Part shown: in pieces, positions 1 to 31,924 of the stretch | How the letters are laid out: each line of letters opens with the position of its first letter | Position numbering within the stretch: the first letter of the stretch is position 1 | Origin: a virus | Taxonomy: Duplodnaviria; Caudoviricetes | Virus record (IMG/VR): IMGVR_UViG_3300042527_000337 | Location: 1-31,924 of that record | Reading direction: 5' to 3' (one strand) | Length of the DNA stretch: 31,924 nucleotides | Translations under genes and position numbers: made by a program | Notes under the pieces: model-generated | Database searches by the model: none | What the model was told of the DNA's origin: nothing | What the model saw: the letters and a program-made list of their open reading frames with translations, nothing else

Positions 1-200
1 TTCTTCTCGTGGGTAAGGTTGATAGGGTCGCCAGCACCATTGGGCTGGAGATACATGCCAAGGATGATGTCGTTGGACGTATTGACGACGCCGAACACCC
101 TGCGATTGCGGCAGGAGTCGAGCACCTTGGCCTTGGTTGCGTTGTTGAAGGTCTTAACGTGGACCTTAGGGATTTGATAGGGTAGGTCTTTGCAACTCAT
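1..200 (-). CDS. Putative virion structural protein, 3'-truncated at window edge (MSCKDLPYQIPKVHVKTFNN...)
   Basis: Translated by hand; ATG at 200 lies just after the upstream stop (202-204); frame is open to position 1; sits in the structural operon. Confidence 0.6.
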   Translation of the reverse strand, partial: MSCKDLPYQIPKVHVKTFNNATKAKVLDSCRNRRVFGVVNTSNDIILGMYLQPNGAGDPINLTHEK

Positions 201-201
201 G

Positions 202-948
202 TTAGTAATTTCGGAAGTTTATCGGCCTCGTCGAGCCCTGTTGGCGAAGCGTCTGGTCGAGTGCGGCGTCGAGGGCTTTTGCGTAATCGGCCTCCGCCGC
301 TTGAGCGGCTTCAAGTTCGTTGGTTGAACGACGGAAATCGGCGTGGACTCCGTGGATGAGGGCGTTGGTGAAGAGTTTTGGGATTTGGATTCGCTCCCAA
401 GAACCAATCGTAGGAATTGAGCCAGTGCCCGACGGAGTTGTACCAGTGTAGACATAAAAATCACCCTGAACGGGGTAGCCAGAGACAGGGACGAGCGAAC
501 CGCTCTCACTGCCAGAGTCGAAATAAACCTGTGCCTTAGGCCTGTAAGACACATCCGTGCTCCAAGCGTCGCCGTAAAGCCTAGGAGACTCCTTGCGGGA
601 CTCCACCCAGACCTCGCTGTCTTGCTTGTCACGAAGGTTGATGACGTTGTCAATGAGTTCGAAGTCCTTTTGGCTGGTCGTCTTGGCCATTGGGTCCTTG
701 TCCCAGATGGTCAGCACCTGCCCGATGTTGGGGTCGAAGGCGACGATACGCCTCTCATTGACGAGGTTGACGGAGCATTTGGTCAGAACTTTGAGGTCAG
801 TCCACTCATTGGACTCCCAGATGGTCCTAAGACGCATGGAAGCGAGGTCCCTGACCATGGCAAACCTGTCGGGGGTGGTCAGGTTCCTGTCCAGACCGCA
901 GAGTTGCAGGCTGGCATGCAGGATGTCGCTGAAGTTTACTGAACGCAT
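202..948 (-). CDS. Putative head-tail adaptor / tail tubular protein A-like (about 248 aa)
   Basis: Start reassigned to MRSVNF because its ATG overlaps the upstream stop (TAATG); position downstream of the capsid gene; helical N- and C-termini typical of podovirus adaptors. Confidence 0.55.
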   Translation of the reverse strand: MRSVNFSDILHASLQLCGLDRNLTTPDRFAMVRDLASMRLRTIWESNEWTDLKVLTKCSVNLVNERRIVAFDPNIGQVLTIWDKDPMAKTTSQKDFELIDNVINLRDKQDSEVWVESRKESPRLYGDAWSTDVSYRPKAQVYFDSGSESGSLVPVSGYPVQGDFYVYTGTTPSGTGSIPTIGSWERIQIPKLFTNALIHGVHADFRRSTNELEAAQAAEADYAKALDAALDQTLRQQGSTRPINFRNY

Positions 949-1298
949 TAAGAAAGGGAACGGCCGAAGCCGTCGATGAGTAGGGTGGTTTTCTCCGCTT
1001 TGGAGTTCACCTTGCACTCTGGATTGTCACGCAGGAATTTCCGCATGAAATCTTTGTCCCGCCAGCAAGCGTATCCCAGTCTCTGTCCCCAGTAATGGTA
1101 GGACTCCTCTGGGATACGTGCAGTTAGTTGACCAAGCCCTTCAACATGGCGGTGTTGAAGTTGATTCAGTTGGGCCAGAGCCTTTTTGGTCGCTTCGGCT
1201 TGGGCCTTACGGAGGTTCCATCCCGTCCGAAACTCCTCAAGCATGGGCTTGAGAAGTTCATCGGGGATGGATTCATGGATGGACTGAATGCCAGCCAT
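948..1298 (-). CDS. Phage hypothetical protein following the capsid gene (116 aa)
   Basis: Clean ORF coupled to the next gene; YHYWGQRLGY..W.D..F.RKFLRDNPE motif of a type recalled next to capsid genes in related podoviruses. Confidence 0.7.
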   Translation of the reverse strand: MAGIQSIHESIPDELLKPMLEEFRTGWNLRKAQAEATKKALAQLNQLQHRHVEGLGQLTARIPEESYHYWGQRLGYACWRDKDFMRKFLRDNPECKVNSKAEKTTLLIDGFGRSLS

Positions 1299-1310
1299 GA
1301 CCTCTGTGGG

Positions 1311-2717
1311 TTAGGAGTTGTTGGACTTGTAGTCGAACATGCCGAACGTCAGGGGGCTGTGGCAGAGCAGAGCCGCCATGGCCTCCATCATGCGGCGGGG
1401 ACCGCCACCATTTTCGGTGAGTTCCCTGACCTGAGCGATGTTACCGCCGTAGCGGACTTCGAGCATGTCCCACGGGATGACGAAGCCCTTGCAACGGGCG
1501 TTGTCGAGGTGGAGTTCGGCTCGCTTCTTGGCGACAGCGTAGGCGGCGTTGCGGTCAGCGGCAGAGGACGTAGCGGCGGCGACGACGAGGTTGTCGGCGG
1601 TCACTGCACCCTGCTGGGCGGAGACGAGGGCCGTCTTCTTGGCTTCGACGTTAGCGGCAGAGACGGAGATGACACCAGAGGTGTTGCCGTCGCCCGTCTG
1701 GGCCTTGACTCGGTTGGACTCAGTGGCGGTGTGGCCGTCATAGAGTTTGAACTTCTGGACGCCACCTTCGGCGTACTCGACGATGGTGTACGGGTTCACG
1801 CCAGCGTGGAGGAACTGCGACGGGATGAGGGCCAACTTACCGAAGTCACCCTCGAAGTAGTCAACCGACGCCTTGATGGTGTCAGCCGAAGCGTCACGGG
1901 TGGAGCGGATGCCAGTGCTGGACGACGGACCAGCGGGAGCACGGGTCGTGTAGACGAGTTCCGTGAACTGACGCTTGAGTTTGGTGCCGACGACAGCCTC
2001 ATGGTTCTTGAACTGGCCAGTCTGCTCATAGACGGAGGTCATGAGGTCCTGAACAGTGTTCTCATTGAGGGTATCGCAGAGAGCACCAGTGCCGACGATG
2101 GAGGTTTCGGGGGTGACGAAGTTCTCGTCGATGGGGCGGATGGACTGGTTCTGGACGCCATACTTGTCAGCATTGGTCGTCGCAGTGGCCTTGTCCTTCT
2201 TAATCCACGAGGTGAGGCATCGGGTGCGGTACGGGGTCGTGCCGTCATCGAGTGCGGGCATGATGTCCGAGGTGAAGGTAATCTCCATCGAACGCTTGAG
2301 GTCGATGGTGGCCTTCGCCAACTGACGGGAGAGTTCGTCCTTAACACCAGCGATGTTGAGGATGTCCTGCGTCAGGTTGGACACGTGCACGGCACGGCGG
2401 AAGAGGTGGATGTTGTTTTCCACTTCAGTGCGGTAGCCGATGGTGTACTGCTTGAAGTCCGAGTTGGTGCTCGGGTTGGTCGGGTCGACGTCCTTGCCGT
2501 CAAGGATGCCGAGTTCGACGGACGGCTCGGGGTTGCGGTCAACCTGCCAGCGGAACGTGGTATTTCCAGGCTTGGAGCCACGCTTTGCCATGGAGGAGAT
2601 GGGAGTCTCCTTGGCGTCGACGTTGGTGATGAGGTCCGAGAGTTCTTCTCGGATACCCACACGGGCACCCTGAAGCGGACGCTGATTCTGGAACTGGGAC
2701 TCGAATAGAGAAGCCAT
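1311..2717 (-). CDS. Major capsid protein (DUF5309 / SU10-MCP-like, HK97 fold)
   Basis: N-terminal GIREELSDLITNVDAKETPISS...FRWQVD, DELSRQLAKATIDLKRSME and VDYFEGDFG motifs; strong codon bias; directly after the scaffold gene. Confidence 0.85.
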   Translation of the reverse strand: MASLFESQFQNQRPLQGARVGIREELSDLITNVDAKETPISSMAKRGSKPGNTTFRWQVDRNPEPSVELGILDGKDVDPTNPSTNSDFKQYTIGYRTEVENNIHLFRRAVHVSNLTQDILNIAGVKDELSRQLAKATIDLKRSMEITFTSDIMPALDDGTTPYRTRCLTSWIKKDKATATTNADKYGVQNQSIRPIDENFVTPETSIVGTGALCDTLNENTVQDLMTSVYEQTGQFKNHEAVVGTKLKRQFTELVYTTRAPAGPSSSTGIRSTRDASADTIKASVDYFEGDFGKLALIPSQFLHAGVNPYTIVEYAEGGVQKFKLYDGHTATESNRVKAQTGDGNTSGVISVSAANVEAKKTALVSAQQGAVTADNLVVAAATSSAADRNAAYAVAKKRAELHLDNARCKGFVIPWDMLEVRYGGNIAQVRELTENGGGPRRMMEAMAALLCHSPLTFGMFDYKSNNS

Positions 2718-2738
2718 GATGATGATGATTTGGGTTTC

Positions 2739-3719
2739 TCAGATGAACTTATTTCGGAACACGTCGCTTAGGTCGTCGAGCGAGGACGTCTGCCTGTAAC
2801 GGGATTCTGCCAACTTGGCTTTGACGACGTCAGGCTTTTTGCTCTGGGGCGTCGGCATAGACGAGGTGGTCGGCTGAACGGGTACACGCTGGGACATCTG
2901 GCCAGTCTTGGCCGCAGTCTTCTGCTGTTGATACGACACCATGCCAGTGGCAAGATGAGCGGCGTAGATTTCGTAGTCAGGGAACTTGGTGACCTCAGGG
3001 ACGGCCTCAATGAAACGCTTGGCCATGATGGCCCGCTTGTCAGAGGGGTCGTTGAGCCACGGGAATTCCTTGCGAGCGGCGGCTTTGAAGGCCTTGCTCT
3101 TCTCCACGTAGTCTAACTGCTTAGGCAGGAAATCCTCGGTGGCACGGATGGCGTTGACCTTGGCCTTCGCAATCTGCTCCTTGTCGATGGGTTCCTTGCC
3201 GTCTTCGTAGTATCCGTCAGGGTAACGTTCGCAAAACAAGCGAATTTCCTTCTGCCTCTCGTACTCGGCCTCGATTTTTTCCTCCGTATCCAGTTTGCCG
3301 AAAGGGTTGTTGGCATTCTGGGGAGTGGCCTGACGACGCTTGAGAGACTCAAGTTCTTCCTCTAGTTTCTTTGCACGTTCCTCAGCCTCTTTCCGCTGGG
3401 CGGTCAACTTGGAGATACGCTTGTCAACACCCTTAGGTGCGACCTGCTGAGGCTCTTCGTCTTCCTGCTCTTGCGATTCTGCTTCGGTGTTCTCGGTTGC
3501 GACTTCGGCCTCATCTGAGAGGGCCTCGTCCACCTGTTCCTCAGGTTCAGCAGTCTGAGGTTCTGCTCCTTGCGGGCCGTCTGCAAGGGCTCGCCCAAAG
3601 AATTGGGTGAGTTTTTCATCATCGGCGAGGTCGGCGGGCTCGCTCTGTTGTGCCATGAGCGGATTAATCTCGGGCTCAAGTCCGAGAGATTCGGTGTTAT
3701 CCGTGTTTTCAGGTTCCAT
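2739..3719 (-). CDS. Capsid scaffolding protein
   Basis: Acidic disordered N-terminus followed by a GVDKRISKLTAQRKEAEE coiled coil; lies between portal and capsid. Confidence 0.8.
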   Translation of the reverse strand: MEPENTDNTESLGLEPEINPLMAQQSEPADLADDEKLTQFFGRALADGPQGAEPQTAEPEEQVDEALSDEAEVATENTEAESQEQEDEEPQQVAPKGVDKRISKLTAQRKEAEERAKKLEEELESLKRRQATPQNANNPFGKLDTEEKIEAEYERQKEIRLFCERYPDGYYEDGKEPIDKEQIAKAKVNAIRATEDFLPKQLDYVEKSKAFKAAARKEFPWLNDPSDKRAIMAKRFIEAVPEVTKFPDYEIYAAHLATGMVSYQQQKTAAKTGQMSQRVPVQPTTSSMPTPQSKKPDVVKAKLAESRYRQTSSLDDLSDVFRNKFI

Positions 3720-3780
3720 AGTCAGCGTTACTTAGCACGCAGAAGTAGTCGTAAAGATGTACGTTTAGGGTTCGTTGCAA

Positions 3781-3794
3781 GAGGCTATAGCCTC
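3781..3794. promoter_or_regulatory. Perfect 14-bp palindrome upstream of the scaffold/capsid genes
   Basis: GAGGCTATAGCCTC is its own reverse complement; intergenic; abuts TTGCAA. Confidence 0.4.
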
Positions 3795-3795
3795 C

Positions 3796-4062
3796 TCAGC
3801 CGTTTTGAGTGGGATTGACCTGCTTTCCTTCCCTGACCTTGTTCATCAGGTCCCTGTTAGCCTGAAACAGCCTCAGCATGTCGTTCATGGCTGAGATTCT
3901 TCCGCTGTAGTACGCTCGCTCTTCGCCGACGACTTTTGCCTCCATGACCCTGATGAGGTCGTTCTGGAAGGTTTCGTCGGTCAGGATTAGCACGGCTTTG
4001 TACAGGGCCTCGGCATCGGCGTTGGCGAAGCCGAACGCTTTGGTGTTTTCGTCTATTTGCAT
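3796..4062 (-). CDS. Small portal-downstream protein (88 aa)
   Basis: ORF with a C/A-rich leader (TCCACCACC-ATG); ERAYYSGR..A..D helix typical of the small gene after P22-like portals. Confidence 0.65.
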   Translation of the reverse strand: MQIDENTKAFGFANADAEALYKAVLILTDETFQNDLIRVMEAKVVGEERAYYSGRISAMNDMLRLFQANRDLMNKVREGKQVNPTQNG

Positions 4063-4071
4063 GGTGGTGGA

Positions 4072-6321
4072 TTAAATCATGCCCATTGACTGGAGCGGAG
4101 AGGGGACGCCGCCCTGAGGGGGAGGAGCCGCCTGCTGGGGGGCTTCCTGCTGGGGTGCCTGTTCGGCCATAGCCTCGCCCATTTCTTGCTGAATCTGCTC
4201 GGAGGCAGGCGATACGCCGATACGGCCGATGGTCTTGTTCTTCTGTTGCTCGACGGACATCTGCAGGTTCTTGGAGTAGTTCTCCAGCAGAATCTGGAAG
4301 ACCCTGTCTCCCTGAGCGGCCTGAGCCGCCTTGGGGTTCTTCTGGAGGATTTCCTGAAGGTACTGCATCTTGGACTCGGCGGCTGGGTCGTTCTCCACGT
4401 AGAGGGCCTCATTGCCAAGCATCATCATGCCGACGTCGTTGATGACGTCCTTATACAGTTTCTGAGACGCAGTGGTCTGGTCGATGACCAGTTCCCTAGC
4501 GGCGTCAGGCGAGATGGCCTCGATGACCAACTTGACCAACTTGTTCCTGTCGATGACGCCGCCGCTATCAAGCGGCACCACAGTCTCGACGATGGATTTC
4601 AGTTTCTCCATGACGAACTCAGGGTCGGTGTCACGTACGTCAAAGCGTACGTTGAAGTCATACTGGCTATGGATGTCGGACATGTTCTGCTTGAGCGGGG
4701 CACCAGTGATGCGGGTGACCTCTTCCTCGGGCATGTACTGAAGGCACAGGGAGAACAACTGCTTGTAGGTCTGGGTCCAGAACTGAAGCCAGTTGTTTAC
4801 CTGCAACTGTTGCATCATGCGTACCTTGTTAGGGTCGATGGTCTCGCCGACGATGAAGCCGTAGAAGTTTCCAAGGTTTGTTTCAATCTGCTGGATGATG
4901 CTGATGGCGTACTCAGCCTTGCCCTGCGGAGGCTCCATCCAAGTGTAGTCATCCTTGGTGGAAACTGGAAGCACCTGTCCCGGAGCAATCCTATTCAAAG
5001 CACCCACTCGCTTGACCACTTTTACGGGCGGCATGATTTCAAGTGCGGTCCTGTCACGGAACGCATCGTGCTGTGCCTTGACTTCGTCCTGTTCGGTCTT
5101 GGAGATTTCTGGGATGCCTCGGCTTTCCGTCACCTGACGGCGGGTCATTTCGAACCTGATGGACACGAAAGGGTACTCGCCATGGGCGTAGTTCAACATG
5201 TCTTGGATGGCGTACATCTCGTTTCCTACGTGAGGGGAGAACACAGTGTAGTAGATGGATGCGATGTCGTTTTCGTCCAACTGCCTGTAGTACGCCCAGA
5301 CCACCTCGATTAGGTTGTCTCCACGCTGAACGTTAGAGTTCAGCATCGTCGTTGTCGGGATTAGGTTCGGGTCGTTGAAGTAGAAGTGGTTGCCAGACGT
5401 CTTTACTGCGGCCTCAATGAACTCAGGGTCCCATCCAGCGTTCTTCTGCATGGAGCGGAGTTCGACTTCCGTCATGTACTGCCTGCGGAAGATGACACGG
5501 GCCTCCTGAAGGTCGCTCGTCTCAGGCGGGAAGCAAACTTCGTCGAACGGCTTGAGTGCGGTCACCTTGGGAAGGTTCTTCTGGATGTAGACTTCTTCCA
5601 GTTCGCCCTGACCTTCTTCACGCATTTTGGTGACGAACTTGCGGATGTCTTTCTGCTTCATCTGGGGAAGCACCTGCTTGCAAAGTTCGATGGCGTACTC
5701 CTCCTTCTGCGGATTTTGGATTGAGGCAATGAGTTCGCCAGTGACTCCGCCCTGACCCATAGCCTCTTCCTGCTGTTGCACTGCCATGAGTTCTTCCATG
5801 GTCATGGTCTGACGCCTGATGCCGATTTTCCTATCCCACGTAATTTGGGCACAGCACCATCCGTAGGTAAGCATGTAATCGGCGACCAGTTCTGCCTCCC
5901 TCTGCATCTCCGACTTGAGTTTTGTCTCAACCAGCCAACGCATGAGGTTGGTGGCAGAAGACGCCGCCATGGCGTCATTGACCTCGGTTCCGCCGACCTT
6001 GAGGGTCGAAGCGTTGTAGGAGGTCATCAGCATGGCCTTTTGGTCACGGATGAGCCTATCGACGAGCCTTACACGGACGTCAGAGGCACCTTCGAACGGG
6101 AAGGCGGGGTCGCCATCGGGGCGGGCCCAAGAGTGCTTCTTGCCGTCGTCGGTCTGGCCAGCCCAGCGGGCGTAGCGGACGTCGTCGGCCCACGACATCT
6201 TAGACACCATGGTGCCATGGTAGGCGGACCTCTCGTATTCGGAGAGAAGCGTCTGGATGTCTGGCTTACGCTCGTGGTAGGCCAGAGGGTCACTACCGAC
6301 CTTGTTAAACTTGTTTTTCAT
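4072..6321 (-). CDS. Portal (head-to-tail connector) protein, P22-like
   Basis: 749 aa; position after terL; YAHGEYPFV...ESRGIPE motif; Gln/Pro-rich C-terminal tail. Confidence 0.85.
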   Translation of the reverse strand: MKNKFNKVGSDPLAYHERKPDIQTLLSEYERSAYHGTMVSKMSWADDVRYARWAGQTDDGKKHSWARPDGDPAFPFEGASDVRVRLVDRLIRDQKAMLMTSYNASTLKVGGTEVNDAMAASSATNLMRWLVETKLKSEMQREAELVADYMLTYGWCCAQITWDRKIGIRRQTMTMEELMAVQQQEEAMGQGGVTGELIASIQNPQKEEYAIELCKQVLPQMKQKDIRKFVTKMREEGQGELEEVYIQKNLPKVTALKPFDEVCFPPETSDLQEARVIFRRQYMTEVELRSMQKNAGWDPEFIEAAVKTSGNHFYFNDPNLIPTTTMLNSNVQRGDNLIEVVWAYYRQLDENDIASIYYTVFSPHVGNEMYAIQDMLNYAHGEYPFVSIRFEMTRRQVTESRGIPEISKTEQDEVKAQHDAFRDRTALEIMPPVKVVKRVGALNRIAPGQVLPVSTKDDYTWMEPPQGKAEYAISIIQQIETNLGNFYGFIVGETIDPNKVRMMQQLQVNNWLQFWTQTYKQLFSLCLQYMPEEEVTRITGAPLKQNMSDIHSQYDFNVRFDVRDTDPEFVMEKLKSIVETVVPLDSGGVIDRNKLVKLVIEAISPDAARELVIDQTTASQKLYKDVINDVGMMMLGNEALYVENDPAAESKMQYLQEILQKNPKAAQAAQGDRVFQILLENYSKNLQMSVEQQKNKTIGRIGVSPASEQIQQEMGEAMAEQAPQQEAPQQAAPPPQGGVPSPLQSMGMI

Positions 6322-6511
6322 TTACGGGAGGGGTGGAGTTGTTCTTGAGAAAGTTTTCGATGTCGTCCCTGTAGAACATGTGCTGTTTTCCTTGGGTCGT
6401 GAACACACGAAGGGCTTTTTGCCTACGCAGGCGGATTAGGGTGGTCTTGGACAGTCCGTAGTGCCTTGCGGCCTCGGCCAGCCTCATCAGGGGTGGAATC
6501 TTGTTGTTCAT
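6305..6511 (-). CDS. Small helix-turn-helix DNA-binding protein (excisionase/MerR-like HTH)
   Basis: LMRLAEAARHYGLSKTTLIRL...G..HMFYRDDI pattern; ATG just after the terL stop. Confidence 0.7.
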   Translation of the reverse strand: MNNKIPPLMRLAEAARHYGLSKTTLIRLRRQKALRVFTTQGKQHMFYRDDIENFLKNNSTPPVNEKQV

Positions 6512-6512
6512 T

Positions 6513-8141
6513 TCAGTAAGAGCCTCCGCCAAACGCACGATAGGCGTCGGAGCCGCCGTAGTCTGGTTGCATGACTGCTATGTACCTGAGGGCGTCGATG
6601 GGGTCCTTGCTGGAGCCCTTCTCGCCGTCGATGCCAGTCCATTCACGGAGGCACCACATCAGGTTCTTGCATTCCTCGGAGATAAAGAGTTTCGGCTGGT
6701 TGACCGCAGAGATGGGCTGGTTCTGGTCGTAGGAGAACCAATCGTTGATGATGCTGACGCCCTCTTCGAGTCTCAGGCCAGCAGAAGCGGTAAAGTACAT
6801 GGGCAACGGCTCCTCGTCCAGCAACTGAAGCAAGGTTGTGCCACCCTCTTTGTTGATGACAGGGGAACCAGCGGCACGAGGGTCAATGTAACGCTCGGCG
6901 ATTTCCTCCCCGTTCTCAAGGGTCAGAATGTGGTCCTTGATTTCGGTAAGCCCCATGCCAGCACCCTGCTTCTGGGCGGGACCAGCACGCCCGTCCGCCT
7001 TCTCGGATGGCAAGGCCCACTCGCCCATGCTGATGTCAGGCCACTCCCTGTAGACGAACTTATTGCCGTACTCGTCTATGCGTAGCCACACCATGAACCA
7101 GTTTCGAGCACCTGCAGGGTCGACAGCCATGTAGTTGGTGCCTTCCTCGGGAATCTGGTCCGCTGGGATGATGTTAGGCTCTCCGAACCTCGGGAACTGC
7201 GAGCCTGCGAGTGACTCCGCCCAGCCGTATGCACGGATTTTGACTTCATAAGGTCCACGGCCCCTAAGTGCTAACTTGATTTGTTCGAAGGGGGAGTATC
7301 TATTCAGGATTGAATGAAACCAGATTACATTGGCAGAGCCCTTGCTGCATTCTGCAACGTAGGGCATGTGCCCCTTAGGGATGCTTGGGACATTCTGTGT
7401 ATCGGGCAGAAGGTCCGCATAAAGGGTCTTTTTAATGCGGCACCCAGCGACGTAGTCCTTGACGACGGGGGTGAAGCCAGTGATGGGCGTGAAGGTGAGA
7501 ATCATCTTACCCGAACGGGTGACAAGTCGGTACCTTAACGTCTCAATCCAGTCCTGCGGCACGAGTTCGTCGCACCAGATTAGGTCTGGTTCGCCACCTT
7601 CGATGACCTTCTTCTCCTGCCCGTAGTTCATGAAGAAGCACTGGGAGCGGTTTGGGAGGACGAACGTAGCGTCGGTAAAGCCGTTCTTCTGGGAATACTG
7701 GATGTTCGTGACCTTGGTCTTCTTGGCGGTCTTGAATTCAGGGGGCATGTACTTCCAGATGACCGCCTGTTGCATCTGGATGGAGGTCTGGGAGGTGGTG
7801 TGTAAGCACCAAATTCTGGAGTTTGGTCGGGTGCACAGCAGTTGCATCACCCTCTTGGCGGCGTACTCCGTCTTGCCAGCACGATTGCCGCCCATGATGA
7901 GCAATTCGTTTCCAGACATGAGCAACTTGTCCGCCTCGGCCCAACTATCTGGCTCGTATCCATGCCTGTAGGGGTCGCCCTGCTCGGCCTTAATCTTCTC
8001 CTCACGACGCTTTAGGACCTCAGCGGCCCCCTCCGAGCCCAGCGTCTTGGCTAGTTCGACTATCTCGTCCTCAGTAGGAAGGTGAATGATGGGATGCTTG
8101 CTTAACTGCATCCCAGCGACTGTCACTAGGTCCGTGCTCAT
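6513..8141 (-). CDS. terL: Terminase large subunit
   Basis: Walker A GGNRAGKT, Walker B LIWCDE, coupling motif LTFTP, RNase H-like nuclease motifs AVDPAG, YIDP and KDPIDALRY. Confidence 0.92.
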   Translation of the reverse strand: MSTDLVTVAGMQLSKHPIIHLPTEDEIVELAKTLGSEGAAEVLKRREEKIKAEQGDPYRHGYEPDSWAEADKLLMSGNELLIMGGNRAGKTEYAAKRVMQLLCTRPNSRIWCLHTTSQTSIQMQQAVIWKYMPPEFKTAKKTKVTNIQYSQKNGFTDATFVLPNRSQCFFMNYGQEKKVIEGGEPDLIWCDELVPQDWIETLRYRLVTRSGKMILTFTPITGFTPVVKDYVAGCRIKKTLYADLLPDTQNVPSIPKGHMPYVAECSKGSANVIWFHSILNRYSPFEQIKLALRGRGPYEVKIRAYGWAESLAGSQFPRFGEPNIIPADQIPEEGTNYMAVDPAGARNWFMVWLRIDEYGNKFVYREWPDISMGEWALPSEKADGRAGPAQKQGAGMGLTEIKDHILTLENGEEIAERYIDPRAAGSPVINKEGGTTLLQLLDEEPLPMYFTASAGLRLEEGVSIINDWFSYDQNQPISAVNQPKLFISEECKNLMWCLREWTGIDGEKGSSKDPIDALRYIAVMQPDYGGSDAYRAFGGGSY

Positions 8142-8866
8142 TCATCGTCCTCCTCCTCTTTGGTTTCGTACGTTGAAGCGGCGGCGGCGGCGTCAAACTG
8201 CTGTACGTTCAGAATAGGGAAAGCACCTTTCCACGTCATAGGCTGAATCCTGATGGCACCCCCGTGGAAGCCAGTGCCGAAGAGGCCATACTGGGGTATG
8301 AAGTGCTTGGCCGACGCTACTGCGGCCTTGTAAAACCCCTCCTTGAACACCTTAGGGTTGAACTGCTTAAAGGTAGGGTCACCTCGTCCGTAGGACGAAA
8401 TTTTTTTAGAAGGCTTAGTCCCAGACTTCGCACCTCCACCAGAAAGGTCTTTCTTGGTGGATGCCTGCTCAGTCTTGGGAACTGGCTGATTGGGGCTAGG
8501 GATAGGTGCGTTAGGGTCCCTCAGGGTCAGCAACCCGTTCTTCCCCCTAGTGAACGCTGAGGTGTTCCTAGCGGCTAGTTCCTTGTTCCTCGCATCAAGG
8601 GTATCCTTGCTGGAAAGGAGTCCAGAACTATCCCTCCCGAAGGCGGTCTGCTTGAGCAGAGCGTCGCCAGTCGAGGAGTTGAGTTTGAGGAGGTTGGGGT
8701 CCGTAGCGAATGACTTGTCGCTACCAAGGGTGTACTTGTCGGCACCCTTATCCCACTCTGGCCCTAAACTCTTGCTCCACGGCGTGAACGACAAGGAGTC
8801 AGGACGTGTGACATCGAGGCGTGGATTGCCCCGACCCGCCACGTACTTGTCCTTGTCGTCGGCCAT
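8138..8866 (-). CDS. Hypothetical protein, low complexity, basic with an acidic tail (242 aa)
   Basis: ORF coupled to terL by an ATGA overlap. Confidence 0.65.
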   Translation of the reverse strand: MADDKDKYVAGRGNPRLDVTRPDSLSFTPWSKSLGPEWDKGADKYTLGSDKSFATDPNLLKLNSSTGDALLKQTAFGRDSSGLLSSKDTLDARNKELAARNTSAFTRGKNGLLTLRDPNAPIPSPNQPVPKTEQASTKKDLSGGGAKSGTKPSKKISSYGRGDPTFKQFNPKVFKEGFYKAAVASAKHFIPQYGLFGTGFHGGAIRIQPMTWKGAFPILNVQQFDAAAAASTYETKEEEDDE

Positions 8867-8971
8867 TTAGCCTACGATGCTGTACCAGACCGCCTTAAGG
8901 CGTTCGGAGTAACGAGCACCGACATAGACGCCACCTAGGAAGCAGATGGCAGAAACAACGAGAGTAATCAT
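8867..8971 (-). CDS. 34-aa single-pass membrane peptide (MITLVVSAICFLGGVYVGARYSERLKAVWYSIVG)
   Basis: Translated by hand; ATGA overlap with the upstream gene and its stop abuts the next ATG; fills the gap exactly. Confidence 0.65.
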   Translation of the reverse strand: MITLVVSAICFLGGVYVGARYSERLKAVWYSIVG

Positions 8972-9690
8972 CGGTTGGATTTCTTGGCTTTGTAGTACTC
9001 AGAGGCGGCGTAGCCTGCGGCGGCACCGAGGGCGACTTTCTTGCCAGCACGGACCTGCTTGCTGGTATAGCGGGAGCCACTGCGTCCCATCGGCTTAATG
9101 TCGTCATAGGACAGTTTGCTCCTGTCGAAGGCGGGAGCCTTGTAGTATTTCTGGAAGTCGCCGATGTTGTCGGGAGCCTTAATCTCCCGCATGTTGGCAC
9201 CACGAGGAGGCCTGCTGTTGCTCATGTAATCTCCCCTGCGAGGCCTGACGGACTCGTCACGGAAGTTGATGTTGTTGCCCTGCCTCTTGTACCTCATCAT
9301 CTGGGCTTCGTGGGCCTTGACGTGGCTGTCCATCTGGGACGGCGTGTGAACCTTGTTCACGATGCCCTTGCGGCGGTTAATCTGGCCCATCGTCTCACGG
9401 GCACGAGGGCGTGCGTGACGGGTGGCCTTGATGACGGCGGCGGAGGCGTTTCGGGTCGCCTTGCCAGTAGCACCAAATGCGGCTTGGTCGAATGCGTCGC
9501 CGACACGAGCGGCCTTGCGAACAAGGTTCGCAGTCGCATCGGTGGCACGGGACACGCCCCTGCCGACTGCGTCATAGGCCTTGTCGGCGGTTCGGTTTGC
9601 TCGGGCGACAACCTTGAGGGACTTGCGTCCAAGGTAGTTTCCGATGGATTGGGCAGCCTTGCGAATGCCAGTGATTGCTATTTTACGCAT
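8968..9690 (-). CDS. Highly basic Arg/Lys/Ala-rich protein (240 aa)
   Basis: ORF in operon; composition dominated by R, K, A and G. Confidence 0.65.
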   Translation of the reverse strand: MRKIAITGIRKAAQSIGNYLGRKSLKVVARANRTADKAYDAVGRGVSRATDATANLVRKAARVGDAFDQAAFGATGKATRNASAAVIKATRHARPRARETMGQINRRKGIVNKVHTPSQMDSHVKAHEAQMMRYKRQGNNINFRDESVRPRRGDYMSNSRPPRGANMREIKAPDNIGDFQKYYKAPAFDRSKLSYDDIKPMGRSGSRYTSKQVRAGKKVALGAAAGYAASEYYKAKKSNR

Positions 9691-9696
9691 GGTAAA

Positions 9697-10248
9697 TTAA
9701 CGTGTGTAGGAACGGCTCTTGTAATTCTTGAAGCCCTTCTCGCCGTAGGCGTCATCAAGGGCTTTTTTCATGCCAGTTCCACCACCAGACAGTTTGACGT
9801 TGGGGCTCGTGCGAAGTGCTTTCTTGGAAATGATGGTTCCGTACTTGTAGCCACCAAACATCTTGAAGGACTTGTGGAAGTTTTTTTCGGTCATGTCCTG
9901 ACCCTTGAAGGTGACACGCTTCTGTGCGGGCTTCGACTTCGGGGCCTTCGGATAGCCAGCGTCCCATGCGGCGGCACGACGGCGAGAAGAAGCGATGTTC
10001 GCTTGTTCGGCTTCGTGAAAATGCTTGGTCAGGGCGTTTTTTGTCTGAGCGTCGGCGAGGTCAACCTTCTTGGGAAAAGAGGCGACACCCTGTTTCCTGA
10101 TGACGTCCCTTTGGCTTGCGGCGACATTGTCAGCCCTCCATGCGTCAGACATCGGACTAGGACGTCCAGTCTTAGGACGGGTTTTTTTTGCAAAGGCGGT
10201 CATGAACTTTCGTCCGATGGACCTGCCTGCACGTAACATCATACCCAT
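9697..10248 (-). CDS. Highly basic Lys/Arg-rich protein (about 183 aa)
   Basis: Start reassigned to the ATG at 10248 (MGMMLRAG) behind an A-rich leader CAAACAAAA. Confidence 0.6.
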   Translation of the reverse strand: MGMMLRAGRSIGRKFMTAFAKKTRPKTGRPSPMSDAWRADNVAASQRDVIRKQGVASFPKKVDLADAQTKNALTKHFHEAEQANIASSRRRAAAWDAGYPKAPKSKPAQKRVTFKGQDMTEKNFHKSFKMFGGYKYGTIISKKALRTSPNVKLSGGGTGMKKALDDAYGEKGFKNYKSRSYTR

Positions 10249-10267
10249 TTTTGTTTGGCGGCGGGCG

Positions 10268-10309
10268 TTAGCACCGCTTGCCACCTTTCTTCTTGGTGTT
10301 CTTCTTCAT
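10268..10309 (-). CDS. 13-aa basic micropeptide MKKNTKKKGGKRC
   Basis: ATG overlaps the upstream TGA (ATGA coupling); translated by hand. Confidence 0.4.
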   Translation of the reverse strand: MKKNTKKKGGKRC

Positions 10310-10800
10310 TGTGGTTGAGAATTTCTCTTAAGCAAAGTGTTGAGACGTAGTATGGAAGTGGGCCGATGCTCACAAAACCAGCGGTTGCCACGATACTTAA
10401 CGACTATGGGCATCCTTGGTTTGAACGGCCTTGAGTCGAAAACGTTGCAGAAGACCGACTTTCCGCTCTCTGTCTTGACCAGCATGATGCGGCGATTCGG
10501 GTAATCGCACCGCAATACGTCGGCCATCTCCATGACCTCAGGGTCAGCCTCAGCGGGCTTCATGACCTTGGTGTCGATGCCGTCGCTGTGGACCTCAATC
10601 AGGCCGAAACGCTCGACCACCTTGTCCCAGCCAGATTCGGTGTAGACGATGGGACAGGTCCTGAGCGGCCTCTTGCCGAAAGGCATCCGTTCCCAATGTT
10701 CGCCCTCATTGAGCGATTTGCGGAATTCGACCAATTCGTCCTTGGGAACGCCAAAACGTGAAATCACGTCAGACTCCTTCCATTGGACGAAATCACTCAT
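10306..10800 (-). CDS. Hypothetical protein (164 aa)
   Basis: ATGA-coupled to the rusA-like gene. Confidence 0.7.
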   Translation of the reverse strand: MSDFVQWKESDVISRFGVPKDELVEFRKSLNEGEHWERMPFGKRPLRTCPIVYTESGWDKVVERFGLIEVHSDGIDTKVMKPAEADPEVMEMADVLRCDYPNRRIMLVKTESGKSVFCNVFDSRPFKPRMPIVVKYRGNRWFCEHRPTSILRLNTLLKRNSQPQ

Positions 10801-11282
10801 TTGGACAAATGGTCGATGACCGCCCCCATTAGCACGGAATCAATGTGTTCGGCTCGTTTCACCCAAACTCCAAGAAATGGCTTCTCGGTGCGAAACTTCA
10901 TGACCTTGCCAAAAACGACCTGACAGTCGTCGTGCCAGAATCCGCAGTTGGTCAGCGAGTCGCACACGGCCTTCGCCAAATTGTCGAAGTCGGGTCGGGT
11001 GGCCATATGGACAGTCTTGCCCTTGTCTCTCAAAGTGTTCGGAAACCCAAAATACAGAGTCAACTCCAGCGGTCCGATGTAGGGCTTGTCTGGGGCGTGT
11101 CTCTTGGCCTTCAGTTCAAACTCCTTCATCCAAGCCTTGATGGCCGACTTCGTCGTCTTGCCGACGAACATGCGGTTGTCCGTGGTCTTCAGGATTCGCA
11201 GGTCTGACTGGTGGGTGGTCTTGATGGGGACGATGTCCACGATGAACTTACGTTCAAAATAGTTGGGGACATCCTCGGCCAT
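10797..11282 (-). CDS. rusA: RusA-family Holliday junction resolvase
   Basis: RPDFDNLAKAVCDSL...WHDDCQV catalytic motif (PDxDNxxKxxxD...DD); start taken at MAEDVP. Confidence 0.88.
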   Translation of the reverse strand: MAEDVPNYFERKFIVDIVPIKTTHQSDLRILKTTDNRMFVGKTTKSAIKAWMKEFELKAKRHAPDKPYIGPLELTLYFGFPNTLRDKGKTVHMATRPDFDNLAKAVCDSLTNCGFWHDDCQVVFGKVMKFRTEKPFLGVWVKRAEHIDSVLMGAVIDHLSK

Positions 11283-11321
11283 GGATTGACAGTTGTCACC
11301 AGTATCCACAGGTTGTCAACA
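11283..11321. promoter_or_regulatory. Compact divergent control region with TTGACA on both strands
   Basis: TTGACA at 11286-11291 (+) and at 11314-11319 (-); lies between the divergent ATGs at 11282 and 11322. Confidence 0.55.
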
Positions 11322-11954
11322 ATGGACAACGAGAGACTTGATACCAACCCATCCTCCAACCACTCAGCCAAGCGTGTCTCGAAAGAGCGACGGGCACAGG
11401 TGGAAGAACTGCTGAGGTCTGGCACCCCTATCCTCGAAGCGGCCAAGTTGGCCAAGATGTCGCCGAACAATGTCATGGCCATCAAGCGTGAGATGCCAGA
11501 GACCACAGGACTGCAGGATGAGTTCAAGGCGACGACTGTCCGCAACCTCAAGGCCTTCGTCCAAAGGGCATCCCAGAAACTGGTCGACGAACTGGACAGC
11601 CTGCACGTCAGCCAAATCCCCATCGCCATGGGTATCAGCATCGACAAGATTAACGCCCTGCAGGACCAGCCCCAAGCGGTGGTTGAGCATCGTTTTAGCA
11701 TTAGCCATGATGCCCTAGACAAACTGCTCAAGGCTAGGGGTCAGGGGGTCAAGGTAGACCAGAAGGGGGTTATTGACCTAGATGTCGTGCAGAATAAGCC
11801 AGAATCTACGCAGAACTTCCTAGACTGGGCTAAGGACCCTAAGGATTTTTTGGGCAAAACAGTAGTACCTGACAATCCGTACAGCGAATCTCCGTCCGTC
11901 GACCATCGACCCCCCCCGCCCCCTTCGAATGATGAGGATATGGGTGAGGAATAG
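11322..11954 (+). CDS. Terminase small subunit-like HTH protein (about 210 aa)
   Basis: N-terminal HTH (GTPILEAAKLAKMSPNNV), helical core QIPIAMGISIDKINAL, VVEHR beta segment and disordered tail; start at MDNERL. Confidence 0.6.
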   Translation: MDNERLDTNPSSNHSAKRVSKERRAQVEELLRSGTPILEAAKLAKMSPNNVMAIKREMPETTGLQDEFKATTVRNLKAFVQRASQKLVDELDSLHVSQIPIAMGISIDKINALQDQPQAVVEHRFSISHDALDKLLKARGQGVKVDQKGVIDLDVVQNKPESTQNFLDWAKDPKDFLGKTVVPDNPYSESPSVDHRPPPPPSNDEDMGEE

Positions 11955-12179
11955 ATTTCGCACAACATGAATTATGTCTAGTCGGGGTCTAATCTAGGGC
12001 TATCTGCTCACGATTAGCACACCAAAGCGACTAGATGACGTCGGGGGGATTGACATAGGGGGGCTCTGTTATAGGGTTACCATGCCTCGCACGTCGGGTT
12101 AGATACACATAACTCGATTCACCCTCTAGGATTGGCTAGGAAGGCAGATGATTGGGTCAAGGCTATGACACCATGTGCC

Positions 12180-12644
12180 TCATGTGGTCTGGCCTCTGGT
12201 GACAAATGGTAAGGTCCTACAGGCTATCTTCCACAGGTTGGCAATAGGCACGAGTATGACCTTGGACGAGTGATTGTCGCCACCTAGGGATAGGGCACAG
12301 CCATATGCGGCTGGGTTGGCATGAGCGGCCCTGAGATACTCCCTGAGGTCCTCTGTGGGCAGGATGATGGCCATGACTGGCACATCACCTAGCCTGAATA
12401 TGTGGACCCAAAAATCGGCGGTTGTGACAGCGATGCCTGACTTGTGGCCACGGCTCTCATACTCGAACACGGCATTACCTGTGGTGGCCCAAGTATCACG
12501 CTCGGTCTTGACCTCGACCTTGGCTTGGTCCGTGCCCAGCCATGTGAGCCAGTTCTCACCTGCTTGGCCGTACTGTAAGTCTATGTCGAACTTGGCTCGG
12601 TCAGAGCCAGAGGAGCGGGAGCCCTGTGCTTCGTAGTGATTCAT
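12180..12644 (-). CDS. Putative PD-(D/E)XK-like nuclease, widespread phage family
   Basis: KFDIDLQYGQAGE...VEVKTE...TGN..FE....G.KSGI..T.AD.W pattern; C/A-rich leader before MNHYEA. Confidence 0.6.
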   Translation of the reverse strand: MNHYEAQGSRSSGSDRAKFDIDLQYGQAGENWLTWLGTDQAKVEVKTERDTWATTGNAVFEYESRGHKSGIAVTTADFWVHIFRLGDVPVMAIILPTEDLREYLRAAHANPAAYGCALSLGGDNHSSKVILVPIANLWKIACRTLPFVTRGQTT

Positions 12645-13164
12645 GGTGTGCGTATAGGAGATTCTCATACCTCATGCCAGTGGCCATCTTGCGGCGGGCT
12701 AGGGAATAGGCATAACCAATGGACGTCAGCGGCTTCCATGGTGCCCTGTCAGAGTATGGGCATACTACGGCTGGCTCGTATGGGCTGATGACGTGCTTCA
12801 GTTCGGTCATGTGCCCAATCTTGTTGAGTATGCTTGGGCCTAGTGAGTAGCACGCATACAGCAGGGCTGGGCTTGGTGGTGCCCTGTGATGTACCCTGAA
12901 GCGTGAGACTATCTTCATCAGGAACGTGGTTGCATACTCTCGCGCGATATGTGGGTCATATGCGTCATGGTATGGATGCACAGGCAGGCCATCACGTCGC
13001 CTCATGTCGCTGATGTCCATCCAAGCACTCTGGTGTATCTGGAACGCACCAATGGCTGGGCCATCAGGATGATTCAGGTCGCCCTTGGCCTTGGGGTCAT
13101 CGCCAGACTCAATGAGTGCTAGTGCATGAGCAAGTGCCCGCTGGTCTGTGTATACTGTGTGCAT
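12601..13164 (-). CDS. Lysozyme-fold enzyme (lytic transglycosylase / i-type-like), candidate endolysin; start uncertain (13164, 13206 or 13305)
   Basis: LALIESG (catalytic Glu)...AKGD...AIGAFQIHQSAWMD motif. Confidence 0.7.
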   Translation of the reverse strand: MHTVYTDQRALAHALALIESGDDPKAKGDLNHPDGPAIGAFQIHQSAWMDISDMRRRDGLPVHPYHDAYDPHIAREYATTFLMKIVSRFRVHHRAPPSPALLYACYSLGPSILNKIGHMTELKHVISPYEPAVVCPYSDRAPWKPLTSIGYAYSLARRKMATGMRYENLLYAHHESLRSTGLPLLWL

Positions 13165-13204
13165 GGGCTTGCCCTTGGAGCGATGAGATACGATGTTGTG
13201 GTCC

Positions 13205-13672
13205 ATGGCAAACAAACGCACGTCGGCTAACAGACAGAGAACGACTAAGAAGCAGGCCAACCCGCTTCGTCGCAAGTATGGTGTGAGCGGTGTCGAATCG
13301 TTCATTGAAGCACATAAGAGAATCAACGATGAGCAGGTCAACACTATGTTGATGCTGGAGCCAAGAGAGTGGTGCGACTACGCATGCGTAGGTGTGGCTG
13401 AGGATGTGATGGGCTCACTCAGGTGCGTATATGACCTGAACATACTGGAGCATGCGTATGCGTTGTCATATGCGTACTCGGAATTCGGATACGACAGTAT
13501 CGACAAACTAATTACACACGCCACGCCTGAGCAGTTCGACATGGCACAAGAGTGGGTATCCTATAACACATTACGTGCGGCACCTCACATGGGAGCCAAC
13601 TCACCTCTGTTCATACGCTCTCATGACCCCAAAAAGTGGCAGACGGACGCAGAATGGTGCAAAGATTGGTAA
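13205..13672 (+). CDS. Conserved phage hypothetical protein
   Basis: D.ACVGV...VYD...A.EWVSYNT.RA.P.MG...P.F pattern recalled from aquatic phages. Confidence 0.7.
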   Translation: MANKRTSANRQRTTKKQANPLRRKYGVSGVESFIEAHKRINDEQVNTMLMLEPREWCDYACVGVAEDVMGSLRCVYDLNILEHAYALSYAYSEFGYDSIDKLITHATPEQFDMAQEWVSYNTLRAAPHMGANSPLFIRSHDPKKWQTDAEWCKDW

Positions 13673-13721
13673 CTGGATTTCGTTGTATATCAACGACTTA
13701 CAACTATCTATCTACAGACGC

Positions 13722-13749
13722 TTGACGCACGACTACGAATAGTCATGTT
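13722..13749 (+). promoter_or_regulatory. Candidate sigma70-like early promoter with an inverted repeat in the spacer
   Basis: TTGACG-16 nt-CATGTT; spacer contains GACTA-CGAA-TAGTC; followed by hairpin CATGGTG/CACCATG (13755-13775) and the RNA cassette. Confidence 0.45.
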
Positions 13750-13788
13750 GATGGCATGGTGATTAACGCACCATGTTCTTTAACACAC

Positions 13789-13865
13789 GGGGATGCCTAG
13801 TAGGCAATGCGGCAGTTCAAATGGCCACGACACATGCAGGGGTGCAATCCCCCTTATCTCCACCA
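13789..13865 (+). ncRNA. tRNA-like RNA with alanine acceptor identity (G3-U70, A73, CCA) but non-canonical D and anticodon arms
   Basis: Acceptor GGGGATG/TATCTCC-A-CCA; T arm AGGGG-TGCAATC-CCCCT; 77 nt; the central 42 nt do not fold into standard D and anticodon stems. Confidence 0.6.
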
Positions 13866-13871
13866 CCTTAT

Positions 13872-13947
13872 GGTGTCCATAGTCCAATGGTTAGGATACT
13901 GCCTTGTGATGGCAGGGATACGGGTTCGATTCCCGTTGGTCACCCCA
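13872..13947 (+). tRNA. tRNA-His (GUG)
   Basis: Full cloverleaf: encoded G-1 opposite C73, acceptor GTGTCCA/TGGTCAC (one mismatch), D arm GTCC/GGAT, anticodon arm CTGCC-TTGTGAT-GGCAG, T arm ACGGG-TTCGATT-CCCGT, encoded CCA. Confidence 0.95.
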
Positions 13948-13952
13948 TTTAT

Positions 13953-14030
13953 GGGTCATACTTGCAGATAGGGCAGTTCTCCAATCACAGAGCACTAGAA
14001 CGCTCGCCCTCTGGCATTACAGACCCTCCA
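13953..14030 (+). ncRNA. Putative 78-nt rod-like hairpin RNA ending in TCCA
   Basis: Nested pairings GGGTC/GACCC, TGCAG/CT(G)GCA, AGGGC/GCCCT and GTTCT/AGAAC; 3' overhang TCCA; same size and spacing as the two preceding units. Confidence 0.45.
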
Positions 14031-14052
14031 CTTTCCACCCAAACACACACAC

Positions 14053-14151
14053 ATGAATAAACAACAAATCAGCACCCTCTGGGTCGTCGCCCTCATCATC
14101 GACACGGCTACTCTCGTAGCCCTCTGCGTGACCATCGGCCTCATCTGGTAA
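14053..14151 (+). CDS. 32-aa hydrophobic membrane peptide (MNKQQISTLWVVALIIDTATLVALCVTIGLIW)
   Basis: Translated by hand; preceded by the phage's typical TTTCCACCC-AAACACACACAC leader. Confidence 0.65.
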   Translation: MNKQQISTLWVVALIIDTATLVALCVTIGLIW

Positions 14152-14198
14152 TGCTAGCCCCTTCGGGGGCCCACTTTATAACCAACCACACACACAAC

Positions 14199-14498
14199 AT
14201 GAAATACAGCATCAAATACACACCCATCAACACGGCCAAGGGGATTGACGTCTCCTTCGAGCAAGTTGAAAACCTCTACGTAGGCAATGGCAACCAATGC
14301 CGTTGCGGATGCGGAGGCGAGTACTACGAGCCGTCCGATGAAGAGGGAGCCAAGGTAATCAAGCAGGCTCTGGCCAAGATGGCCAGCGGAGACTACAGCG
14401 TCGAGTCCATTGACGACTACATCTTCGAAATCGTCATCCGCAAGGAACGCACCTTCAGGGGCAAGAACAAGGTCATGACCCTGTACCTCAAGAAATAA
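14199..14498 (+). CDS. Early hypothetical protein with a CRCGCGG motif (99 aa)
   Basis: ATG after a (CA)n leader; LYVG....CRCGCGGEY motif, possibly metal binding. Confidence 0.75.
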   Translation: MKYSIKYTPINTAKGIDVSFEQVENLYVGNGNQCRCGCGGEYYEPSDEEGAKVIKQALAKMASGDYSVESIDDYIFEIVIRKERTFRGKNKVMTLYLKK

Positions 14499-14510
14499 TC
14501 ACCCACACAC

Positions 14511-14717
14511 ATGAAGAATAAGTACAAGTACATCAAGCGTTCGGCCATAAAGGCCCTCGCCAAATCCAAGGGCAAGCGTGTCTCTGAACAGTTCCTGCTC
14601 ATCCTCGACGCCTTCATCAGCAAAAAAATCTGCATCGCCTGTGAGACGCACAACGGGGGCCGCAAGACCCTCAAGGGCGACCTAGCGGTCATGATTGGGT
14701 TAGCCAGCAGGTTCTAA
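14511..14717 (+). CDS. Histone-fold protein (prokaryotic short-alpha2, Bd0055/HMf-like)
   Basis: alpha1 IKRSAIKALAKSKG, loop 1 KRVS, alpha2 EQFLLILDAFISKKICIACETHN, loop 2 GRKTLKGD; matches the HMf-type ERVS and GRKTIK landmarks; (CA)n leader. Confidence 0.72.
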   Translation: MKNKYKYIKRSAIKALAKSKGKRVSEQFLLILDAFISKKICIACETHNGGRKTLKGDLAVMIGLASRF

Positions 14718-14735
14718 TTTCCACCCAGCACACAC

Positions 14736-14990
14736 ATGAAGCACAAGAAAACCATGGCCTTACGGCCAATCAAACAGCGTACGTTCAAAGGCGAATGCGT
14801 CCTCACCATCGCATCCACGCCTGCGAACACGCCTGAGTTCAACAACCGCATCTCGTTCCTTCGGGGACGGATGGAGCGGGTCAAGGACGCCTACGCCCAG
14901 CGTGGCTTCCACTGGTTCAAGACCGCTTGGGCCACGGACCTCATCGAACGTGAACTCGGCAAGGTCGAGAAAGAACTCGGCCTCAAATAA
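14736..14990 (+). CDS. Early hypothetical protein (84 aa)
   Basis: ORF with a TTTCCACCCAGCACACAC leader. Confidence 0.7.
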   Translation: MKHKKTMALRPIKQRTFKGECVLTIASTPANTPEFNNRISFLRGRMERVKDAYAQRGFHWFKTAWATDLIERELGKVEKELGLK

Positions 14991-15033
14991 GTTGACGACT
15001 GCCCCGAAAGGGGCACAACCTTTCACCGCACAC

Positions 15034-15888
15034 ATGATTAAAACACACTACGACCCTGCTACGCTCTCTGAATTCAAGTTCGAGTTCGTGGCCTCAGAAA
15101 TCATCCACGGCCTCGAAGAGGCCAAGTACCGCATGGCGGATGGACTCAACCAGTCCACCCTCAAGAAGGCACTGGCCGTCTCTCCGTTCCACGCAGACTA
15201 CCTGCTGAAGAACCCAGAGCAGACTCCTGCCATGGCCTTCGGCTCTGCCCTGCACACGCTCGTGCTTGAGCCCTCCAAGTTCGACAAGGAGTACGCCGTC
15301 GCACCAGAGTGCGATAGGCGGACCACTGAGGGTAAGCACATCTGGAACCTGTTCACCAGCGAGATTGGCGAACGCAAGGCCATCAAGGCCTCGGACTACG
15401 AGGACATGCTCGGCATGAAGGCCAGCGTGGGCAACCTGTTCGAGAGCCAGCACGGCAAGCGATACGTCGAGTCCGCATTCTTCTCCGAGATTCTCGTCAC
15501 TGAAGGCGAGTTCAAGGGCAAGCGTGTCAGGCTCAAAGGCAAACTCGACTGCTACCACGAGCGTGAGGATTCCGTGACCATCAAGGACCTCAAGACTGTG
15601 GCCGACATCAGCAACATCAACGGGGCCTCGTACCACTCCAACTGGGCTATCCAGTCTGGCCTGTACAAGGACGCCCTAGAGTTCGCCCTGCGTAAGCCTG
15701 CGGCCTTTGTCTACGTCTGCGTGGGCAAGGACAAGCCCTTCGACTGCAGGGTGGCCAAGTGCACCCAAGAGATGCTCGCCAAGGGCAACCTTGAGTACGG
15801 CAAGGCCATCCACATGTGGCTGAACTGGGAAGCCATGGGCAAGCCCAACACCGCCAAGTTCCTCGGCATCCAAGACCTCAATGGCTAA
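15034..15888 (+). CDS. RecE / exonuclease VIII-like PD-(D/E)XK exonuclease (DUF3799-like)
   Basis: GLNQSTLK...SP.H...TPAMAFGSALHTLVLEP...D.RT..GK; catalytic LKGKLD...IKDLKT...Q..LY; start at MIKTHY after a CA leader. Confidence 0.85.
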   Translation: MIKTHYDPATLSEFKFEFVASEIIHGLEEAKYRMADGLNQSTLKKALAVSPFHADYLLKNPEQTPAMAFGSALHTLVLEPSKFDKEYAVAPECDRRTTEGKHIWNLFTSEIGERKAIKASDYEDMLGMKASVGNLFESQHGKRYVESAFFSEILVTEGEFKGKRVRLKGKLDCYHEREDSVTIKDLKTVADISNINGASYHSNWAIQSGLYKDALEFALRKPAAFVYVCVGKDKPFDCRVAKCTQEMLAKGNLEYGKAIHMWLNWEAMGKPNTAKFLGIQDLNG

Positions 15889-16540
15889 GGACTTCGAGTT
15901 CAAGGGCGTGTGGATACCCTCACGGGTATTCACGGACGCTCGGCTGACCCAGTCGGACAAGTTCCTGTTCGGGGTCATCCACATCCTCTGCAACGAGCGT
16001 GGCTGTTTCGCCACCCGTGAGGCCCTGTCTGACTACATGGGCCAGTCCGTACGCAACACCCAGTACAGCATCGGCAGGCTGATGGACTGTGGCTACGTAC
16101 GCAGGGATGAGGATGGCACCCTCTGGGACATCGTGAGCCACACGCTGGACAGGGGTGAAAAACCTTTCACGGGAGGGGTGAAGAATTCTTCATCTCAGGG
16201 GCGAAGAAATTTTCACCCAGATAGTAATAAGGATAGAAACAAGGAGATAGAAAAGGCACCAGAGGTGCTGGTGGGGGATTCCTTCATTCGTTCTAACCCT
16301 GAACTATCGGCTGTCTGGGACAAGTGGCTGGAGCACCGCAGGGCCAAACGCTGGTCCACGACCAACACCTATATCGCTGGCTGGGACGAGGCATTCAGCC
16401 AATGGGGAGCCGCACAGGCTGTCCAGTCCATCAACCAGAGCCTCCTGCAGGGCTGGCAGGGCCTGTTCGAGCCTAAGGGTAGGGTTACCCCTAGGGCACA
16501 GGCTCCAAAGTCCGACACGGACCACTCCAAAGGATTCTAA
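15881..16540 (+). CDS. Replication initiator (N-terminal winged HTH, lambda-O-like organisation)
   Basis: FKGVWIP N-terminal motif, HTH, internal iterons, C-terminal W..W..HR...GWQGLF domain; upstream of the DnaC-like ATPase. Confidence 0.8.
   Translation: MAKDFEFKGVWIPSRVFTDARLTQSDKFLFGVIHILCNERGCFATREALSDYMGQSVRNTQYSIGRLMDCGYVRRDEDGTLWDIVSHTLDRGEKPFTGGVKNSSSQGRRNFHPDSNKDRNKEIEKAPEVLVGDSFIRSNPELSAVWDKWLEHRRAKRWSTTNTYIAGWDEAFSQWGAAQAVQSINQSLLQGWQGLFEPKGRVTPRAQAPKSDTDHSKGF
16151..16256 (+). repeat. Iteron-type replication origin inside the initiator gene
   Basis: Three 20-bp direct repeats at a 23-bp period (16151, 16174, 16197; consensus AGGGGYGAARAANNNTTCAY, each with an internal GTGAA/TTCAC-type palindrome) followed by an A/purine-rich tract. 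Confidence 0.75.
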
Positions 16541-16545
16541 CCACC

Positions 16546-16755
16546 ATGAACAACGAAGACCTCAACAAACGCACCCCCGAACAACTCAAGGAACTGGTGC
16601 AGACCCTCCGTGAGGAGAACCAGAAACTGAGGACCGAGCGTAACGCTCAGGCCGCAGAGATGGAGAAGCACGTCGAGAACTTCCTGAGCCTGCGTGAGCG
16701 GTTCACCGAACTGAACAAGCAGGTGCAGGAAATCGTCAACCGCAGGAAGCCATGA
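16546..16755 (+). CDS. Small coiled-coil protein (69 aa)
   Basis: Heptad pattern; ATGA-coupled to the next gene. Confidence 0.7.
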   Translation: MNNEDLNKRTPEQLKELVQTLREENQKLRTERNAQAAEMEKHVENFLSLRERFTELNKQVQEIVNRRKP

Positions 16756-17426
16756 GCCCTCCTCTTTGCCGCAACTTCAACTGCAACAACACCTGCCACG
16801 TGCGTGAGTACGGGGAGGGTGGCGTGGCCATCTATGAGACTCTGTGCACTCCCTGCATGGTCCACTGGAACAAGATGGTACTCACTGTGGGCATGCCCAA
16901 GGAGCCCAAACCTGAGACGCCCATGCCCGAACTGTTCGCCGATACGGACCCCAAGCGTCTGGGCGAACTGCAGATGGTGGCCGAGCACTACCTGCCCAGC
17001 GGCAAAGGCCTGCTGATTCACGGCACCACACGTAAGGGAAAAACACGTACGGCTTGGTACATCGCCAACAGGCTGTGGAATGAGAACAAGTACAAGAACA
17101 GGTATCTGTTCCTGACCATGTTCGAACTGGAGGCCCGCATCGCCGCATCGTGGGGCAATAGCACGTGGGATAAGACCATGCTCCACATGACCAACGTGCC
17201 GCTCCTGTTCCTCGACGACATGGGCAAGGAGAAGATGACTGACCGCATGGCCTCGTGCCTGTTCGCCCTCATCGACCAGCGTACCATGCACAAGCGTCCT
17301 ACGATTATCACTACGAACCTGACGGGCGACACGCTCATGGAGCGATTCCATGACAAGGAGACTGGTGCGGCGTTCGTTGCACGTCTCAAGGACAGCGACC
17401 TGTTCGAGCGTGTAGCCGCCCGATGA
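16752..17426 (+). CDS. DnaC/IstB-like AAA+ helicase loader
   Basis: Walker A GTTRKGKT, Walker B LLFLDDMGKE, sensor IITTN, N-terminal Cys cluster. Confidence 0.88.
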   Translation: MSPPLCRNFNCNNTCHVREYGEGGVAIYETLCTPCMVHWNKMVLTVGMPKEPKPETPMPELFADTDPKRLGELQMVAEHYLPSGKGLLIHGTTRKGKTRTAWYIANRLWNENKYKNRYLFLTMFELEARIAASWGNSTWDKTMLHMTNVPLLFLDDMGKEKMTDRMASCLFALIDQRTMHKRPTIITTNLTGDTLMERFHDKETGAAFVARLKDSDLFERVAAR

Positions 17427-17593
17427 CCCAGAAGCGTAGACCCGAAAGACTGAAGCCCAGCCTTAAACTGCTGACTCCAGACGAGAAAAAGGTCATGGAC
17501 AAGACCATGGCCGAAATTCGTGAGATGTGGAAGTCGTTGTACGCCAAAAACAAGTGGAAGCCGCAGGACCCCCTGAAAAAAGTGCAAAAATAA
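17423..17593 (+). CDS. Hypothetical protein (56 aa, MTQKRRPERLKPSLKLLTPDEK...)
   Basis: Translated by hand; ATGA overlap with the dnaC-like gene. Confidence 0.6.
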   Translation: MTQKRRPERLKPSLKLLTPDEKKVMDKTMAEIREMWKSLYAKNKWKPQDPLKKVQK

Positions 17594-17680
17594 GTTGCAC
17601 CCGACTACAAAAGGTACACATCTATCTATCTCGTCCCTGCTACAACAGGGAATAACCGACAACAACCAACCAACACACGC

Positions 17681-17920
17681 ATGAGCGAAATCAACATCAA
17701 CGCCGTCAATGCTCGCATCGAGGACCTCGAAAAGGAAATCGCTGTTATCAAGGCCGAGAAGCAGAACCTCACCGACCCCGTCATCAAGGGCCTCGGCATC
17801 AAGTTCTCCGACCTCGACCTGAGCAAGGCCTCTGCTGTCATCCACCTCCACAACGCTGTCCTACAGCGTCTGGAAGAACTGACGGCCAAGGTCGAGGCTC
17901 TCGAAGCCAAGGCAAAGTAA
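17681..17920 (+). CDS. Coiled-coil hypothetical protein (79 aa)
   Basis: C/A-rich leader and strong codon bias. Confidence 0.75.
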   Translation: MSEININAVNARIEDLEKEIAVIKAEKQNLTDPVIKGLGIKFSDLDLSKASAVIHLHNAVLQRLEELTAKVEALEAKAK

Positions 17921-17966
17921 TCCATCGGGGGAGCAAGGCCCCCATCAATTTCCCACACACACACAC

Positions 17967-18164
17967 ATGAAGAACAACAAAGAGCGACGGGCCACGCTTA
18001 ACAAGGCCCTAGCCGAACTCCGCAAGGAACTTCGGGACTACGTCAAAGCCAAACGAGCCGAGTACAGGAAGAAGCCAGTCTACCTCGACAAAGATTCTGA
18101 CATCTGCGTCGACCGACTGAACGAATCCTTCCGCTGGTTCATCAACAAGACCTACCGAGACTAA
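17967..18164 (+). CDS. Hypothetical basic protein (65 aa)
   Basis: Long (CA)n leader; TAATG overlap with the next gene. Confidence 0.7.
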   Translation: MKNNKERRATLNKALAELRKELRDYVKAKRAEYRKKPVYLDKDSDICVDRLNESFRWFINKTYRD

Positions 18165-18466
18165 TGGACTCTCCCAAGAACATCACCAAGCCTGCACAGG
18201 CTGACGTGCCGCACAACGGCTGGTCCAACTACGAAACCTACTGGACCGCCCATGTCATCGCCAACGACGACAATCTGTACAGGCTCTGCAAGGAACTGTA
18301 CGAAGGCGGATACACCTCGTGGGGCTCTCTCGCCAACGCCATGAAAATCTACGGCCACAAGTGGCAGTCCAACTACACTGGGCTGAACTACATCTCGTGG
18401 AAGAACCCGAAGGTCCGTGGCCCTGAACTGACCAAGCACCTCAAAGAACTTTTCCACCAACCATGA
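18164..18466 (+). CDS. Conserved phage protein with an NGWSNYET motif
   Basis: NGW.NYET....I.ND..LY pattern recalled from phage early regions. Confidence 0.75.
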   Translation: MDSPKNITKPAQADVPHNGWSNYETYWTAHVIANDDNLYRLCKELYEGGYTSWGSLANAMKIYGHKWQSNYTGLNYISWKNPKVRGPELTKHLKELFHQP

Positions 18467-18669
18467 AAACCGACAAAGAAATCCAGCGAGCGGAAGAACG
18501 CCGCACCCGACCCAGACTCCTCTGGGTCAAGGTCCCACCCGAAGTAGCCAAACGTCTGTCCGACACCGCCGAGAAAATCGGCGTCAGCAGGGCCGACTAC
18601 ATGAGGCTTATCATCATCAACCACGTCAACAGCGACGACAAATCCTTCACCATCACCCACACCAAATGA
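18463..18669 (+). CDS. Ribbon-helix-helix DNA-binding protein
   Basis: LLWVKVPPEVAKRLSDTAEKIGVSRADYMRLII fits the beta-alpha-alpha pattern with G.SR. Confidence 0.75.
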   Translation: MKTDKEIQRAEERRTRPRLLWVKVPPEVAKRLSDTAEKIGVSRADYMRLIIINHVNSDDKSFTITHTK

Positions 18670-19412
18670 GCACAAACATCACGCCAGAATTCGCCAAGGC
18701 CTACGCCGAGGCGGTCAGCCGCACCCGTGACGTCGTAGCAGACGCCACCAACCCGTTCCACAAGAACGCCTACGCAACCCTCGGAGCCCACATCTCCGCC
18801 ACCAAGGCAATCTTCGCCCAGTACGGACTCGCCATCGTGCAGTTCCCTGTGTCGAACAACGTCAATCGTGGCGAGGTCGGCGTCGAGACCATGGTCATAC
18901 ACGAGTCTGGAGGCTACGTGTCCCGCACCATCCTCATGCCCGTCGCCGAAGGCGTCAAGGGTCAGGACGTCGGCTCACTGGTCTCGTACCTAAGGCGGTA
19001 CGCCATCGCAAGCGTGGCAAATCTCGCCACCTCTGATGATGACGCAGAAGCCGACAGGGAAGTCCGCACCATCCCTGCTCCTAAACTCATCCAACTGCCC
19101 AAGGCCGAGGCTCCCAAGCCCGTCTCCAAGCCCAAGGCTGAGCCCGTGGAAAAGAAGGCTGAGTCCAACGACCCCAGCCTCGTCGACGCCCTCGGTACCA
19201 TCCTGCACTTCGGCAAGAACAAGGGCCAGTCCCTCGCTCAACTGCCCAAGAACTCGCTCGACTGGTACATCAAGGAATGGCAACCGAAGTCCTACAACGG
19301 CAAGCCCATCCCTGACGTGGACCTGAGCCTCCGAGCCGCCCTCGACGCCATCCGTGACGCTCGCAACGGCCCCATCAAGCCTGACACGACCAGCGACGAC
19401 GTTCCGTTCTAA
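18666..19412 (+). CDS. erf: ERF-family single-strand annealing protein with an extra C-terminal domain
   Basis: NPFHKNAYATL and GSLVSYLRRYAI...DDD ERF signature; C-terminal FGKNKG..L..LP...L.W module; ends SDDVPF. Confidence 0.85.
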   Translation: MSTNITPEFAKAYAEAVSRTRDVVADATNPFHKNAYATLGAHISATKAIFAQYGLAIVQFPVSNNVNRGEVGVETMVIHESGGYVSRTILMPVAEGVKGQDVGSLVSYLRRYAIASVANLATSDDDAEADREVRTIPAPKLIQLPKAEAPKPVSKPKAEPVEKKAESNDPSLVDALGTILHFGKNKGQSLAQLPKNSLDWYIKEWQPKSYNGKPIPDVDLSLRAALDAIRDARNGPIKPDTTSDDVPF

Positions 19413-19420
19413 TCCACTTT

Positions 19421-19492
19421 GGCCTTATCGTTCAACGGATAGGACAGGCGTTTCCTAAACGCTTAATCTAGGTTCGATTCCTAGTAGGGCCA
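19421..19492 (+). tRNA. tRNA-Arg (CCU), decodes AGG
   Basis: Acceptor GGCCTTA/TAGGGCC, D arm GTTC/GGAC, anticodon arm GGCGT-TTCCTAA-ACGCT, T arm CTAGG-TTCGATT-CCTAG; CCA not encoded. Confidence 0.93.
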
Positions 19493-19521
19493 AAACCTTT
19501 CCACCCAGCATACGCACATAC

Positions 19522-19998
19522 GTGAGCACACCAGAAGAAAACAAGGTCGAGCACTCCGCTCAGGCCATCACCAATCAGGAGCCGAAGAAACACGGCTACT
19601 GGCCCAAGCAGAAGGGTCTGAAGCACCCCGAGCGTCGTGTTAAGCGTCCTCGGTACGCCAAGGAACTCAAGGGACTCGTCGGTCAGGTCAATGTGACCTG
19701 TGCTGTCTCCAAGTCCCTCGTCCAACTGCTTGAGGAGCAGTGCCTCCTCGACGGCGTCACACGCTCGGACATCCTGCGAGCCGCCCTCATCCGTGAGGTC
19801 GCCTTCAGGAAGTTCTGCCGTGACAACGGCACTTCGCCCCTGACGGCTTCGCACCTGACGCCTTCCCTGACCAAGCAGGAAAAGGCTCAGGCCAAGCAGG
19901 CCAAGGTGAAGGTCAAGGTCGTCAAGCCGACCATGGTCTCGGTGCCTAAGGAGACGCTCGACCAAATCTCGTTCGTCTTCAAGGCACTCAACGGCTAA
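19522..19998 (+). CDS. Protein with a central ribbon-helix-helix-like motif (158 aa)
   Basis: VNVTCAVSKSLVQLLEEQCLLDGVTRSDILRAAL; GTG start after a TTTCCACCCAGCA leader. Confidence 0.65.
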   Translation: MSTPEENKVEHSAQAITNQEPKKHGYWPKQKGLKHPERRVKRPRYAKELKGLVGQVNVTCAVSKSLVQLLEEQCLLDGVTRSDILRAALIREVAFRKFCRDNGTSPLTASHLTPSLTKQEKAQAKQAKVKVKVVKPTMVSVPKETLDQISFVFKALNG

Positions 19999-20019
19999 GG
20001 CACGAGCCAGCAAAACAAC

Positions 20020-20042
20020 AGGGACCTTCGGGTCCCTTTTTT
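20020..20042 (+). terminator. Intrinsic terminator ending the early arm (possibly bidirectional)
   Basis: AGGGACC-TTCG-GGTCCCT followed by a T run; A-rich upstream flank; lies between convergent genes. Confidence 0.85.
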
Positions 20043-20131
20043 GTGCCCGTGTAAGGCGGGCCGATAAACGGCCCTTTAAGGCTTAGCCACCCCACGACAC
20101 ATACATGAAGGCCACGACAGCCAACACGCCA

Positions 20132-20842
20132 TTACTGTGAAGGCTCGTCCTTGGGACGCAAGCGGCATTTGACCTCTCGGTGCGTATGCAGGCCAGCGTA
20201 CATGCCGTAAGCCATTCCTAGGACCACGCAGGCACCAAAGGCCCACTTGAACCACCATGCCTCGACCATGTCCCTGATTACGAACGGCGTGGCCGCACAG
20301 ACGGCGGACAACATAAACATAACGACGCCAGCCTTCAGGCCTTTACCGATGAACGTATTAGCCACGATGAAGGCGGCACCAGCAAAGCCAAAGACCATGG
20401 ACATGAACAGGAACTTGTCCTGCACCTGCTTCCATGACTCCTCCTTCTTCATGGCCGTGATGCTGTTCTTGAGGTCTTGGTTCTCCTTGTCCTTCTCTGC
20501 GATTACCTTGGCCATCCTGCTTGTCTCTTCGTCGACCTTCTTTGCTTTGGCTTGCTCGGCTTCCATCGCTTTTGAATTGGTTATGGTCTTGTCGAACTTG
20601 TCCACCTGCTCGGCGGTGGGCTTCTTGATGCCCGACAGCCTAGTCTCGGTCAGGTCGAGCAACGGCTTGCCCTTACCCTCGACGTTCTTCTTGGCCACGA
20701 TGATGGCGGCGGCTCCCTCGCTAGCCTCGTGCTCCAGCCTGTCGACGTAAGCGTCCTTGTCCTTGCTTGGGGGCTCTGGCTGTGGTGCCGTGGGCTTTGG
20801 AGCCGTGCAACCGCACAGCAGAAGAAGCAGGAAGTATCTCAT
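20132..20842 (-). CDS. Lipoprotein with a coiled coil and C-terminal transmembrane helices (spanin-like)
   Basis: MRYFLLLLLCG-C lipobox-like signal, Pro-rich linker, long coiled coil and three hydrophobic helices; coupled to the holin. Confidence 0.6.
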   Translation of the reverse strand: MRYFLLLLLCGCTAPKPTAPQPEPPSKDKDAYVDRLEHEASEGAAAIIVAKKNVEGKGKPLLDLTETRLSGIKKPTAEQVDKFDKTITNSKAMEAEQAKAKKVDEETSRMAKVIAEKDKENQDLKNSITAMKKEESWKQVQDKFLFMSMVFGFAGAAFIVANTFIGKGLKAGVVMFMLSAVCAATPFVIRDMVEAWWFKWAFGACVVLGMAYGMYAGLHTHREVKCRLRPKDEPSQ

Positions 20843-21135
20843 TTGGTACGGACGATTCGGCGGCGAATGACCTCAAGAATTTCAGAAGTAAACGTTCCGA
20901 CAACGCTGTAGATGACGGCCTCATAGATTGGAGGCACCATGTCATGAACAATGAAATAAGCAATTATGCCGATGATGGCTCCAGCAATGGTACGCCTAGT
21001 CCACACCACCCAACTGTGAGCCTCGTCGCTGACCAGCAACCTGACCAAAGCACCAAGGGCTCCGAGGGCGGCCATGAGCCAGCCACCCTCCTTGAGGTCT
21101 TCGACAGTCTTAGTTAGATTCGGGTCTGGGCTCAT
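20839..21135 (-). CDS. Putative holin (2-3 TM segments)
   Basis: 98 aa; G.LGALVR...W......GAIIG pattern; basic C-terminus IRRRIVRTK. Confidence 0.7.
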   Translation of the reverse strand: MSPDPNLTKTVEDLKEGGWLMAALGALGALVRLLVSDEAHSWVVWTRRTIAGAIIGIIAYFIVHDMVPPIYEAVIYSVVGTFTSEILEVIRRRIVRTK

Positions 21136-24100
21136 CTCGCTTCTGGCCTCTGCCTGCGGTGTAGAACTTGTACATCTCCACGGCCTGCTTGGTCATGGCT
21201 TGATTGGAGTCCACGCCTCGGAGGGACATGAACGGGATGCCTTGGACAATCATCTTCTTGGCTTCTGCCACGTGATTGGCGTTCGGGTACTTGGGCCTGA
21301 TGACGAGCATCGGACCAGTGAAGCCGACCATCCTAGCCGTCGCCGCCGCAACTTCGTCGGCACTGCTGGTAGCCCTTAGTCCCATGGCATGCATGGCCAC
21401 GGAGTTTTCCATGGCCGTAGAGGCAGGGTCTCCAGAGTCAGGTCCGAACAGTCCGTGCACGGCGTCTTCCCTGTTCAGGCCCATGTTGGTCCCTTGCTTC
21501 ATGAAGTCTTCCGTCGGCGTCTTAGAGCCGAACGAAGTGGTCATCTGGTTCTGCAAGTTGCCCGACTCGGCACCAGCCATGCCGCCAGCAATGGTCATTC
21601 CACCGAACGCCACCTGCCTGCCGCTGGACCTAGCGTCCGCAGTAGAGAACAACTTGTTGGACATGGTCTGGGCCATCGACGAGGGCCCGTGTCCAGTCAG
21701 CATGAACGCTTCCATGGCATAAGCACCCATTCCCTTGTACGACTTCAGGAAGTTAGAGACGATGGGCACGGCACCAAGATACTTGGCGTTTTGAGCGGCC
21801 TTCTCTTGAGCCTCGTTGAATGACACGATGCCTTCGGCGATGGGCTTTCCAGTCTTCTTGTCGATGATGGAGTACTTTCCGTCGACCATGATGATGTCAG
21901 GCGTCTCAAAAGCGTCATGCGACACCTGATTGACGAGGGCGTCATGCATGCCTGCGTAGTAGATTTTGTTATGCCACAGCGGTGCACCATAGTTTGTGGC
22001 ATATCCGTGGGTCCTGCCTACGGGAACGCTGAGGAACACGCCCTGAGGCTTGGCGATGTGGGTAGCCACACGCTTGGCGACGTCGGCTCCGTCCGTGATG
22101 CCAGACGACTTGATTTGCTCGAAGATGCTTTCGGGGGTCCTTGAGCCAGACCTCGTAGCCTTCACGAGTCCTTTGAGGGTCGCTTGGCTACTGTCCCTGT
22201 AAGTATTCGAGTGCTTGAGGGCCAAGTCGATGACGGACTTCACAGAAGCCCTCATGCCTATGGCCGTCTTGCCCGAGGTGAACATGGGAAGTTCGTCGAT
22301 GATTTCCCTAGCAGACTCCATCAGGTGGTCTTCAAGAAGGCCCTCTACGTTGTTCCAAGTAATCTTTTTCTCATTCGAAAGGAACTGTTCCGCATCGGGA
22401 ATCTGGTGCAGGTTTCCGTTGTGCAGTGCCTCAAGGAATCCTCCGTGAGTGGTACGCTTCTTGGCTTCATGCATGATGTAACCAGCCGCCATGAACTCTG
22501 AGTACTTGAACCCGCTGATGTTAATAGGGGCGATGATGCCTCCGCCTAGGTTGAACAGGCCGACGATGTTCCTGTTGGAGTCGTAACGCTTCCTGTGATG
22601 GCGGGCGTCCATGACCACGAGGGCGTCTTTTCTGTTCTGCAGTGCCCTCATGACATACCAGTTGGTCATGACGCCACGATAAGCACCATCTTCGCCGAGA
22701 GGAATGGTGTCTGGGTATGTGAAGGCGTCGGAGTCCACCTTGCCCACCAAGGCCTCAATCTCTACGATACGTGCTTTCGCCTTCTCCATGACTGGGTCGG
22801 GAACATTGGCACGATAGACAGACACGATGGCGGCGGCGTTCATTTCGAACATCTTGCCGAGAAGCGTCCTAGACTCGGTATGCTGTGAGCCACGAGCCCT
22901 TGATACGGGGTTTCCGCTGGTGTTGTCGAAGTCGATGTCGACGGCCTGAATTACCTTCATTCCGTAATCACCAAGGCGGTCAAGTTCGGGGAAAGTAACT
23001 TCCTCTGGCTTGGTGAGAACCTTAAGAAAGGTCTCATTGATGTAACTCCTAGCAGAATCCCTCTTGGCCATGAGTTCAGCGGCTTGCTCGGCAGTTACGC
23101 CAAGAACCTGTCCAACGAGCCTGATGTCCATGGCGACAGCCTGTGCGGGAGTCAGTTCGACAAAGTTGTAATCCATGTAACGCATCTTCGCCATGAGTTT
23201 CCTCTGGTTCTGCACGATGTCGTCAGGAGATATGCCCAACTCGACCAAGTCTTCCATGCGGACATACCTTTCAATGTTTGAGGCAATGTTGGTAATCCTC
23301 TGGCCCTCAATCCTGTATGGACGCTTGTAATCTACTCTAATCTCGCTGGCATAAGCGGCCTCTGGTTGCCACGGCTCATGAATCTTGGAATGCAAGTCAC
23401 GCTTGTTCCTGAAGTCGGTCAGCAGGTGTGCGGGCTCATAGTACAACTCCTCAGCCCTTTTAATGCCGATGAGCGTTTTCATCTTCCACTCCCTCACTTG
23501 GTCGGTGCGGGCTTCGAAACGTTCGACCCTACGCCTGAAGTCCAGAAGAGACTCTAGAGCAATTTTGTCGAAGTTGACGCCATGCTTTGCGGCATCGTTG
23601 TAATCCAACTCGTTCTTGTAGTACTCGCCAAGCCAATCAAGTTTGCCCATGAACTCTGGGTTGAACTGAAGTCCGACGGAAGCGATGTACCTGACGAGGT
23701 TGTCCGTGCTGTTCTCGGACATGTAGTGCCAGTAGTTGTCCAGAGTGGTGGCGGCTAATCCCAAAACTCGCCCCATGCCGAATCCGTACACTTCTCCCAT
23801 GGCTCCGTAGTGCAACTGTCCGCTTTCGGCTTGGTGGACAAGTTCGAGCATGGACTCGTGAAGTGCACCCTCGTACTTTTCGGTGAAGACGACAGTGGGT
23901 ATGTTGTTGTCCTTGAGGCCGTACTTCTTTGCGGTGTCTGGAGATACCTTGTGGGTCTTTTCAAAGTCCAGAACGATTCCGTTTTCTTCGCCGACTAATC
24001 CCTTGTTGATGGCGACTGCGTAAAGCAAGAACGGCGTGGCCTTCCTGATTTCCCTATCAGCGATGACACGCCTGATTACAGTCTTGTGCTTGGACTTGAC

Positions 24101-27100
24101 GCTGGACTGGACGTACTTGAGCGGGTCTGCGACGGACTCCAGCCTGTCCCTCTCGGCCAGAACCTGCTCCCTGAGGGTCTTGAGTTCTGCGAACAACTTG
24201 CTGTTTTCGACGGACTTGAAGTCAGAGCCAAGGAATGCGTCTGGCTGAGGGCCGAACGTCGAGCCTTGGTACCTGTCTGACTGTAGTTCCTCAATGCCAA
24301 GTGCGGCGATGGTATCACGGCTCATGGACAGGGAGTTGCCCACCTCGGTGAGGTTGGCGTTCGCCCTGTGGTACGCAGTGACGATGACGTCGCTGTGGCG
24401 GGCGTGGCCAAGTTGCATGGTTCCACGGGGCGTGTTCTTGTGGCCAGAGTTGGCCATCCTGCTTTGGGCGACGGACTTGACCTTCATGATTCGCTCAATG
24501 GAGGCAATCTGCATGTCCAGCCTAGCGGCTTCTTCGGCGTTGTCTCCCACCCTTTCTCTCATCCTCTTAAGGTTGGCGATGTAGGCATTGGCCTTCTCAA
24601 GGCCCATGGAGGTATGTAGGGTGTCCCATCCGTACTGACCCACGCCACTGGTATAGCCAGCATAGTCTGGCTGGCCAGCGTTGTACTGAATGTTGTACGG
24701 GTACGCCTCCAAGTCAGCCTGAGGGAAGACATTCCTGTTGGTCTTGTTGCCAAGGCCGATGACAGGCTCTGCTTCGCTGGCACCCCAGTCGTTGATGACG
24801 TCGAGGTGCGTGGTGCTTGACCTGAAGTCTGGGATTTCGAAATCAAATCCAGCAAGCCTGCCGACGGCTTCAAGCCTAGCCTTGGCAAAGGCGTCATTGA
24901 AAATGTGCCTGTAAGTTTCAAGGACAGGCTCCGAAATTACTTCGCCAGCACCTTTAGGCCGCACGAAGTTTTCGTTGTCTACGCTGAGTGCCTCGGTTTC
25001 TGCCGTCTTCCTCGGGTATTCCTTGGACGCACTCTCAAGGATGGTCTTGGCCCCTTCTGGGCCAGCCTCGACCATCTGCTTGGCGGCTTCCTTTTCGTAG
25101 AACTGTTCGAGGGCGGTCCTGAGAGCCTCGTCGTGCATCTTCCTGACAGTGGCAAGATAAGCCACCATCTGGCCCTTTTCTTCCTCGGCGGCGGATTCAA
25201 TCTCTTCCTCAATTAACCTGAGGTGTTTCTCACGCTCCCTGTGGAATCGGGTTGCGGCAGAGGCGACTGCCTTGCTGGGGGAATTGACCCTAGCGAGGTA
25301 AGGAGAAGCGGGCATCTCGTCAGCCCTGCGGCCAGTCTGCGGGTACATGGCCCACAGGAACTTGGCCACCTCCATCTTGGTCAATTTGTTGTCCTTGTTG
25401 TCGTAAAGAAACTCGGCAAGACCAAGCACACGCATTTCATTCTTGGAAACTGCGTTCTCGACGAACATCTCGTACCATTCGTTGCCCGTGGCGACCTCGA
25501 CGGCCTTCTTGACTTTCTTGGTGGCACCATGCTTGTTCTTCTCCAGCATGGGAACAAGAGCGGTCCTGAGGACGTTAAGGGCCCTAGGTGCGAACTGGAT
25601 GTAGGAACCTCCGATGCCGAACTGCAGGCCACGCCTGATGTCGTGCTCGAACTGTCCGACGCCACCAGTAGAAAGACTGACGCTACGCCTCTGAGGGGCC
25701 TTGCCAGTGATAGACTCAGGCTTGAGCAACATAGCCTGTGCGGCCTGTGCGGCGGCTTTGGTGTCGAACGGAGTGTCGATGTTGCCTACGTAGAACTTGC
25801 CGTCATTGGCGTACACACGGGAGGTTTCAGTCTTACCCTTGGTGATGAACTCGTCCGAGACAGCAAGCCCAGCATATACGTCGGCCTTGCCGCTCTTGGG
25901 TCCGTAAGCCTTCTCGGCTTCATGTTCGGTAAGTTGATACTCGCCCTCCCTGAACAGGGCGGCGGGCACTTCGGCTTCGACGCCGCCAGCAAGCACGCTG
26001 TCCCTGTACTTGTTCGCTTCCGCTTCGGTCCTGAATGCCATTACCTTTCTGGTCTTGCTGACCATGCCAGCCTCGGTGACGCCAGAAACTACGTCATGGC
26101 CCACCATGTATCCGCTCTTGTCGCTCTTGCGAATAATGGTCAGGTTATGCTTCTTGCTGGAATCCCAAGCGTATCTTTCAAGGTGTGGCTGGTCTGGCAT
26201 CAGCATGCCGATGACGGCAGACCTGTCTCCGTTCATGGCGATGCCACGCTCGACGTCAGGCATGTAGTATCCGCTGTCGCTGGAAGTAAGCCTTTCGCTA
26301 AGCCTGCCGATGTCAGACAGGAGTTGCGGATTGTACATGACCAACTGATTGGCGACCCTGTTGACCTCGGCGGTCGGGTCGTATCCAGAGTGGGCAACTT
26401 CCGACACCCTGTACCCCTTGAGGGCTGGCATGCCGCCCTCTTTGGGTGCGGCAAGGGACTGCTCTTCGTGCATCTTGAGCATCTTCGTGAACGAAATGAC
26501 GTTGTCTTGGGACATCGCCCCACCCCAAGACAACTGGCCAGCCCAAGGGTTGTCTGACTCTCCCCTCCTGAGGTAGTGCTCCATCCTCATGACCTGTTGC
26601 ATCTTGTCCTGATTCTTCAAGGCCATGCCGTGGTAAGCCGCCATGGTGAAGTAAGCAGTCTGAATGTCTTCGAGCGTTGCGTTCTTTGGCAGGATAATGG
26701 TGCTGTAGGAATTCTCTGGAGAACTGGACATGAGCAAGTCGCTCAGGTCAGTGTACTGGCCTACGTGCTCGGAGTTACTCAATTCAAGGGAGGCAAAATC
26801 AAGTGCGTCACTTCCCTCCCTAATCTTGGCAATCGACTTTACGCCTTGGCCGAATTTATCGGGCGAGAGATGGGAACTGACTCCAGACACACGGGAGTTT
26901 CCGCCAAGCCTTCCGAGGAGGGCTCGCTTAGCCATGGACCTAGCGGCCAGTTCATGCTGTCTGAGGACTGGGGCTGAACTGAAATCCATTAACTTTGCGA
27001 CGCTCGCTTGAATGGCACCCGCCTTGTTCTTGAATTCGGTAGAATAGGTTCCGAAGATGGGGAGTGCGTGGTGAGCGGACTGCGGAATGAGCGTCTTGCT

Positions 27101-30100
27101 CTGAACGTCCCAGCCAAGCGTACGCCTATGGGAATAGCCAAGGGCGTTCACGTAATTGTCGCTGAAGATGCCGTCGTAGTATCCGCTGACATCCGTATTC
27201 GGAGAGATGTTCAGCATGATTCTTCCGTCCTCCAGCCTAGTCCAAGCGAAACCAACCTTGGGCTTGTCCCTTTCTGCCGCTATTGCGGAGTCGAACGGCA
27301 TGCCGCTCCAAGAGTTGCTTTGCACGTGGCCTGCATAGAATGCGTCAGCACGGCGGCTTTCATTCGGGAGTCCGACGTAGTTCAAAGACTGCCTCCTTGC
27401 CGCACTGAACCTAGCGGGCTGTACCGACAGGGTCTCTTTGCCCATGGCAGAAGCGATGGAAGCGAGCCTGCTAACAATCAATTCCCTGCGTACCCTGCTG
27501 GACACGTTTGCCTTCCTAGTCTTAAGGCTAAGTGCGTATTTGCCTCTGCCCGTAGTGCCTACGGACAGGGTTTTGTCCAGAGTGTCCACAAGCCAAGCAT
27601 CCTTGACTCCGAACGAACCCTGAGTGTCGACGTATTCGTTTTCTAAAGCCTGTCGGGTGGCCATCTCAGTGATGGCGGTGTGCATGTCTACTTCTTCTGG
27701 GCGTACCCCAGTGACATATCCAGTGCCACGCTTGATGGCGGCCGCTTCGGTGTCCTTGAAAGCAACCCTACTGTTATTTCCGCCGAACAATGAACCGATG
27801 ACTGGGTCATGGCCGTCCGAAGATTCAAGGTCAATGGAATCGACATCCATTCCGTAGGACTTCGAACGACGTTTCTTTTCTAGGTTACGCCTGACCTTCA
27901 GAATGGGCTCTTGGCCTTGTACAGTGACGGCAAGTTTTCCGTCCCGCCTGTAAGCATGCGGCCTAGGACTGCGGGTCTTGGTCTTTTTCATGGCGGCGAC
28001 GCCGAAGAAATAACCACGCCAGAACTCTTGGTCTATGCCCTGAGAAGAGATTTGCTCGCTGACGTATTTGATTACTTCTGCAGGCAGGCCCTGCTTGGCC
28101 TGAGTTTTGTAGATTTCGCTGTCTCCGTACAGGTGGTCGTAGCCATAGGTGGCACCTTCGTCTACGGCCCTGATGAACTCGGCAGACCTTTCAGGCCTGA
28201 CCTTTGACATCTTCACGCCCTGAAGGACGTTCAGCCTTAGCATGACTCCGTCAACTGCCTGCGTGGAAGAGGACTCGTACAGCAACCTGCTTAGGTTGTT
28301 CTTGTCCACCATCAGGAACCACTGGCTCAGAAGTTCGTTGAATGCGTTAGCCTGAGCCCTGTCACGCATGTCGGCGGTCTCGGCCATGGCCACCAATTCA
28401 TGGTATGGTCCGACATCAAGGGTGTTACGGACGTTCATTATGTGCCCTTCCTTGGCTTCTGCGAAGCCGATTAGGTCATGGGACAGTACGTAGGGGGCGA
28501 CAAGGTTTCCTAGGACGGCTCGGTTAATCCTCATGCCTTGCGGATGAAGGACGGGGTCTTGGCTTTGACGCCCCATGTTGTCGAACACTCCGCCCGTGTT
28601 GTAGTCGGCCTGAATCTGGTCACGCCTATTGGACAATGCCCACTGGATGAGGGATTCGCCTCCTGCGTCATTGTGGAGAGAAGCAAACACGTTCTGGCTG
28701 AGGAACATCGTGCCATCCAGAATCTTTTCGATGTTGGAAGGAGGGGCCTCAAGGATTCCTTCTGCGTTGTAAATAGACCTCGTGATGAAATCCATTTCCA
28801 CGTCATACCTCATGGACGGGGTGATTGTCGGCTGAGTGGCAGAGGGGGACTCAAAGATGGAGCCGCCGTACATGCCAGTGACCTTCGCCTCCATATTGAA
28901 CGCCCTCTTATTGGCCTGAAGGACGACGTGCCTAGGAACGGCATTGGAGGTATTGAAGGACTCCAGAGTGACGGAAGTGGGTGCGTCAGAGTCTGCCAGT
29001 GCCACGTCCACGTCGACGAACGAATCCTTCCCGTGGGTGATAATAGAGACGCCAGTCGTGTTGGTCCTTCTGGTGGAGCCCGTTCGAATCATGGAGCCGA
29101 AGTCTATGAGCCCAGACTGGTGTGCACCCTGTTGCTGGTAAAGTGGGTGCAACGGGCTTACCGCCCTGAGTTCGTCTAACTGCATCTGCATCACCTTAGC
29201 CATGTCGGCGTAGCGGGCCTTATGTTCGGCCTTTCTGACTTCAAGCCTGTCGGCAAGGGCTTCGATTGACTGCTCCTTTGTTAAGCCAGCCGCAACGCCC
29301 TTTTCGAACTCCTGCTTGACGAAGGTTCCGTAACTGTAGTCGTCAAAATCAAAACTGCTGTCGCTTAGGTAGTTCTTGAAGCCATTGACCTCGTCAATCA
29401 TGCGTTCGATGTTCAGAAGCCCTTCTTCACCGACTTCGATTGCCTCCTGAAGCCTAGTAGCGATGTTGCCAATCGAGTCTTCGGTGCTCCAGTTGTTGTG
29501 AAGCGTGGACATCTGGAACGAAATTGCCTCCGCTCCGCCGTCCTTTATGACGCTCCTGATGTTCCTGTCCGCACCTACCCTGTCCAAGTAACTAAGGTTT
29601 CCATACGCCGTAATCTCGGCGGACGTACGATTTCCGCTGGGCTGGAACTCAAGTCCAGTCTCAACACGTGAAAATCCAGTGTTTGCATCAGACATTTCTC
29701 CGAGGTGCTGGAGCATGAAGCCGCCAGCAAGTGTCCTAAGTGACGGCATGTTTGGGTTGGAGAACGGCAACTGATAGGTCTCACCCCTTCCCGTTCCTCC
29801 TAGGTCCGAACTATCTGACAGGATTGATGTCTTGCCGTAGATTCTGTTCAAGCCGCCTTGGATATAACTGCCAGACACGGAGCCCGAGACGGCACCAATG
29901 TAAGAAGGCTTGGTTTGGTTTGACGTTTCTTGTGCACCAATGCTTTCCCAAGGAGTCGTTCTGATGAGGGACTTTTCAATTTCAGTCAGCATCAGCAGGG
30001 CAATCTTTGACTTGATGCTCCTGTCCTGTTCTCCCACCCTGAGCATGTTGTCCGCAAAAGCCTCAAGCATCGGCTTTATCATGTAGGACATACGCTCGAG

Positions 30101-31924
30101 CCTGTTGTTAAGTTTTCTTACTAGGTCCCTGTTGCTCGTAGAGCCTCCGACATTCTCGATGGTCTCACGCTGGAACCTAGAAGACAGGCCCTTTGCTATG
30201 CGGCTTTTGATTTGTGCGACAGCGGCCTTGTCAGCCTCTCCGTGAATGAACGTTTCGAGAGACGGCACGGAGAACTTGTATTCGGTTCCAGTAAGAACGA
30301 ACTTGCCAATGACGAAGTCCTTAGACTCGTACGAAAAGACCTGAGTCGAGTTATCGCCAATCATGGTACGCTCGGCAAAAGCCCTAGAGCGGTCACCAAA
30401 TGCCTTAACTAACTTCTGGGCGTTTTCGGTTTCCTTGGACCTAGCCATTACTTCTGGGCTTACAACCTCACCGATGCCGAATCCTTTCCTAGAAGAGGAA
30501 TAAGGAAGCCTAGTCTGATGGTGGTTATAGGCGAAAATGTTCAGCAGGTCATTCTTAGTAAGGACCATGTCCTTATCCAGACTGCTGACCACCCTGTTAA
30601 GGAGAACGGCATCGGCCGCTTCCTTGCTGTACTTCCTGTCTCCTTCTCCAGAAAGAAGCCCCATGACTTCACCGACCTTGAACATCGGCGGGAATTCGTC
30701 AGACGCCACCAAGTCCATCAACGAGTTTCCAAGAGACAGGACGTCTTCGGAGGCGACCTTAGCACCAGCAATTTCCAAGATTTCGGCCATGGTGTAGGTG
30801 CCGTTTTCCTTGGTCTCGAACGGGACGACGTAACTGTTGCTTTCGGACCTGTCGTATTTGTCATACTGGTGCAAGGTGCCGAACTTTTGACTGAACCTAC
30901 GAACGGCGGCTTCATAGTCTCCTTCGACAATGTAGTTGCCAGTCTTGAGGGTGATTCGGCCGTCTTCGACAGCCCAGCCACGCTCAGAGACAACGAACCT
31001 GTTGAGCATTGTCAGTTCATCCGAGGCACGGGCCAAAATGTGCCTTACCAGCGATAGTTTGCCCATCATGGCAAAGCCTTGGCTGTCTTCGGCCTTTTCG
31101 CCTATGCCGCCGATGGACTGCATGACGACATGGACTGGGTTGCGTCCTCCAGCCTCGAAGGCGTCAAGCCCCCTAGTCTGCCCTTCCATGAGTTGAGAGG
31201 GGGTGATGACGTCAGACTTGCCGATGGCGTTAGAGATGATGGCCATCACAGAACCTTCGGGCAGGATGTCGGCCGTGTACTTCCTAGGCTTTTCGGCGAG
31301 TTCGCTCTGAGTAAGCATACGCCTGTCCTCGGTCTCACGGGCCATCCGTTCCTCGGGCCTGATGAGGTAGTTGAGGTCGATGTAGTCCTCTAAGGACTGC
31401 CTGATAAGGAGTGCCCTCTGCTCGGGCGTGGAGTGCTCCATGGCCACGACGCTCCTGACAAGTCCTAGTGCGGACGTAGCGGCCCTGAATTCGACGTCAA
31501 AGTGAGACTTGATGGAGTACTGGGCATTGGTCCTTCTGACCTTCTCCCTTATCTTCATCATGTTCTTGTAAGCGGAAAGGTACTCAGAAGGGGACTCGGC
31601 CCTGCCGACCTCAGCCTGCAGGTCTAGCACCTTCTTGGCGATTTCTCTGTCAATGCGGCCAGCGTCAGCCTCAGAGGCAATGATGCCCGCAAAGTTCCTC
31701 ATGGCGGTCTTCATAAGGTGACCTGCCCTCATGTTGAGATGCCTGACTACTGGAGATTCGTTTGCCAAAGCCAGCCTGTTGGCAAGTTCTCCGACGTCAC
31801 GGGCGGCGGTCTTGTCTGCGTCAGACCATAGGCTGTCGGCGGCGATGCTCTTTCCGATTTGCTCGGACAGCGAGAAGTTACTCCTGATGCCAAGCAGGTT
31901 GGCGTAATGGCCGAGCACGACCTC
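21110..31924 (-). CDS. Giant virion internal/ejection-type protein, >3600 aa, 5'-truncated
   Basis: Uninterrupted 10.8 kb ORF open to the window edge (GAG GTC precedes the GTG); no Cys seen; H.R...IEELQSD motif; located at the end of a late operon before the lysis genes. Confidence 0.75.
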   Translation of the reverse strand, partial: EVVLGHYANLLGIRSNFSLSEQIGKSIAADSLWSDADKTAARDVGELANRLALANESPVVRHLNMRAGHLMKTAMRNFAGIIASEADAGRIDREIAKKVLDLQAEVGRAESPSEYLSAYKNMMKIREKVRRTNAQYSIKSHFDVEFRAATSALGLVRSVVAMEHSTPEQRALLIRQSLEDYIDLNYLIRPEERMARETEDRRMLTQSELAEKPRKYTADILPEGSVMAIISNAIGKSDVITPSQLMEGQTRGLDAFEAGGRNPVHVVMQSIGGIGEKAEDSQGFAMMGKLSLVRHILARASDELTMLNRFVVSERGWAVEDGRITLKTGNYIVEGDYEAAVRRFSQKFGTLHQYDKYDRSESNSYVVPFETKENGTYTMAEILEIAGAKVASEDVLSLGNSLMDLVASDEFPPMFKVGEVMGLLSGEGDRKYSKEAADAVLLNRVVSSLDKDMVLTKNDLLNIFAYNHHQTRLPYSSSRKGFGIGEVVSPEVMARSKETENAQKLVKAFGDRSRAFAERTMIGDNSTQVFSYESKDFVIGKFVLTGTEYKFSVPSLETFIHGEADKAAVAQIKSRIAKGLSSRFQRETIENVGGSTSNRDLVRKLNNRLERMSYMIKPMLEAFADNMLRVGEQDRSIKSKIALLMLTEIEKSLIRTTPWESIGAQETSNQTKPSYIGAVSGSVSGSYIQGGLNRIYGKTSILSDSSDLGGTGRGETYQLPFSNPNMPSLRTLAGGFMLQHLGEMSDANTGFSRVETGLEFQPSGNRTSAEITAYGNLSYLDRVGADRNIRSVIKDGGAEAISFQMSTLHNNWSTEDSIGNIATRLQEAIEVGEEGLLNIERMIDEVNGFKNYLSDSSFDFDDYSYGTFVKQEFEKGVAAGLTKEQSIEALADRLEVRKAEHKARYADMAKVMQMQLDELRAVSPLHPLYQQQGAHQSGLIDFGSMIRTGSTRRTNTTGVSIITHGKDSFVDVDVALADSDAPTSVTLESFNTSNAVPRHVVLQANKRAFNMEAKVTGMYGGSIFESPSATQPTITPSMRYDVEMDFITRSIYNAEGILEAPPSNIEKILDGTMFLSQNVFASLHNDAGGESLIQWALSNRRDQIQADYNTGGVFDNMGRQSQDPVLHPQGMRINRAVLGNLVAPYVLSHDLIGFAEAKEGHIMNVRNTLDVGPYHELVAMAETADMRDRAQANAFNELLSQWFLMVDKNNLSRLLYESSSTQAVDGVMLRLNVLQGVKMSKVRPERSAEFIRAVDEGATYGYDHLYGDSEIYKTQAKQGLPAEVIKYVSEQISSQGIDQEFWRGYFFGVAAMKKTKTRSPRPHAYRRDGKLAVTVQGQEPILKVRRNLEKKRRSKSYGMDVDSIDLESSDGHDPVIGSLFGGNNSRVAFKDTEAAAIKRGTGYVTGVRPEEVDMHTAITEMATRQALENEYVDTQGSFGVKDAWLVDTLDKTLSVGTTGRGKYALSLKTRKANVSSRVRRELIVSRLASIASAMGKETLSVQPARFSAARRQSLNYVGLPNESRRADAFYAGHVQSNSWSGMPFDSAIAAERDKPKVGFAWTRLEDGRIMLNISPNTDVSGYYDGIFSDNYVNALGYSHRRTLGWDVQSKTLIPQSAHHALPIFGTYSTEFKNKAGAIQASVAKLMDFSSAPVLRQHELAARSMAKRALLGRLGGNSRVSGVSSHLSPDKFGQGVKSIAKIREGSDALDFASLELSNSEHVGQYTDLSDLLMSSSPENSYSTIILPKNATLEDIQTAYFTMAAYHGMALKNQDKMQQVMRMEHYLRRGESDNPWAGQLSWGGAMSQDNVISFTKMLKMHEEQSLAAPKEGGMPALKGYRVSEVAHSGYDPTAEVNRVANQLVMYNPQLLSDIGRLSERLTSSDSGYYMPDVERGIAMNGDRSAVIGMLMPDQPHLERYAWDSSKKHNLTIIRKSDKSGYMVGHDVVSGVTEAGMVSKTRKVMAFRTEAEANKYRDSVLAGGVEAEVPAALFREGEYQLTEHEAEKAYGPKSGKADVYAGLAVSDEFITKGKTETSRVYANDGKFYVGNIDTPFDTKAAAQAAQAMLLKPESITGKAPQRRSVSLSTGGVGQFEHDIRRGLQFGIGGSYIQFAPRALNVLRTALVPMLEKNKHGATKKVKKAVEVATGNEWYEMFVENAVSKNEMRVLGLAEFLYDNKDNKLTKMEVAKFLWAMYPQTGRRADEMPASPYLARVNSPSKAVASAATRFHREREKHLRLIEEEIESAAEEEKGQMVAYLATVRKMHDEALRTALEQFYEKEAAKQMVEAGPEGAKTILESASKEYPRKTAETEALSVDNENFVRPKGAGEVISEPVLETYRHIFNDAFAKARLEAVGRLAGFDFEIPDFRSSTTHLDVINDWGASEAEPVIGLGNKTNRNVFPQADLEAYPYNIQYNAGQPDYAGYTSGVGQYGWDTLHTSMGLEKANAYIANLKRMRERVGDNAEEAARLDMQIASIERIMKVKSVAQSRMANSGHKNTPRGTMQLGHARHSDVIVTAYHRANANLTEVGNSLSMSRDTIAALGIEELQSDRYQGSTFGPQPDAFLGSDFKSVENSKLFAELKTLREQVLAERDRLESVADPLKYVQSSVKSKHKTVIRRVIADREIRKATPFLLYAVAINKGLVGEENGIVLDFEKTHKVSPDTAKKYGLKDNNIPTVVFTEKYEGALHESMLELVHQAESGQLHYGAMGEVYGFGMGRVLGLAATTLDNYWHYMSENSTDNLVRYIASVGLQFNPEFMGKLDWLGEYYKNELDYNDAAKHGVNFDKIALESLLDFRRRVERFEARTDQVREWKMKTLIGIKRAEELYYEPAHLLTDFRNKRDLHSKIHEPWQPEAAYASEIRVDYKRPYRIEGQRITNIASNIERYVRMEDLVELGISPDDIVQNQRKLMAKMRYMDYNFVELTPAQAVAMDIRLVGQVLGVTAEQAAELMAKRDSARSYINETFLKVLTKPEEVTFPELDRLGDYGMKVIQAVDIDFDNTSGNPVSRARGSQHTESRTLLGKMFEMNAAAIVSVYRANVPDPVMEKAKARIVEIEALVGKVDSDAFTYPDTIPLGEDGAYRGVMTNWYVMRALQNRKDALVVMDARHHRKRYDSNRNIVGLFNLGGGIIAPINISGFKYSEFMAAGYIMHEAKKRTTHGGFLEALHNGNLHQIPDAEQFLSNEKKITWNNVEGLLEDHLMESAREIIDELPMFTSGKTAIGMRASVKSVIDLALKHSNTYRDSSQATLKGLVKATRSGSRTPESIFEQIKSSGITDGADVAKRVATHIAKPQGVFLSVPVGRTHGYATNYGAPLWHNKIYYAGMHDALVNQVSHDAFETPDIIMVDGKYSIIDKKTGKPIAEGIVSFNEAQEKAAQNAKYLGAVPIVSNFLKSYKGMGAYAMEAFMLTGHGPSSMAQTMSNKLFSTADARSSGRQVAFGGMTIAGGMAGAESGNLQNQMTTSFGSKTPTEDFMKQGTNMGLNREDAVHGLFGPDSGDPASTAMENSVAMHAMGLRATSSADEVAAATARMVGFTGPMLVIRPKYPNANHVAEAKKMIVQGIPFMSLRGVDSNQAMTKQAVEMYKFYTAGRGQKRDEPRPESN

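Follow-up and report, generated by a model that had tools for sequence, protein, structure and literature searches.

Comparison with related loci indicates that the cassette at positions 13789–14030 of a virus record of 31,924 bases (the window, by which we mean this whole stretch of DNA) is a real feature and a richer one than first described, because it appears to hold two new conserved RNA folds within a swappable array of small RNAs led by a boxA-type site. We put this structural and operon part, a boxA-led small-RNA array with conserved folds, at a probability of about 0.9. A preliminary description of the DNA had reported three units of 77, 76 and 78 nt, each starting with GG, pairing its two ends and finishing in NCCA, with spacers of 6 and 5 nt that both end in TTAT, and checking the sequence reproduced all of this in the window. 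Moreover, the three units do look like one co-transcribed stable-RNA cassette, as had been proposed. The features, all on the plus strand, are as follows.

13193–13672, plus strand: 159-aa hypothetical ORF, the upstream anchor for gathering related loci
13722–13749, plus strand: probable promoter (TTGACG at 13722–13727, −10 element uncertain)
13755–13775, plus strand: leader hairpin at the boxB position, which folds in 31 of 31 cassettes
13775–13785, plus strand: putative boxA-type NusB/NusE site, matching GYTCTTTAANA
13789–13865, plus strand: unit 1 (77 nt), predicted alanine-acceptor tRNA mimic without an anticodon
13872–13947, plus strand: unit 2 (76 nt), canonical tRNA-His(GTG)
13953–14030, plus strand: unit 3 (78 nt), pseudoknotted long hairpin
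14053–14151, plus strand: 32-aa hydrophobic ORF, which closes the cassette in most relatives

Only the middle unit had been expected to be found by tRNA scanners, and ARAGORN and the Rfam tRNA model indeed called tRNA-His(GTG) alone (61.9 bits on the Rfam model, against a cut-off of 29). This unit has G-1, C73 and an encoded CCA, and standard annotation here reports that one tRNA and misses the other units.

The shape by which the units had been picked out (GG, 74–79 nt, at least 5 terminal pairs and NCCA) is by itself weak evidence, with 8 matches on the plus strand of the window, 2 of them in the cassette. In fold energy, unit 1 was no better than its shuffles (z = +0.5) and unit 3 gave z = −2.4. 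Because the shape test is weak and unit 1 is no stabler than shuffled sequences, relatives were collected by means of the upstream protein, DNA patterns and DnaC. Thirty-one cassettes were parsed, namely that of the window and those of 30 loci, one of them cut short; a further locus (L001), identical to the window across the region, was left out of the counts, and 53 more loci came from DnaC relatives. Conservation with compensatory changes in these relatives is what, by sequence comparison, raises units 1 and 3 above chance. The preliminary description had staked both units on conservation and covariation in related phages, and because both are conserved and covary there, it stands at the sequence level.

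Genomic setting and leader of the array

The minus strand of the window encodes SU10-type capsid, portal and adaptor proteins and a terminase, and the plus strand encodes exonuclease VIII, an O-like initiator, a DnaC-like loader and Erf; near-complete related genomes are 46–49 kb long. The cassette opens the series of small plus-strand genes and is placed between the 159-aa ORF, which has no Pfam or PHROG family, and the 32-aa hydrophobic ORF, whose relatives follow the cassette in related loci on by-eye inspection. No relatives of the upstream ORF or of the capsid protein were found in GTDB. An Opitutales bin was considered as host and rejected as too weak a link, with a 36% DnaC match and only DnaC and RusA in common. 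A 95-aa ORF spanning the cassette (13773–14060) was also rejected, since no plus-strand frame is open across any of the 29 other full cassettes (that of L030 is cut at 74 nt and is thus not among the 29). Contigs from two runs of one sample cover coding and non-coding parts alike, and this coverage is uninformative on expression or RNA ends.

The preliminary description had placed an early promoter ahead of the cassette, and this was borne out in part. With a deliberately loose pattern, a TTGAC element was found 52–63 nt upstream of the boxA-like site and hairpin in all 31 cassettes, but no match to a sigma-70 consensus promoter was found between 12500 and 15500. The leader hairpin folds throughout and its stem sequences differ between lineages. 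The leader site, 3 nt upstream of unit 1, is the sole match to GYTCTTTAANA in the window, where 0.04 were expected; this boxA consensus (PMC5725501) was derived for gamma-proteobacteria. Among the cassettes the consensus is exact in 11/31, and a looser form is present in 19/31 compared with 4% of random 200-nt stretches. Nus factors may either block or promote Rho termination, according to the passages cited of that paper.

Several other elements were noted elsewhere in the window. A conserved GC hairpin follows the 32-aa ORF (14157–14171), and ahead of the exonuclease gene (14992–15020) there is another conserved TTGAC with a GAAA-capped hairpin behind it. The 68-aa basic ORF at 14511–14717 (plus strand) probably encodes a histone fold; its nearest named Atlas clusters are CBFD_NFYB_HMF (feature score 0.89, TM 0.68, a lead only), and it gave no significant PDB sequence match. 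A tRNA-Arg(CCT) without encoded CCA follows the Erf gene (19420–19493, plus strand), and a tRNA-Arg is present at the post-Erf site in many relatives as well. On the minus strand, 21110–31918 is a 3602-aa ORF with no Pfam family.

Two conserved RNA folds

Units 1 and 3 had both been called non-canonical. Both are conserved, but for unit 1 the term needs narrowing, as it is strongly tRNA-like and lacks the decoding arm only. Its parts in the window are as follows.

13789–13795 with 13855–13861: acceptor stem, followed by A73 (13862) and CCA (13863–13865)
13796–13805: D hairpin, with AG at 13799–13800
13806–13809 with 13833–13836: 4-bp helix
13811–13826: inner hairpin with variable loop
13828–13832: invariant CGACA
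13838–13854: T-arm

We found 13 distinct unit 1 sequences, of which 12 were aligned and one (from L107) is an extra copy outside model building. By structure, the order is acceptor stem, D hairpin of 2–3 bp, 4-bp helix, asymmetric CGACA loop, inner hairpin with its loop, a connector of 1–2 nt and T-arm, with no 8/9 linker between acceptor and D hairpin. G1-C72, G2-C71, G3:U70 and A73 are invariant in the 12 aligned sequences, and CCA is encoded in 11 of them; G3:U70, the main identity element of AlaRS (PMC5389517, PMC3985003), is kept in 13/13. Both sides change in acceptor pairs 4–7 and in one T-stem pair, and the 4-bp helix has compensatory changes at two positions. Overall, 97.4% of cells are paired, a value reached by none of 500 shuffles, and slid controls gave 50–71%; acceptor pair 7 is open in 4/12 and the first T-stem pair in 6/12. 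The inner hairpin and its terminal loop differ in length and sequence among copies, and because this loop is not conserved, unit 1 has no anticodon. In the same arm the CGACA bulge is invariant.

The D-loop and T-loop of unit 1 change together: AG goes with UGCAA in 10/13 and GG with UUCGA in 3/13, and no mixed combination occurs (0/13). Canonical tRNAs of the collected loci follow this rule too: of 130 distinct ones, 126 combine GG with U55 and 4 combine AG with G55. This pattern agrees with the tRNA elbow, formed by G18-U55 and G19-C56 (PMC10424219), and we regard the covariation as the strongest sign in the sequences that unit 1 would adopt an L-shape. On the tree of the upstream gene, however, as few as 2 changes account for the elbow switch, and just 1 of them is forced by well-supported branches (L107 is not in this tree).

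Run over 33 sources, a covariance model of unit 1 gave 20 copies with scores of at least 66.9 bits, and the best match below these scored 32.3 bits. L107, the one copy among the 53 further loci, scored 41.3 bits (E 4e-7), is 64% identical to unit 1, and keeps G3:U70, CGACA and the GG+UUCGA elbow. Measured against a tRNA, unit 1 has the 7-bp acceptor, the 5-bp T-stem with 7-nt loop and the G18/G19-type elbow; it lacks the U8/N9 linker, the 4-bp D stem and the variable loop of 4–5 nt, and in place of a 5-bp anticodon stem with a conserved 7-nt loop it has an interrupted arm with a variable loop. Neither ARAGORN nor the Rfam tRNA model called it. Cellular homologues were sought in GTDB genomes, where all 19 pattern matches were true tRNAs or chance. 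An antisense role within the window was rejected for both units, the longest perfect complements being 11 nt (unit 1) and 10 nt (unit 3), which is chance level.

Unit 3 is a different structure, with these parts in the window.

13953–13957 with 14022–14026: terminal stem, followed by the tail (14027–14030)
13958–13962 with 14017–14021: conserved 5x5 internal loop
13976–13980 with 13997–14001: pseudoknot
13990–13993 with 14002–14005: apical stem

Thirteen distinct sequences were compared. The fold has 25 pairs in four helices, and 15 of the 25 change on both sides, including all 6 terminal-stem pairs and 2 of the 5 pseudoknot pairs. The pseudoknot, which links the apical loop to the preceding internal loop, was also selected independently by RNAalifold. 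Pairing reaches 97.2%, again as high in 0/500 shuffles, with slid controls at 29–46%, and the internal loop reads AYAYU opposite UYAYA in 13/13. The preliminary description of unit 3 as a unit that starts with GG and ends in CCA did not carry over to the relatives: the 5′ GG is not fixed, and the tail has U in 12/13, then C in 13/13, CC in 9/13 and CCA in only 3/13, which suggests a processing signal made of a stem plus NCC, and not the end of a tRNA. With no T-loop and a terminal stem of 5–6 bp, unit 3 is not tRNA-like. Its covariance model matched in 16 of 33 sources and in none of the 53 further loci.

Exchange of units among relatives

Three units in a row are present in the window, but this is one arrangement of many. 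The 31 cassettes comprise 28 distinct ones, in which the order of modules changes freely; the TTAT spacer end is not general either, occurring ahead of unit 3 in only 2/13. The tRNAs found in this slot vary with the relative (His, Ala, Pro, Tyr, Met, Trp, Cys, Asn, Phe, Arg, Val or Lys), and at least 7 other recurring RNA modules, absent from the window, also occur in it. Unit 1 is present in 20/31 cassettes and a second type, U1b, in 6/31, and the two never occur together. Because unit 1 is found in 1 and unit 3 in 0 of the 53 further loci, both are accessory. Alanine enrichment among the phage tRNAs is not claimed (11 of 130 distinct tRNAs).

U1b looks like a second alanine-acceptor mimic; it has a UGC loop, lacks a variable loop, and its anticodon arm is long and bulged or interrupted (L035:2970–3047, L036:3062–3139, L037:2404–2481, L051:3129–3206). 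Just after it in L035 (~3050–3155) there is an RNA of ~105 nt with acceptor, T-arm, CCA-like end and a long non-tRNA interior. Module U4 (~70 nt) folds into a four-way junction that bears a GNRA tetraloop; it often occurs in tandem and sometimes ends in ACCA (L002:4879–4947; L005:5001–5141, two copies; L007:1690–1758; also L006, L022, L027, L029, L046 and L060). Its covariation is weaker (4/16 pairs, 0/500 shuffles), and it has no Rfam match. Module U5 (~75 nt) has three hairpins, no Rfam match and a conserved internal loop that we take to resemble a GNRA-tetraloop receptor, and it might dock with U4 (L003:4944–5021, L007:1456–1532, L029:3270–3352; also L031, L045, L046, L048 and L060). Odd tRNAs or tRNA-like units, missed by ARAGORN or weak in Rfam, were seen in L031 (~3100–3250), as the first tRNA of L029, L046 and L060 and as the first unit of L034 and L049, and the cassette of L053 has odd units and no called tRNA at all. 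A sister lineage (L086, L088, L093, L098 and L100, ~3850–4850) has a longer folded leader, a boxA-like site, a tRNA-Arg(ACG), another recurring module and, in most members, U4 and U5, with no unit 1 or unit 3.

Possible roles and related systems

In the mechanism that we favour, early transcription from the TTGAC promoter, helped by Nus factors, would yield the array as a single precursor, and RNase P cuts at the terminal stems together with 3′ trimming would release separate RNAs, namely a working tRNA-His, the alanine-type mimic unit 1 and the pseudoknotted unit 3. Host AlaRS would alanylate unit 1 through G3:U70 and A73, EF-Tu would bind the product, and the result would be a charged, non-decoding RNA. 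Effectors directed at tRNA tails or acceptor stems recognise the acceptor end, T-arm and elbow, and unit 1 would offer them these surfaces without being of use in decoding; unit 3 would bind a protein or a small ligand via its conserved internal loop and pseudoknot. The preliminary description had raised a role as decoys for tRNA-targeting defences or as regulators. We likewise propose a decoy role for units 1 and 3, directed at anti-phage proteins of the host, because unit 1 keeps the surfaces that effectors read, has lost the decoding arm and sits among rapidly exchanged tRNAs, and we rate this as close to an even chance, slightly on the lower side. Cas12a3 contacts the T-arm and the acceptor stem with CCA (PMC12851939). 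The CCA end and acceptor stem are also what toxSAS enzymes recognise, and phage-encoded tRNAs serve T5 phages in countering the retron and PARIS defences (PMC11559606). Against a decoy role, the phage counter-defence described in the cited part of the latter paper is tRNA replacement, not decoys. A strict alanine identity and an invariant CGACA are needless for a generic CCA decoy and therefore suggest a specific partner.

A wider form of the decoy proposal, which we hold to be unlikely, is that the array is a collection of exchangeable RNA modules against host immunity, controlled by antitermination of the rRNA type. Unit 1 would then be an alanylated, non-decoding decoy, soaking up effectors directed at the tail, acceptor stem or elbow of tRNAs, and unit 3 and the other modules would sponge other defence proteins or immune signalling molecules. 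If this were true, unit 1 would counter a class of defence that ordinary phage tRNAs cannot escape. Passages of the paper on Cas12a3 state that viral tRNAs cannot readily circumvent cleavage of the CCA tail and that other, yet unknown, means are needed (PMC12851939); a non-decoding mimic of acceptor and elbow such as unit 1 is a concrete candidate for such means.

For the specific partner of unit 1, SmpB is the main rival candidate. Here unit 1 would be a remodelled tRNA-like domain (TLD) of tmRNA which would titrate SmpB, or EF-Tu, and obstruct or co-opt the ribosome rescue of the host, a role already suggested for the TLD-only RNA of mycobacteriophage DS6A; we consider this explanation unlikely. 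Unit 1 shares with a TLD the alanine identity, the absence of an anticodon and of a U8/A14 linker, and on the Rfam model for tmRNA its copies score as high as 39 bits (E 4e-12); this score is below the cut-off of 47 bits (RF00023), and a true tRNA-Ala reaches 32.2 bits there. The CGAC of unit 1 echoes the UCGAC of the tmRNA D-region in L009 and in the mycobacteriophage DS6A, and the L009 tmRNA shares with unit 1 the first seven bases and the AG+UGCAA elbow. However, both TLDs examined have UCGAC 5′ of P2, 2–3 nt after GG or AG, and an NNAC connector before the T-stem, whereas in unit 1 an internal loop on the 3′ side of the arm contains the CGAC, the D hairpin is paired and covaries, and the connector is 1–2 nt. 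A TLD-like molecule inhibits tmRNA, perhaps via SmpB titration (PMC4131195), which favours this explanation, and the finding of smpB in none of 5 near-complete related genomes is neutral for titration. Among the closest known molecules is the TLD-only tmRNA of DS6A (described in part of PMC4131195), which like unit 1 is phage-encoded, ~80 nt long and of alanine identity, with a T-arm and no anticodon; unit 1 differs in its paired D hairpin, the position of CGAC, the short connector and the score below cut-off. Unit 1 has G3:U70, A73, CCA and T-arm and no anticodon, as a TLD does, and has neither the unpaired D-region ending in UCGAC 5′ of P2 nor the NNAC connector 3′ of P2. It may work like a TLD or descend from one, and it falls outside the tmRNA and TLD families as judged by sequence.

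A mainly cis-acting role for units 1 and 3, in which they would punctuate processing or stabilise the tRNAs and the downstream early mRNA instead of being free effectors, is distinctly unlikely. The modules are packed between tRNAs with short U-rich spacers, unit 3 directly follows a tRNA or another module, and the terminal stems with N-C-C tails presumably resemble RNase P substrates. Punctuation, however, needs neither a G3:U70 kept in every unit 1 sequence nor an invariant CGACA nor the 5x5 loop; moreover, the cassettes of L034 and L049 carry tRNAs without unit 1 or unit 3, and module order varies freely. About as improbable is the idea that unit 3 is a self-cleaving ribozyme trimming the units of the array, or a free-standing small-molecule aptamer. 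Its apical loop pairs back with the 5′ strand of the internal loop that precedes it, much as in the upper half of the twister ribozyme, its unpaired nucleotides are invariant, and it often lies directly after a tRNA. Against this, Rfam searches of the window (E≤10) and of 20 relatives (E≤1) gave it no ribozyme or riboswitch match, and inspection by eye against known folds showed neither a second twister-type pseudoknot nor an HDV or theta topology.

As an alanine acceptor without an anticodon, unit 1 could also be a private alanine donor for a Fem/MurM- or MprF-type transferase or for mRNA-independent alanine tailing, and its GUGC-type T-loop is of the kind known from staphylococcal non-proteinogenic tRNA-Gly. 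We regard this as very unlikely: FemAB and Acetyltransf_6 are absent from 5/5 near-complete related genomes in which positive controls were detected, and G51-C63, a pair for tight EF-Tu binding that is not typical of dedicated donors, is kept in 12/12 unit 1 sequences. A transferase encoded by the host could still use it. Hardly credible are a UGA-reading suppressor tRNA, for which the loop of unit 1 in the window can be drawn with a central UCA that is not kept in a loop that varies among copies, and TGA ends 11 of 25 ORFs counted, and decaying pseudogenes or chance folds, which the poor fold energy of unit 1 would allow but which the compensatory changes in both units, exceeding every shuffle, contradict.

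Small non-tRNA RNA genes within a phage tRNA cluster have a precedent in rnaC and rnaD of T4, classed as late and of unknown role in the passages cited (PMC3014915, PMC9697503), whereas the present array heads a presumed early region behind boxA in a ~48-kb phage and has many swapping modules. Allo-tRNAs and irregular-tRNA polycistrons (PMC5389517, PMC7609411) are likewise non-canonical, some with G3:U70, and lie near toxin-antitoxin genes; the allo-tRNAs described there are built on an 8/4 or 9/3 branch and have anticodons as well as a long variable arm. Unit 1, by comparison, is 7/5 (6/4 in some copies) with a 1–2-nt connector and no anticodon, and with neither an 8/4 or 9/3 branch nor a long variable arm its assignment to the allo-tRNAs was rejected. 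In rrn-type leaders boxB precedes boxA. As in such leaders (PMC5725501), a hairpin and then an exact boxA stand directly ahead of untranslated RNA in the window; here the leader precedes phage small RNAs, boxA is exact in only 11/31 cassettes, and the Nus site is a prediction. The mascRNA and menRNA (PMC10424219) are also compact, tRNA-like and CCA-ended, and are released from longer precursors as unit 1 presumably is, but they are eukaryotic and not aminoacylated, and one unit 1 copy gave only 13.4 bits (E 8.9) on their Rfam model.

By Rfam 15, in which neither reaches the cut-off of any family, and the literature searched, units 1 and 3 appear to be new families of known kinds, namely extra RNAs in phage tRNA clusters, TLD-only RNA and irregular-tRNA polycistrons. 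A blastn search against 50,697 phage records gave no match covering unit 1 or 3 among the 20 matches listed, and no description of either type was found in literature that lies largely outside subscription journals. Neither unit had a match in the portion of the set of Fremin et al. 2023 (PMC10690425; 10,006 candidates) that was compared, namely passages of the main text and 4 of the 9 supplementary files, so that both may be listed there. The two families offer structures backed by covariation and a series of natural variants, with a clear split between conserved parts (acceptor, elbow and CGACA in unit 1, pseudoknot and 5x5 loop in unit 3) and freely varying ones, which together make the role of such RNAs directly testable with transcripts of 70–80 nt. 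As a separate observation, the viral contigs L008 and L009 carry at 1430–1829 a two-piece (permuted) tmRNA with the tag ANDNGSIALAA and an AG+UGCAA elbow.
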